DNA of 38,595 nucleotides from Pseudomonas phage vB_PaeS-D14C. The stretch lies in the sequence record BK061477.1; one strand, written 5' to 3'. Both the position numbers and the translations under genes were made by a program. Shown here one piece after another: positions 1 to 38,595 of this stretch (positions within the stretch are counted from its first letter, which is position 1; every line of letters starts with the position of its first letter). Under the pieces are notes generated by a model. The model searched no databases. It was not told where the DNA came from and saw only the letters and a list, made by a program, of their open reading frames with translations.

Positions 1-441
1 TCAGTATTTATCGCGGAATCGGCTTGCGACACGAGCAAGGCAGGTCATCATCTCGCGCTGGCTAGCCTTACCATGGGCATCAGGGTGAAGGAGGGCAAGC
101 AAGGAGTAGCGGTTTTCCTCGAATAGCCCCTGGACGTAAACCAGGGCGGCGTCCTGTTGCGGAGCACCGTTCGGGCAGGTTCTGTCACGCTGAGGTCGGT
201 TGGCCGGGAACACCGTGGGCGGAATAGCGATGTGGATGTGCATCAGGCCGGCGCGATAAGCCTCCTGCGGCACGACATATGGCACATCACGCCCGAAATA
301 GGGTGGCAGCCAGAGACGATCAGATTCGATGTAGCGGGCAAAATCGCGGCAGAGACCATCAAGGAGAGAAGGGAAATCCTTCAGGACGTCCTGGAAGAGC
401 TCGGCGTAGGTTTCTGGATTGAACTCGACAATCACCGCCAT
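1..441 (-). CDS. yafO: YafO-family type II toxin (ribosome-dependent mRNA interferase), 146 aa. Complete, with its stop codon at 1..3.
   Basis: Motifs FGRD, HIHIA, LVYVQGLFEE and the C-terminal LLALLHPDAHGK...RVASRFR align with E. coli YafO as recalled from memory. It is the second gene of a two-gene minus-strand unit. Confidence 0.6.
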   Translation of the reverse strand: MAVIVEFNPETYAELFQDVLKDFPSLLDGLCRDFARYIESDRLWLPPYFGRDVPYVVPQEAYRAGLMHIHIAIPPTVFPANRPQRDRTCPNGAPQQDAALVYVQGLFEENRYSLLALLHPDAHGKASQREMMTCLARVASRFRDKY

Positions 442-449
442 CCTGGTGA

Positions 450-992
450 TCAGCTCACCAGGCGATGCAGGCGTTCGGTGCCGAGGTCGGCCAGAGATTT
501 GAGTCCTTCACCGCTTACGTCACTCTGGAAGACTTCAGGAACGGTGATTTGCTGCTTGAAGAGAATCTCGTTCTGCACGGCCATGGCGCGAACCTTAGCC
601 AGGTTGCGGCGAAAGGCGTCGTACTCTTCGCCGATTACTGGCAGTCTCGACAGTGAGCTATCGGCAGGAACAACCTCTTCTAGCTGGCGCAAGGTATGCA
701 CCACCTCGGTGAAGGGCTGCTCATTGATCAGCGAGTCAGGCACCTTATGCTCCAGCATGATCTTGCAGGATGTCTCAAGGGTGTCGCGAAGTTGGCCGAG
801 AGCAGCCATGGCGCGCTTGATGCGCTCGCGGATCTTGGCCTTCTTGGCAAGTTCCTGCTGCTGATGTTGCTTGCTGGGCTTTTGGCTATCCAGATTGGGG
901 GTTGCCGCTGCCAGTTGGGCGCACGAGGTCGAAACGCTCAGCGCCAGGCTGAGCATTGCTACCTTGGAGAAAGGAATCTTTGTGCGGGCCAT
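450..992 (-). CDS. Hypothetical 180-aa protein directly upstream of the YafO-like toxin; candidate non-canonical antitoxin partner.
   Basis: The start has a GGGAGAG Shine-Dalgarno-like motif 5 nt upstream of the ATG, and the gene ends 8 nt before the toxin start. A weakly hydrophobic N-terminal segment (VAMLSLALSVSTSC) is present. It does not resemble YafN/Phd. Confidence 0.5.
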   Translation of the reverse strand: MARTKIPFSKVAMLSLALSVSTSCAQLAAATPNLDSQKPSKQHQQQELAKKAKIRERIKRAMAALGQLRDTLETSCKIMLEHKVPDSLINEQPFTEVVHTLRQLEEVVPADSSLSRLPVIGEEYDAFRRNLAKVRAMAVQNEILFKQQITVPEVFQSDVSGEGLKSLADLGTERLHRLVS

Positions 993-1143
993 GCGGCTCT
1001 CCCGAGCAAGCTACAGGCCAAAGAATACCGCTAGTGGCACTACAACTCAATGTGAGGCGGCTATGAGGGGCCGTAGCGCGTTAAGCGCCGGGCAGGTCGG
1101 TCGTCAACTCAGCGCAGGACCGGGAGGGAAGGGGGGGAACGAA

Positions 1144-1175
1144 AAGGCCGCGCCGGGGAAGGTTCCGGCGCGGCC
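1144..1175 (-). terminator. GC-rich perfect palindrome (aggccgcgccgg..ccggcgcggcct), followed on the minus strand by CTTTTC. REP-like or intrinsic terminator.
   Basis: The 12-bp perfect inverted repeat was read directly. GAAAAG precedes it on the plus strand. Confidence 0.45.
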
Positions 1176-1238
1176 TGGTCCTTTCGGTGTTGTGCCTTCA
1201 AGGACGCCTCAATGCATCAAATGCGCGGCTGATGTGAA

Positions 1239-1266
1239 AAGGCCGCACGGGAATCGAGGCGCGGCC
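1239..1266 (-). terminator. Second copy of the GAAAAG-GGCCGC palindromic unit (aggccgc...gcggcct).
   Basis: 7-bp stem with the same conserved GAAAAGGCCGC lead as the first copy. Confidence 0.4.
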
Positions 1267-1330
1267 TGTGTCGGACGGCTGTCTTTCTTGGGCGGCGGAG
1301 GGCATCTGTCAAAGGCGGGCGGGGACGAAA

Positions 1331-1348
1331 AGCCCCGCGGGTGCGGGG
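1331..1348 (-). terminator. Third palindromic unit (gccccgc gggt gcggggc) preceded by GAAAAG; minus-strand terminator-like.
   Basis: Perfect 7-bp stem with a 4-nt loop; a T-run follows on the minus strand. Confidence 0.45.
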
Positions 1349-1395
1349 CAATTCCTGCATTACCCCCGCGCAGGAGTCGGAAGGAAAATTCCCGA

Positions 1396-2310
1396 TCAGT
1401 AGATCCTGGTAACCAGTACAGATTTTGGAACCAGAGCTCCTTTGTTGGGATCTTGCGTATATGTAACAGTGATGTCAGCTTGTATGAATTGCTGCGACGT
1501 GGCCTTTGAATAATCTACGCCGCTAGCGAATGACAGCCCCAGCTTTTTGTTCTTCGCTATAGACTGGATGCGAGCGACCCAACCTGAATGGTCACTATCT
1601 CGGTTCAGGGTGCGGATATCAATCGTGACGTTCTGGTAGGAAATTTCTTGATCGCTTGCGCTGAAATCGACGCTATCGGGCGCATCGCGCGCAGCTTCTT
1701 TGCTAATCCTCAGGTCGCTCGTGGCATCCTCGCCAGCGTAGATCGCACCGCCATTCTGGCCTGATGCCGGCTTAACGAAGTCCAGTGCTGCAGATGCAAT
1801 CTTCTTTCTGTCCTTTGACAGAGCGGCATTGACAGCAGATTCAAGCTGCTTGGGAGTGGCGTTAAATAGATTCTGACCCGCAACCATGACAACGCTATTG
1901 CTTGCGCTTATGGATGGGGCGTTTGTGCCTGACACCTTGTCTACCAAGGTGATAGCGCTTGATGCCACGACAACGAAAGCCGCAGCTGCTACGCCACCAA
2001 CGATCGTATAACGAAGTCCTTTCCCCATTTTCGTGGTCTTCAGCCAGTCCTCAAATTTCTGCCTTTCTTCAGTCGTGAGAAATTTTAGCGCTAACTCAAG
2101 GTATTCCTTAAGGCTTCCTGATTCAATCCTGGAAACCTTTAGCGCGCAGGAATCTACCTTTGCGCCACTGATGGACGAGAAGAATGCCGGGATCCCAAGG
2201 CTCATGCGCTCAAGAGCGGACAGGGCCTTGATCACATCTGGGATTGGTACAGGTTTCTTGGTGTCGTAGTAGAAGGCAAGCGGAAGGCTGACTTCCAAGT
2301 CCGTAGTCAC
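1396..2310 (-). CDS. Hypothetical 304-aa protein with one central TM helix (GLRYTIVGGVAAAAFVVVASSAITLV). Lower GC than the flanks; second gene downstream of cI.
   Basis: Long ORF in the six-frame track. Roughly 50% GC against roughly 62% in the phage backbone. Hydrophobic segment at residues 100-127. Confidence 0.6.
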   Translation of the reverse strand: MTTDLEVSLPLAFYYDTKKPVPIPDVIKALSALERMSLGIPAFFSSISGAKVDSCALKVSRIESGSLKEYLELALKFLTTEERQKFEDWLKTTKMGKGLRYTIVGGVAAAAFVVVASSAITLVDKVSGTNAPSISASNSVVMVAGQNLFNATPKQLESAVNAALSKDRKKIASAALDFVKPASGQNGGAIYAGEDATSDLRISKEAARDAPDSVDFSASDQEISYQNVTIDIRTLNRDSDHSGWVARIQSIAKNKKLGLSFASGVDYSKATSQQFIQADITVTYTQDPNKGALVPKSVLVTRIY

Positions 2311-2387
2311 TGCTCGTTTTCCTTATTGAATCCCGTAATTATTCATGGCCAGTTCACTCCCCCATGATCTGCCTATAGCTCAATCAG

Positions 2388-2861
2388 CTAGAGCGGATCA
2401 GGCGTCAAGCCGATAGGGAAACTGTCGTACCCATCGATCCTAGGGATGTCTCCGATCAGGCGGGCAATCTCTACCGATGCCTTCGGAACGTGTGGGAATC
2501 CGCGGCTGAGTTGGCGCCACATCTGCCTGGCAATATGGCGAAGCTCATGCGGACCTCCAACGCGCATCGTGTGCAGCCACACCATTAGGGCTGCGGCATC
2601 ACTTGGTTGGCCGACCTTTTGGTATTCCCTGATAGCCCGCCCTATCTTGAGCACGACGGTTGGATCCATAGAGTAAGAAACTATGGGATCAAGGAAGTTG
2701 TACCCTTCATCCTCCCAGTGGTGCCGCTGATGGGTTGCGATGGCAACGAGATAGCCGAGCTCGCTTCCATCCATAGAGGAAATCCTGTCAACGAATGACT
2801 CCATTTCCTTCCGCTGGATTCTCCCGAACCACGCCAGCATCCATCTGGATAAAAAAGCCAT
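2388..2861 (-). CDS. Hypothetical 157-aa protein immediately downstream of cI (start MAFLSRW...).
   Basis: A perfect AGGAGG Shine-Dalgarno motif lies 6 nt upstream of the ATG at 2861 (reverse complement), directly after the cI stop. The track ORF 2388..2885 was trimmed to this start. Confidence 0.6.
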   Translation of the reverse strand: MAFLSRWMLAWFGRIQRKEMESFVDRISSMDGSELGYLVAIATHQRHHWEDEGYNFLDPIVSYSMDPTVVLKIGRAIREYQKVGQPSDAAALMVWLHTMRVGGPHELRHIARQMWRQLSRGFPHVPKASVEIARLIGDIPRIDGYDSFPIGLTPDPL

Positions 2862-2871
2862 CATTGGCCTC

Positions 2872-3678
2872 CTATAAATCCCCACCCCGCCAGATGACCT
2901 TGCCTATGATGCGGTGCTCGTCGTTGTCTTCACGCGACAGGTTACGGTCTGGAAACTCGGCCTTATCCTCGTTGTCACTTCGGATTATCCAGCGGCCAAA
3001 AGTGGATGAAACCAGCCTCTTGACGATGGCTCCATCAGATCCAGCGAGCACGAAGACCTGGTGGTCTTCAGGCTCAATCTTAGATAAATCAACGAGGAGC
3101 ACATCACCATCGTTGATGGTGGGCTCCATGCTCTCACCATCCGCATAAATGACGGCCAAGCTCTTTGGGCTGACGCCCTTCGCCTTGAGCCACTCCCGCT
3201 TAAAAGCCAAGGTGGCTCGAATCTCAACATGCGGGTTCTCACTTCCTAAACCGGCCGCTGCCTTGGCATCGTACTGAGGCACGAAGGCGTATCGCTCCTC
3301 GCTCAGGTCGGCAGCATCAAGACGATCCGGGAATGGCGCATTCGCGGCTTCGCGCTCAGGCGCCTTGACTCCATCTTGGCGACTGGCGCGCCTGATTCCA
3401 GAAGCCAGGGTTGGGCTCACCTCCGACGGCTCAAACTGAAGATGCTCGGCGAGCCTGACAAGAGCCTCAAGGTTAAGCGCAACGCGTCCAGTCATGTATT
3501 GACTGACGGTGCTTTGCCCGGACTTCCAGCCGCATTTTTCACCCAGCTCAGCCTGGTTCAGTATTGGATTGTCACCGCGTTCACGCGATTCCTTGACTCG
3601 CTTCTTGTAGATGGCCTGGAGGCGCTTAGCGTCGTCCAACTGGGATTGCGACAGAGGGGTTCTTACGGGTTTTTTCAT
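2872..3678 (-). CDS. cI: CI-like phage repressor: N-terminal XRE-type HTH plus C-terminal S24/LexA-like autopeptidase, 268 aa.
   Basis: The N-terminus (MKKPVRTPLSQSQLDDAKRLQAIYKK...QAELGEKCGWKSGQSTVSQY) is HTH-like and the C-terminus (YADGESMEPTINDGDVLLVD...GAIVKRL) is peptidase-S24-like. The start was trimmed from track ORF 2872..3855 to the internal MKKPV. Confidence 0.85.
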   Translation of the reverse strand: MKKPVRTPLSQSQLDDAKRLQAIYKKRVKESRERGDNPILNQAELGEKCGWKSGQSTVSQYMTGRVALNLEALVRLAEHLQFEPSEVSPTLASGIRRASRQDGVKAPEREAANAPFPDRLDAADLSEERYAFVPQYDAKAAAGLGSENPHVEIRATLAFKREWLKAKGVSPKSLAVIYADGESMEPTINDGDVLLVDLSKIEPEDHQVFVLAGSDGAIVKRLVSSTFGRWIIRSDNEDKAEFPDRNLSREDNDEHRIIGKVIWRGGDL

Positions 3679-3712
3679 CCGAGTGATTAAGTAGCAGAGC
3701 TGATATTTTTGC

Positions 3713-3764
3713 AAACAGCACTGCTGCTGTTTTGCTTGAAAAATCAATAACAGCAGTGCTAATG
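3713..3764. promoter_or_regulatory. Immunity operator region: two palindromic sites with an AGCA-N-TGCT core (aaacagcaCtgctgctgttt and aataacagcaGtgctaat) between divergent cI and cro. A candidate PR is ttgaaa-N18-taatgt.
   Basis: Palindromes read directly from the 115-bp cI-cro intergenic region. Confidence 0.45.
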
Positions 3765-3793
3765 TGTGTGAAGGACTCCAGCGAGAGCACACC

Positions 3794-3991
3794 ATGAAGA
3801 CCGTAACCCTCATTGAATACCTGGCTGAGCACGGCACGCAGGCTGATCTGGCCAAAGGGCTTGGCGTGCAGCAGAGCGCTATCTCTCAGATGCTCCGCGC
3901 CAAGCGGAACATAACCATCACGATCCGTGACGACGGGAAGTTGGAGGCTGTTGAAACGCGGCCGATCCCGGCGCGCAAGGCCGTTGCCTGA
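3794..3991 (+). CDS. cro: Cro-like HTH repressor, 66 aa (MKTVTLIEYLAEHGTQADLAKGLGVQQSAISQM...).
   Basis: Small HTH protein divergent from cI. The start was chosen at the internal ATG of track ORF 3764..3991. Confidence 0.7.
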   Translation: MKTVTLIEYLAEHGTQADLAKGLGVQQSAISQMLRAKRNITITIRDDGKLEAVETRPIPARKAVA

Positions 3992-4023
3992 CCCCGACCA
4001 ATCTACCGGCCGGGAGGCCAGCC

Positions 4024-4368
4024 ATGACCGAATTCATGCAAATCCTGATCTTTGGGACCTCGTTGGCGATGGCCTACTTCCTGGGCGCTACGTCGTCGAG
4101 GAAGAGCTCCAGTGAAATCCGGCTGATCGACAAGTGGCCAACGGCCTACATCCAGTTCGACTCAGACATGAGCCAAGAGGATGCGCTGCGTTTCATCGAG
4201 CTGGCCCGCGAAATGGTTCTGGCCGGGCCAGAGAAAGTGACTGCCGAGAAAGCGCTGAAGGATGACGAGGAGAGCCGAGACGCTTTCTGGGCGCAGTCTC
4301 TCAAGACTGGTTTGGCCTCGTTCGAATCGCGTTCCAAGTCTTCACATAACCCTCGAGACCCCCAATGA
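4024..4368 (+). CDS. Hypothetical 114-aa early protein with an N-terminal hydrophobic helix.
   Basis: Plus-strand ORF after cro. N-terminal ILIFGTSLAMAYFLGA. Its 3' end overlaps a minus-strand ORF. Confidence 0.4.
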   Translation: MTEFMQILIFGTSLAMAYFLGATSSRKSSSEIRLIDKWPTAYIQFDSDMSQEDALRFIELAREMVLAGPEKVTAEKALKDDEESRDAFWAQSLKTGLASFESRSKSSHNPRDPQ

Positions 4369-4561
4369 CTTCGTCCGGCAGCTGCGAGTACGCCAAGAAC
4401 GATCGCATGTGCGCAATTTCGTTATCGAACCCGTCGAGAACCCTCCCGAGTTCCGCAGGTGTTAGCGAGCGTGCCATTGCCATAAGGAAGGCGTTGATAC
4501 CCATCAGTTCGCCTTTCTGCGCGTTGATCGTCGCAACGATCTTGTCGATTTCATCAGTCAT
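4301..4561 (-). CDS. Hypothetical 86-aa protein encoded antisense to the early-right operon (MTDEIDKIVATINAQKGELMGINAF...).
   Basis: Protein-like composition. The internal ATG at 4561 was chosen over the track start at 4624. Convergent with 4024..4368. Confidence 0.4.
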   Translation of the reverse strand: MTDEIDKIVATINAQKGELMGINAFLMAMARSLTPAELGRVLDGFDNEIAHMRSFLAYSQLPDEVIGGLEGYVKTWNAIRTRPNQS

Positions 4562-4704
4562 GCCCGGCCTCCGTGGCCTTTCCGTGTGGAAGCAGAAAGC
4601 TATCACGGATGCGCCGGACTCCACATTCGAAGCGCTGGCTTTCGCCGTTCCCTCAATTCACGGCTGACAGCGTATAGCACCGACCTCATGGGAAGAACTA
4701 GAGC

Positions 4705-5169
4705 ATGAAAACGCCCGTACTAGAGACCCGCAGAAAGGTAATGACCACGGTAGCCAATGCCTATCCGGGCGGTCGCGATTGCGCTGCTGCGCGACTGGGG
4801 ATTCCGCTGAAGCGCCTGGAGAACCAGATGTACGAAACGGCGGGCGTGAAGCCCCTGAGCGACGGCGACCTGTACGTCCTGGAGCAGGAGATGGGGACTT
4901 CCTATCTGCCGGACTACATCTGCGCGATGTACGGGGGAGTGTTTGTGCGGACGCCGGAAGCGGGCGATCTGGACAACGTAGACCTGCACCACCGTTCGCT
5001 GCGTACAGCGGTTAAGCGTGGACGGGTTGATCAGATGATCGCTCTGGCCCTGGAAGACGGGGAGATCAGCGCCGATGAGGCGAAGGAAATCTTGGCCCTG
5101 CATGCCAAGCACATGGCTGCCCGGCATGAAGAGGTTCGAGCCGTGCTCGAACTGCACAGGGCGAAGTGA
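4705..5169 (+). CDS. Phage CII-like regulatory protein (CP76-family-like), 154 aa.
   Basis: Position after cro. Helix-rich ~150-aa protein resembling phage regulatory protein CII as recalled from memory. Confidence 0.45.
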   Translation: MKTPVLETRRKVMTTVANAYPGGRDCAAARLGIPLKRLENQMYETAGVKPLSDGDLYVLEQEMGTSYLPDYICAMYGGVFVRTPEAGDLDNVDLHHRSLRTAVKRGRVDQMIALALEDGEISADEAKEILALHAKHMAARHEEVRAVLELHRAK

Positions 5170-5171
5170 CT

Positions 5172-5357
5172 ATGCGCCCTCGTCTCACGAACTCTGACTA
5201 CGCCGCAATGGCTAACGCTGCTGAAGAGCTGGCGGGTATGGGGTCGAGTGAGTGGAGGCGCAGATACAACAAAGCCCTGAGCGACTACTACAGGGCTTTG
5301 TCGGTGCGCAAGCCAGTTGCAGCTGGCTTGCGCGTACAGCAATACATGGAGACCTGA
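5172..5357 (+). CDS. Small hypothetical protein, 61 aa.
   Basis: ORF tightly packed between the CII-like and HNH genes. Confidence 0.35.
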   Translation: MRPRLTNSDYAAMANAAEELAGMGSSEWRRRYNKALSDYYRALSVRKPVAAGLRVQQYMET

Positions 5358-5359
5358 GT

Positions 5360-6106
5360 ATGAGTTACAGAGAGAGCATTCGCAAGTCCGTGCGCTTTGA
5401 GGTGTTCAAGCGCGACAACTTCACTTGCCAGTACTGCGGCGCCAAGGCGCCTGACGTGGTCCTGCATGTCGATCACATCAACCCGGTGAGCAAGGGCGGC
5501 GACAACGAGATCATCAACCTGGTGACCGCCTGCCTGCCCTGCAATCTCGGCAAGTCGGATCGCCTGCTGTCGGACACCTCAATGCTGGATCGTCAGCGGG
5601 CCCAGTTGGAAGACCTGAACGAGCGCCGCGAGCAGCTGGAAATGATGCTGGCCTGGCGCGATGAGCTCCAGTCTTTCGGTGAAGAGACCGTACAGCTGAT
5701 TGCCGATCGCATCACCGCACGCATGGTCGGCCACTCGGTCAACGAGCACGGCAAGACGGTAATCCGCAAATGGATCAAGAAGTTCTCCGTCGAGGAGATC
5801 CTGGACGCCCTGGACATCGCCGCCGACAAGCTCAGCACTGCGCCCGATCAGGAGGAAGTGCTGGAGTGCTTCGATGCCATTCCTCGCATTTGCGTCACCC
5901 GGCGCCTTCCCGAAGCAAAGCAGAAAATGCTCTACGCCAGAGGAATCCTGCGCCGCCGGATTTATGTCAACGAAGCTCACGTCATGCCGCTGATGGCCAA
6001 GGCCATCGAGGCGGGTCTCGAGGTGGAAGAGCTGATCGAATTTGCGAAACAAGTGAAGAACTGGACCGAATTCCGGGCAGAGATGGAGGAAATCGCAAAT
6101 GGCTAG
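5360..6106 (+). CDS. HNH endonuclease-domain protein, 248 aa: N-terminal HNH plus a C-terminal domain of unknown function.
   Basis: FTCQYCGAKAPDVVLHVDHINPVSKGGDNEIINLVTACLPCNLGK is a canonical HNH motif. GGAGA lies 7 nt upstream of the ATG at 5360. Confidence 0.7.
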   Translation: MSYRESIRKSVRFEVFKRDNFTCQYCGAKAPDVVLHVDHINPVSKGGDNEIINLVTACLPCNLGKSDRLLSDTSMLDRQRAQLEDLNERREQLEMMLAWRDELQSFGEETVQLIADRITARMVGHSVNEHGKTVIRKWIKKFSVEEILDALDIAADKLSTAPDQEEVLECFDAIPRICVTRRLPEAKQKMLYARGILRRRIYVNEAHVMPLMAKAIEAGLEVEELIEFAKQVKNWTEFRAEMEEIANG

Positions 6107-6947
6107 GGCCCGCAACATCAAACCCGGAATCATGGCAAACGAAGACCTAGCAGAGCTAGATCCTCTCGCTCGCCTACTGTTCATCTACCTCTGGATGTTG
6201 GCCGATCGGGAAGGGCGCCTTGAGGACCGCCCGAAACGGATCAAGGCCGAGGCACTTCCCTACGACAACGTAGACGCTGACTTGATGCTGGATGATCTGG
6301 CCAAGGCAGGGTTCATCCATCGCTATGAGGCTGCCGGGGTCAAGCTGATTCAGGTACTTAACTTTGCCAAGCATCAGACACCTCATGTCCGTGAGCAGGC
6401 CAGTTCTCTTCCGGGCGTTGACGCAGAACAACCAAAGAGAGAACAAGGCACAACCGAGGAAGTTCCCGTGCACAACCAAGGCTGTGCTGAGCAATCGCCA
6501 AGATCGCCTGATTCTCTGATTCCGGATTCTCTGATTCCAGAGGAAGAGCATGTCGACGCTGACGCCTCGACCCATTCCGCTCCGCAGCAAGCAGCAGAGC
6601 AAGAGCCTGGCTCCGGCCAGACCGCACAGCTGTTCCAGATTGATCGCATCCCTTACGAGAAGATCCGCGACCTGTACAACCAGATCCTCGGCGGAAAGCT
6701 CAAGCGCTGCATGGGAGTGACGGAGGCTCACCGAAAGCACATCCGCGCAGCGTACAACCTCAAGCTCGATGGTGGGTTCCCAGTCCGTGACGGTGGACTG
6801 TCGTTTTGGGAAGGGCTGTTCAACGACGTTCTGGATTGCCCCTTCATGCTGGGCAACAACAACCGGGGGTGGCGCGCAGACTTCGAGTTCCTGACAACCG
6901 CCAGCAAGATCCAGCGCTTCATGGAGGGCAAGTACGATGCCGCATGA
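6099..6947 (+). CDS. Replication initiation or replisome organiser protein (lambda O / P22 gp18-like), 282 aa.
   Basis: N-terminal LAELDPLARLLFIYLWMLADREGRLEDRP resembles phage replisome-organiser N-domains. It sits directly upstream of the DnaB-like helicase and contains tandem iterons. Confidence 0.55.
   Translation: MARARNIKPGIMANEDLAELDPLARLLFIYLWMLADREGRLEDRPKRIKAEALPYDNVDADLMLDDLAKAGFIHRYEAAGVKLIQVLNFAKHQTPHVREQASSLPGVDAEQPKREQGTTEEVPVHNQGCAEQSPRSPDSLIPDSLIPEEEHVDADASTHSAPQQAAEQEPGSGQTAQLFQIDRIPYEKIRDLYNQILGGKLKRCMGVTEAHRKHIRAAYNLKLDGGFPVRDGGLSFWEGLFNDVLDCPFMLGNNNRGWRADFEFLTTASKIQRFMEGKYDAA
6511..6539. repeat. Tandem direct repeat GATTCTCTGATTCC x2 inside the replication gene; candidate origin iterons.
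   Basis: Read directly: gattctctgattcc g gattctctgattcc, encoding SLIPDSLIP. Confidence 0.5.
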
Positions 6948-8337
6948 GCGTCCGCTGGTAGCGATGGAAGCTGAGCAGGGTGTGCTTGGCGCGCTGATGA
7001 AGAAACCGGAACTGTGCGAGGTTGTTGGGGCTTTCCTTTCCCCGACCGACTTCAGCCATGCCGACAACTCGGTGATCTACAGCCTGATCCTTGCCTGTCA
7101 TTCGAAGGCCATCGTGCCTGACCCGCTTTCTCTGGCGGAGGCTAGGTCGGAGCTTCCAAGTGGCGCCTTTACGCTTGCATACGCCAACGATCTATGGCGC
7201 GAGGTTGTAAGCACAGCTAGCGCCGAAAACTTCGCCAGGATTGTCGTCGAGCGTGCAAAGGCTCGGGAGCTGTACGAAGCGGGCGAACGGATCATGAACA
7301 TCGCCCTTCAGAGAGGGAAAATCCCGGACCAGGTGGCTGAAGCGCAGAGCATCGTTCTCGATCTCAACGCCCAGGACGAGACTCCTGATGTGGTAACGCT
7401 GCGCGAGGCAATGCTCCCAGTCTTCGACGAAATGGAAGTTCGCTGGAAGGGAACTCAGTCGGTCGGACTGAAGTTCAACCTGCCAGACCTTGATGCCGCT
7501 ATCCAGGGATTGCGTCCCGGCAACCTGGCAATTATCGCTGGTCGGCCTGGCACGGGTAAGACGGTTCTCGGCGTGGGTATTGCTGACGAAATTGCCGTTC
7601 GCAACCGGGGCGCCGCGTTGATCTTCTCGCTGGAGATGTCTCAGGCCGAACTTGCAAAGCGTTCGCTCGCATCGCTTTCTGGTGTTTCACAAGCGGCGAT
7701 CGACTCGGGCAAAGCGCTGGAGTGCCAGGACTCTATTGCACGCATGACTGCCGCAGTGGACCAAGTCTCCAGGGGTGATGTGCGAATTTGCGACAAGGGA
7801 GGACTGACTTTCAGTCGGATCTGCTCCATCGCCCGATTCCAGCATCGAGCAAAGCCGCTGAGCCTGATCGTTATCGACTATCTCGGGCTTATCACCTCCG
7901 ATCCGAGTCACCGTCATCAGAACCGAAACCAAGAACTTGGCGCCATAAGCCGAGGGCTCAAGGCTCTCGCCAAAGAGCTTGGCATTCCAATTGTCGCGCT
8001 TGCTCAGCTCAATCGGAGCATCGAAACCCGGGCCGACGCCAAGCCCAAAATGAGCGACCTGCGCGATTCCGGCGAGATCGAACAAGACGCCGACGTGATC
8101 ATCATGGCTCACCGGGATATGAGCACTGAGCGTGGACAGAACGGTATCACCGAGCTTGATGTCGTGAAGTGTCGCCACGCAAAGCCGGGCTTCTGCCTGT
8201 TGCAGTTCCAGGGCGAGTTCGCGCGCTTCGTCAGTTGCGCCCAGGACCGGGAAGAGCAGCAGGAACAGACGGTTCGTCCGCAGCGTCCTTCCGCGCGATC
8301 AATGGTCGCCGACTTCAAGCCGCGAGGTGCCCAATGA
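6937..8337 (+). CDS. dnaB: DnaB-family replicative helicase, 466 aa.
   Basis: Walker A GRPGTGKT, the SLEMS motif, a DnaB N-terminal domain and the C-terminal motif LAQLNR. Confidence 0.9.
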   Translation: MPHERPLVAMEAEQGVLGALMKKPELCEVVGAFLSPTDFSHADNSVIYSLILACHSKAIVPDPLSLAEARSELPSGAFTLAYANDLWREVVSTASAENFARIVVERAKARELYEAGERIMNIALQRGKIPDQVAEAQSIVLDLNAQDETPDVVTLREAMLPVFDEMEVRWKGTQSVGLKFNLPDLDAAIQGLRPGNLAIIAGRPGTGKTVLGVGIADEIAVRNRGAALIFSLEMSQAELAKRSLASLSGVSQAAIDSGKALECQDSIARMTAAVDQVSRGDVRICDKGGLTFSRICSIARFQHRAKPLSLIVIDYLGLITSDPSHRHQNRNQELGAISRGLKALAKELGIPIVALAQLNRSIETRADAKPKMSDLRDSGEIEQDADVIIMAHRDMSTERGQNGITELDVVKCRHAKPGFCLLQFQGEFARFVSCAQDREEQQEQTVRPQRPSARSMVADFKPRGAQ

Positions 8338-8453
8338 AACGCTCCTGGACCGTAGTCGTAGGCGCCAAGCGCTTCACGATGATTCTGATGGAGGACTGCG
8401 ACCCGGTAGAGGTCGTGAAGAGCATCTGGCCTGAAGGGAGGATCGAGCAGTGA
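8334..8453 (+). CDS. Small ORF, 39 aa, ATGA-overlapping the helicase stop.
   Basis: Translational coupling geometry only. Confidence 0.3.
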   Translation: MKRSWTVVVGAKRFTMILMEDCDPVEVVKSIWPEGRIEQ

Positions 8454-8476
8454 CGCCAGCAAAACAGGAGTCCCTC

Positions 8477-8959
8477 ATGCAGGGACAGACCGGCATCGCG
8501 AAGAAGGTCTACGAGTGCGTACCGATCTCTGAGCCCTGGCGTTCGTTCCAGGTGCTGACCGCGCTCCGCAACATGACCGGAAGCACGCCGGACGTTCGGA
8601 TTGTCCAGGGCTGTCTGCGCGATCTGGTCGATTCCGGACTGATCCGCCGCACTGGTACTGACCACTACCAACGAATCCAAGTCGAGAAAAAGACCAAGCC
8701 TCTGGAGCCGAAGATGGCGGAGCCCACGAAGAAGATCGAAACCAAGCCCGAGCCAAAACGCTCCTCTTCCCCGCTGGAGATGCTGGGCGAACTGGCAAAC
8801 GAGCTCGCCGGCATGGCCGAGCACATGAAGCGCCTGTCTGATCGCATCGAGGACGTCGCTCTGGCAGTCGAGCAGGAACGCGAATCGAACGCTAAGTCGA
8901 TGGAAAGTTATCGCCAGCTCAAGGCACTACTGAAGAGCCTGCAAGGGGAGGGCGAGTGA
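8477..8959 (+). CDS. Hypothetical phage protein, 160 aa.
   Basis: AGGAG lies 7 nt upstream of the ATG at 8477. Track ORF 8450..8959. Confidence 0.5.
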   Translation: MQGQTGIAKKVYECVPISEPWRSFQVLTALRNMTGSTPDVRIVQGCLRDLVDSGLIRRTGTDHYQRIQVEKKTKPLEPKMAEPTKKIETKPEPKRSSSPLEMLGELANELAGMAEHMKRLSDRIEDVALAVEQERESNAKSMESYRQLKALLKSLQGEGE

Positions 8960-8960
8960 C

Positions 8961-9161
8961 GTGGATATCGTAGACATCGCCAACGACTACGCCGAGCGTG
9001 AACTCGCTGAACGCCTGTACTCCCGAGTCAAGTACGTCGGCGAGAGCCTGTCCGAATGTGAAGACTGCGGCGAGGAGATCCCGGTAGCGCGGCGTTCGAT
9101 CATCCCTGGCGTTCGTAAATGCCGGGACTGCGCTGAACGGGCTGAGCGGAGGGCTGTGTGA
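8961..9161 (+). CDS. TraR/DksA-family C4 zinc-finger protein, 66 aa, GTG start.
   Basis: CEDCGEEIP...CRDCAE is a C4 zinc finger. AAGGGGAGGG lies upstream of the GTG start. Confidence 0.6.
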   Translation: MDIVDIANDYAERELAERLYSRVKYVGESLSECEDCGEEIPVARRSIIPGVRKCRDCAERAERRAV

Positions 9162-9412
9162 TGCCGAACTATCGCAAGCCAGACATGTACTCTGGTGCCG
9201 ATTGGGAGATGGTTCAGGGCTACATGGCCGGCAAGGACGGCCTGCGCGCCCAGCGCTCGACGGCTGCCTACATGCATGGCTATCGCAACGGGGTTTCTGA
9301 TCGGACTGGAATCCCTCATGAGCGGGCAGAAGTTCTTCGCCGTCGCGCAGAGATGATCCCTGGCATCACACCCAATAAAGTTTGGTTCCAGGGGAGGGTA
9401 GGCCGTGGCTGA
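9161..9412 (+). CDS. Hypothetical protein, 83 aa.
   Basis: ORF with an upstream GGAGGG motif, overlapping the previous stop. Confidence 0.45.
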   Translation: MPNYRKPDMYSGADWEMVQGYMAGKDGLRAQRSTAAYMHGYRNGVSDRTGIPHERAEVLRRRAEMIPGITPNKVWFQGRVGRG

Positions 9413-9992
9413 ACTCGCCCTTATCCGTACCGCCCAGGGATTGGTTCCGGCCACGGAGGCTGACCGTGAAACTGTCCAGAAGTGGAAGGCCGGTCAGGTC
9501 GTCCATGGAAAATTCACTCGGATGCGCAACGCCAAATTCCACGGGAAGTTCTTTGCGATGCTGGATTTGGCGTGGGAGTACTGGGAGCCGAAGGGCGGGC
9601 TGGTGCCCCGCCAGGAGATGCGTGGTATCCGCGGGCTTGCCAAGTACTTCGAGGATCTGAATGGCCGCCCTGGCCAGTTGCAGAACGCCGTCGCTGCGTA
9701 TATCGCCAAGCTTGAGGCTGATCGCGCCGACCGCTTCCCCGCAGTCGAGAAGAGCCGCGAGGCTTTCCGGGAGTGGATAACCATCGAGGCCGGTCACTTC
9801 CACCTGATCCATACCCCGGATGGGGTTCGTAAGGAAGCCAAATCGATCAGTTGGGCCAGCATGGACGACTCGGCTTTTGAGCCCCTCTACCGGGATGTGT
9901 TCGCGGCCTGCTGGCGGCTGGTCCTTTCCTCTCACTTCGAAACCGAGGCTGACGCCATGGCGGCGGCTGATCAGATGGGGACTTTCGCATGA
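9405..9992 (+). CDS. DUF1367-like phage protein, 195 aa, GTG start.
   Basis: KFHGKFFAMLDLAW matches the DUF1367 pattern as recalled. GGGGAGGG RBS. Confidence 0.5.
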   Translation: MAELALIRTAQGLVPATEADRETVQKWKAGQVVHGKFTRMRNAKFHGKFFAMLDLAWEYWEPKGGLVPRQEMRGIRGLAKYFEDLNGRPGQLQNAVAAYIAKLEADRADRFPAVEKSREAFREWITIEAGHFHLIHTPDGVRKEAKSISWASMDDSAFEPLYRDVFAACWRLVLSSHFETEADAMAAADQMGTFA

Positions 9993-10258
9993 GCAAGTTC
10001 AAGGCGGGCGATCTCGCTCTTGTAGTAGGCGGCGATCTTTTCTTAGGGCAGCAGGTAGAGGTTCGCAGCTGGGTGAATCCAGGTGATCTCTACCACGTTG
10101 CTAAGGACGGGAGTCACTACTACCTGAACCCTGAGTCTCAGCATTCCGGCTGGTCCGTTACGGACGGCGTTCAGATCGGAGTAAAGCTGGAGCGCAACTT
10201 GATGCCGCTCAAGGGCGACTTCCAGCCCGAGCAGCAGAAGGCGAAGGAGGAGGCATGA
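9989..10258 (+). CDS. Hypothetical protein, 89 aa.
   Basis: ATGA overlap with the upstream gene. Confidence 0.5.
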   Translation: MSKFKAGDLALVVGGDLFLGQQVEVRSWVNPGDLYHVAKDGSHYYLNPESQHSGWSVTDGVQIGVKLERNLMPLKGDFQPEQQKAKEEA

Positions 10259-10413
10259 GTGGATCGAAGGTTGTTCGACTGGCCATCGGAAGCTTGCTGG
10301 TCGCTGCATTGATTGCCTACACGCAAACCTCCACTCCGGTGAACGGATGGATTGTTCTGCTCATGGGGACCGCCACTCTGTGGCTCGGCTACTTCGCGGG
10401 AGAAGAGCTATGA
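10255..10413 (+). CDS. Small two-TM membrane protein, 52 aa (MSGSKVVRLAIGSLLVAALIAY...WIVLLMGTATLWLGYF).
   Basis: Hand-translated; below the 60-aa cutoff of the track. ATGA overlaps on both ends. Confidence 0.35.
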   Translation: MSGSKVVRLAIGSLLVAALIAYTQTSTPVNGWIVLLMGTATLWLGYFAGEEL

Positions 10414-10639
10414 GCCGCAGCTTGTTCTTCCGCGCCATGCGGAGAGTTCCTGTTCGGCCAAGAGCGCTCATTGTCCTGATGATCATGATCGCCTTTGGCT
10501 GGGTGCCGCTTGTGGTGGCCGTATGCGAGGCAGTCGGCGAAGGGGTTCGGGCCTGCCGGCAGGAATCGTCCAGGCTCTACGGTGACTTCAGCAAAGCTTT
10601 CACCGACTGCTGGAAAGCCTTGGTTTCGGGGGAGTCTCA

Positions 10640-10643
<4 letters not shown>
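10410..10643 (+). CDS. Small membrane protein, 77 aa.
   Basis: TM helix ALIVLMIMIAFGWVPLVVAV. ATGA-coupled. Confidence 0.45.
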
Positions 10644-11280
<637 letters not shown>

Positions 11281-11284
<4 letters not shown>

Positions 11285-11853
11285 CTGTCTATCGCGACGC
11301 AGCGCACGCAATCGCTCGAATCATGAGCATCGAGACCATTGACGGGACGAATAAGGCTCTCTGGCAGCAGCAGTATGAATCGGGATATCAGGAAGAGCCT
11401 GTAGCGGCGAATCCCTGCCCACTCAGCGCTCAGGAACGACTGACCCAGGACGCGATGACACGTGCGATGATCCACCGCGAGTTACCGCCATCGCTCTGGT
11501 ATGCGCTGGTTGCAAAGTACAGCATCAATGATGCCGAAGTGGTTGATGCCATCCGCTGGCTTGTTCCAAAGGCGGTCACGCCGGCACATCATCTGTTCCG
11601 CATGAAGTGCGTTACTGCCTGGGCGATCCCGCAGAAGCGCGGCGTGAAGGAGGGCGCCAAGACTTCCCGTCGCGGCCTTCCTGACTCGTTTTATCAGGTG
11701 CACACGTGGGATACCGATGGGACTCCAGAAGGCACTCTGCGGCGCTGGAAGCACCTTACAAACAAGTGGCTTGAGGAGCAGATAGACTTGGCATTCCGAG
11801 AAGTAACCACTTTGTTAGATAAAGATTCGCTTATTGTTCGTATCGCGGCATAA
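11281..11853 (+). CDS. Putative late-gene regulator (Q-like antiterminator candidate), 190 aa.
   Basis: Position only: last gene before a long intergenic region and the tRNA and late genes. No motif recognised. Confidence 0.35.
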
Positions 11854-11858
11854 ACTAT

Positions 11859-11887
11859 TTGACAGTGAGCGAACAAGCGAACAGAAT
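11859..11887 (+). promoter_or_regulatory. Candidate late promoter: perfect TTGACA -35, 17-nt spacer, weak -10 (cagaat).
   Basis: Read directly in the 480-bp lower-GC intergenic region downstream of the Q-like gene. Confidence 0.25.
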
Positions 11888-12330
11888 ATATTCATCTTGC
11901 GGTAATTCCGCATAAAAGAGCCAACGTCGACTTTGTAGCGCGGGTGTGGGAAAAGCGAGGTGAACACCTCAAGTTTCTCTAGCTGCAATTTTGATAGGCC
12001 CAATCGGGCCACCTATCCATAGGGTTGCGACTACGCGGCCGGGATCGCCTTGGACACGCAGGCGTTAAAGTGAAGTGGGAGCCGGTGGAAGCCCGGCACG
12101 GAGTGAATGCGCAGGCTGATGCGCAGCAAGGAATACCCGACTGGATACGATGCTATCCGACACCGCCTTAAGTGGGGGTGACAGCAGGGCCAGTCATGCC
12201 GGAGATCAGCGCCGGTCACTCCAAATCACGCATGCGGCAGAAGAAAGCAAGGGTCACCACTGGTGATCAAGGCGAAAGCCGCGGCTCCTTGCTCTGCGGG
12301 CGTGACGCCGGCTAGTCCGGCACCTATTCC

Positions 12331-12407
<77 letters not shown>

Positions 12408-12418
12408 ACTCGATTCAA

Positions 12419-12493
12419 TGACGTGTAGCTCAGAGGTAGAGCGGTCGGCTGTTACCCGACTGGTCGATGGTTCGATCCCATCCGCGTCAGCCA
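12419..12493 (+). tRNA. tRNA-Asn(GUU), 75 nt with CCA.
   Basis: Hand-folded: anticodon stem gtcgg/ccgac, loop ctgttac, T-arm gatgg ttcgatc ccatc, discriminator G73. Confidence 0.8.
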
Positions 12494-12497
12494 ATAA

Positions 12498-12573
12498 GCC
12501 GGTATGGCGCAACAGGGAGCGCTGCTGATTTGTAATCAGAGGGTTGCGGGTTCGACTCCTGCTGCCGGCACCA
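12498..12573 (+). tRNA. tRNA-Thr(UGU), 76 nt with CCA.
   Basis: Hand-folded: loop tttgtaa, T-arm gcggg ttcgact cctgc, discriminator A73. One G-A mismatch at the top of the anticodon stem. Confidence 0.7.
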
Positions 12574-12581
12574 CACTACAA

Positions 12582-12607
12582 GGCCCAGGCAATGACTTGG
12601 GCTTTTC
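12582..12607 (+). terminator. Rho-independent terminator after the tRNA cluster (gcccag gcaatgac ttgggc ttttct).
   Basis: Hairpin plus T-run read directly. Confidence 0.5.
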
Positions 12608-12627
12608 TGCATCTGGAGTACGTGAAT

Positions 12628-12996
12628 ATGGCCGAGCCGAGTGGTGCGGTAGCAGTCGCCGGCTTGGTCGGTATTGGTGCGTCTGCGTTGATCCCTGGCA
12701 TTGATGCCAATGCAGTGATCGGGGCTTTTGCTGGGGCTATCTTCTTCGTGGTGTATGCCAAGGACATCTCGGCCTGGGCTCGCCTCGGTTACTTCGTCGT
12801 GTCCTGGATCGTTGGCTACTACGTCGCCGGCGAAGTCATCGGGCGGGAGTGGGCAAGGACATCGGGCCTGGTCGCCTTTGGTGGGGCATTGTTCTGCGTC
12901 GCAGTGGGCACCAGCTTGCTGGAGTGGGTGCAGGGGGGGAAGACGCCTGGTTGGCTCCGCTTCATAGCGGACCGCTTTGGAGGTCGTAATGGTTGA
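12628..12996 (+). CDS. Four-TM membrane protein, 122 aa; holin-like candidate.
   Basis: Four hydrophobic helices; first gene after the tRNAs. The ATG at 12628 was chosen because the track ORF start overlaps the tRNA. Confidence 0.45.
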   Translation: MAEPSGAVAVAGLVGIGASALIPGIDANAVIGAFAGAIFFVVYAKDISAWARLGYFVVSWIVGYYVAGEVIGREWARTSGLVAFGGALFCVAVGTSLLEWVQGGKTPGWLRFIADRFGGRNG

Positions 12997-13273
12997 CCCT
13001 TGGACTCTGGTAGCCGCGATGATTTGCGGCGCCATCTGCATGCGGCTGGCGACATACCGCCGGCAAGGCGCGAGGTATCGCCGGGGAGTGTCCTGGCTCG
13101 CATACCTGCTGTGCGTTGGCAGCGGGTGTTTCGCCCTGAGCGTGATGCTCGATGCACTCCACGGCTACAGACTGAATCCTGTCTCCCCCTGGCTGACCCT
13201 GGTCCTGGCAATCCTGCTCGGCCTTGTCTGTCGCGCTCGGGGGAACCTGGCCCACATTCTGAGGGTGTACTGA
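12989..13273 (+). CDS. Two/three-TM membrane protein, 94 aa; possible holin/antiholin partner.
   Basis: Hydrophobic helices LVAAMICGAICM, LAYLLCVGSGCFALSVML and LTLVLAILLGLV. Confidence 0.4.
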   Translation: MVDPWTLVAAMICGAICMRLATYRRQGARYRRGVSWLAYLLCVGSGCFALSVMLDALHGYRLNPVSPWLTLVLAILLGLVCRARGNLAHILRVY

Positions 13274-13506
13274 TGGATGCTCCGCTTCTGCTGAAGAACA
13301 CTGGCACATGCCTGATTTTGTGTGACAGCAACGGGAAGCCGCTCCCTGGACAGCTTTCGTTGAGCGTCAGCAACGACGGCCCTATTCCAACCGTCACGGT
13401 CACGTTCGCACTCGTTAACAAGCGGGTAAGGCTTTGCGGCGAAGAGATGGAGTCGCGCATCTCATACGATGCATATCTTGAGACAATTAAGGGAAGGCGC
13501 AGCTGA
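13273..13506 (+). CDS. Hypothetical protein, 77 aa.
   Basis: ATGA-coupled ORF (MDAPLLLKNTG...). Confidence 0.4.
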   Translation: MDAPLLLKNTGTCLILCDSNGKPLPGQLSLSVSNDGPIPTVTVTFALVNKRVRLCGEEMESRISYDAYLETIKGRRS

Positions 13507-13634
13507 TGACCAAGTGCACCTTCTGCAACAAGACACGCGAATGGGCGAAGAAGTGGGCGCGGGTTGCCGTAGAGCGGGCGGCGTCTGCTATCGCCGCCAA
13601 GCCGAAGCAAGCTGGAGTTGATGATGAGCGATAG
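13506..13634 (+). CDS. Small Cys-containing ORF, 42 aa (MTKCTFCNKTREWAKKW...).
   Basis: Hand-translated; ATGA coupling. Confidence 0.3.
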   Translation: MTKCTFCNKTREWAKKWARVAVERAASAIAAKPKQAGVDDER

Positions 13635-13926
13635 CCAGAAGTCTCTGTTGGTACTCAGCACCGACTTGGTTCTGTCCCAGGAGAGGGCCGAACAGTTGAG
13701 TGAGCGTCTCCAGCCGATAGCGGAGAGCCTTGGTTGCAAGCCTTTAGTCCTGAGTGGCGGTTTTCAGGTCGGCATCCATAGCGATATCCGCCCACTGCTC
13801 GGAGACCTGCTCGGCGAGCAGCGCAAGACCAACCAACTGTTGCACCTGCTGATCCAGGCTCTCGCCGAGGATGGTGATGATCCTGAAGCCGCGCCCACCA
13901 GCTACTTGAGTGGAGAGCCGATCTGA
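13624..13926 (+). CDS. Hypothetical protein, about 100 aa.
   Basis: Track ORF 13618..13926. Confidence 0.4.
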   Translation: MSDSQKSLLVLSTDLVLSQERAEQLSERLQPIAESLGCKPLVLSGGFQVGIHSDIRPLLGDLLGEQRKTNQLLHLLIQALAEDGDDPEAAPTSYLSGEPI

Positions 13927-14177
13927 TGTCGGTATTTATGGGATCCGCCAGGGAGACCCAGATAGCTTCTGTTCGGGTGCGCCGCGGCTGGTTTGGCAAG
14001 CTGTTTGTTCAGGTTCGCTACAAGATAGAGCGCCCCGAAAGCCCGCTCCCTGGCCGGGAGTTGATCTACCACGTATGCGGGCTCTCCCGTTGGCGAGATG
14101 CCAACGCAAATGATTTCGCCGAAGCCCTGATGGTCGCGAAGCTCATCGGGATGTCTGATGAAGGAAATCCCTCATGA
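13926..14177 (+). CDS. Hypothetical protein, 83 aa.
   Basis: Track ORF, coupled to its neighbours. Confidence 0.4.
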   Translation: MSVFMGSARETQIASVRVRRGWFGKLFVQVRYKIERPESPLPGRELIYHVCGLSRWRDANANDFAEALMVAKLIGMSDEGNPS

Positions 14178-14434
14178 AGAGTCACCCGATCCCTGCAGGA
14201 GTCGAGGTCAACACCAATCGGCCCTGGACGCCTGATGACATTGCTGGGTACAGCGGCGAGGTAGTGAGTGCCATGAAGGTTCTCGAGCCTCTGCTGCGCT
14301 CCGGACTGCTGGCGCTCCATCCTGATGAATGGCAAGGCGGAAAGCTCTCGTTCCTCAGACCGGCACAAGCTAGGCGGCAAGGCTGGAACCCGCAGGATCA
14401 GGCAGCCGGCAATCAGGTGTCTGGAAGTGCCTGA
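14174..14434 (+). CDS. Hypothetical protein, 86 aa.
   Basis: Track ORF; the C-terminal part may be non-coding. Confidence 0.3.
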   Translation: MKSHPIPAGVEVNTNRPWTPDDIAGYSGEVVSAMKVLEPLLRSGLLALHPDEWQGGKLSFLRPAQARRQGWNPQDQAAGNQVSGSA

Positions 14435-14471
14435 CCTCCCTCAGCGTCACACCAAGCCAAAGGTCAAGGGA

Positions 14472-14741
14472 GTGACCAAGCACGAGGTAGAGGACAAGGC
14501 ATGGGGGAACGGACGTGGTGGCAGGCCATGGCGTCGTAAGCGAGAGCGCATCCTCAAGCGAGATGGCTACATGTGCCAGTGCCCAGAGTGCAAGGGAATG
14601 AAGAGGATCGCCACAGAGGTGGACCACATCATCCCGCTGAGCCAGGGCGGCACAGACGATGACTCCAACCTGATGGCTATTGCTGGCTACCCGTGTCATG
14701 CGAGGAAGACGGCGAGGGAGTCGGCGGCATCTAGGAAATAG
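14472..14741 (+). CDS. Phage HNH endonuclease of the terminase-associated type, about 89 aa from a GTG start (ORF extends to 14325).
   Basis: YMCQCPECKGMKRIATEVDHIIPLSQGGTDDDSNLMAIAGYPCHARKT is an HNH motif. It sits immediately upstream of the cos and terminase region, as in HK97. Confidence 0.7.
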   Translation: MTKHEVEDKAWGNGRGGRPWRRKRERILKRDGYMCQCPECKGMKRIATEVDHIIPLSQGGTDDDSNLMAIAGYPCHARKTARESAASRK

Positions 14742-14953
14742 TCGGGCTAACCCACCGAGCGGACACGACGATTCGAGATATTTAAGAATAATGGCAGTGG
14801 TTTTCACTAGATTCGTGCGGTTTTACCGAAAAATCGAATTAAATGAGAAAAAGTCTCATTTATAGGGGTGGGGCGGGTCAAAACCTTAGAACCTTTCGCT
14901 AGGACACCGCGCCCCCAACTCTTTTCTCATTTCCACAGAATTTAGGTTTCAAG
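14742..14953. other. Candidate cos / packaging-initiation region: low-GC intergenic stretch with inverted repeat aaatgaga-aaaag-tctcattt, repeated TCTCATTT, and G-rich ggggtggggcgggtc.
   Basis: Sits between HNH and the small terminase, the HK97-type cos location. Repeats read directly. Confidence 0.3.
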
Positions 14954-15334
14954 ATGGCACGACACAAACAGCCGGATGTCGTCGCCAAGTTCAAGGGCGC
15001 CGACAAGAAAAACCCTCAGCGATACCGGAAAGAGTCCGCTCAAGGTGAGGGTGAAATTGGCGATGCGCCGATCCATCTCCAGGGGCCGGCAAGGCTTGCT
15101 TGGGTTGAGCTTTGCTCCCAATCAATCAAGGGCGTCTTGACGGGCTCTGATCGAATCATCCTGGAGGTCACCGCCAACCTGCTTGCTGAGTACAGGTCGA
15201 ATCCATCGGAGTTCGCTGTAGGCAAGTACACCCACCTGATTGGCAACTTGGCGAGGCTTGGGCTAACCCCATCCGACCGCCAGAAGTTCGGCCTGGAAAA
15301 GCCGAAGGAGAAGGACGAGTTCGAGGATTTCTGA
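14954..15334 (+). CDS. terS: Terminase small subunit (P27 family), 126 aa.
   Basis: Size, position, and an N-terminal KRK-rich segment followed by a LAW...L pattern typical of P27-family small terminases. Confidence 0.75.
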   Translation: MARHKQPDVVAKFKGADKKNPQRYRKESAQGEGEIGDAPIHLQGPARLAWVELCSQSIKGVLTGSDRIILEVTANLLAEYRSNPSEFAVGKYTHLIGNLARLGLTPSDRQKFGLEKPKEKDEFEDF

Positions 15335-15335
15335 G

Positions 15336-17027
15336 ATGACCCCCAGCGACATTGCGCGACAGTACGCTAGCGATGTCGTGAGTGGGGGTATCGTCGCGTG
15401 CCGGTATGTGAAGTTGGCATGCCAGCGCTTCCTGAATGACCTGGAACGGCAGGGCGATGACGATTGGCCGTACGTTTTCGACGAGGCCAAGGCAGATCGC
15501 GCCGTAAAGTTCATGCAGCTCATGCCTCACACCAAAGGCAAATGGAGCGCTTCGAAGTCGAAGTTGGTGTTCGAGCCCTGGCAGGTATTCATCGAGGCCA
15601 ACATCTTTGGCTGGGTGAAGAAGGACGCTGGCAAGCGCAGGTTCCGCGAGGCCTACGAAGAGGTTCCCAGGAAGAACGGGAAGTCGGCCCGCCTTGCCGC
15701 ACGAGGCATTTACCTATTCGCCGCAGATGGCGAGTCGGGAGCCGAGGTCTACTCCGGCGCCACCACCGAGAAGCAGGCCTTCGAGGTTTTCCGTCCGGCG
15801 TGGATGATGGCGCACAAGCTGGAGAACCTGCGTAACCGATTCGGTATCGAGCTTTCTGGCAACCAGAAGAACCCTGGCCCCATGTTCGTCATGGAGGACA
15901 TGTCGAAGTTCGAGACGGTGATCGGAAACCCAGGGGATGGTGCCAGCCCCCATGCGGCTCTGGTGGACGAGTACCACGAACACGACACAGACGCCTTGGT
16001 GGATACCATGCAGACAGGCATGGGGGCGCGGGAGCAGCCATTACTGTCGATCATTACGACGGCGGGGTCGAATCTCGGCGGCCCATGCTACGAGAAGCGC
16101 CGGGACGTGATCCGCATTCTCGAAGGCCAGACGATCGATGAGACGATCTTCGGGATCATCTACACGATCGACGACGATGATTCGTGGGATGACCCGGCCA
16201 GCCTGATCAAGGCCAATCCGAATTACGGAGTGTCGGTATTCCCTGACTTCCTCCTGGCCCAGCTCCAGCAGGCCAAGCGCTCGGCGTCAAAGCAGAACGC
16301 CTTCCGCACCAAGCACCTGAACCAATGGGTGGGCGCTCGGACGGTCTGGATGAACATGCTGGCCTGGCAGCGGCAGAAGCGCGACTTCACGATTGCGGAC
16401 ATGGCCGGCTGCCGCTGCTGGATGGCTTTGGACCTTGCCAGCAAGAAAGACGTGGCTGCCCTGGTAATGCTGTTCGAGAAAGCTGGTCAGTTCTACTGCA
16501 TTCCGCGCTTCTACGCTCCAGAGGCCGCCGCTGAGGAAAACGAGAAGTATCAGAACTTCGCGCTTGAGGGTCATCTGACCCTGACGCCAGGGAGCATGAC
16601 GGACTACGCATTCATCGAGGCAGACATCCTTGATCTGGCAAAACAGATCGACCTGCAGGATGCCGCCTTCGACGACTGGCAGGCCAACTACCTGATTACA
16701 CGCCTCTCGAACACCTCAATCCCGGTCGTGGACTTCAACCAGACGGTCAAGAACATGAGCGACCCGATGAAGGAGGTGGAGGCGAGGGTGATAGCGCGGA
16801 CGCTCTGGCATGACGGAAACCCAGTCATGACCTGGATGATGGGAAATGTGGCGGCAAAGATCGATGCCAAGGAAAACATCTACCCACGCAAGGAAAACGA
16901 CAACGACCCCAACTGCAAGATCGACGGTCCAGTGACCTTGATCATGGCTATGGGGCGCGCCCTGGTTGCCGGCGTTGATGACGGCGACGACTTCATGAAC
17001 GCCATACGGAACCCGATCATCGCATGA
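15336..17027 (+). CDS. terL: Terminase large subunit (Terminase_1/HK97-like), 563 aa.
   Basis: ATPase motifs, a nuclease C-domain and HK97-like order. Confidence 0.9.
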   Translation: MTPSDIARQYASDVVSGGIVACRYVKLACQRFLNDLERQGDDDWPYVFDEAKADRAVKFMQLMPHTKGKWSASKSKLVFEPWQVFIEANIFGWVKKDAGKRRFREAYEEVPRKNGKSARLAARGIYLFAADGESGAEVYSGATTEKQAFEVFRPAWMMAHKLENLRNRFGIELSGNQKNPGPMFVMEDMSKFETVIGNPGDGASPHAALVDEYHEHDTDALVDTMQTGMGAREQPLLSIITTAGSNLGGPCYEKRRDVIRILEGQTIDETIFGIIYTIDDDDSWDDPASLIKANPNYGVSVFPDFLLAQLQQAKRSASKQNAFRTKHLNQWVGARTVWMNMLAWQRQKRDFTIADMAGCRCWMALDLASKKDVAALVMLFEKAGQFYCIPRFYAPEAAAEENEKYQNFALEGHLTLTPGSMTDYAFIEADILDLAKQIDLQDAAFDDWQANYLITRLSNTSIPVVDFNQTVKNMSDPMKEVEARVIARTLWHDGNPVMTWMMGNVAAKIDAKENIYPRKENDNDPNCKIDGPVTLIMAMGRALVAGVDDGDDFMNAIRNPIIA

Positions 17028-17188
17028 ACATCGCTACTGGCCTCTACCTCTTCTTTGGCGTCCTTGGTCTGGCTCTTTTCGTAGCCGGAACCTTCGTGCT
17101 GCTGGGGTTCGGCTGGGCGCTCATTTCCGGTGCGGCGTCGGCGTTCGCCATAGCGGCGTTCATTCGCAAGGGGCTGACCAGTGAGTAA
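17024..17188 (+). CDS. Small two-TM membrane protein, 54 aa, between terL and portal.
   Basis: Hand-translated. ATGA overlap with the terL stop; overlaps the portal start by 8 nt. Confidence 0.3.
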   Translation: MNIATGLYLFFGVLGLALFVAGTFVLLGFGWALISGAASAFAIAAFIRKGLTSE

Positions 17189-18443
17189 GAGTCTCGGAAA
17201 AGTCCTGAGCAGTGCTACGTCTGCGCCCAGGTCCTCATTGTTCGGCTGGGGGGATAAGACCATCCGCCTGACAGATGGCGCGTTCTGGTCGCAGTTCCTG
17301 GGGCGAGAGTCGTCTAGCGGGAAAAAGGTCACTGTCGACAAGGCAATGAAGCTGTCTGCGGTATGGGCTTGCGTTCGCTTGATCTCTACTTCTGTCGCCG
17401 GTCTTCCGCTTGGAGTGTACGAGCGGAAAGCGGACGGAAGCAGAGTCGATGCTCGGTCGTTCCCGCTCTACGATGTTGTTCACAACAGCCCCAACGACGA
17501 CATGACGGCCTTCCAGTTCTGGCAGGCCATGGTCGCATCGATGCTGCTTTGGGGGAACGCATACGCGGAGATTCGCCGCGCTGCGGGCAGGCCGGCTGCA
17601 CTGGACTTCCTGCTTCCTTCGCGGGTAGACCTGGAGTGTGATGACAACGGTCGGCTGAAGTACTTCTATACGCCAAGGAAGGGTGCTCGTAGAGAGATCG
17701 AGCGCACAAACATGCTGCACATCCCGGCGTTCACGCTGGATGGTCGAATTGGTCTTTCTGCAATCCGGTACGGCGTTGATGTCTTCGGTTCGGTCATGTC
17801 GGCGGAGGATGCAGCCAACGGCACATTCAAAAACGGACTTCTACCCACGGTCGCCTTCAAGGTTGACCGCATTCTCCAGCCTGCGCAGCGGGAGGAGTTC
17901 AGGGAGTATGTGAAGTCCGTATCGGGCGCGATGAACTCCGGAAGATCCCCGGTTCTGGAGCAGGGGATTACCCCTGAAACCATCGGCATCAATCCGGTCG
18001 ATGCTCAGTTGCTGGAGACGCGAGAGCATGGCGTGATCGAGATTTGCAGATGGTTCGGGGTGCCGCCCTGGATGATTGGCCAGACCGACAAGGGGAGCAA
18101 CTGGGGGACAGGGCTTGAACAGCAGATGCTCGCGTTCCTGACATTCTCGATCAGTTCGATCACCAATCAGATTCAGCAGTGCGTCAATAAGCGACTGCTA
18201 ACTGCGCCCGAGCGGATTCGCTATTACGCCGAGTTCTCCCTTGAGGGGTTCCTGAAGGCTGATAGCGCTGGTCGCGCTGCCTGGTACAGCACCATGGCGC
18301 AAAACGGTTTCATGACCCGTAACGAAGGTCGGCGGAAAGAGAACCTTCCAGAACTCCCCGGCGGAGACATTCTCACCGTCCAATCCAACCTGGTCCCCCT
18401 CGATCAACTGGGGGGGGCAACGAAAGAAAGCTCTCCGCCGTAG
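17181..18443 (+). CDS. Portal protein (HK97 family), 420 aa.
   Basis: Position after terL, size and HK97-portal-like sequence. Confidence 0.9.
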   Translation: MSKSLGKVLSSATSAPRSSLFGWGDKTIRLTDGAFWSQFLGRESSSGKKVTVDKAMKLSAVWACVRLISTSVAGLPLGVYERKADGSRVDARSFPLYDVVHNSPNDDMTAFQFWQAMVASMLLWGNAYAEIRRAAGRPAALDFLLPSRVDLECDDNGRLKYFYTPRKGARREIERTNMLHIPAFTLDGRIGLSAIRYGVDVFGSVMSAEDAANGTFKNGLLPTVAFKVDRILQPAQREEFREYVKSVSGAMNSGRSPVLEQGITPETIGINPVDAQLLETREHGVIEICRWFGVPPWMIGQTDKGSNWGTGLEQQMLAFLTFSISSITNQIQQCVNKRLLTAPERIRYYAEFSLEGFLKADSAGRAAWYSTMAQNGFMTRNEGRRKENLPELPGGDILTVQSNLVPLDQLGGATKESSPP

Positions 18444-18574
18444 AGGCGGTTCAAAAGGCCTACCTCGGCGTTGGGAAGATGATCACCGCCGACGAGGCGC
18501 GGCAGCTCGTAAATCAGCATGGTGCAGGACTGAAAGTTCCTGGGCCCGACTTCGAAGAAACACAGGAGTAACCC

Positions 18575-19465
18575 ATGACTCTGCGAAATCTTCCGGCAGC
18601 GCCGGAGGCTCGCCCGCGCTCGGGCGTCCAGTGCGACCTGGCGCCCAAAGCGCTAGATGCATGGCGTCCTGAGCTTCGAGCAGCTTCTGGCGATAACCCG
18701 GACTCCACGATCACCATCTACGAGCCGATTGGCTACGACTGGTGGACCGGTGAAGGTGTCACGGCAAAACGCATTGCTGGCGCTCTGCGCGCCATAGGCA
18801 GCGATGTCGATGTGACCGTGAATATCAACAGCCCCGGCGGCGATGTGTTCGAAGGCCTGGCCATTTACAACCTGCTGCGCGAGCACAAGGGCAAGGTCAC
18901 GGTGAACATCATCGGCCTGGCCGCCTCTGCCGCATCTTTCATCGCCATGGCGGGGGATGAAATCCGCATCGGCCGCGCCGCCTTCCTGATGATCCATAAC
19001 GCCTGGCTGATCGCCATGGGTAATCGGAATGATCTCCGGGAGATAGCCGATTGGCTGGAGCCATTCGACATGACGCTGGCTGACATTTACGCACAGCGCA
19101 CGGGAATCGACATCGACGACATCGTGAAGCAGATGGACGCCGAGACCTGGATCGGTGGGCGCGAAGCCGTCGACAAGGGGTGGGCAGATGCCTTCCTGGA
19201 GTCCGACGAGATCTCCAGCGCTCCCAGCAACCGCAGCGAAGCCATCCTGGCCAAGCGCCGAATGGATGCCGCCCTGGCTCGCAGCGGCATGCCGCGAAGC
19301 CAGCGCAATGAACTCATCAACGACTTCAAGACCAGCATGCTTGGCGCTGCTGGCGGGGGTGGTGACACCCCGACCGATATGCCTGGCGCTGTCGCTCCTG
19401 ACCTCTCCGCTGCACTACGGGCAGCACAAGACATCACCAAATTCCTCCAAGGAGAACCGCAATGA
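18575..19465 (+). CDS. Prohead protease (ClpP/S49-like, HK97 gp4-like), 296 aa.
   Basis: NINSPGGDVFEGLAIYNLL...AASAASFIAMAGDE is a ClpP-fold serine protease motif. AGGAG lies 6 nt upstream. Confidence 0.85.
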   Translation: MTLRNLPAAPEARPRSGVQCDLAPKALDAWRPELRAASGDNPDSTITIYEPIGYDWWTGEGVTAKRIAGALRAIGSDVDVTVNINSPGGDVFEGLAIYNLLREHKGKVTVNIIGLAASAASFIAMAGDEIRIGRAAFLMIHNAWLIAMGNRNDLREIADWLEPFDMTLADIYAQRTGIDIDDIVKQMDAETWIGGREAVDKGWADAFLESDEISSAPSNRSEAILAKRRMDAALARSGMPRSQRNELINDFKTSMLGAAGGGGDTPTDMPGAVAPDLSAALRAAQDITKFLQGEPQ

Positions 19466-20649
19466 GCGACTTCGAAAAACAAATCGGCGAACTGAACGCC
19501 AGCCTCAAGCAGGTCGGGGACCAAATCAAGTCCCAGGCCGAACAGGTAAACACCCAAATCGCCAATTTCGGCGAAATGAACAAGGAAACCCGCGCCAAGG
19601 TCGACGAACTGCTGACTGCCCAGGGCGAACTGCAAGCACGACTGAGCGCCGCGGAACAAGCCATGCTGGCCAACGAGAAGCGTGACGGCGGCGAGGAAGC
19701 ACCGAAGACCGCCGGCCAAATGTTCGCAGAGAGCCTGAAAGAGCAGGGTGTAACCAGCTCCCTGCGCGGCTCGCATCGCGTATCCATGCCGCGCTCGGCC
19801 ATCACCTCCATCGACGGCTCTGGCGGCGCCCTGGTGGCTCCTGATCGTCGCCCCGGTGTCGTTGCCGCTCCGCAGCGTCGACTGACCATCCGCGACCTGG
19901 TTGCGCCTGGCACCACTGAGTCGAACTCCGTCGAGTACGTCCGCGAGACCGGCTTCGTCAACAATGCCGCTCCTGTTTCGGAAAACACCCAGAAGCCGTA
20001 CTCCGACCTCAGCTTCGAGCTGGAAAACGCGCCGGTTCGCACCATTGCGCACCTGTTCAAGGCAAGTCGCCAGATCCTGGACGACGCATCGGCCTTGCAG
20101 AGCTACATCGATGCGCGTGCTCGTTACGGCCTGATGCTGGTCGAAGAAGGTCAACTGCTCTACGGGAACGGGACCGGCGCCAACCTGCACGGCATCATTC
20201 CGCAGGCACAGGCCTACGCGCCGCCGAGTGGCGTAGTGGTAACCGCCGAGCAGCGAATCGATCGCATCCGCTTGGCGATCCTTCAGGCGCAACTGGCCGA
20301 GTTCCCGGCCAGCGGTATCGTGCTCAACCCCATCGACTGGGCGCTGATCGAGCTGACCAAGGACGCCGAGAACCGCTACATCATCGGCAGCCCGCAGAAC
20401 GGCACCACTCCGACCCTCTGGCGTCTGCCGGTGGTGGAAACCCAGGCCATCACTCAGGACGAGTTCCTGACCGGTGCGTTCTCTCTCGGCGCCCAGATCT
20501 TCGACCGCATGGACATCGAGGTTCTGGTTTCCACCGAGAACGACAAGGACTTCGAGAACAACATGGTCACCATCCGCGCCGAAGAGCGACTGGCCTTCGC
20601 GGTCTATCGCCCCGAAGCGTTCGTCACTGGCTCGCTGACCGCCAGCTGA
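19462..20649 (+). CDS. Major capsid protein, HK97 family, with an N-terminal delta (scaffolding) domain, 395 aa.
   Basis: Coiled-coil N-terminus, HK97-fold C-terminal region, and overlap with the protease stop. Confidence 0.9.
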   Translation: MSDFEKQIGELNASLKQVGDQIKSQAEQVNTQIANFGEMNKETRAKVDELLTAQGELQARLSAAEQAMLANEKRDGGEEAPKTAGQMFAESLKEQGVTSSLRGSHRVSMPRSAITSIDGSGGALVAPDRRPGVVAAPQRRLTIRDLVAPGTTESNSVEYVRETGFVNNAAPVSENTQKPYSDLSFELENAPVRTIAHLFKASRQILDDASALQSYIDARARYGLMLVEEGQLLYGNGTGANLHGIIPQAQAYAPPSGVVVTAEQRIDRIRLAILQAQLAEFPASGIVLNPIDWALIELTKDAENRYIIGSPQNGTTPTLWRLPVVETQAITQDEFLTGAFSLGAQIFDRMDIEVLVSTENDKDFENNMVTIRAEERLAFAVYRPEAFVTGSLTAS

Positions 20650-20655
20650 CTGGAA

Positions 20656-20684
20656 GGGGCCGGGAGACCGGCCCCTCTTTCTTT
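20656..20684 (+). terminator. Rho-independent terminator after the capsid gene (ggggccgg gaga ccggcccc tctttctttg).
   Basis: Perfect 8-bp GC stem plus T-rich tail. Confidence 0.6.
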
Positions 20685-20693
20685 GAGGTGGTT

Positions 20694-20981
20694 ATGCCTG
20701 ACGTAATGATCAAGCCAATTCGCTCATACCTGGACGGCGGTCGCGTGAGAAAGGCTGGTGGTGATGCATACCTTGCATCCGAGCATCTGGCTCGCCAGTT
20801 GGCGGCGCGCGGTCTTTGCCAGATTGTGGAATCAGAGATCCCAAAGCCTGTGGCTGGCGAGTCGCTGTCTGCCTCGCAAGTGGCCCCAGCCTCACAGCAG
20901 AAGACTGCGAACGAGTCAGAGAATGGCGGGACTCCTCGCCGCAGAGGGCGGCCATCTGCACGAACACAACGTTCCGACTGA
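20694..20981 (+). CDS. ORF with a good start (GAGGTGG RBS, ATG); probably the true 5' part of the MptE/DUF115-like gene, then disrupted by a frameshift.
   Basis: The N-terminal 40 aa look protein-like; the C-terminal part is low-complexity. It overlaps the next ORF by 166 nt in another frame. Confidence 0.35.
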   Translation: MPDVMIKPIRSYLDGGRVRKAGGDAYLASEHLARQLAARGLCQIVESEIPKPVAGESLSASQVAPASQQKTANESENGGTPRRRGRPSARTQRSD

Positions 20982-21412
20982 CCCCATGGGCTGATGCACT
21001 GTGGGCAATGGATAAGGCCTGGTGGGAGAGATACGCCGCCGAGGCTAAAGCAAACTTCTGTGGTGAGCTTCTGACACTGAGCGCCAATCCCTTCGGAATA
21101 AAGACGGCGCGCATCGAGCACTACAGGAACTCAGGCGGCGGCGCAGTTTCCTTGGCCATCGCCAGGGGTGCTAAACGCATCATCCTGCTGGGCTATGACA
21201 TGCAGAAAACCAATGGGCAATCGCACTGGCACGGCGACCACCCGAAGGGGCTTGGGAGCGCCGGCAAGATCGCGGAGTGGCCGTCCGAGTTCGAGCGCCT
21301 GAAGCGCAACAACCCGACAATCGAGATCATCAATTGCACTCGCGAAACAGCGCTGACCTGCTTCGCTCGACGCCCGCTGGAGGAAGTGCTGAATGAGCAT
21401 GATCCCGCTTGA
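20816..21412 (+). pseudogene. MptE-like / DUF115 (Maf-like, putative glycosyl or nucleotidyl transferase) reading frame with no ATG start; likely frameshifted continuation of 20694.
   Basis: Motifs VAVCLASGPSL, AAICTNTTF, ADALWAMDKAWW and GGGAVSLAIARGAKRIILLGYDM...GQSHWHG match the DUF115 pattern as recalled. The frame is open from 20765 and the only start before the GPSL motif is TTG with no RBS. Confidence 0.45.
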
Positions 21413-21713
21413 TACAGCAAAGTCCTTCCTTGATGTGATCCATGACTGGGATGACACCAAGCTCCAATTGCTGCTGGACGGGGCCGAAGACGAGGCCTGC
21501 CAATTCATGTGGCGCGAGTCTCTTGATGGCCTTTGCAACTGCGAAGAGAGCAGCGAGGTGGTCAGCAGCGAGCCAGGCATTCCGCCTAGCGTGGTCATCG
21601 GAGTGCTTCTTTTGCTTCAGGCCAGCTATCAGGCTGCTCCCGATGAAATCGCAACGCTGCGCAAGGCGGCCGAGGTGAAGCTGATGCCGTACCGATGCGG
21701 CTTGGGGGTTTGA
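21393..21713 (+). CDS. Head-tail connector protein (gp6-like, Phage_connect_1), 106 aa.
   Basis: LDTAKSFLDVIHDWDDTKLQLLLDGAEDEACQFM follows the gp6-like consensus. Confidence 0.6.
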   Translation: MSMIPLDTAKSFLDVIHDWDDTKLQLLLDGAEDEACQFMWRESLDGLCNCEESSEVVSSEPGIPPSVVIGVLLLLQASYQAAPDEIATLRKAAEVKLMPYRCGLGV

Positions 21714-22070
21714 ATGCTGGCCTACCGTATGCGCCACCGCATTCAGTTCCAGCGGCAGGTCCACGAACAAGACCCCGACACGGGAGAAGTGACAACGACC
21801 TGGGAGGCAGTTCTGTTTTCCGGTCGCCTTGATGTCCCCGCAGAGGTACTGACCGGGCCTGGTCGTGAATTGATTGCCGCCGATGCGCCACAGGCCGAGA
21901 CCACTGCTCGCATCAATTGCCGGTGGTTTCCGGTTGATCGCTTGGAGCTCTACACCTGGCGGGTCATCTGGGATGGCCGAGTCTACAACATCACCAGCGC
22001 AGAGACCGATGTCACCGCTCGCCGTGAGTGGCGTCTGCGCTGTTCTGATGGATTGACGGACGGCCGGTAA
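21714..22070 (+). CDS. Head closure / head-tail joining protein (gp7/SPP1 gp16-like), 118 aa.
   Basis: The C-terminal WRVIWDGRVYNITSAE...REWRLRCS pattern is typical of Phage_H_T_join. Confidence 0.6.
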   Translation: MLAYRMRHRIQFQRQVHEQDPDTGEVTTTWEAVLFSGRLDVPAEVLTGPGRELIAADAPQAETTARINCRWFPVDRLELYTWRVIWDGRVYNITSAETDVTARREWRLRCSDGLTDGR

Positions 22071-22275
22071 CTATTTGGCCCGAAAGGGCGCTCAACACGC
22101 AGCTAGGCCCGTACAGCCGAACGGCGGATGTCCGCTCATCCGTCCGCCCCGCTGCGTCTCTACTCGGCCGCCAGGCCAATCAAATAAGCAGGCTAGGTTC
22201 GCTACCGAAAAGGGTCGGTCCGCTCCGCCTACGCCCCTGCCTGCTTACCTATTCCAGGCGGAAGGAGCTATATCC

Positions 22276-22998
22276 ATGACCGATGTTATTCAGCTTGTTC
22301 ACTCCGCCGGCGAGGCGCGCGTCGATAGTCGCGTGATTGCCGAGCAACTAGGGGTTAAGCACAAGCACAGCTTTGCCCTTGTCACGCGCTATCAGCGGAA
22401 GTTTGAGGAACTTGGCCAACTGCCGTTTCAAAAGGAAGTTGGTCGGCGGGCCCAAGGCGGCGGCAGGGCTGAGCGTTTCGCATTGCTGAATGAAGATCAG
22501 GCGTACTTTCTCCTGAGCCTTTCCCGGAATAGCGACCTGGTGGTCGACCTCAAGCTCCGGCTGGTGAAGGCTTTCCGCGACGCCCGTAATCAAGCCGGCC
22601 TGGACAGCGTGATGGGTATGATCCTGCTGACGGCTCCTGCTCCATGGGAGAAGCGCTTCGGCGATGACTACTACCGTGCTCTGGCCAGGATCACCGGCAC
22701 CGTTTTCGAAGGTCATGCCAAGGGAACGCCGGCTATCTATGGCCAGATCACCGACCGCTGGATTTACGCCGCCATCCTGCCGAAGGAGGTGCATGCCGAG
22801 CTAAAGGCTCGCCGCGGTGAAAGCGAAAGGATGCACCAGTGGCTGACCGATGGAGGCCGTGATCGGCTCGACCAGCAAATCCGCATGGTCACGCTGATCG
22901 CGGATAGTTCGATTGACCGCAAAGACTTCGAAGCTAGGTGCATGCAGGCATTCGGGCTGCCGGGCCAGCTCCGCCTGATCTATCCGCAAGCCGCCTAA
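22276..22998 (+). CDS. Rha-family regulatory protein with a C-terminal P63C-like domain, 240 aa. A moron inside the structural module.
   Basis: The N-terminus LVHSAGEARVDSRVIAEQLGVKHKHSFALVTRYQ is Rha-like. GGAAGGAGC lies upstream of the ATG at 22276, after a 205-bp non-coding leader. Confidence 0.65.
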   Translation: MTDVIQLVHSAGEARVDSRVIAEQLGVKHKHSFALVTRYQRKFEELGQLPFQKEVGRRAQGGGRAERFALLNEDQAYFLLSLSRNSDLVVDLKLRLVKAFRDARNQAGLDSVMGMILLTAPAPWEKRFGDDYYRALARITGTVFEGHAKGTPAIYGQITDRWIYAAILPKEVHAELKARRGESERMHQWLTDGGRDRLDQQIRMVTLIADSSIDRKDFEARCMQAFGLPGQLRLIYPQAA

Positions 22999-23017
22999 CC
23001 CCGCCCTGACGAACGAA

Positions 23018-23049
23018 AGCCCGCCTTGAGCGGGCTTCGTCGTTTCTGG
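23018..23049 (+). terminator. Rho-independent terminator after the Rha-like gene (agcccgc cttga gcgggct tcgtcgtttct).
   Basis: Read directly. Confidence 0.5.
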
Positions 23050-23059
23050 AGATCATGAA

Positions 23060-23419
23060 ATGACCGACGAAGCAATCGAACAAGAAATCCAAGCCAAGGG
23101 CCTGACTGCGCCACGCATCACGCCGGCAGACATCGAGGCGAATATCGCTGGCGAGTACTACTTCACTGCGGCTGATGGTGTGAATCAGAGGCCTGACTGC
23201 AATCCTGACGCCGTGGTTGCGGGCGTACATGGATCGCTCGGCCTGCTGACCTTCTGCGTACTGGTACTGAAGAACGGCTTCACCGTCACCGGCGAGTCGG
23301 CCTGTGCGAGCCCGGCGAACTTCGACGCGGAGATCGGCCGGAAAATCTCCCGGCAGAATGCCGTCTCCAAAATCTGGCCACTGATGGGCTACGAACTGCG
23401 TAGCAGACTGGCTGACTGA
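23060..23419 (+). CDS. Gp49-like protein (Phage_gp49_66 family), 119 aa.
   Basis: LKNGFTVTGESACASPANFDAEIGRKISRQNAVSKIWPLMGYEL matches the N4 gp49 / Sf6 gp66 family as recalled. Confidence 0.6.
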   Translation: MTDEAIEQEIQAKGLTAPRITPADIEANIAGEYYFTAADGVNQRPDCNPDAVVAGVHGSLGLLTFCVLVLKNGFTVTGESACASPANFDAEIGRKISRQNAVSKIWPLMGYELRSRLAD

Positions 23420-23422
23420 TCC

Positions 23423-24250
23423 ATGCTGATCCGTGGAATGCTCGGCCTCGGCGACTCGATCTATTCCAGGGCATTCCTGAGGAAGTACCCAGGCGCATTC
23501 CTCGAAACACCCTGGCCAGAGCTTTACCTCGACCTCGACGTGAAGTGCGTTCGCCCGGCGACGCAGTTGAGAACCCAGGCCAAGAACATCCAGCGCGAGC
23601 ACGACTGGCACCGCCCTGTCGGCGGCGGCCAAATGCGCATCGCCTACGGCCGAGACCCGATCATTCAGGGGCTGCGCAAGGCGTTCCGTTGCGAACCCGG
23701 CGAGTTCGACCTGCCGGACTTTGGTCCTCCGCCAGTCGATGGGCGCTATGTGCTGGTTCGCCCAGCCACGGTTCGCGCTGAGTGGCGCGCAGACACGCGC
23801 AACCCACTGCCTGAGTACATCGCCAGCGCTGCCTCAGAGATGCGCCGCAGGGGCTGGAAAGTGGTTTCCGTTGCGGACTTGGAGCCGGGCAAGGAATGGG
23901 CCATCGATCCACTCCCGCCGGCAGACATCCAGTTCCACAAGGGCGAACTGCCGGTTGAACAACTGCTGGCGCTGCTCCAGCACGCAGATGCCGTGATTGG
24001 CGGCATAGGCTGGATTGTTCCGGCCAGCATCGCCGCCAAGGTTCCGGCCTGGATCATCTGCGGCGGTCAGGGCGGATACAACTCGCCGGAGCACATCACC
24101 GACAAATGCATGGACCTGTCCCGCATCACCTTCGCGGTTCCTGACAGGTTCTGCCGCTGCACCATGAAACAGCACACTTGTGACAAAAGGATCGCCGATC
24201 ATGACGCACGCTTTGCCGCCTGGGCTGACCGACTGCCTGCTCTGGTCTGA
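23423..24250 (+). CDS. GT-B glycosyltransferase, family 9 (heptosyltransferase)-like, 275 aa.
   Basis: N-terminal GLGDSI resembles the GT9 ALGDV motif. C-terminal VIGGIGWIVPASIAAKVPAWIICGG resembles the GT9 DTGxxHLAAAxGxPxVxLFGP region. Call is low-confidence. Confidence 0.45.
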   Translation: MLIRGMLGLGDSIYSRAFLRKYPGAFLETPWPELYLDLDVKCVRPATQLRTQAKNIQREHDWHRPVGGGQMRIAYGRDPIIQGLRKAFRCEPGEFDLPDFGPPPVDGRYVLVRPATVRAEWRADTRNPLPEYIASAASEMRRRGWKVVSVADLEPGKEWAIDPLPPADIQFHKGELPVEQLLALLQHADAVIGGIGWIVPASIAAKVPAWIICGGQGGYNSPEHITDKCMDLSRITFAVPDRFCRCTMKQHTCDKRIADHDARFAAWADRLPALV

Positions 24251-24818
24251 AGAGCTTGGAATGGGTTTCCACCCTCGTCCTCCGATGGACTATAGCGGGC
24301 CGTACTTCGAGAAGTATCAGGTGCTCGATGCGACCCCGATGGGCGCCGCGCTGACCCAGGCCCGTATTGATCTGGTGCGCCGTCACTTTACCGGCCAGGT
24401 GGTAGACATCGGTATCGGCGGAGGCCGTTTCGTCACCGAGTCCGGCGCTATGGGTTTCGACGTGAACCCGGAGGCGGTGGACTGGCTTAAGGCGCAGGAG
24501 CGCTACTACGACCCGTACCAGCACCACGTAGAAGCCGTGACCTGCTGGGACAGCCTGGAGCACATTCCCGAGCCGGAGAAGCTGCTCGACCACGTTGGCG
24601 AGTGGCTGTTCGTGTCGATGCCGATCTACAAGGATCAGATCGACTGCCTGGCCTCCAAGCATTACAAGCCGGGAGAGCATTGCTGGTATTGGAGTCTCCC
24701 TGGCCTGGTTGCCTGGTGCGAGCGTCAAGGTTTCGAATGTGTCGAGCTAAACGACCAGGAGTCGAAACTTGGCCGAGAAGGCATCACCAGCTTTGCGTTC
24801 CGGAGAGTCCATGGCTGA
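24201..24818 (+). CDS. Class I SAM-dependent methyltransferase (Methyltransf_23-like), about 205 aa.
   Basis: VVDIGIGGGRF is motif I and CWDSLEHIPEPEKLLDHV is the motif II/III region. AAGGA lies 9 nt upstream of the ATG at 24201. Alternative starts are 24180 (GTG) or 24261. Confidence 0.6.
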   Translation: MTHALPPGLTDCLLWSEELGMGFHPRPPMDYSGPYFEKYQVLDATPMGAALTQARIDLVRRHFTGQVVDIGIGGGRFVTESGAMGFDVNPEAVDWLKAQERYYDPYQHHVEAVTCWDSLEHIPEPEKLLDHVGEWLFVSMPIYKDQIDCLASKHYKPGEHCWYWSLPGLVAWCERQGFECVELNDQESKLGREGITSFAFRRVHG

Positions 24819-25284
24819 CGGCGTTGAGTTCAGCATCACCGGGCTTGAAGGCGTGCTCGAGAAACTCAGAACTCTTGGCCCGCGCCTCCAAAAGAACGGC
24901 CTGAGAAAAGCAGCCCGCAGGGCGATGAACATTGTCAGGGATGCCGCACGAGAAAAGGCGCGACTTGTCGATGATCCCGAAACACCAGAGAAAATCTGGA
25001 AGAACATCATCACTCAAGAGTCCGCCAAGCAGGGGCGGCGTGAAGGGGGGGTGGTGATGAAGGTTGGAGTGCGCGGCGGCGCTGGTCGAAACCAGTACAG
25101 CAAGGATGCAAGCGGAAATCCTGGTGGCGACACCAGGCACTGGCGCTATCTGGAGTTCGGCACCAAGTACTCGCCGGCGAAGCCATTCATGCGGCCTGCT
25201 CTGTCTCAAAACATTGAGTCCGTTACTGAAAAATTCATATCCGAGCTTGATGGCGAAATAGACAAGGCTCTAAGGGGGAGGTGA
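24811..25284 (+). CDS. HK97 gp10-family tail-component protein, 157 aa.
   Basis: NIVRDAAREKA...YLEFGT...AKPFMRPAL follows the gp10 family pattern. Confidence 0.6.
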   Translation: MADGVEFSITGLEGVLEKLRTLGPRLQKNGLRKAARRAMNIVRDAAREKARLVDDPETPEKIWKNIITQESAKQGRREGGVVMKVGVRGGAGRNQYSKDASGNPGGDTRHWRYLEFGTKYSPAKPFMRPALSQNIESVTEKFISELDGEIDKALRGR

Positions 25285-25649
25285 TGCATCCGCCAATCTT
25301 TAAGGTCTGCTCAAGTAGTCCCGCTGTTACCGCGATTCTCGGTGCGTCCCCGCTGAGGATGTATCAGTTTGGCCTGGCCCCCCAGCTCGTCGTCAAGCCG
25401 TACGCAACATGGCAGACCATATCTGGATCGCCGGAGAACTACCTATGGGGGCGCCCTGACGCCGATGGGTTCACCCTCCAGGTGGACATTTTCTCAGCCA
25501 CCGCTGCGGAAGCCAGAGATGCAGCAAAGGCCATCAGGGATGCAATTGAGCTTTCAGCCTATGTAGTCCGCTGGGGAGGGGAATCTGTTGATCCTGATAC
25601 CAAGACCTACCGAGTCAGCTTTGACATCGACTGGATAGTCCAGCGATAG
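25281..25649 (+). CDS. Tail completion protein (gp17-like / DUF3168), 122 aa.
   Basis: The pattern YQ...AP......P.....ISG.P......TLQVDIFS...A resembles tail completion proteins. Confidence 0.55.
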   Translation: MMHPPIFKVCSSSPAVTAILGASPLRMYQFGLAPQLVVKPYATWQTISGSPENYLWGRPDADGFTLQVDIFSATAAEARDAAKAIRDAIELSAYVVRWGGESVDPDTKTYRVSFDIDWIVQR

Positions 25650-25666
25650 ACACCTAAACCAATCAG

Positions 25667-25690
25667 CCCGCCACCGCGCGGGTTTTTATT
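25667..25690 (+). terminator. Rho-independent terminator (cccgc caccgc gcggg tttttatt) before the major tail gene.
   Basis: Read directly. Confidence 0.55.
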
Positions 25691-25712
25691 GCCTGCTACA
25701 GGAGAAGACGTT

Positions 25713-26216
25713 ATGTCGATGCTTACCCAAGGAACTCAGGTCTATGCCCTTGTTCCGCCCCGCTCTGGATCTGGTCCTTTTACGGTGATGGAGATCGAGT
25801 GCGCAACCTCCTTCAACCCCGGAGGAAACCCGGCGGATCAGATCGAGGACCCGTGCTTGAGCGAGACCTCGCGCAAATACAAGAAGGGCATGCGTACCCC
25901 TGGTCAAGCCACTCTCGGACTGAATGCAGATCCGCGGAATGCGAGCCATGTTCGGCTCTTTCAGCTCTCAGAGGATGACAGTGACCAGGATATTGTCTTT
26001 GCTGTCGGCTGGTCAGATGGTGTCGGTGTAAGCCCGTCCGCAGACCAAGACAGCAATGGAGACTGGGACTTTGATCTTCCGCCGACGCGTACATGGTTCG
26101 TTTTCCGTGGTTACGTCAGCGACTTCCCGTTCGATTTTGCAGCCAACACCCTGGTCGCCACCCAGGCCACGATCCAGCGCTCTGGCGCAGGGCAGTGGAT
26201 TCCGAAAACCGCGTAA
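25713..26216 (+). CDS. Major tail (tail tube) protein, 167 aa.
   Basis: Its position before the G/GT chaperone pair and its size. AGGAG lies 8 nt upstream. Confidence 0.6.
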
Positions 26217-26225
26217 GGAGCAGAC

Positions 26226-26576
26226 ATGAAACTAGCCGATCTGGTGGCCGCTGGCGCGGTCCTGGGCGATGGACTGGTGAAGAAAAGCATCACCTGGACG
26301 CACACTCCGCCGGGTAAGAAAAAGGCGGTCACGGACACCTTCGATGTATTCATCAAGCGCAGCAGTTTCGGCGCCATGGAACGCCTGTTCGCCCAAGACG
26401 ACGACAAGAAGAGCCAGAATGCGCGCTACCTGGCCGAGAGCGTAAGACTGGGTGAGGGTGGTGAAGAGGAGATTCCCTACGAAACTGCGTTCAACCTCGA
26501 CCCTGCGTTGGGCTTCCTGCTCTTGCAGGCTGTCGCGGAGGTCAATGGCACTGCGCCGGGTGACGAAAAAAACTGA
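26226..26576 (+). CDS. Tail assembly chaperone (lambda gpG analogue), 116 aa.
   Basis: Acidic ~115-aa protein between the major tail and tape measure genes. It ends with a slippery heptamer. Confidence 0.7.
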   Translation: MKLADLVAAGAVLGDGLVKKSITWTHTPPGKKKAVTDTFDVFIKRSSFGAMERLFAQDDDKKSQNARYLAESVRLGEGGEEEIPYETAFNLDPALGFLLLQAVAEVNGTAPGDEKN

Positions 26577-26872
26577 CGCCCGCCGATGAGGTTTGGCATG
26601 AACTCGTGCTGAACGGCATCGGCGGTTGCACCATTCGCGAGGCGAAGGAGCGCATCGACTACGACGAGTACAGGGCGTGGGTTGCCTACCTGAAAAAGCG
26701 TGGCTCCCTCAACGGGAGCTATCGCCTGGAGTGGGTGCTGGCCCAATTGGCGGCGATCCAGGCCAAGGTTGGCGGGGTGAAGTGCGAGCCCGACGACTTC
26801 CGCCCCCATGTTCGAGCGCCGGTAGAGTCGGTGGGGATATCGCTCGAACAGGCGATGGCCGCATGGGTTTGA
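26226..26872 (+). CDS. Tail assembly chaperone G-T fusion made by a programmed -1 ribosomal frameshift (T part corresponds to track ORF 26606..26872).
   Basis: A_AAA_AAC heptamer at 26567..26573, immediately before the G stop. The track places the downstream ORF in the -1 frame, where it has no start codon of its own. Confidence 0.55.
26567..26573 (+). promoter_or_regulatory. Slippery heptamer A AAA AAC for the G/G-T -1 frameshift.
   Basis: gacgaaaaaaactga read directly. Confidence 0.55.
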
Positions 26873-26969
26873 CCTGGCAAGGATGCTGGGTTCCTGTGCT
26901 GGCGCTCCGGTTGGCCAGGATGCTGGCTCCGTGCTAGATTCCGAGCGATCACCACCGGGAGGGTTGTTA

Positions 26970-27299
26970 ATGCGTAAGATATTGGTTGCTTCAATAGTTC
27001 TAACTGCTGTTTTAAGTGGATGCGCCTCTAGTGGAAAAGAGATTACGCAGGAGCAGGTGGATAGAATTGTGCAGGGACAAACAACTCAGGATCAGTTGAT
27101 TTCGATTTTTGGCAAGCCCATGGCGGAACAATACAATTCAGATGGGAGCCGTGTACTTACCTGGGGGTATGCCTATGTTGGGTTTATGGGGGCTGGCACC
27201 GAAACCCAGGGGCTTTCGGTAATTCTTGGTCCAGATGGAAAGGTTACAGGGTATAGCAGGGCAGGTTCCTCTCCATCCCCTGCAAGATTTGGTCGGTAA
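26970..27299 (+). CDS. Lipoprotein, 109 aa, with a SmpA/OmlA (BamE)-like domain. AT-rich moron.
   Basis: Signal peptide MRKILVASIVLTAVLSGC with an LSGC lipobox. QGQTTQDQLISIFGKP is BamE-like. GGGAGG RBS. GC content is clearly lower than the flanking tail genes. Confidence 0.7.
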   Translation: MRKILVASIVLTAVLSGCASSGKEITQEQVDRIVQGQTTQDQLISIFGKPMAEQYNSDGSRVLTWGYAYVGFMGAGTETQGLSVILGPDGKVTGYSRAGSSPSPARFGR

Positions 27300-27335
27300 G
27301 CTGTTTTAGTTTCTGATTTAATCGGCAGGTAAGAT

Positions 27336-27647
27336 ATGTTTGAGGAAGTTTATAATAATTGGGTTTATATTTTGTTTTTCGGGGTTTGGTTGGCGTCAAT
27401 CTCTGCGTATCTGGCAGCATCTCGCAGAAGAAGTATAGCCCTATGGTTTGTCTTTGGTTTCTTCGCTCCGATAATCGCCATACCTCTTATATTTATTCTA
27501 GGGGAAGATAAGCAAGCATCTGAACGCTCGTCTCGTCAGGCTGCAGTGGATGTCGGTATATCGAATGGTTTTAAGAAATGCCCATATTGCGCGGAAGCCG
27601 TCAGAGAGGAGGCTAAGCTATGCCGACATTGTCGGTCTGAGATATGA
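27336..27647 (+). CDS. Two-TM inner-membrane protein with a C-terminal CxxC...CxxC zinc ribbon, 103 aa. AT-rich moron.
   Basis: TM helices WVYILFFGVWLASISAYLAA and LWFVFGFFAPIIAIPLIFIL, then CPYCAEAVREEAKLCRHC. Confidence 0.55.
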   Translation: MFEEVYNNWVYILFFGVWLASISAYLAASRRRSIALWFVFGFFAPIIAIPLIFILGEDKQASERSSRQAAVDVGISNGFKKCPYCAEAVREEAKLCRHCRSEI

Positions 27648-27748
27648 GATATGGGCATGTCTGTACTGGCATCGGCCAAACTAAAATTGGCCGAAAATCA
27701 TATTCAATGGGGATGATTATCTGAAGAAGTAGAAAATCCCTATGCAAG

Positions 27749-27770
27749 CCGCCTTCGGGCGGTTTTTTAT
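27749..27770 (+). terminator. Rho-independent terminator (ccgcc ttcg ggcgg ttttttatt) before the tape measure gene.
   Basis: Read directly. Confidence 0.6.
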
Positions 27771-27788
27771 TGTCCGGAGAAAAGCTAA

Positions 27789-30700
27789 ATGGCCTCTCGC
27801 TCCCTTGGTGTGCTGACGCTCGACCTCATTGCGCGCATTGGGGGATTCCAGCAGAACATGAGTCGAGCCGCCCAAGACACTGCGCGCAGTATGGGGCGGA
27901 TCGAGCAAAGCACGCAGCGGGCGAGCTCTACAGCAGTTAGCGCAATCAAGTCTATTGGCGTTGCGGCAACTGCTTATCTGAGCGCCCGAGAACTTGTTGG
28001 GTATTCGCAAGCCTGGGTCTCTATTGAGAACCGCATCAAGCAGGTCAGCGAAAGTCAGGCTCAGTTCAGTCAATCGATGGAGGCAGTGTATTCCGTCGCT
28101 CAGAACGCGCAGTCGTCCTTGGAGGGTACTGCGGAACTGTACCAGAGGATTGCTGCTTCGACTGGTGAGCTCGGCGTAAATCAACAGCAAGTTGTCCAGG
28201 TTACCCAGAACATCAGCAAGGCTATGTCGGCCAGTGGTGTTTCCGCTGCCACTGCGGAAGGTGCGCTGGTGCAACTCGGACAGGCCTTTGCCTCTGGCGT
28301 GCTCCGAGGCCAGGAGTTGAACTCGGTACTCGAGCAGGCTCCGGGCTTGGCCCAGGCCGTCGCAAACGGTCTCGGGGTTGCGGTTGGAGACCTTCGAAAG
28401 CTTGGCGAACAGGGCAAGCTGACCTCCAAGCAGGTCTTCGAGGCGATTCTGTCTCAAACCCGAGCTATTGATGACCAGTTTGCGCGCGCCCAGACTACCA
28501 TCGCTGGCGCGTTTCAAGTTCTGGAGAACAGCGCGACCAGGGCGATCGGCAGCCTGGATAGCACTCTCGGGGTGTCCAAGGCTTTTACGGAAGCCATGGT
28601 TTCCCTGTCGAAGTCGCTTGACTCTACGAACGTGCAGTCCTTCGTCCAGGTCCTGAATACTGGGCTGTACCTGGCGATCGGACGTACTGCTGGCGCTCTG
28701 GTAGGTGCGACGGCTGCCAAGATCGCAGACGTCAAGGTGACCCAGGAGCAGACCTATGCCGCGTCGGTTGCTGCGGCTGGAGAGGTGCGACGCGCCCAGG
28801 CGGTGAAGGCTGAGGCCGTTGCCGAGTTAGACAGAGCACGCCAGGCCGTGGCTTCTGCTCGTGCGCAGGTGGCTGCTGACCGGGAGCGACAAGCCTCCGA
28901 AATCTCTCGTTTGCGGGCGGTGCAGGCATCGCTTGTGGCTGAGCGCGAACTCGAAGGCCAGCGGCTGAAGGCCCAAATCACAGAGATTGGCCGACAGCAG
29001 TCTGTCGCTCGAATGGCCGAGTTACGGCTAGCCGAAACGGCCATCATCAAGCAGCTTCAGGCTGCGGAGGCGCAATTGACGGCCACCACCGTGGCGGGCT
29101 CGCAGGCGGTTACTGCAGCCCTTGCTCAGCGAGTGTCTGCAACCGAAGCGCTTTCTGCGGCGAACTTGCAACTTACCGCAGCTCAAACTGCCTCGACGGC
29201 CGCAATGGGCCGATGGTTCGCGGCCAGCACAGCTTTGGGGGCAGGGTTAAATGCCCTGAGAACAGCAGGCGCGGGGATTCTCAGGATTGCTGCTGGATGG
29301 CCGGGGCTGATCATCTCTCTGGGGATAGTAGCCTTGTCCTTCGTCGATTTCGGGGACAAGGCCGAGAGTAATGCTGGTCGTGCGGCCAATGCTTTCGAAG
29401 ACGCCTCCACCCGCATCCGCCAGGCCGCTCGGACGATGATTCCGGAGGATCTTTCCGGGCTCAGCTATGACCAGTTGAAGCAGCAGTTGGCGGGCCTTCA
29501 GGATCAATTGAAGGATGCCGAGGCGCTTCAGGAGCGGTTCCAGAAGGGCGTTGACGACAATACCGACATTCCGTTTGGTCCTTCTCTGGACGAGGCAAAG
29601 GAGAAAGCAGAGTCCTTGCGCCTTGCCATCCAGAAGACACAGCGAGAACTGGACGGTGCAAGGTTCGCTTCGGATAAGGCTGGCGCGAGCTATCTGGATA
29701 ATTTGCAGAAGCAGAGTGTTGTCGCTGGCAAGCTGACCGAGGTAGAGAAGCTCCGCGCCCAGATCAGCGCTGGCATCCTGAAGCTAAGTCCTGACGATGA
29801 AAATCGCGCCCTGGAATATGCCGCAGCCGTGGACAAGGCGAATGCCTCGACCAAGTCCCAGAAGGACCTGTTGAAGGACTCTGCGAAGGGGCTGAAGCAG
29901 GCTGAGGAGCGGTATCTGGACCTCAAGAAGGAGATCGACCCTACCGCGACTGCGACGGATGAGTACAGGAAGAACATCGAGGCCCTCAACACCCTGAAGG
30001 ACAGGGGAAAGGTCACGAGCCAGGAGTATGCGAAGGGAATCGAGTGGGCGGCCAAGTCGTTCAACTCCGCAGTGGACGCGGCCAATCCGTTCGTGAAGCG
30101 GCTCAGAGAGATCAAGTCCGCGATGGACGAGAGCTTGGGCAATCTCAAGCTCGAAGGGCAACGCGAAATCCTCGGGATGGGGATGAGCGATAGCCAGAGG
30201 GGGCTGTTCGACAAGCTGAACGAGGAAAATGATCGCTACGCCAAGGCCCGCAGGGATCTTGCCGACCGCTACGCAGACAGATCGGTCGGGATGAGCGACG
30301 ACGAGTACCAGCAAGAGCTCCAGGCTCAACAGAAGCACCATGAGCAAATGCTGGAGCAGTTGCAGGCAAACTACGATGCTCGACTTGAGGCTCAGGGGGA
30401 CTGGGTGTCCGGAGCCCGCTCCGCATGGGAAACCTACGTGGAGGATGCACAGAACTACTCGAAGCAGGCCTCTGACTTCGTGTCTGGCGCCCTTGGCGAT
30501 GCTACCAACGGCTTGGGTGATGCAATCACCGATATCGTCACGCGGACCAAGAGCCTTGGAGATGCGTTCGGTGACATGGCTGCGGACCTGGCTAAGTCGG
30601 TCATCAAGGCCCTGGCTGACATGGCCGCCCAGTGGCTGGTCTACCAGGCGGTGCAGTTGGTCGTAGGGAAGACGGCTCAATCGACTGCGGCAATCGGGCT

Positions 30701-31178
30701 GGTCGCCAATGCTCAGGCAACGGCGTTCCAGGCACAGCTAGCAGCGTTTGCCTCGACGGCTGCTATCCCGATTGTTGGCCCTGGCCTTGCTGCTGGTGCT
30801 GCTGCGGCTGCTGCCGCAGCTACCGCGCCAATGGTTGCTGGAGTTTCTTCGGCAGCCTTCGCGGGCATCGCGCACGGCGGCATCGACAACATCCCGAAGG
30901 AGAGTACCTGGCTGCTTGATGCTGGTGAGCGGGTGCTCAGCCCGAACCAAAACAGGGATCTGACTGATTTCCTCAGCAGGGCGGGCGGCGCGAGTGCTGG
31001 GGCTGGACAGGCGCCGTCGATCACTATCAACGCTCCGGTCACGGTTAATGCCCAGCCGGGCATGAGCCAAGAGGAAGCTCGAATGCAGGGAGAGGCTGCC
31101 GGGCTGGCCTTGCGGGAGGAGGTCCGGAGCGTCATTCGGGAAGAGATGGGGCAGAACGGTCTGCTTTGGAGACGATAA
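27789..31178 (+). CDS. Tail tape measure protein (lambda gpH-like), 1129 aa.
   Basis: Very long alpha-helical, Ala/Gln-rich protein with a C-terminal Gly/Ala-rich hydrophobic segment, in the canonical position. Confidence 0.9.
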   Translation: MASRSLGVLTLDLIARIGGFQQNMSRAAQDTARSMGRIEQSTQRASSTAVSAIKSIGVAATAYLSARELVGYSQAWVSIENRIKQVSESQAQFSQSMEAVYSVAQNAQSSLEGTAELYQRIAASTGELGVNQQQVVQVTQNISKAMSASGVSAATAEGALVQLGQAFASGVLRGQELNSVLEQAPGLAQAVANGLGVAVGDLRKLGEQGKLTSKQVFEAILSQTRAIDDQFARAQTTIAGAFQVLENSATRAIGSLDSTLGVSKAFTEAMVSLSKSLDSTNVQSFVQVLNTGLYLAIGRTAGALVGATAAKIADVKVTQEQTYAASVAAAGEVRRAQAVKAEAVAELDRARQAVASARAQVAADRERQASEISRLRAVQASLVAERELEGQRLKAQITEIGRQQSVARMAELRLAETAIIKQLQAAEAQLTATTVAGSQAVTAALAQRVSATEALSAANLQLTAAQTASTAAMGRWFAASTALGAGLNALRTAGAGILRIAAGWPGLIISLGIVALSFVDFGDKAESNAGRAANAFEDASTRIRQAARTMIPEDLSGLSYDQLKQQLAGLQDQLKDAEALQERFQKGVDDNTDIPFGPSLDEAKEKAESLRLAIQKTQRELDGARFASDKAGASYLDNLQKQSVVAGKLTEVEKLRAQISAGILKLSPDDENRALEYAAAVDKANASTKSQKDLLKDSAKGLKQAEERYLDLKKEIDPTATATDEYRKNIEALNTLKDRGKVTSQEYAKGIEWAAKSFNSAVDAANPFVKRLREIKSAMDESLGNLKLEGQREILGMGMSDSQRGLFDKLNEENDRYAKARRDLADRYADRSVGMSDDEYQQELQAQQKHHEQMLEQLQANYDARLEAQGDWVSGARSAWETYVEDAQNYSKQASDFVSGALGDATNGLGDAITDIVTRTKSLGDAFGDMAADLAKSVIKALADMAAQWLVYQAVQLVVGKTAQSTAAIGLVANAQATAFQAQLAAFASTAAIPIVGPGLAAGAAAAAAAATAPMVAGVSSAAFAGIAHGGIDNIPKESTWLLDAGERVLSPNQNRDLTDFLSRAGGASAGAGQAPSITINAPVTVNAQPGMSQEEARMQGEAAGLALREEVRSVIREEMGQNGLLWRR

Positions 31179-31526
31179 GTGGCTGAGACCTTTTCTTACT
31201 GTACGCGCCTTGGAGCTACCGGCGAGACTGCTCAACGCACCTGGCAGAACGACCTCGGGGATGGATACGTTCAGTCCGGCGGAACGGGGATCAACACCAG
31301 ATCCGAGACCTGGGATGGAATGACGATCATCGGGCGCCTGGAGGCTGGTGATGATCTCCTGGGCGCCCGCGCCTTTCTGGACCGGCACGAGGGGTACAAG
31401 TCGTTCCTATGGACGCCCCCTGGCGGCGCACAGGGTCGATACCGGTGCAATGGATACAAGCTGAGGCCGTTGGGTGGAGGGCTGTACGAACTGAGTTTCA
31501 CGTTCGTCCAAGTCTTCTACCCGTAG
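31179..31526 (+). CDS. Minor tail protein M (lambda gpM family), 115 aa.
   Basis: LGDGYVQ, KSFLWTPPGG and FTFVQV correspond to lambda gpM FGDGYSQ, KSFLWTPP and FEQV. Confidence 0.8.
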   Translation: MAETFSYCTRLGATGETAQRTWQNDLGDGYVQSGGTGINTRSETWDGMTIIGRLEAGDDLLGARAFLDRHEGYKSFLWTPPGGAQGRYRCNGYKLRPLGGGLYELSFTFVQVFYP

Positions 31527-32108
31527 CAACCAACCATGAGCGGTTATGCCGCGGGAGAGAGGAATGAACACCCAAACTACCACCAAAGGTCAGGCTATTA
31601 AAAGCCAAGCTGTAGACTCGAAAGGAAATCCAGCTTGGCTTTTACGCTCTGACGGTCAAATCGTGATTTCGGCGCAGTTCGTAAAAGATAGCGCCGTGAC
31701 CAAAGCTGTTATTCGCGGTTGATATTTGGGATATCAAGAGTGTAAGTGCTTGGTATCACTCCGTCCGGAAATACCTTTTGGAAAATCTCTAGCACGAAGT
31801 TATCTCCTACACCTTGCTGCCTGCATGCCAGTGAAGCTTTTCGGGCGATGTGTCTTTGTTGGCTGCAAGAATCTTCTGTCGAGTCAGGGTGCCTCTGATA
31901 AATTCAAGACAAAGCATAAATCTCGGAGCGAGTTGAATGAGCACTTTTGCTTGTGAGTCCAACATGAGGGAGCTCTCAATGAGCACAGGTCGGCCCATTG
32001 AGGAGCTAAAGCAGGTAGTCGTGACTGAGTTAATGGTCAAAGCCGCGATGGATTATGTGCTCGGGTTATGGGATCGGGATGTCGACATTTTCCTGCTAGA
32101 GGATGTGT

Positions 32109-32726
32109 TCAGGATAATGGCAGTTCTTCAGCCTCGGCCTCTGGATATTCCAAAATTGACGAGCGCACCTTCTCAATGAGCTTGTCGAACTTGGATAGCG
32201 ATGCCGATTTAATTTCATCTGGAACACCGCATTCCAACAGCCCAGCAATAATGCCGAGCAGGTAGTAAACCTGCATTAAGTCGAGCGCGATTTTTCTAAG
32301 TTCAAGCAACGTTAGCGTTTCTGAGTAGGGCGTTCCGTCACTGTTCCTCTTTGTTGGATGGTAGATAGGGGCCTCGTCCTTGCCCTCTGGTGATAACCCC
32401 CAGGCCCAATGGACGATCTTGTTTCTCTGCGCCGTCATCTTCTTGAATGTGGACAGAGCGACATTCAGCCTTTCCGGTATGTCGATCGGTAACGGCGATG
32501 TTTCGAGAAGCTTTGTGACCGTTGCTGCTAATGAGGTCGAGCGGAGCCTTAATGATTCTACGACGACCGACTGGGTATCCGCTCTTAGTCCGCTTAGAAA
32601 ACCGAATATCCGCATGAGCGGTTCATCGCACAGGCTGTGATTGACCACGATCTGCCCGATTTCTGCCCGCATGGCAGAGTTTGGGCCCGCGTCGTATCTA
32701 TAGTTTGTGGTTCTTGGGTCTTCCAT
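32109..32726 (-). CDS. Hypothetical 205-aa protein on the reverse strand inside the tail cluster. AT-rich moron.
   Basis: GAGGAGG Shine-Dalgarno motif 8 nt upstream of the ATG (MEDPRTTNYRY...). Track ORF 32109..32789. No family recognised. Confidence 0.55.
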   Translation of the reverse strand: MEDPRTTNYRYDAGPNSAMRAEIGQIVVNHSLCDEPLMRIFGFLSGLRADTQSVVVESLRLRSTSLAATVTKLLETSPLPIDIPERLNVALSTFKKMTAQRNKIVHWAWGLSPEGKDEAPIYHPTKRNSDGTPYSETLTLLELRKIALDLMQVYYLLGIIAGLLECGVPDEIKSASLSKFDKLIEKVRSSILEYPEAEAEELPLS

Positions 32727-32827
32727 TCCGCTTGCCTCCTCGGCCCCTGGTCTCATCCAAGCACGGGAAGCTACCGCCAGAGCAAACATGCTGCCACTGG
32801 CATTTCATCCACGCTGTACAACCTTCC

Positions 32828-32851
32828 AGCCCGCCTCGCGCGGGCTTTTTC
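32828..32851 (+). terminator. Rho-independent terminator-like hairpin (agcccgc ctcgc gcgggct ttttcat) just upstream of gpL.
   Basis: Read directly. Confidence 0.45.
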
Positions 32852-32866
32852 ATATCTGGAGAACGC

Positions 32867-33568
32867 ATGGCCTTCAATGCTGATGTGCAGAAGCTTGAGC
32901 CGGGGAACCTGATCCGGCTGTTTGAGGTGGATGCGACGCGCCTTGGCGGAAATCTCTGGCGATTCCATGGCCACGCCCAGGAAGGGGAGATCATCTGGCA
33001 GGGAAATGTGTACGAGCCGATTCAAATCACCGCAAAAGGCTTTGATATCCGCGGCGATGGTCGACCCGCGTCGCCGACCCTCCAACTGGCAAACGAGCTC
33101 GCCGGCATTCGAGGAGCGATATCGGCCATCTGCCTTCAGTTGCGAGACCTCTGTGGCGCCAGGGTTCGGGTGATCGAGACTTGGCGGCACTATCTGGATG
33201 CCGCGAACTTCCCTGATGGCAACCCCGATGCAGCCGACGAGGCTCGAGTGGGCATCTGGTTCATTGAGCAGAAGACCGAGGAAACCCGGGATCAAGTCAC
33301 ATTCGCGCTCAGTAGCCCCATCGACATGGAGGGTCAGATGCTGCCGGCCCAGCAGATCACCAAGCTTTGTAGATGGGCGTGCCGAGGTCAGTACCGTGGA
33401 GAGGCTTGTGGTTATACCGGCGCCGCCCTCTTCACGAAGAAAGACGAGCCTACCGACAACCCAGCTCTCGACCGGTGTGGTGGCCGCTGGAGCAGTTGCA
33501 AGCTGCGTGGCAATACCAACCGCTTCGGCGGTTCCTTGGGGGCAAGTTTGATCGTTTCGTCGAGGTAA
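32867..33568 (+). CDS. Minor tail protein L (lambda gpL family), 233 aa.
   Basis: CRWACRGQYRGEACGYTG and NRFGGSL match lambda L motifs CTWTYRGDECGYSG and NFGGFL. GGAGAA RBS. Confidence 0.85.
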   Translation: MAFNADVQKLEPGNLIRLFEVDATRLGGNLWRFHGHAQEGEIIWQGNVYEPIQITAKGFDIRGDGRPASPTLQLANELAGIRGAISAICLQLRDLCGARVRVIETWRHYLDAANFPDGNPDAADEARVGIWFIEQKTEETRDQVTFALSSPIDMEGQMLPAQQITKLCRWACRGQYRGEACGYTGAALFTKKDEPTDNPALDRCGGRWSSCKLRGNTNRFGGSLGASLIVSSR

Positions 33569-33570
33569 GC

Positions 33571-34353
33571 ATGCGCATCAGTCAAAAGCTGCAGTGTCAG
33601 ATCCTGGCGCACGCCGAAAGCGTCTACCCAAGCGAGGCGTGTGGTGTATTGCTCAAGACCGACAGCGGCCGAGAATACGTGCCTTGTGGCAACCTGGCGG
33701 TCAGTGATCGCGAAAACTTCGTCATGGATCACCGGGACTACGCGGCAGCAGAGGACCGCGGCGAAGTGATTGCCGTCATTCATAGCCATCCGGACAAGGC
33801 TCCCACCCCGAGCATGGCTGACAGGGTCAGTTGTGAGCTTCACGGATTGCCGTGGGGCATCATCGGTCTGCCGGGCGGGGAGATGCTTTGGTTCAGGCCC
33901 TCCGGTTATCGTGCTCCGTTGCTTGGTCGAGAGTTTTCCCACGGCTTGCTCGACTGCTGGGGGGCCTGCAGGGATTGGTACGAGCGAGAAGCTGGGTTGA
34001 CGCTGCCGAACTTTGAGCGCAAGGACCTTTGGTGGGAGGACAAGGAAGGCTCAAGCCTGTACGAGGACAATTACGAGAGGGCCGGCTTCTATCGCGTTGA
34101 CGACCTGCGGCGAGGGGACATGTTGGTGTTTCAAGTGCCAACTCCGGGGCGGCCTTGCTATCACCCGAACCATGCCGCGATCTACCTTGGTGCCGAGCCT
34201 CATTTGCGAAGCGAAGAGGCCCCGGCGCTGGGCGGATCAGGGCCGTTCATCTATCACCACATGGCGGGTCGCGCGGCTGCACGCGAAATCTATGGCTGGT
34301 CCATGGCCAACAGGCTCCGGCTGATCCTTCGTCACAAGGACTTCTCCGAATGA
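33571..34353 (+). CDS. Tail assembly protein K (MPN/JAB plus NlpC/P60 domains, lambda gpK family), 260 aa.
   Basis: JAB motif EACGVLL...HSHP, and NlpC/P60 Cys/His pattern DCWGACRDWY...HPNHAAIYLG. Confidence 0.85.
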   Translation: MRISQKLQCQILAHAESVYPSEACGVLLKTDSGREYVPCGNLAVSDRENFVMDHRDYAAAEDRGEVIAVIHSHPDKAPTPSMADRVSCELHGLPWGIIGLPGGEMLWFRPSGYRAPLLGREFSHGLLDCWGACRDWYEREAGLTLPNFERKDLWWEDKEGSSLYEDNYERAGFYRVDDLRRGDMLVFQVPTPGRPCYHPNHAAIYLGAEPHLRSEEAPALGGSGPFIYHHMAGRAAAREIYGWSMANRLRLILRHKDFSE

Positions 34354-34928
34354 AGACCATCCGACTGTATGGCGCGTTGCGCCGCGAATTTGGCCGTGAG
34401 TATGTGCTCGATGTATCAGGGCCGCGAGAGGCCACCATTGCCCTGGCCAGCATGGTGGATGGTTTCGAGAAGTTCATGCGAACAGCAGAAGAGCGTGGGA
34501 TGCGGTTCGCGGTCTTCGTAGGAAGGCGAAATCTTCGCGAAGAGGAGCTTGACCTGGCCGGAGCCGGCGAGTCGGTCATCCGCATCGTGCCAGTCATCCA
34601 AGGCAGCAAGAGTTCCGGGATTTTTCAGACGGTCCTAGGGGCGGCGTTGGTCGTTGCGGGCTATTTCACGTTCGGCACCACTTCGGCAATAGGCGTTGCA
34701 ATGATGGCTGGCGGCGCCGGCCTGGCACTTGGTGGCGTTGCCCAGATGCTGGCCCCGTCAACTCAGGCTTCCGCCGCGAAGAACGAGGATGGGAATAACC
34801 CGAGCTATGGATTCGGTGGTGCCATGACCACTATCGCTCAGGGCAACCCATACCCAGTGCTTTACGGCGAGCGAGAGATCGGCGGCGCCGTCGAGTCGGG
34901 CGGGGTTTACACGGAAGACCAGCTCTAG
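34350..34928 (+). CDS. Tail assembly protein I (lambda gpI family), 192 aa.
   Basis: IRLYGAL...IVPVIQGSKSSGIFQTVLGAAL...GVAQMLAP...GNPYPVLYGE aligns with lambda I (VPRVAGAKSGGVFQIVLGAA...GGVAQMLAP...GNVLPVLYGE). Confidence 0.85.
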   Translation: MKTIRLYGALRREFGREYVLDVSGPREATIALASMVDGFEKFMRTAEERGMRFAVFVGRRNLREEELDLAGAGESVIRIVPVIQGSKSSGIFQTVLGAALVVAGYFTFGTTSAIGVAMMAGGAGLALGGVAQMLAPSTQASAAKNEDGNNPSYGFGGAMTTIAQGNPYPVLYGEREIGGAVESGGVYTEDQL

Positions 34929-34944
34929 CACGACTGCTGCCAGA

Positions 34945-34970
34945 CCCCGCTTCGGCGGGGTTTCTTGTTT
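34945..34970 (+). terminator. Rho-independent terminator (ccccgc ttcg gcgggg tttcttgttt) between I and J.
   Basis: Read directly. Confidence 0.6.
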
Positions 34971-34983
34971 CTGGAGATCGAAA

Positions 34984-37900
34984 ATGTCTGTTGTGACCAA
35001 AAAGCGCCATCAGCCTTTGCGTGGAAGCAAGGGGGGCAGTTCCAAGCCGAAGCAGCCGCACATTGCCCAGAACGGCGTTGCCTCCCTGTCCACTGCTCGG
35101 ATCGTGTATCTCCTGAGCTGGGGGCCGATTGTTGGGCCAGTCAATGGACTCAAGTCGATCAAGCTTGACGGTACTCCGATCCAGGCAGAAGACGGCACGC
35201 TGAACTACCCCGACGTGAAGTGGCAGTTTCGTCCAGGTGAGTTAAATCAGGAGCGACTAGAGGGCGTAGCGGAATCCAGCAATGAGATTGCGGTGGGTCA
35301 GACCTTGCTCAGCACGCAGCCCTACATCTACACCGTCACGAACGCTACGGCGGATGCGGTACGCGTGCGCCTGTCCTGGCCCAACCTGCAGGCGCAGGAC
35401 TCGTCCGGGAACATCAATGGGGTGCGCATTGAGTACGCGATCGATGTCGCCACGGATGGTGCTCCTTACCAGACTGTACTCAGCACGTTTGTCGACCGGA
35501 AGAACGTTACGACCTACTACCGATCCCACCGGATCAACCTGCCGGCAGGAGGGCACTGGGCGGTACGCGTGCGGAGGATCACGCCGGAGGCGAACAGCTC
35601 TCTGGTCCAGGACACCATGGTGCTGACTGCGATAGCTGAAGTTGTCGACAGCAACCAGGAGTTTCCGCTCACCGCCCTTGGCTGCGTGGAATATGACGCC
35701 CAGCAGTTCGGGGGTGACTTTCCGAAGTTCTCTGCGCTCATGCGCGGGCGAATCGTGCGGGTCCCGATGAACTATGACCCTGAGACTCGGACCTATTTTA
35801 CCGGCGGCCCCGGTACCACGAATGGCGTTTGGGACGGCACCTTCAAGGAGGCTTATTCCAACAATCCGGCCTGGGTCTTCTATGACCTGGTGTTGAACCC
35901 CTATTACGGCCTGGGCGAGCGCATCGACCAGAGCATGGTCAACCGTTGGGCCCTCTATCGCATTGCGCAGTATTGCGACCAGTTGGTGCCGGACGGGAAG
36001 GGCGGTCAAGAGCCTCGGTTCACTTGCAACCTCTATCTTCAGAAGCAAGAGGAGGCGTATGCCGTTCTTCAGGATCTCGCTGCAATCTTTCATGGGTTGG
36101 CGTTCTGGGATGGTAGCCAGATCACTGTCAACGCCGACATGCCGCAGGACCCCGTTTACACCTACACCACTTCGCAGATTCTGAACGATGGCGTGGTTGC
36201 GTACTCGGGAACGCGGACGCGAGACCGCCATTCGCTGGCGATGGTCTCTTGGGACAATCCTGCCAATGCGTTCGAGACAGACAAGGAGCCGGTCTTCGAC
36301 GAGGATGCGATTGTCGAGCTTGGCGGTATCGTCAGGGAGGTATCGGTCGGGGCTCTTGGCTGCACCAGTCAGGGCCAGGCTCAGCGGGCGGGGCAGTGGG
36401 CGCTTATGACTGAGCAATTGCAGACTCGTGGTGCCGTCTGGAAGGTTGGCCTGGATGGATTCATCCCTCGCCCTGGGCAGGTGGTGGCTCTGGCAGACCC
36501 CATGCTTGCCGGTCGTGCGAACGGCGGCAGGATCTCGGCGGTGTCTGGACGAGCAATCACCGTTGATCGAGATGTGGATATCCCGCTCGGCGCGCGACTG
36601 CGGGTCAACTTGCCCAGCGGGCGCTCGGAAGCCAGAGCGATTCAAGGCCTGGATGGGCGCGTCATAACAGTGGTGGCCGACTTCAGCGAAGAGCCTTCCC
36701 CTGAGAGCGGGTGGGCGATCGACTACGACGACCTGGCCCTGATGCAGTTCTATGTCAAGAATGTGACCAGGCCAAGCTGGGAGCAATTTCAGCTTGAGGT
36801 CATCCAGCACGAGCCCGGCAAGTTTGATGCGATTGATCACGGGGCGATCATCGACTCTCGACCGATCAGCGTCCTCCCATCCGGCGTGCAAGATCCGCCT
36901 GCGCGCGTATTGATCTCGCAGCACATCGCGTTCGAGCAAGGCCTGGCGGTCACGATCATGACCATCGCCTGGGACGCGGCACCGGGCGCGGTAGCGTACG
37001 ACGTAGAGTGGCGCTGGGGCTCTCGAGAGTGGGTCAAGGTTCCGCGTACGGGTGAACTGATGGTCGAGGTCCGCGGGGTATACACCGGCCAATACCTTGC
37101 GCGTGTGCGCGCCGTTAACTCCATGAACGTGTCGTCGATCCCGGCGAACTCGGTGTTGACCAACATCACCGGTAAGACCGGCGCGCCGCCGGCGCTGGCG
37201 TTCCTGCGTACCACCAGCGGACCGTGGAAGATCGGCCTGGAGTGGGGATTCCCGGCCAGTGGCGCGGCGGACACCGCCTACACCGAGATCCAACAGTCGG
37301 TTACCCCAGGCGGCAGCGAACAGAACGCAACTGCCCTGGGCTTGTTTGCATACCCGACCGATACCCACACGCTGACCTCGCTGGCGGCCGGCGCTCGCCT
37401 GGCCTTCCGCGGGCGGCTGATCGACAGGACCGGCAACGTCGGCCCCTGGTCGGCCTGGGTCGACGGCATAAGCTCGACGGATGCGAGCGAGTACAACGAG
37501 CTGATCACCAAGGAGTACGTCGAGTCCGCGCTGGGCGAGCAGTTCTTCGCCGAAATCGATCAGATGCAGGTCGATATCAGTGGCCTGCAGGACCAGATCG
37601 ACAATCTGACCGATGTGCTGGCCTACGACCCGACGAAGACCTACGCGAAGAACGATATCGTGCGGGTCGGCAACCGGCTGTATCAAGCGAAGCAGACGGT
37701 GCCGCTCAACGCCTCGCCGCCGAACGCGACCTACTGGGCCGACATCGGACAGTCGATCGAGACGGCCAACGGCCTGGCCCAGCAGGTGGCCACCAACACC
37801 GCGGATATCACCGAGCTCGACGGTAAGGTCGAAGCGGCGGCTTCGAGCCTGGATGTTCTGCAGGCTGCCGCCCGCCGGGAGCCGGCGACCGGAGAGAAGG

Positions 37901-38595
37901 CCGATGCGCTGAAGGGCTGGGACACCATTGCTCGAGCCGCCACCGAAGTCACCGTGCGGGCGAACGAGGACGAAGCGCAGGCGAAGCGGACGAGCTTGCT
38001 TGAAGCGCGGACTGCAACTGCGGAGGGGCGCATTACCACGGTCGAGCAGGTGACCGCGAGCGACAGACAAGCCACTGCCCAGCGCATCGACCAACTTTCA
38101 GCGGAGGTGGGTAGCAACAGTGCGGCAATCCAGACGACGTCCCAGGCAGTGGCCTCTCTGGATGGGAACGTTCAGGCGCTCTACAGCGTGAAGCTCCAGG
38201 CCCATACCAATGGGCAGCAGTACGCCACCGGGTTCCAGCTTGGGTTCGACAGCGGTACGAGCGTGACGACCATGGCGTTCCAGGCTGATCGGTTCCTCTG
38301 GTTCAACAGTTCCAGCGGGCAGGCCGTGGCGCCGGTCTCGATCATCGGCGGCCAGATGTTCATCAACAACGCGATGATCCAGGACGGTTCGATCACCAAC
38401 GCGAAGATCGGCAACGTGATTCAGTCGACCGCACTCGGTGCCAACGGCGAGCCGCTGTGGAAGCTTGATAAAGCAGGGAGTTTGACGATGAACAGCGCAA
38501 CGTCCGGAGGCTTCATGAGGCAGACAGCGGAGGCCGTTAAAGTCTACGACGCGAACCTGGTGTTACGGGTACAGATCGGGAATCTCGACGCATGA
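34984..38595 (+). CDS. Host specificity / central tail fibre protein J (lambda gpJ family), 1203 aa. Complete; its stop codon is the last three bases of the window.
   Basis: Extensive similarity to lambda J: GVWDGTFKEAYSNNPAWVFYDLVLNPYYGLG, WALYRIAQYCDQLVPDGKGGQEPRFTCNLYL and GCTSQGQAQRAGQW. Confidence 0.9.
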   Translation: MSVVTKKRHQPLRGSKGGSSKPKQPHIAQNGVASLSTARIVYLLSWGPIVGPVNGLKSIKLDGTPIQAEDGTLNYPDVKWQFRPGELNQERLEGVAESSNEIAVGQTLLSTQPYIYTVTNATADAVRVRLSWPNLQAQDSSGNINGVRIEYAIDVATDGAPYQTVLSTFVDRKNVTTYYRSHRINLPAGGHWAVRVRRITPEANSSLVQDTMVLTAIAEVVDSNQEFPLTALGCVEYDAQQFGGDFPKFSALMRGRIVRVPMNYDPETRTYFTGGPGTTNGVWDGTFKEAYSNNPAWVFYDLVLNPYYGLGERIDQSMVNRWALYRIAQYCDQLVPDGKGGQEPRFTCNLYLQKQEEAYAVLQDLAAIFHGLAFWDGSQITVNADMPQDPVYTYTTSQILNDGVVAYSGTRTRDRHSLAMVSWDNPANAFETDKEPVFDEDAIVELGGIVREVSVGALGCTSQGQAQRAGQWALMTEQLQTRGAVWKVGLDGFIPRPGQVVALADPMLAGRANGGRISAVSGRAITVDRDVDIPLGARLRVNLPSGRSEARAIQGLDGRVITVVADFSEEPSPESGWAIDYDDLALMQFYVKNVTRPSWEQFQLEVIQHEPGKFDAIDHGAIIDSRPISVLPSGVQDPPARVLISQHIAFEQGLAVTIMTIAWDAAPGAVAYDVEWRWGSREWVKVPRTGELMVEVRGVYTGQYLARVRAVNSMNVSSIPANSVLTNITGKTGAPPALAFLRTTSGPWKIGLEWGFPASGAADTAYTEIQQSVTPGGSEQNATALGLFAYPTDTHTLTSLAAGARLAFRGRLIDRTGNVGPWSAWVDGISSTDASEYNELITKEYVESALGEQFFAEIDQMQVDISGLQDQIDNLTDVLAYDPTKTYAKNDIVRVGNRLYQAKQTVPLNASPPNATYWADIGQSIETANGLAQQVATNTADITELDGKVEAAASSLDVLQAAARREPATGEKADALKGWDTIARAATEVTVRANEDEAQAKRTSLLEARTATAEGRITTVEQVTASDRQATAQRIDQLSAEVGSNSAAIQTTSQAVASLDGNVQALYSVKLQAHTNGQQYATGFQLGFDSGTSVTTMAFQADRFLWFNSSSGQAVAPVSIIGGQMFINNAMIQDGSITNAKIGNVIQSTALGANGEPLWKLDKAGSLTMNSATSGGFMRQTAEAVKVYDANLVLRVQIGNLDA

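Follow-up and report, generated by a model that had tools for sequence, protein, structure and literature searches.

Genes A and B, which lie directly behind the cI-type repressor of a lambda-like temperate phage of Pseudomonas aeruginosa (Pseudomonas phage vB_PaeS-D14C; the whole stretch of 38,595 nt that was analysed is called the window below), are best read as two stacked, independently mobile cargo genes that would be expressed in the lysogen and are plausibly exclusion or defence factors. A probability of about 0.6 is given to this reading. Both open reading frames are real genes, since each belongs to a conserved family and was modelled with high confidence (AlphaFold, pLDDT 92 for A and 87 for B). 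The features of the locus, with positions counted in the window, are as follows.

3794..3991, plus strand: cro-like gene, 65 aa, from the ORF list; counterpart of the annotated cro of phita81A.
2872..3678, minus strand: cI-type repressor, 268 aa from the ATG at 3678, with HTH_3 and Peptidase_S24 domains; phrog_4, transcriptional repressor.
2876..2921, minus strand: junction scar, the last ~16 cI codons (40-50 bp), which recurs at other cI types (blastn-short).
2868..2873, minus strand: AGGAGG ribosome-binding site of gene A, read from the sequence; it overlaps the cI stop codon.
2386..2877, minus strand: cassette A, an indel unit that is absent in locus L015 (blastn).
2388..2861, minus strand: gene A, a 157-aa soluble all-alpha protein (predicted) of an uncharacterised family; alternative ATG at 2864.
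1354..2353, minus strand: cassette B, a replacement unit of 1.0 kb that is swapped for 991 bp in loci L079/L080 (blastn).
1396..2310, minus strand: gene B, a 304-aa predicted bitopic inner-membrane protein, PHROG 4506.
1933..2004, minus strand: region coding for the single transmembrane helix of B, residues ~103-126, predicted N-in, C-out.
1141..1349, minus strand: three tandem terminator-like hairpins with U-tracts (terminator scan, RNA fold, conservation), which form the downstream boundary of the slot.

The cro-like gene is divergent from cI and marks out the immunity region. The window cI is 98.9% identical to the annotated cI of phita81A, which in that record is annotated from a longer TTG start equivalent to window position 3714. 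The phages vB_Pae_U7, 5371 and 5399 are 93-95% identical to the window over ~70% of the query, covering replication, packaging and head genes.

The cI stop was read as TAG at 2874-2872 and gene A starts 7-10 nt past it, with in-frame ATGs at both 2864 and 2861, the alignment of homologues favouring 2861. The earlier note had placed an AGGAGG and an ATG at 2861 right after the cI stop, and both the sequence and the homologue alignment confirm this. A spacer of 77 nt separates gene A from gene B, which starts with GTG and has AAGGA 9 nt upstream. A terminator scan found no convincing terminator from the cI stop to the end of B, the sole terminator-like matches in that interval being two weak 5-bp stems in the B coding sequence, and a scan for sigma-70 promoters gave none between cI and B. 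Beyond B the hairpins lie at 1349-1332, ~1267-1241 and 1176-1145, each followed by a U-tract. The terminator scan called hairpins 1 and 3 and the RNA fold of 1100-1400, which is more stable than 100 of 100 shuffles (z = -3.9), shows all three. The scan and the fold together thus bear out the claim that the unit closes with three tandem terminator-like hairpins. The terminator region is 87-93% conserved across many P. aeruginosa phages, and a search of window positions 1-5000 against Rfam gave no match at the E-value threshold.

This layout suggests that A and B are most likely co-transcribed with cI. Both genes would then be read off the maintenance transcript of the repressor in lysogens, gene A by translational coupling to cI and gene B, beyond its spacer, by means of its own Shine-Dalgarno sequence, and the cI-A-B transcript would stop at the three hairpins. 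B alone is clearly atypical in composition, given a GC content of 50.9% (GC3 55%) for B, 55.1% for A, 56.2% for cI, 58.7% for the whole window and 59.0% for the rest of the window; A is not different from cI. The contrast of about 50% GC in this region with about 62% in the backbone, as put forward in the earlier note, is larger than the one measured.

The interval between the cI stop and the terminators was surveyed by scanning IMG/VR with the exact pattern of the third terminator hairpin. The scan gave 42 stretches, and the 32 with a same-strand cI-like gene upstream were counted. Across these 32 loci the interval measures between 270 and 2316 bp, and 28 families of cargo proteins with 80 aa or more were counted in it; the 270-bp interval (L103) has no cargo gene of that size. 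Seven cI types are present; each is combined with as many as six sets of cargo, several of which recur with different types. The stretch from the cI stop to the triple terminator is a variable cargo (moron) hotspot in related P. aeruginosa phages. Its cargo includes full-length BstA (PADLOC E-value 4.6e-118; L107 and L112), SoFic (PADLOC 7.6e-42), a HEPN_IX-like protein, PIN pairs, a DUF433 and PIN_10 pair, a ParA-like ATPase, Fic, DUF3800 and DUF6932 proteins and a lipoprotein. The identifiable cargo is overwhelmingly of the defence or toxin type. As a concept the post-repressor cargo hotspot is already established: the cI-N interval of enterobacterial lambdoid phages is a known mosaic hotspot with rexAB or bstA, and these share a common synteny and are presumably expressed from the repressor promoter (PMC8585504).

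The distribution of the two genes was examined by running the A and B profiles on every ORF of 91 fetched loci. A and B occur together only in a near-identical P. aeruginosa cassette, found in U7, U9 and three IMG/VR contigs. At 85% identity there are 30 clusters of B and nine of A and, the shared cassette apart, the 6 kb on either side lack the other gene in every one of them; over ~45 lineages each gene is found alone. Locus L015 joins window position 2878 to 2385, so exactly gene A is missing there, with a 3-nt microhomology at the junction and B kept at 99.6% identity. In L079 and L080 the stretch 2921..2354 is retained, with A at 99% identity; a DUF3800 gene (Pfam DUF3800 7e-22; PADLOC PDC-M04A 3e-7) then takes the place of B, and the window sequence resumes at the terminators. 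In phita81A the same cI reaches as far as its stop and is followed by an 84-aa gene, DUF6978 and DUF1828 genes and the same terminators, the two DUF genes matching components A and B of the PADLOC candidate system PDC-M24 at 1e-8 and 1e-13, respectively. The junction scar lies upstream of A in U7 and L079 and, in L015, where cI joins B with A missing; L096, L105 and L116, which carry neither A nor B, have it as well. From these comparisons the best-supported reading is that A and B are unrelated, separately acquired single-gene cassettes and not an obligate pair. The earlier description of the two as a two-gene module must be given up, as A and B share only one cassette and L015 has B without A and L079 has A without B.

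The protein encoded by gene A has no match in Pfam, PHROG, NCBIfam or PADLOC. Its model is all-alpha and its Kyte-Doolittle profile has no hydrophobic segment; it is predicted to be a cytoplasmic all-alpha protein. An exhaustive profile search gave a family of 683 representatives at 50% identity, most of which are stand-alone proteins of ~157 aa. In some relatives the domain stands behind membrane anchors or zinc ribbons (for example a DUF805-type anchor or a multi-TM segment) and in others it stands ahead of extra C-terminal parts such as SEC-C. Profile and structure searches with A found no relative in the PDB. The possibility that A is a HEPN-like (Rx4H) or HExxH protein was considered and dropped because the histidines of both motifs vary in the family alignment.

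The B protein matches phrog_4506 over its full length (E-value 7e-42, residues 4-303 on profile positions 4-298 of 300). PHROG 4506, which includes gp50 of the Escherichia coli lambdoid phage 1H12, encoded downstream of cI, carries no function assignment, so that membership names B and explains nothing about it. Full-length homologues were found in Pseudomonas, many Enterobacterales, Burkholderiales and a cyanophage, all of them annotated as hypothetical. That B is a single-pass membrane protein, as first noted, agrees with its one hydrophobic segment (top 19-aa Kyte-Doolittle window 2.13, residues 102-120) and with its model, which has an alpha/beta N-terminal domain (1-97), a transmembrane helix (105-127), three further helices (132-182) and a beta domain (190-303). 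No N-terminal signal peptide is present and, in 40 family members, the number of Lys/Arg per 15 residues is 3.2 before the helix and 0.28 after it. This positive-inside charge bias and the lack of a signal peptide favour an N-in/C-out orientation, and the N-terminus is predicted to be cytoplasmic with the C-terminal ~175 residues in the periplasm. Invariant residues are found on both sides of the membrane, namely ESGSLxE at 63-69 and R233, D238 and W244. Sequence-profile and structure searches of the PDB gave no convincing structural match for B, and a Foldseek search of BFVD gave one uncharacterised match with no convincing resemblance. Nothing meaningful for B was found in Pfam, NCBIfam or PADLOC, and Pfam run over all 40 family members returned scattered noise. 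When PADLOC-DB v2.0.0, which includes BstA, SoFic and the PD- and PDC- series, was searched at E-values up to 1, no family matched either A or B.

Since the slot carries proven anti-phage genes in related phages, A and B are each reasonable candidates for phage-resistance proteins. Guilt by association is weak evidence, as such slots also hold non-defence cargo, and we consider it an even chance that A, B or both make the lysogen resistant to phage. For A, a defence or exclusion role is suggested by its position alone. Each gene by itself would, in the proposed scheme, guard the lysogen against other phages. B, with a predicted ~100-aa cytoplasmic alpha/beta domain, a transmembrane helix and a ~175-aa periplasmic domain comprising three helices and a beta-sandwich, would most likely act at the envelope. 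It may do so by superinfection exclusion, blocking genome entry, or it may be a membrane abortive-infection effector whose cytoplasmic domain would serve as infection sensor. As no fold relative was found in the PDB or, for B, in BFVD, this mechanism is drawn from topology and position alone. Tentatively, and at somewhat less than even odds, B and/or A may each be a new, widespread, prophage-encoded single-gene anti-phage family with no known fold relative. A would then be a small helical protein made from repressor transcripts in Alpha-, Beta- and Gammaproteobacteria, and B a protein that couples cytoplasmic and periplasmic domains and lies behind repressors from P. aeruginosa to lambdoid prophages of E. 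coli.

Several known exclusion proteins invite comparison with B. P22 SieA, HK97 gp15, T4 Imm and Sp and lactococcal Sie2009 are small inner-membrane proteins that block genome entry, and proteins of the SieA, gp15, Imm and Sie2009 type are prophage- or phage-encoded and expressed in lysogens. The predicted N-in/C-out topology of B, with its periplasmic domain, would suit the mode of action of these superinfection-exclusion proteins, the likeness being one of topology and proposed function. However, B is larger than proteins of this type, and the invariant ESGSLxE marks a conserved domain on its predicted cytoplasmic side; simple entry blockers are not known to have such a domain. BstA of prophage BTP1 is, like A and B, a single-gene cargo behind prophage repressors, and in the related P. 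aeruginosa loci L107 and L112 it occupies the very slot held by A and B in the window. BstA is strikingly tied to the repressor-downstream site across Gram-negative bacteria (PMC8585504). BstA, however, acts in abortive infection as a DNA-associated protein of the cytoplasm, B lies in the membrane, and neither A nor B matches the BstA model. Other proteins were set aside: the overlapping exclusion genes of Fc02 (PMC9936078) encode proteins other than A and B, Tab (PMC10884400) is a different protein of 83 residues from a late operon, and GiPD474 (PMC12724215) is probably unrelated, as it is described with an ATPase domain.

An unlikely alternative, though one to be taken seriously, is that A and/or B are lysogenic-conversion genes outside phage defence, acting in envelope remodelling, stress tolerance or host interaction and so raising the fitness of the lysogen. 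Non-defence morons do occupy cargo slots, B would sit in the envelope, with much of it predicted to lie in the periplasm, and the lack of a PADLOC match for A and B would also suit this explanation. In a search for a conserved partner gene for B the only one found was a YecR-type lipoprotein, beside which B lies at the prophage end in one Pseudomonas sublineage, and the A domain is fused to generic modules linked to membranes or stress (DUF805, SHOCT, GYF_2 and SEC-C) in proteins that do not look phage-derived. Against this stands the defence or toxin character of nearly all the cargo that can be identified in the slot, and the repeated linkage to repressors suits lysogen-specific functions, of which exclusion is the commonest known. 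Exclusion or defence by two separately acquired cargo genes is preferred.

The position of the genes had also led to the suggestion that they are rexAB-like. The likeness of position stands, the genes being on the same strand and directly behind cI; kinship with RexA and RexB and the reading as a joint module do not. As in lambda rexA-rexB, a soluble protein is followed by a membrane protein on the same strand behind the repressor, with presumed expression from the repressor promoter, and the A+B block shifts whole between immunity types (U7, U9 and L014). Such observations would fit an obligate two-component abortive infection system of the RexAB type in which A, as soluble sensor, activates the membrane effector B, but this is improbable and is largely refuted by the distribution of A and B. 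RexAB is a pair, whereas A and B co-occur in one near-identical cassette only. Alignment of A and B with lambda RexA and RexB using hhalign gave probabilities below 1%, with ~0.3% against RexB. Lambda RexB is a four-helix bundle whereas B has one transmembrane helix and large soluble domains; lambda RexA is a DNA-binding protein of 279 aa whereas A has 157 aa and an all-alpha model, and a DNA-binding sensor with the RexA fold (PDB 8TWQ) was found in neither A nor B. A RexAB-type system of P. putida (RexABpp, prophage P1), also located downstream of a prophage repressor, consists of a sensor with the RexA fold and an effector with four transmembrane segments (PMC12894663), a description which fits neither A nor B. 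Two independent single-gene cassettes remain the preferred interpretation.

Equally little likelihood is given to the suggestion that A is an accessory of the lysogeny switch that modulates the stability or cleavage of the repressor or the action of an anti-repressor, although this would explain why A appears translationally coupled to repressors. In the window the ribosome-binding site of A overlaps the cI stop. Elsewhere A lies behind a repressor in L004, L006, L082, L083, L135 and L138, overlapping it slightly or following it by up to 24 nt; the hosts are P. putida, P. protegens, two more IMG/VR prophages, Pseudomonas sp. Au-Pse12 and Sphingopyxis. A scan of genome contigs for A, with strict derived patterns, gave 6 loci. 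The repressors ahead of A are of at least three unrelated types in at least seven lineages, from Gamma- to Alphaproteobacteria. However, phita81A has the same cI without A, and A is also found away from repressors: an Azotobacter prophage has it beside tail genes, and L085-L090, L136 and L137 have it in further contexts. Some relatives of A are fused to membrane anchors and BstA, a defence protein, has an equally repressor-linked synteny. Candidate defence or exclusion cargo is favoured for A as well as for B.

The cI slot is not the only site of B. In PseuP_222 it lies between a Q-type antiterminator and putative lysis genes, which are mis-annotated in the record, and in the Mu-like cyanophage Lsp-JY19 of Leptolyngbya it lies upstream of lysozyme. 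Both sites would be expressed late in the lytic cycle, and the sites of B outside the cI slot are likewise typical of morons. A function of B in the lytic cycle of the phage, for example as a lysis or envelope-associated regulator and not in the lysogen, might be read from these two neighbourhoods but is very improbable, as B, in many prophages of E. coli and Pseudomonas as well as in the window, lies on the repressor strand right behind cI and opposes the lytic operons, and it is dispensable, being missing from close relatives with the same backbone.

Regarded as candidate exclusion or defence genes, A and B have a bearing on phage therapy, since the genes expressed with the repressor largely decide which phages are able to infect clinical P. 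aeruginosa and E. coli. The supposed rex-like pair becomes two separately testable candidates, and interest in them rests on both families being uncharacterised, widely distributed and without known folds. The slot, bounded by the 3' end of cI and the triple terminator, holds BstA, SoFic and PDC-M24 and can be mined for further uncharacterised families, some 20 of its other cargo families being of this kind. If neither A nor B affected infection, the slot would not be reserved for defence. The two-sided membrane architecture of B could reveal a new form of phage exclusion or sensing at the inner membrane, and B is the more attractive target, as its orthologue in E. coli, a genetically easy host, occupies the classical cI-N slot. 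In E. coli phage 1H12 B lies directly behind cI and ahead of N, which is the rex slot, and the cI-B stretch is present at 80% query coverage or more in 150 of 5426 complete E. coli genomes. Among the 31 representative loci of B (30 clusters and L015), 13 have a cI or HTH gene on the same strand no more than three genes upstream. At locus L098 a lipoprotein gene precedes A and B; it is unrelated to the YecR lipoprotein that accompanies B in the Pseudomonas sublineage.

The interval between the stop of cI and the conserved triple terminator, here called the slot, was compared in IMG/VR P. aeruginosa prophage loci (L093-L134). Alongside BstA, SoFic, PIN pairs and the PADLOC candidate system PDC-M24, at least 20 more uncharacterised cargo families were found there. 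Among them are two partners of PIN proteins, 278 and 246 aa long, and a 293-aa one of a HEPN-like protein; a 300-aa protein is among the cargo in L105, and a further pair consists of 126- and 115-aa proteins, the latter of which looks membrane-anchored. These uncharacterised families provide a list of defence candidates that is already to hand.

The final 40-50 bp of cI (window 2876..2921) were found again, at 97-100% identity, in loci with other types of cI. This stretch lies upstream of gene A, which encodes the 157-aa all-alpha protein, in phage vB_Pae_U7 and in L079, and at the junction of cI with gene B, for the 304-aa membrane protein, in L015, where A is absent. It was also present in four loci with neither A nor B (L096, L105, L116 and L125). 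In this distribution it resembles a junction scar, or a recombination linker that the cargo modules share. One contig (IMGVR_UViG_2511231165_000002; L098 / L014) carries an A+B cassette identical to that of the window, and between a different cI and A lies a gene for a 162-aa lipoprotein with the lipobox LSGC. Thus three cargo genes are stacked in a single slot.

In another Pseudomonas/Ectopseudomonas sublineage the homologue of B, at the prophage edge, was always preceded by a gene for a YecR-family lipoprotein, in these loci:

L005, 5452-6906: YecR-family lipoprotein gene and B homologue
L008, 4411-5930: the same two genes
L009 and L010: the same two genes

This may be a distinct two-gene arrangement. 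In Pseudomonas phage PseuP_222 (L012) the genes directly downstream of the B homologue (5011-5699) are annotated in the record as 'tail needle protein' and 'NADH-ubiquinone oxidoreductase MWFE subunit'. Holin and lysis genes would be expected at their position, after the Q-type antiterminator, so these annotations are probably wrong.

The A domain was C-terminal in three larger proteins (P0078, P0109 and P0119) and N-terminal in three others (P0167, P0183 and P0200). Fusions in other bacteria include multi-TM or DUF805 anchors, zinc ribbons, and SEC-C and other C-terminal extensions, suggesting that the domain acts near the membrane or as one module in larger proteins.

Beyond the triple terminator, two genes 8 nt apart lie on the strand that also carries cI, A and B:

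1..441, minus strand: YafO-toxin-like gene (Pfam PF13957, 1.5e-18; NCBIfam YafO family, 9e-17)
450..992, minus strand: upstream gene for a 180-aa protein (phrog_22162)

The N-terminus of the 180-aa protein resembles a signal peptide, which is unlike a YafN-type antitoxin. The two genes may add to the cargo, or may constitute a toxin pair of an orphan or unusual kind.

Follow-up and report, generated by a model that had tools for sequence, protein, structure and literature searches.

A variable gene slot and a putative virion-modifying enzyme cassette among the head-neck genes of Pseudomonas phage vB_PaeS-D14C

We propose that the interval between the head closure gene (21714–22070; PF05521, 88.8 bits) and the HK97 gp10-like neck/tail-completion gene (24811–25284, plus strand, like all other features of the window given below; PF04883, 33.9 bits; phrog_5), the right anchor of the region, holds two unrelated things, a moron hotspot and two of the three genes of an enzyme cassette; that the three enzymes modify the virion; and that a frameshift makes the Maf-like enzyme of the trio. 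To this reading as a whole we give a probability of about 50%. By the window we mean the whole stretch of 38,595 nucleotides that was analysed (sequence record BK061477.1). Behind the proposal stand folds, synteny, co-occurrence, a switch of reading frame and fused homologues. A preliminary description of the window had taken the interval for a single 2.7-kb insertion; it resolves into two layers, a variable slot and the conserved pair of GT9-like and methyltransferase genes. The genes named in that description were all recovered at or near the positions it had given.

The three-enzyme cassette

The first enzyme is encoded upstream of the interval. The domain at 20846–21412 (orf7 in phage D3) is, as modelled, a Maf/DUF115 catalytic core, and the Maf-like fold suspected earlier is to this extent confirmed. 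The PF01973 (MptE-like) match that had been expected was not obtained (16.3 bits against a gathering score of 34.6), and among the matches listed PF01973 was found in 5 of 120 orf7 homologues. Compared with the Maf flagellin glycosyltransferases (DUF115/PF01973, PDB 5mu5), which have 632 amino acids, the phage domain corresponds only to the core of about 180 amino acids, and its context is a phage rather than a flagellar glycosylation island.

The protein encoded at 23423–24250 (orf12 in D3) is, again as modelled, a two-lobed GT-B fold nearest to solved GT9 enzymes, in agreement with the GT-B/GT9-like fold proposed before. The predicted match to Glyco_transf_9 (PF01075) failed to appear: no Pfam family was found at E ≤ 0.1, and among the matches listed none of the 120 homologues had a Pfam match. 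A profile-versus-PDB search gave no match and there was no significant match to any GT family; TIGR04414 (BAHT, TibC/Aah) scored 12.4 bits (E 0.055) with a cut-off of 200. The putative catalytic competence of the protein is therefore judged from its fold and its invariant residues only. In comparison with WaaC/WaaF and TibC/Aah, to which it has no detectable sequence similarity, the phage protein is small (275 amino acids); its catalytic N-lobe starts at residue 2, without the TibC-type beta-barrel that in TibC occupies residues 1–97. The catalytic Asp of these enzymes lies in the loop after strand 1 (Asp13 in WaaC, Asp110 in TibC). Residues C213, C244, C246, H251 and C253 are invariant in the homologues and are a candidate metal site; TibC has a four-Cys iron finger (Cys339, 342, 358 and 370). 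The nearest solved relatives of the Maf-like and GT9-like enzymes include the protein O-glycosyltransferases Maf (acting on flagellin) and TibC (acting on autotransporters).

The third enzyme (24201–24818; orf13 in D3) is a class I SAM-dependent methyltransferase with the Methyltransf_23 match that had been foreseen (44.7 bits, cut-off 27), a phrog_6564 match (E 2e-129) and, in its translation, the glycine-rich motif I VVDIGIGGGRF already pointed out in the preliminary description. Its ATG at 24201 is preceded by an AAAGGA ribosome-binding site. As described before, the genes overlap, the GT9-like gene and the methyltransferase gene by 50 nt and the methyltransferase gene and the gp10-like gene by 8 nt (ATGGCTGA), both read directly from the sequence. 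No promoter-like sites were found in 20500–25500, and this agrees with the overlapping or abutting open reading frames in being consistent with a cassette embedded in the late structural operon.

In about 80 related viral loci with intact flanks from IMG/VR, the GT9-like, methyltransferase and orf7 genes occur together in every one, also in loci whose capsid gene cannot be recognised. They stand side by side in PAJU2-like phages, in L085 and L088 (metagenomic), in Psp6 and in the jumbo phage Eowyn, and in one lineage (L089) a GT2-like gene beside orf7 and the methyltransferase gene takes the place of the GT9-like gene, as would be expected of a glycan-building cassette. From the constant company of the Maf-like gene, the contiguity elsewhere and this replacement we conclude that the three-enzyme module of the preliminary description is real. 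Every siphophage lineage examined has the cassette between capsid and neck genes; in Eowyn it is isolated on the opposite strand, with no recognisable structural genes nearby, so that a location in the structural module is not universal. Relatives are found in Azotobacter, Microbulbifer, Enterobacter, P. putida and jumbo Klebsiella/Serratia phages.

orf6.5 and a proposed −1 frameshift

Immediately downstream of the capsid gene a GC-rich hairpin with a T-rich tail (20655–20676; 8 of the 9 base pairs of the stem are GC, and CTTTCTTTGA comes next) is likely to be an attenuator ahead of orf6.5 (20694–20981), which is annotated in D3. Its 95-aa zero-frame product matches phrog_7993 over the full length (E 1e-62). 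In the frame of orf6.5 lies the slippery heptamer C_CCA_AAG (20840–20846), and the Maf/DUF115-like domain follows in the −1 frame. A slip at this site would yield a fusion of 239 amino acids (20694–20846 plus 20846–21412) that has the N-terminal ~50 amino acids in common with orf6.5.

The heptamer is invariant in nine diverged sequences in which the 14 nt upstream of it vary, and it stands in phase, 30 nt before the codons of ASGPS, a motif that is invariant across the orf7 family and is encoded in the −1 frame inside orf6.5. Other lineages have A_AAA_AAC, C_CCA_AAC or T_TTT_TTG instead. A canonical heptamer is present in five of the six lineages with overlapping reading frames and in none of about nine with a stand-alone enzyme gene (p about 0.002, hypergeometric estimate). 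Upstream of the heptamer the zero frame is better conserved (identity 0.36, against 0.24 for the −1 frame), and downstream of it the −1 frame (0.73, against 0.56 for the zero frame); the better-conserved frame thus switches at the heptamer. The same N-terminal domain is fused in frame to the enzyme in the single-ORF homologues P0237, P0152 and P0167, and the N-terminus of orf6.5 aligns with that of P0237 (E 6e-06).

Could the enzyme be made without a frameshift, from the TTG at 20816 or as a truncated form of 134–153 amino acids, with orf6.5 an independent gene or no gene at all? In its favor, a TTG equivalent to that at 20816 is kept in most D3-like loci and could also initiate translation, and gene callers give orf7 versions of 198 and 134 amino acids. 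A putative stimulatory hairpin begins 6 nt 3′ of the heptamer (20853–20881; 8-bp consensus stem), yet it shows no covariation (0 compensatory pairs; single-sequence z-score −1.6), and the lineage L089/L090/L091 has the overlapping arrangement but lacks both a canonical heptamer and a start codon. Against it, the truncated annotated forms, D3 orf7 and hundreds of database entries among them, do not contain the invariant ASGPS motif; the enzyme frame of eight relatives (L029, L067, L073, L081, L084, L085, L095 and Psp6) contains no ATG, GTG or TTG, and in L067, L073, L085, L095 and Psp6 it opens only 3–15 nt before a canonical heptamer; homologues with an in-frame fusion exist; and the conserved frame changes at the heptamer. 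We consider translation without a frameshift unlikely. ASGPS behind the heptamer, relatives lacking a start codon and single-ORF fusions point to a programmed −1 frameshift at C_CCA_AAG as the most likely origin of the complete, motif-bearing Maf-like enzyme, and this evidence corrects an annotation error as widespread as the truncated entries.

Programmed −1 frameshifts are well known from phage structural genes, as in the tail chaperone G/GT of lambda, the capsid protein 10A/10B of T7 and Ig-like domains. The proposed site resembles these in that an X_XXY_YYZ heptamer in a late gene would give rise to two products with a common N-terminus, the longer one at a lower level. It differs in that the extension is a whole predicted enzyme domain and not, as there, a structural or Ig-like one, and in that the zero-frame product is a 95-aa protein, a putative small late protein. 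In the literature searched we found no case in which a frameshift adds a whole enzyme domain; if the proposal is correct, a recoding event that joins a complete enzyme to a small late protein would be of a new kind.

What the cassette may modify

By analogy with mycobacteriophages, glycosylation of a virion protein is our best guess for the function of the trio. In phage Che8 and other phages of cluster F1 and in cluster O phages, glycosyltransferases and an O-methyltransferase modify capsid and tail-tube proteins, according to summaries of this work (Freeman et al., 2023, via PMC11600133, PMC11256854). There, too, glycosyltransferase genes are clustered with a methyltransferase gene, so that two transferases plus one methyltransferase would be the analogous set, and virion glycosylation is an accessory function. 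In contrast, those hosts are Actinobacteria, the F1 genes map close to the 3′ genome end and not among head-neck genes, the same summaries report neither Maf-like nor GT9-like members nor a frameshift, and modification by the D3-like cassette is a prediction.

The preliminary description had called such a module undescribed, which stood only in part. GenBank has listed the genes ever since D3 (orf7, orf12 and orf13), some records already naming a GT9 enzyme, a methyltransferase or a sialyltransferase, and virion glycosylation by glycosyltransferases together with an O-methyltransferase was already known from mycobacteriophages; D3-type virion glycosylation, including mass-spectrometry data on virions, was not found in the searchable literature.

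The three enzymes would be transcribed with the late head-neck genes and, in the cytoplasm during assembly, would equip a virion protein with a short methylated glycan. The Maf-like and the GT9-like enzyme may each transfer one sugar from a nucleotide-activated donor already made by the host, by family analogy perhaps CMP-ulosonic acid and ADP-heptose, and the methyltransferase would then cap the glycan. The slip would fuse the first ~51 residues of orf6.5 to the Maf-like enzyme, and the N-terminal domain that the fusion has in common with orf6.5 may direct the enzyme to the place where it acts.

Homologues are found in phage P1. PmgO of P1 is a member of the orf7 family (33% identity, E 5e-22); PmgO, PmgP and HdmB of phage P7 are labelled as having a putative morphogenetic function, and PmgO is encoded in a late operon (LPpmgL). 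Neither pmgO nor pmgP is needed for plaques to form, which is consistent with an accessory role. P1 differs in having two tandem DUF115 paralogues without a GT9-like or methyltransferase partner, and pmgO has its own ATG without the overlapping frameshift arrangement.

The cassette could instead remodel the host envelope, the GT9-like enzyme adding heptose and its partners adding or modifying sugars on the LPS core or another surface glycan, which would block superinfection or keep progeny from sticking to debris. The GT9 model matches the LPS enzymes WaaF and WaaC about as closely as it matches TibC. The position in a late head-neck operon without a promoter-like site speaks against this function, because expression of the cassette in lysogens is then unlikely; so do the known conversion genes of D3, which lie elsewhere in its genome, the best match of the Maf-like enzyme, a protein glycosyltransferase, and the joining of one enzyme, whether through a frameshift or within a single reading frame, to the N-terminal domain of a small ORF found behind the capsid gene in several lineages. 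An envelope function is therefore judged unlikely.

We regard it as improbable that the substrate of the enzymes is a small molecule or nucleotide, for instance a host immune signal or metabolite that they would destroy or modify, and that the cassette is an anti-defence or metabolic module that came to lie near a moron hotspot by chance. Hypermodification of the phage DNA, with bases glycosylated and methylated as by T4-type GT-B and more recently described phage DNA glycosyltransferases, seems very improbable. Phage GT-B enzymes can indeed place heptose or Kdo on 5-hydroxymethylcytosine, but DNA-glycosylation pathways cluster with C5-methyltransferase, 5mYOX or thymidylate-synthase-like genes (bioRxiv 10.1101/2023.12.21.572611), none of which was found among 20 further open reading frames of the window. 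The fold matches are to GT9 rather than to the T4 beta-GT, the methyltransferase is of the Methyltransf_23 type and not of a DNA methyltransferase family, and the genes lie among head-neck genes.

Virion modification, then, remains our preferred function. Its boldest form is possible, though we hold it to be doubtful: a portable three-enzyme cassette would serve D3-like and many other phages of Gram-negative bacteria to glycosylate their virions, the first such system outside actinobacteriophages; a programmed −1 frameshift would supply one enzyme with the N-terminal domain of a small protein associated with the capsid, so that enzyme and substrate or scaffold share a docking domain; and the glycan would be made, perhaps, from a CMP-ulosonic acid (e.g. 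CMP-Kdo) and ADP-heptose, precursors of the inner core that are universal in Gram-negative bacteria, and then methylated. Should the cassette glycosylate virions, the range of phages with glycosylated particles would grow beyond mycobacteriophages to take in the D3-type prophages that abound in clinical Pseudomonas aeruginosa and the relatives named above. Since mycobacteriophage virion glycans reduce neutralising-antibody responses, the cassette would then bear on phage therapy and serology.

The variable slot and its cargo

Directly upstream of the GT9-like gene, the slot at 22071–23422 (1.36 kb), which follows the head closure gene, is by comparison of related sequences a moron hotspot, with a conserved leader at one end and a hairpin at the other. 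In phage PP9W2 only 22070–23428 is absent, and D3 and P7869 carry other cargo between the shared boundaries 22070–22166 and 22988–23061. Among relatives the gap ranges from 12 to 1701 nt, and the slot is empty or holds KilA-N, T5orf172-like or other diverse cargo. The Rha/P63C and gp49-like genes, previously counted as parts of the enzyme system, are thus better described as interchangeable moron cargo.

At the right boundary of the cargo, inside the 22988–23061 block common to D3 and P7869, lies a terminator-like hairpin of 8 bp (23017–23037). Of the terminator reported at 23018–23049 the hairpin was found again, with only a weak T tract behind it. Terminator-like sites are no commoner in the region than in shuffled sequence (5 found, 4.4 expected), and what supports the hairpin is therefore that D3 and P7869 have conserved it.

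The protein encoded at 23060–23419 belongs to PF13876 (gp49_66; 113.2 bits, cut-off 27), the family of the anti-CBASS sponge Acb4 (PMC11722364, PMC12265669), and is a candidate cyclic-nucleotide sponge. It passes the family threshold widely (113 against 27 bits), but pairwise similarity to Acb4 of phage SPO1 (PDB 9E4W), its best PDB sequence match, is weak (E 0.097), and the gene here is slot cargo outside the enzyme cassette. Set apart from the cassette, the slot appears as a hotspot in which cargo for anti-defence and DNA binding accumulates, this Acb4-family candidate included, and may be useful for mining new counter-defence genes.

The other gene of the slot encodes a Rha plus P63C domain protein (22276–22998; PF09669, 43.3 bits; PF10546, 62.6 bits), a candidate DNA-binding or regulatory protein. 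In its leader lie two tandem, marginal int-alpA-like RNA motifs (22096–22259): in covariance model searches RF02996 scored 36.3 bits at 22186–22259 (gathering score 35.8) and 22 bits at 22096–22175, with no above-threshold match in 11 related loci. The gene itself is 99.3% identical at the nucleotide level to that of phage YMC11/02/R656.

Gene order and the variable moron slot

Sequence matches place the window among the D3-like (Detrevirus-type) phages or prophages of Pseudomonas aeruginosa; with 20600-25700 as query, megablast matched 51 Pseudomonas phage records, D3, PMG1, PP9W2 and P7869 among them. Profile searches returned the expected head-neck gene order: the capsid gene (19462-20649) is followed by a small ORF, orf6.5 (20694-20981), by the Maf/DUF115-like gene orf7 (enzyme domain 20846-21412), and by the genes for the head-tail adaptor (21393-21713) and head closure (21714-22070), with the gp10-like gene (24811-25284) and the tail terminator gene (25281-25649) further on. 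Every feature named in the preliminary description was found in the window, including Rha (PF09669) with P63C (PF10546) at 22276-22998, the PF13876 gp49-like protein at 23060-23419 and the Methyltransf_23 methyltransferase at 24201-24818, all above their Pfam thresholds, a hairpin at 23017-23037 and the gene overlaps.

The same description had placed one insertion of about 2.7 kb between the head closure gene and the gp10-like gene. Its genes are there as listed; comparison of PP9W2, D3 and P7869 splits them into two layers, a swappable slot (22071-23422) and the GT9-like gene (23423-24250, D3 orf12) with the methyltransferase gene (D3 orf13). PP9W2 lacks exactly 22070-23428, so that its GT9-like gene lies 8 nt past head closure. 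D3 has 22070-22166 and 22988-23061 in common with the window and a KilA-N gene between them, and P7869 carries another gene together with a gp49-like gene. In about 80 IMG/VR loci, head closure and the GT9-like gene are separated by anything from 12 to 1701 nt, and relatives carry KilA-N, Rha-P63C, KilA-N-P63C or T5orf172-like proteins, or proteins of 167, 418 (L029) or 161 (L071) amino acids. An unrelated phage, YMC11/02/R656, has a Rha gene with 99.3% identity to that of the window. Because the slot is absent or exchanged in relatives, varies in size and holds a gene nearly identical to one in YMC11/02/R656, comparison identifies 22071-23422 as a moron hotspot outside any enzyme system, and the Rha/P63C and gp49-like genes, once counted with the enzymes, are interchangeable cargo. 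An equivalent slot lies directly upstream of the GT9-like gene in D3-like and PAJU2-like phages alike (L001-L084), and several of its cargo genes, so far uncharacterised, could be candidate anti-defence genes.

In the leader of the Rha gene (22093-22259) the int-alpA RNA motif (RF02996) is matched twice in tandem, at 22186-22259 with 36.3 bits, just exceeding the gathering score of 35.8, and at 22096-22175 with 22 bits. The upstream copy, of 22 bits, shares sequence with a stretch of 67 nt (22093-22160) that recurs at 97% identity in many P. aeruginosa phages with no other relationship, F10 and CF24b among them. None of 11 related loci searched had the motif above threshold.

PF13876 corresponds to the Acb4 family, tetrameric sponges for the cyclic nucleotides of CBASS (PMC11722364, PMC12265669). 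The best PDB sequence match of the window's gp49-like protein is Acb4 9e4w, a weak one (E 0.097), and membership in this family is the probable reason why the P7869 record bears the label "anti-CRISPR". Acb4-like slot proteins of relatives have 119, 120 or 225 amino acids; the 225-aa protein of locus L013 has an insert of about 105 amino acids between its N-terminal and core regions.

A likely three-enzyme glycosylation-type cassette

Orf7, the GT9-like protein and the methyltransferase form, with a probability of about 90%, a conserved three-enzyme cassette of glycosylation type. That the three belong to one module, as had been suggested, is borne out by their joint occurrence in all loci with intact flanks and by their contiguity in several lineages. 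In the roughly 80 IMG/VR loci the methyltransferase gene follows the GT9-like gene wherever the flanks are intact, usually with an overlap of 50 nt, and an orf7 homologue is kept even where the capsid protein has diverged beyond recognition. PAJU2-like phages have the order head closure, orf7, GT9, methyltransferase, gp10, as does L088; in L085 and phage Psp6 the trio stands between the capsid gene and the adaptor, and in the jumbo Klebsiella phage Eowyn it is a stand-alone three-gene operon. In locus L089 the place of the GT9-like gene, adjoining orf7 and a methyltransferase gene, is taken by a GT2-like one. The overlap is lost in some relatives, which have an extra small ORF between the GT9-like and methyltransferase genes (61 amino acids in P7869); the gap is 200 nt in L003 (4921-5106) and seven other loci, and 376 nt in L073.

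Of 50,697 phage records, 28 encode the GT9-like protein and 75 a member of the orf7 family, which comprises 976 clusters; P1 (PmgO) and P7 (HdmB) are among the 75. P1 pmgO and pmgP are non-essential. This distribution fits an accessory, portable cassette that would build a glycan. PmgP was considered as a methyltransferase homologue and ruled out, being a second DUF115 paralogue with a GSGPS motif of its own. In P1 (L097, 3832-5115) the two paralogues stand in tandem, PmgP overlapping the orf7-family member PmgO by about 100 nt, with the Ppp phosphatase after them; a small ORF, pmgN, extends over the start of pmgO.

The GT9-like protein had no usable match in Pfam, NCBIfam or PADLOC and none at E <= 10 in a profile search of PDB sequences, where the methyltransferase likewise matched nothing significantly. 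Alignment of the GT9-like family profile by hhalign with an E. coli WaaC sequence, on the question of Asp11 versus WaaC Asp13, gave a probability of 0.14.

A probable -1 frameshift in orf7 synthesis

An A-S-G-P-S motif near the N-terminus, following the first strand, is invariant across the orf7 family, yet it is missing from the annotated orf7 of D3 (152 amino acids) and PP9W2 (134 amino acids). In the window it is encoded at 20876-20890, within orf6.5, in the -1 frame. The canonical slippery heptamer C_CCA_AAG, in the orf6.5 frame at 20840-20846, precedes the motif block by 30 nt and is unchanged in nine diverged sequences despite varying flanks; the better-conserved reading frame changes at this site. 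Other lineages with overlapping ORFs have A_AAA_AAC (L085, L095), C_CCA_AAC (L093) or T_TTT_TTG (Psp6), and lineages in which orf7 has its own ATG possess neither overlapping ORF nor heptamer. The homologues P0237, P0152 and P0167 are single ORFs in which an orf6.5-like N-terminal domain continues in frame into the enzyme; the fusion predicted for the window, of 239 amino acids, is collinear with P0237 (E 2e-60), whose N-terminus orf6.5 alone also matches (E 6e-06). Orf6.5 had no Pfam match and, in a large homology search, four close relatives only.

Orf7 might instead be translated from a possible TTG start, which the D3-like phages retain; in eight relatives the enzyme frame contains none of the codons ATG, GTG and TTG ahead of the motif, and in five of these it opens just 3-15 nt upstream of the heptamer. 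Given the frame of the motif, the invariant heptamer, the start-less relatives, the switch in conservation and the fused homologues, a programmed -1 frameshift is likely and offers the most economical explanation. A hairpin is present downstream of the heptamer, but it lacks covariation and its z-score is not significant. L089 (5517-6313), L090 and L091 (1021-2024), the lineage with the GT2-like gene, have the overlapping layout, with an enzyme frame devoid of ATG, GTG and TTG; a search for canonical or near-canonical slip sites found none in them.

Candidate targets of the trio

The odds that the trio acts on a virion protein seem to us even. We favour this target because the protein O-glycosyltransferases Maf and TibC are among the closest solved relatives of two of the enzymes, because the cassette lies between capsid and neck genes in every siphophage lineage examined, because orf6.5, the small protein encoded after the capsid gene, would have its N-terminal domain in common with one enzyme, and because the methyltransferase partner and the exchangeable glycosyltransferase resemble the mycobacteriophage systems, which glycosylate capsid and tail-tube proteins (PMC11600133, PMC11256854). 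By family chemistry the donors would be ADP-heptose for the GT9-like and CMP-ulosonic acid for the Maf-like enzyme. Remodelling of LPS is also possible, since WaaF and WaaC are matches as good as TibC and the Eowyn cassette lies outside the structural module. The kinase-like relatives of DUF115 make a role in anti-defence or on a small molecule conceivable, but such a role fits poorly with the inferred late expression and the exchange of GT9 for GT2. DNA hypermodification finds no support, as no C5-methyltransferase, 5mYOX or thymidylate-synthase-like gene occurs among 20 other ORFs of the window.

The system had been called undescribed. This holds for the cassette, in that our literature search found no paper on the function of D3 orf7, orf12 or orf13 or on glycosylated virions of Pseudomonas phages, and the P7869 paper is silent on the trio; it does not hold for the genes, which are in databases, nor for virion glycosylation, known in actinobacteriophages. 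What appears new is the recognition of the trio as a portable cassette distinct from the moron slot, with one enzyme predicted to be made by frameshifting.

Other regions of the window also stand out. A low-GC stretch (0.49-0.53) at 26883-27647, between the tail chaperone genes and the tape-measure gene, codes for a lipoprotein-like protein (lipobox LSGC, weak BamE-domain match) and a 103-aa zinc-ribbon protein, and looks like a second moron slot. Another (GC 0.49) at 31500-32800 contains a 226-aa ORF (32109-32789) with no Pfam match, on the reverse strand in an otherwise forward-strand tail module. Three tRNA genes (Gly-TCC, Asn-GTT, Thr-TGT) cluster at 12331-12573 between the NinG-like region and the packaging genes, and two HNH endonuclease genes lie in the replication region (5252-6106) and just upstream of the terminase genes (14325-14741).

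Follow-up and report, generated by a model that had tools for sequence, protein, structure and literature searches.

A foreign two-gene cassette, exchangeable among relatives, upstream of the tape measure gene of a Pseudomonas aeruginosa temperate phage

The results described below reveal that a temperate phage of Pseudomonas aeruginosa (a PP9W2-like, D3-related siphophage) is the carrier of an exchangeable foreign cassette upstream of the gene for its tape measure protein (TMP). That this island is a stack of non-structural morons appears highly probable to us. In the complete form of the reading that we favor, which we rate as an even call, two stacked and independently mobile morons would occupy the T|TMP hot spot, where HK97 has its gene 15, and would probably block phage entry.

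Limits, composition and exchange of the island

The cassette, designated type A, occupies positions 26906..27762 of the window (the whole stretch of 38,595 nucleotides that was analyzed; this and all features below lie on its plus strand), as delimited by BLAST breakpoints and by spacer typing of 33 loci, the edges at 26906 and 27762 being set by comparison with PACT201 and IMG/VR relatives. Over its length of 857 bp the GC content is 0.469, the whole window having 0.587, and this value is within the lowest 0.3% of 857-bp windows, and GC3 is 0.41 in ORF1 and 0.39 in ORF2, against 0.68–0.81 in the neighboring tail genes. The initial annotation, made from the sequence alone, had described both genes as far lower in GC than these neighbors, in full agreement with the above values; its start of the island at 26883 is the first ATG of a longer open frame, and the homologues all begin at the Met at 26970. 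The island sits between the tail-chaperone gene T and the TMP gene. On the left are the genes for the tail assembly chaperone G (26226..26576; Pfam Phage_TAC_13, PF16459, E = 1.9e-20; phrog_1749) and for the T segment of the G/GT chaperone (26606..26872; Phage_tail_T, PF06223, E = 5.7e-8; phrog_337), the frame of which, as read from the coordinates, is −1 relative to G; on the right is that for the TMP (27789..31178; Pfam TMP_3, PF20155, E = 1.7e-62, and Tape_meas_lam_C; phrog_339). The Pfam assignments (tail tube, TAC G and T, then TMP and M) agree with the tail-cluster setting recognized earlier. An imperfect direct repeat of 22 nt (82% identical; 26875..26933) straddles the left junction at 26905/26906, with copy 1 (26875–26896) in the flank common to all cassette types and copy 2 (26912–26933) specific to the type A cassette. 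A search of the island for non-coding RNA gave no Rfam match at E ≤ 1.

Among 29 near-identical IMG/VR relatives, type A is present in 22, a multi-TM plus zinc-ribbon cassette in six and an unrelated lipoprotein in one, the alternative cassettes using the same junctions. The flanks of PACT201 are 95.5% identical and enclose a different, 493-bp cassette, and four distant relatives and D3 have only 42–49 bp at the site, with no cassette. The type B cassette has only the ribbon in common with type A, and the type C lipoprotein only the signal peptide in common with ORF1. Among the carriers, identity of the cassette averages 99.5%, versus 95.7% for the adjacent TMP DNA, and in the relatives that lack type A the T proteins are 98–100% and the TMP N-termini 94–100% identical. 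Absence from close relatives, suggested earlier as a check, was thus observed, the island being replaced or missing despite T proteins of such identity, and it therefore does not behave as a conserved structural component. Exchange and composition together support the view of the island as a horizontally acquired, non-structural accessory cassette within the tail cluster.

The cassette is closed by an intrinsic terminator (27746..27771), a GCCGCC-UUCG-GGCGG stem with a U-run located 17 nt before the TMP start, the hairpin of which (27746–27765) has an 8-bp stem, a UUCG loop and a predicted energy of −12.8 kcal/mol (z = −2.3); the bracketing terminator claimed at 27749..27770 is therefore present. 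Hairpins at the same place differ in cassette types B and C, and the cassette-less relatives also have a similar hairpin at the site. No promoter site upstream of ORF1 reaches 9/12 in the consensus scan. A weak candidate, TTGGCC-N18-(TGc)TAGATT (26911..26940), lies under the scan threshold and is put forward tentatively; its −10-like hexamer and leader are kept in the two closest ORF1 homologue loci. The best match of the region is a sigma-70-like site inside ORF1 (TTGGCA-17-TACAAT, 27109..27137; 10/12, a consensus match only), from which independent expression of ORF2 could be possible, and the head of the type B cassette also has a 10/12 promoter-like site. The strong ribosome-binding sites attributed to both genes were found for ORF1 (a GGGAGGG Shine-Dalgarno sequence, 6 nt upstream), but ORF2 has only a moderate AGG. 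Variable presence, deviant base composition and an own terminator, three hallmarks of HK97-type morons, are all found here; two further ones are an own promoter, for which the above sites are candidates, and expression from the repressed prophage, which is predicted. The island is an ordinary kind of prophage moron.

The two encoded envelope proteins

Envelope targeting of both products is confirmed. ORF1 (26970..27299) encodes a 109-aa lipoprotein with a BamE/BLIP-like domain (phrog_3135, E = 9e-35; AF2 and Foldseek) and belongs to a family of 560 members. The signal peptide with an LSGC lipobox (Cys18) reported at the outset is present, and the protein is predicted to be anchored in the outer membrane because residues Cys+2/+3/+4 are A/S/S. 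The assignment of a SmpA/OmlA-like fold also holds: the AF2 model (mean pLDDT 78) has a core with pLDDT > 90, and the top Foldseek matches in the PDB are BamE chains with TM scores of 0.65–0.70. The structural comparison proposed with BamE, Cor and Llp thus bore out the BamE fold, whereas Cor and Llp were absent among the fold matches. At the sequence level, ORF1 scores 21.9 bits against Pfam BamE (PF04355), where the gathering cut-off is 23.2, and covers only profile positions 1–47 of 71, while relatives at 40–45% identity carry precomputed PF04355 matches; the ORF1 profile searched against PDB sequences reaches BamE at E ~0.2 only, and a BLIP-like protein scores better. Further fold neighbors are 9uu1 (a T6SS immunity protein), 9vnj_B (TpgA-like) and 3d4e (BLIP-like). 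Like ORF1, BamE (SmpA_OmlA) is a lipoprotein of this small alpha-beta type, and a conserved G-x-T-T...G-x-P motif is common to both, but it is a chromosomal BAM subunit, whereas ORF1 is encoded in a prophage accessory slot; identification of ORF1 as such a subunit was rejected, as all examined family members are in accessory slots of prophages. The family loci mostly adjoin repressor or integrase genes, being placed after the repressor in YMC11/07/P54, S107, PhiR26_1 and Rac-like prophages and next to the integrase in Lodos, and the homologues at 72–74% identity are in the pre-TMP slot.

ORF2 (27336..27647) encodes a 103-aa membrane protein composed of a helical hairpin and a C-terminal zinc ribbon (phrog_8436, E = 5e-20; AF2 pLDDT 83.5). 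The two TM helices noted initially correspond to hydrophobic helices at about residues 10–28 and 34–56, joined by a basic and conserved loop (SRRRS; family consensus SKGRS). As for the ribbon, the four-cysteine motif was correctly recognized, but its spacing is CxxC-x10-CxxC and not x13. The residues C82, C85, C96 and C99 are invariant across 43 aligned members of the family, which has 2240 representatives at E ≤ 1e-3, and Zn_ribbon_3 matches are found in 40 of the 43; ORF2 itself scores 23.1 bits with this profile (PF13248), under the 27-bit cut-off. With two short hairpins in the AF2 model at this site, the two CxxC knuckles make a predicted zinc ribbon. Its side of the membrane is assigned differently by two counts: the conserved basic loop would place the ribbon in the periplasm, whereas total charge together with zinc chemistry would place it in the cytoplasm. 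No Pfam domain matches the membrane hairpin in any of the 43 family members. A Foldseek search of the PDB for an analogue of the whole fold returned only generic zinc ribbons (E > 0.5), and the ORF2 profile found only L32-type ribbons among PDB sequences (E > 0.06).

The family of ORF2 shows a conspicuous positional preference. Its members lie directly upstream of the TMP gene in 46 of 64 viral loci from non-redundant sources, which are not phylogenetically independent (18/30 at 95% clustering), and within the tail module in 55 of the 64; all ten downstream genes tested are Pfam TMPs. Homologues with 64% and 43% identity, and those of Salmonella FSL SP-016 and Klebsiella Kpn_R1, are also in the pre-TMP position, and more distant members adjoin repressor genes. 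This bias could result from a permissive insertion site combined with vertical inheritance of tail modules, instead of a functional link to the TMP.

Comparison with known exclusion systems

HK97 gene 15 is the archetypal moron, reportedly described by Juhala et al. in 2000 and by Cumby et al. in 2012. The HK97 annotation places this moron and a terminator in the slot that the present island also takes (GT chaperone | TMP gene). Both deviate in base composition as foreign DNA does, both have a terminator immediately ahead of the TMP gene and, with respect to ORF2, both encode a small predicted inner-membrane product. Expressed from the prophage, gp15 is an inner-membrane protein that prevents the entry of phage genomes, with a specificity that depends on the tail (PMC3594210). 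It differs from ORF2 in being a YebO-like protein of 62 aa with a single helix and no zinc ribbon, and the island differs in having two genes, one for a lipoprotein, in a Pseudomonas host, with a role suggested by analogy. Alignment of the ORF2 family profile with gp15 (hhalign) detected no homology (probability 0.6%), and the two proteins are in separate PHROGs. HK97 gp15 is nevertheless a closer precedent for the island than Cor and Llp.

The analogy to Cor and Llp suggested in the initial annotation was not supported by sequence or fold similarity, neither protein appearing in the PDB or BFVD fold searches. Membership of ORF1 in the Cor family was rejected, as its match to phrog_1119 (E = 0.08) covers residues 1–51 only, essentially the signal peptide; a likeness to Llp of T5 was likewise discarded, with no PHROG match and no Llp among the PDB and BFVD fold matches. 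Lipoproteins encoded in structural gene clusters of phages have been demonstrated experimentally to exclude phages, for example, Lpp021/Lpp010 of the mEpimmI coliphages (PMC11893012). Like ORF1, Cor (phi80/N15/T1), Llp (T5) and Lpp021/Lpp010 are small phage lipoproteins, several of them encoded in or beside tail genes and variable between related phages, and, since exclusion by them is proven, a functional analogy with ORF1 is plausible. However, they block protein receptors (FhuA, OmpA and LamB), whereas the close relative PP9W2 requires LPS as its receptor and not a protein such as FhuA (PMC9769523), and, unlike them, most relatives of ORF1 are found outside tail clusters. At the inner membrane, P22 SieA acts at the genome-entry step (PMC10883804) and the defense nuclease SNIPE engages the TMP during injection (PMC13190303), both resembling ORF2 in the membrane-level action on entry proposed for it; they are unrelated proteins encoded at other genomic locations, and ORF2, in contrast to the nuclease SNIPE, lacks a catalytic domain. 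PADLOC assigned no known defense family to ORF1, and its sole match for ORF2, to a homing-endonuclease model through a zinc finger, was spurious; no homology of either protein to any characterized exclusion protein was found, and the literature search on function yielded nothing for these proteins or for BamE-like or zinc-ribbon exclusion proteins.

Predicted function and alternative explanations

With phage exclusion as the function of the island, which by analogy we consider a reasonable candidate just short of an even chance, both genes would be expressed from the prophage, and probably also late by read-through, and the lysogen would be protected by interference with phage entry. ORF2, as an inner-membrane helical hairpin, would act in the manner of HK97 gp15 and hinder the TMP-dependent transfer of incoming DNA through this membrane. 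ORF1, anchored in the outer membrane and facing the periplasm, may bind a component of the phage tail tip or of the host envelope through its BamE/BLIP-type domain, thereby adding a second, independent layer.

The two layers had originally been envisaged as one obligate exclusion system, with the outer-membrane lipoprotein and the inner-membrane zinc-ribbon protein acting together across the envelope. We regard such an arrangement as very improbable, and it is contradicted by other phages in which this slot holds a near homologue of just one of the two genes: the closest homologues of ORF2 (64%, 49%, 43% and 40% identity) and those of ORF1 (72–74%) are single before the TMP gene, and 51 of 58 other ORF1-family loci are outside tail modules, with no ORF2 relative reported nearby. 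On the other hand, ORF1 and ORF2 always occur together (99–100% identical) in the 22 IMG/VR carriers and in eight GenBank phages, and a lipoprotein gene adjoins an ORF2-family gene in four other lineages (Kpn_R1, L073, L064-66 and L091/93). Two such lipoproteins, the Kpn_R1 neighbor and that of the type C cassette, were compared with ORF1 and had only the signal peptide in common with it. The two families also differ in their positional habits. A structural or assembly role in the tail is hardly credible; nothing but the position in the tail gene cluster speaks for it, and it is at odds with the replacement or absence of the island beside nearly identical T proteins and TMP N-termini, its absence from D3, the lipoprotein signal of ORF1 and the membrane hairpin of ORF2, which are unfit for virion proteins, and the homologues in immunity regions.

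Lysogenic conversion without phage exclusion, in which the lipoprotein and the membrane protein alter envelope physiology to the benefit of the host, is unlikely but has more in its favor. Outer-membrane biogenesis might be affected through BAM-like contacts, or the effect might be on tolerance of stress, detergents or antibiotics, on serum resistance or on immunity to a periplasmic toxin. In general, the BamE/BLIP fold serves as a binding module in the periplasm, the above-mentioned fold neighbors of ORF1 (T6SS immunity protein, TpgA-like chain and BLIP-like protein) point in the same direction, family members occupy repressor- and integrase-adjacent slots, and roles of this kind are on record for morons like Lom and Bor (PMC3594210). 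However, conversion leaves unexplained both the consistent TMP-adjacent position of the ORF2 family and the fact that all alternative cassettes at the site encode small envelope proteins, and no toxin, T6SS or virulence partner is nearby. A slightly smaller likelihood is given to a helper function in the lytic cycle, with the genes transcribed together with the tail operon and acting late in the infection by the phage itself; they might spare the loss of progeny on lysing cells and debris (with Llp-like timing), or tune the handling of the envelope or the TMP before lysis. The genes are on the same strand inside the late tail operon, with no strong promoter upstream, and the gap to the upstream gene is just 35 nt in some homologue loci. 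Conversely, foreign composition and a terminator right behind the cassette are in line with an autonomous unit, homologues of both families also lie, co-oriented with the repressor, in immunity regions, which are expressed in lysogeny, and phages with identical tails manage without the type A cassette.

Extending the exclusion reading beyond this phage, ORF2-type proteins (phrog_8436/31852; ~2,240 representatives) would be widespread, unrecognized prophage entry blockers linked to the TMP, with the T|TMP hot spot as an arsenal, a generalization that we hold to be doubtful. They may act on the transfer of DNA through the inner membrane that depends on the tape measure protein, and in siphophages of Pseudomonas, Salmonella, Escherichia and Klebsiella their genes may move in linkage with that for the TMP; together with periplasmic lipoproteins that can be swapped for one another, in this phage one of the BamE/BLIP fold, they may provide layered exclusion. 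If exclusion is true, type A and the two alternative cassettes would help to explain differences in susceptibility among otherwise identical P. aeruginosa lysogens, with a bearing on phage therapy, and the HK97 gp15 paradigm would grow from one enterobacterial protein to a large cross-genus family, giving a tractable handle on the poorly understood step in which the tape measure protein takes DNA across the inner membrane. If it is wrong, the island remains a clean moron hot spot with allelic cassettes. In the public record of PP9W2, ORF1 is annotated in truncated form and ORF2 is missing, and the annotation of both genes is corrected here.

Exchange of the island between the T and tape-measure genes

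The window belongs to a temperate siphophage, or prophage, of P. aeruginosa that is related to D3 and is 96–98% identical in this region to PP9W2, D14Q, phita81A, 5371/5399, and U7. Its local genes run in the order tail tube (25689–26216), chaperone G (26226–26576), T (26606–26872, in the −1 frame with respect to G), island, tape-measure protein (TMP; 27789–31178), and M. The two-gene, low-GC island reported in the initial annotation stands: ORF1 (26970–27299) encodes a 109-aa lipoprotein that carries a signal peptide with LSGC lipobox, ORF2 (27336–27647) a 103-aa protein in which two hydrophobic helices are followed by a CxxC-x10-CxxC motif, and a terminator comes next at 27746–27771. GC content is 0.469 in the island and 0.587 in the window as a whole (lowest 0.3% among segments of that size), and GC3 of its genes is ~0.40 against 0.68–0.81 in the adjacent tail genes. 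The CxxC pairs of the zinc ribbon ascribed to ORF2 have a spacing of x10 and not x13, and of the two ribosome-binding sites described as strong, that of ORF1 is a strong Shine-Dalgarno sequence and that of ORF2 moderate. An Rfam search of the island gave no family match. A 14-nt inverted repeat (27574–27587/27649–27662; 93% complementary, 61 nt apart), flanking the ORF2 end and stop codon, and a 20-nt direct repeat (27426–27445 and 27725–27744) may be due to chance.

Comparison with relatives shows the island to be an exchangeable accessory cassette: PACT201 aligns with the window through 26905 and resumes at 27763, with a different 493-bp AT-rich insert in between. Among 29 close IMG/VR relatives (T protein 98–100% identical), 22 have the 919-bp spacer of the window (type A), 6 a 532/533-bp spacer for a single multi-TM protein of 128 aa that has CxxC...CxxC at its C-terminal end (type B), and 1 a 509-bp spacer whose product is a lipoprotein of 116 aa (LTGC lipobox; type C); D3 has 49 bp at this site, and four distant relatives just 42–43 bp, with a hairpin inside. 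Because the cassette is swapped between near-identical flanks and missing from D3 and the distant relatives, it is not a conserved structural component, the outcome by which the initial annotation would have been refuted.

The left junction, ending in GTGCTGGCGC, is common to all three cassettes and in the window is spanned by a 22-nt imperfect direct repeat; all three close with a terminator shortly before the TMP start, the hairpin sequence differing by cassette. In the cassette-less distant relatives (L037–L040, 3738–3780), a terminator-like hairpin, CCGCCTTCGGGCGG, with a T-run lies between T and TMP and is nearly identical to that closing the window cassette; the mid-tail-operon terminator may be a resident feature, and cassettes may insert upstream of it. 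Among type-A carriers (L012–L036), the mean identity of the cassette is 99.5% (13 variable sites in 919 bp), above that of the T gene (98.3%) and of the opening 900 nt of TMP (95.7%) in an ungapped comparison that makes the flank values lower bounds, suggesting that the cassette spread recently and horizontally across diverged backbones. At their left ends, cassettes B and C look like the region around the stop codon ('GTGA TGGTAGAGT') of a T-like gene in another phage, which suggests movement from slot to slot.

Families and genomic positions of the two proteins

ORF1 matches phrog_3135 (unknown function; E = 9e-35) and has 560 relatives in a profile search; its Pfam BamE match is sub-threshold, and Pseudomonas relatives at 40–45% identity carry PF04355. 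The AF2 model (core pLDDT >90) agrees with the predicted SmpA/OmlA-like fold, the best PDB matches being BamE chains (TM 0.65–0.70), followed by others including a T6SS immunity protein and a TpgA-like chain; in the sequence profile, a BLIP-like protein outscores BamE. A fold search against viral models matched the SmpA/OmlA lipoproteins of PP9W2 and B3 only, and the suggested likeness to Cor and Llp was not borne out, neither being among these matches. The lipid-modified Cys is followed by A-S-S, for which the Lol-avoidance rules of Pseudomonas predict outer-membrane sorting. ORF1 homologues occupy prophage accessory slots. In YMC11/07/P54 the gene directly follows the repressor, in Lodos it adjoins the integrase, in Salmonella S107, E. 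coli PhiR26_1, and Rac-like prophages it lies downstream of cI, and in another case it is next to an S24 repressor. Of the 58 non-window IMG/VR loci, 51 lie outside tail modules. Homologues of 72–74% identity stand alone between TAC/DUF1799 and the TMP gene of a different tail type.

ORF2 matches phrog_8436 (E = 5e-20), and an exhaustive search retrieved 2,240 representatives at E ≤ 1e-3, usually covering the whole architecture. The consensus of the family consists of a hairpin, with a conserved ...A-x-SKGRS-x3-W loop, and then KKCPxCAExIKxEAxxCRxCG, with the four cysteines invariant in the alignment; no Pfam family spans the hairpin, and RefSeq labels E. coli members just 'zinc ribbon domain-containing protein'. 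The AF2 model (pLDDT 83.5) comprises helices 9–29 and 34–55, a linker helix, and the ribbon, and no solved structure was found to resemble the whole protein. The basic loop and acidic N-tail point to a periplasmic ribbon; total charge and zinc chemistry point to a cytoplasmic one.

Less expected is the strong pre-TMP habit of this family across several genera. With the window type left out, 46 of 64 IMG/VR loci lie directly upstream of a large gene, Pfam TMP in all 10 sampled; clustering at 95% leaves 30 clusters, of which 18 are pre-TMP and 24 in the tail module. The slot is likewise occupied in the HK97-like Salmonella phage FSL SP-016, in Klebsiella Kpn_R1, and by homologues at 64% and 43% identity. 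Other placements include just 3′ of the TMP gene (1 locus), between L and K (4), and after K (4), and more distant members reside in immunity regions. We found no report of this habit in the literature, and it renders a specific hypothesis testable. In some enterobacterial prophages, ORF2-family genes also occur at the sites between L and K and between K and I.

A moron stack and its possible function

The cassette is a genuine, well-delimited stack of morons (accessory phage genes, not part of the virion) in a classic hot spot. ORF1 and ORF2 always occur together in window-type phages, and a lipoprotein gene adjoins an ORF2-family gene, in either order, in four other lineages, Kpn_R1 (L041, 3876–4641), L073 (4445–5300), L064–66 (L064, 2151–3092), and L091/93 (L091, 4351–5260), an adjacency that may arise by chance as common moron cargo is stacked, or may be a functional combination that recurs. 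Since the nearest homologues of each gene are found alone in the slot of other phages, and the two lipoproteins compared with ORF1, those of Kpn_R1 and type C, resemble it in the signal peptide only, the pair is best read as two autonomous morons; an obligate two-component machine is highly unlikely.

HK97 gene 15, the first moron to be described, encodes a prophage-made inner-membrane protein that prevents genome entry, its specificity depending on the tail (PMC3594210). It occupies the same slot as the window cassette, and ORF2 shares with gp15 this slot, small size, and predicted inner-membrane location, although the two are not homologous. SNIPE provides an independent precedent for TMP-directed defence at the inner membrane (PMC13190303), and variable lipoproteins within coliphage structural clusters exclude cognate phages (PMC11893012). 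By analogy, the cassette would mediate entry exclusion, with ORF2 acting like gp15 and ORF1 as a periplasmic binder, a reading to which we assign a nearly even chance. PP9W2 infection requires LPS (PMC9769523), so that blocking a protein receptor in the manner of Cor or Llp is not the obvious route to self-exclusion. Envelope conversion bearing no relation to phages is unlikely, and a structural role for these genes amid the tail operon is hardly conceivable for a cassette that relatives replace or lack.

A role as a late lytic helper, which would suit a position among tail genes, appears quite unlikely. No sigma-70-like site upstream of ORF1 reaches 9/12; a weak TTGGCC-18-TGcTAGATT site lies at 26911–26940, its −10-like hexamer and leader kept in the two closest homologue loci. 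The best-scoring site (10/12; 27109–27137) is within ORF1, 5′ of ORF2; a 10/12 site also stands at the start of cassette B. The candidate before ORF1 being weak, we infer expression from the prophage from slot usage and precedent.

Annotation gaps and other accessory sites

In the PP9W2 record (OM141125.2), ORF1 (4370–4700 of the compared locus) is annotated as an 80-aa fragment only and ORF2 (4740–5050) is omitted; the records of 5399, 5371, and phita81A annotate neither, and in PACT201 indels and an N break the reading frames here. Tail-operon moron sites with their own terminators are also seen in D3 (orf23/orf24; 4938–5555 of its locus) and HK97 (K–I terminator and gp22/gp23; 5800–6976). 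A second low-GC island of the window (31546–32800; GC 0.47–0.49), between the minor tail genes M (31179–31526) and L (Pfam match from ~32936), appears to be a further moron site of this tail operon, with phrog_33126 (31546–31722, +), phrog_25599 (31937–32179, +), and phrog_26374 (32109–32789, −), all of unknown function. Between the head-completion and tail-completion genes, two overlapping genes (23423–24818) encode a 275-aa protein, a GT9/GT-B glycosyltransferase by relatives' annotation and lacking a Pfam match here, and a 212-aa Methyltransf_23 protein, unusual cargo for a head-tail joining module, possibly for modifying the virion or LPS.
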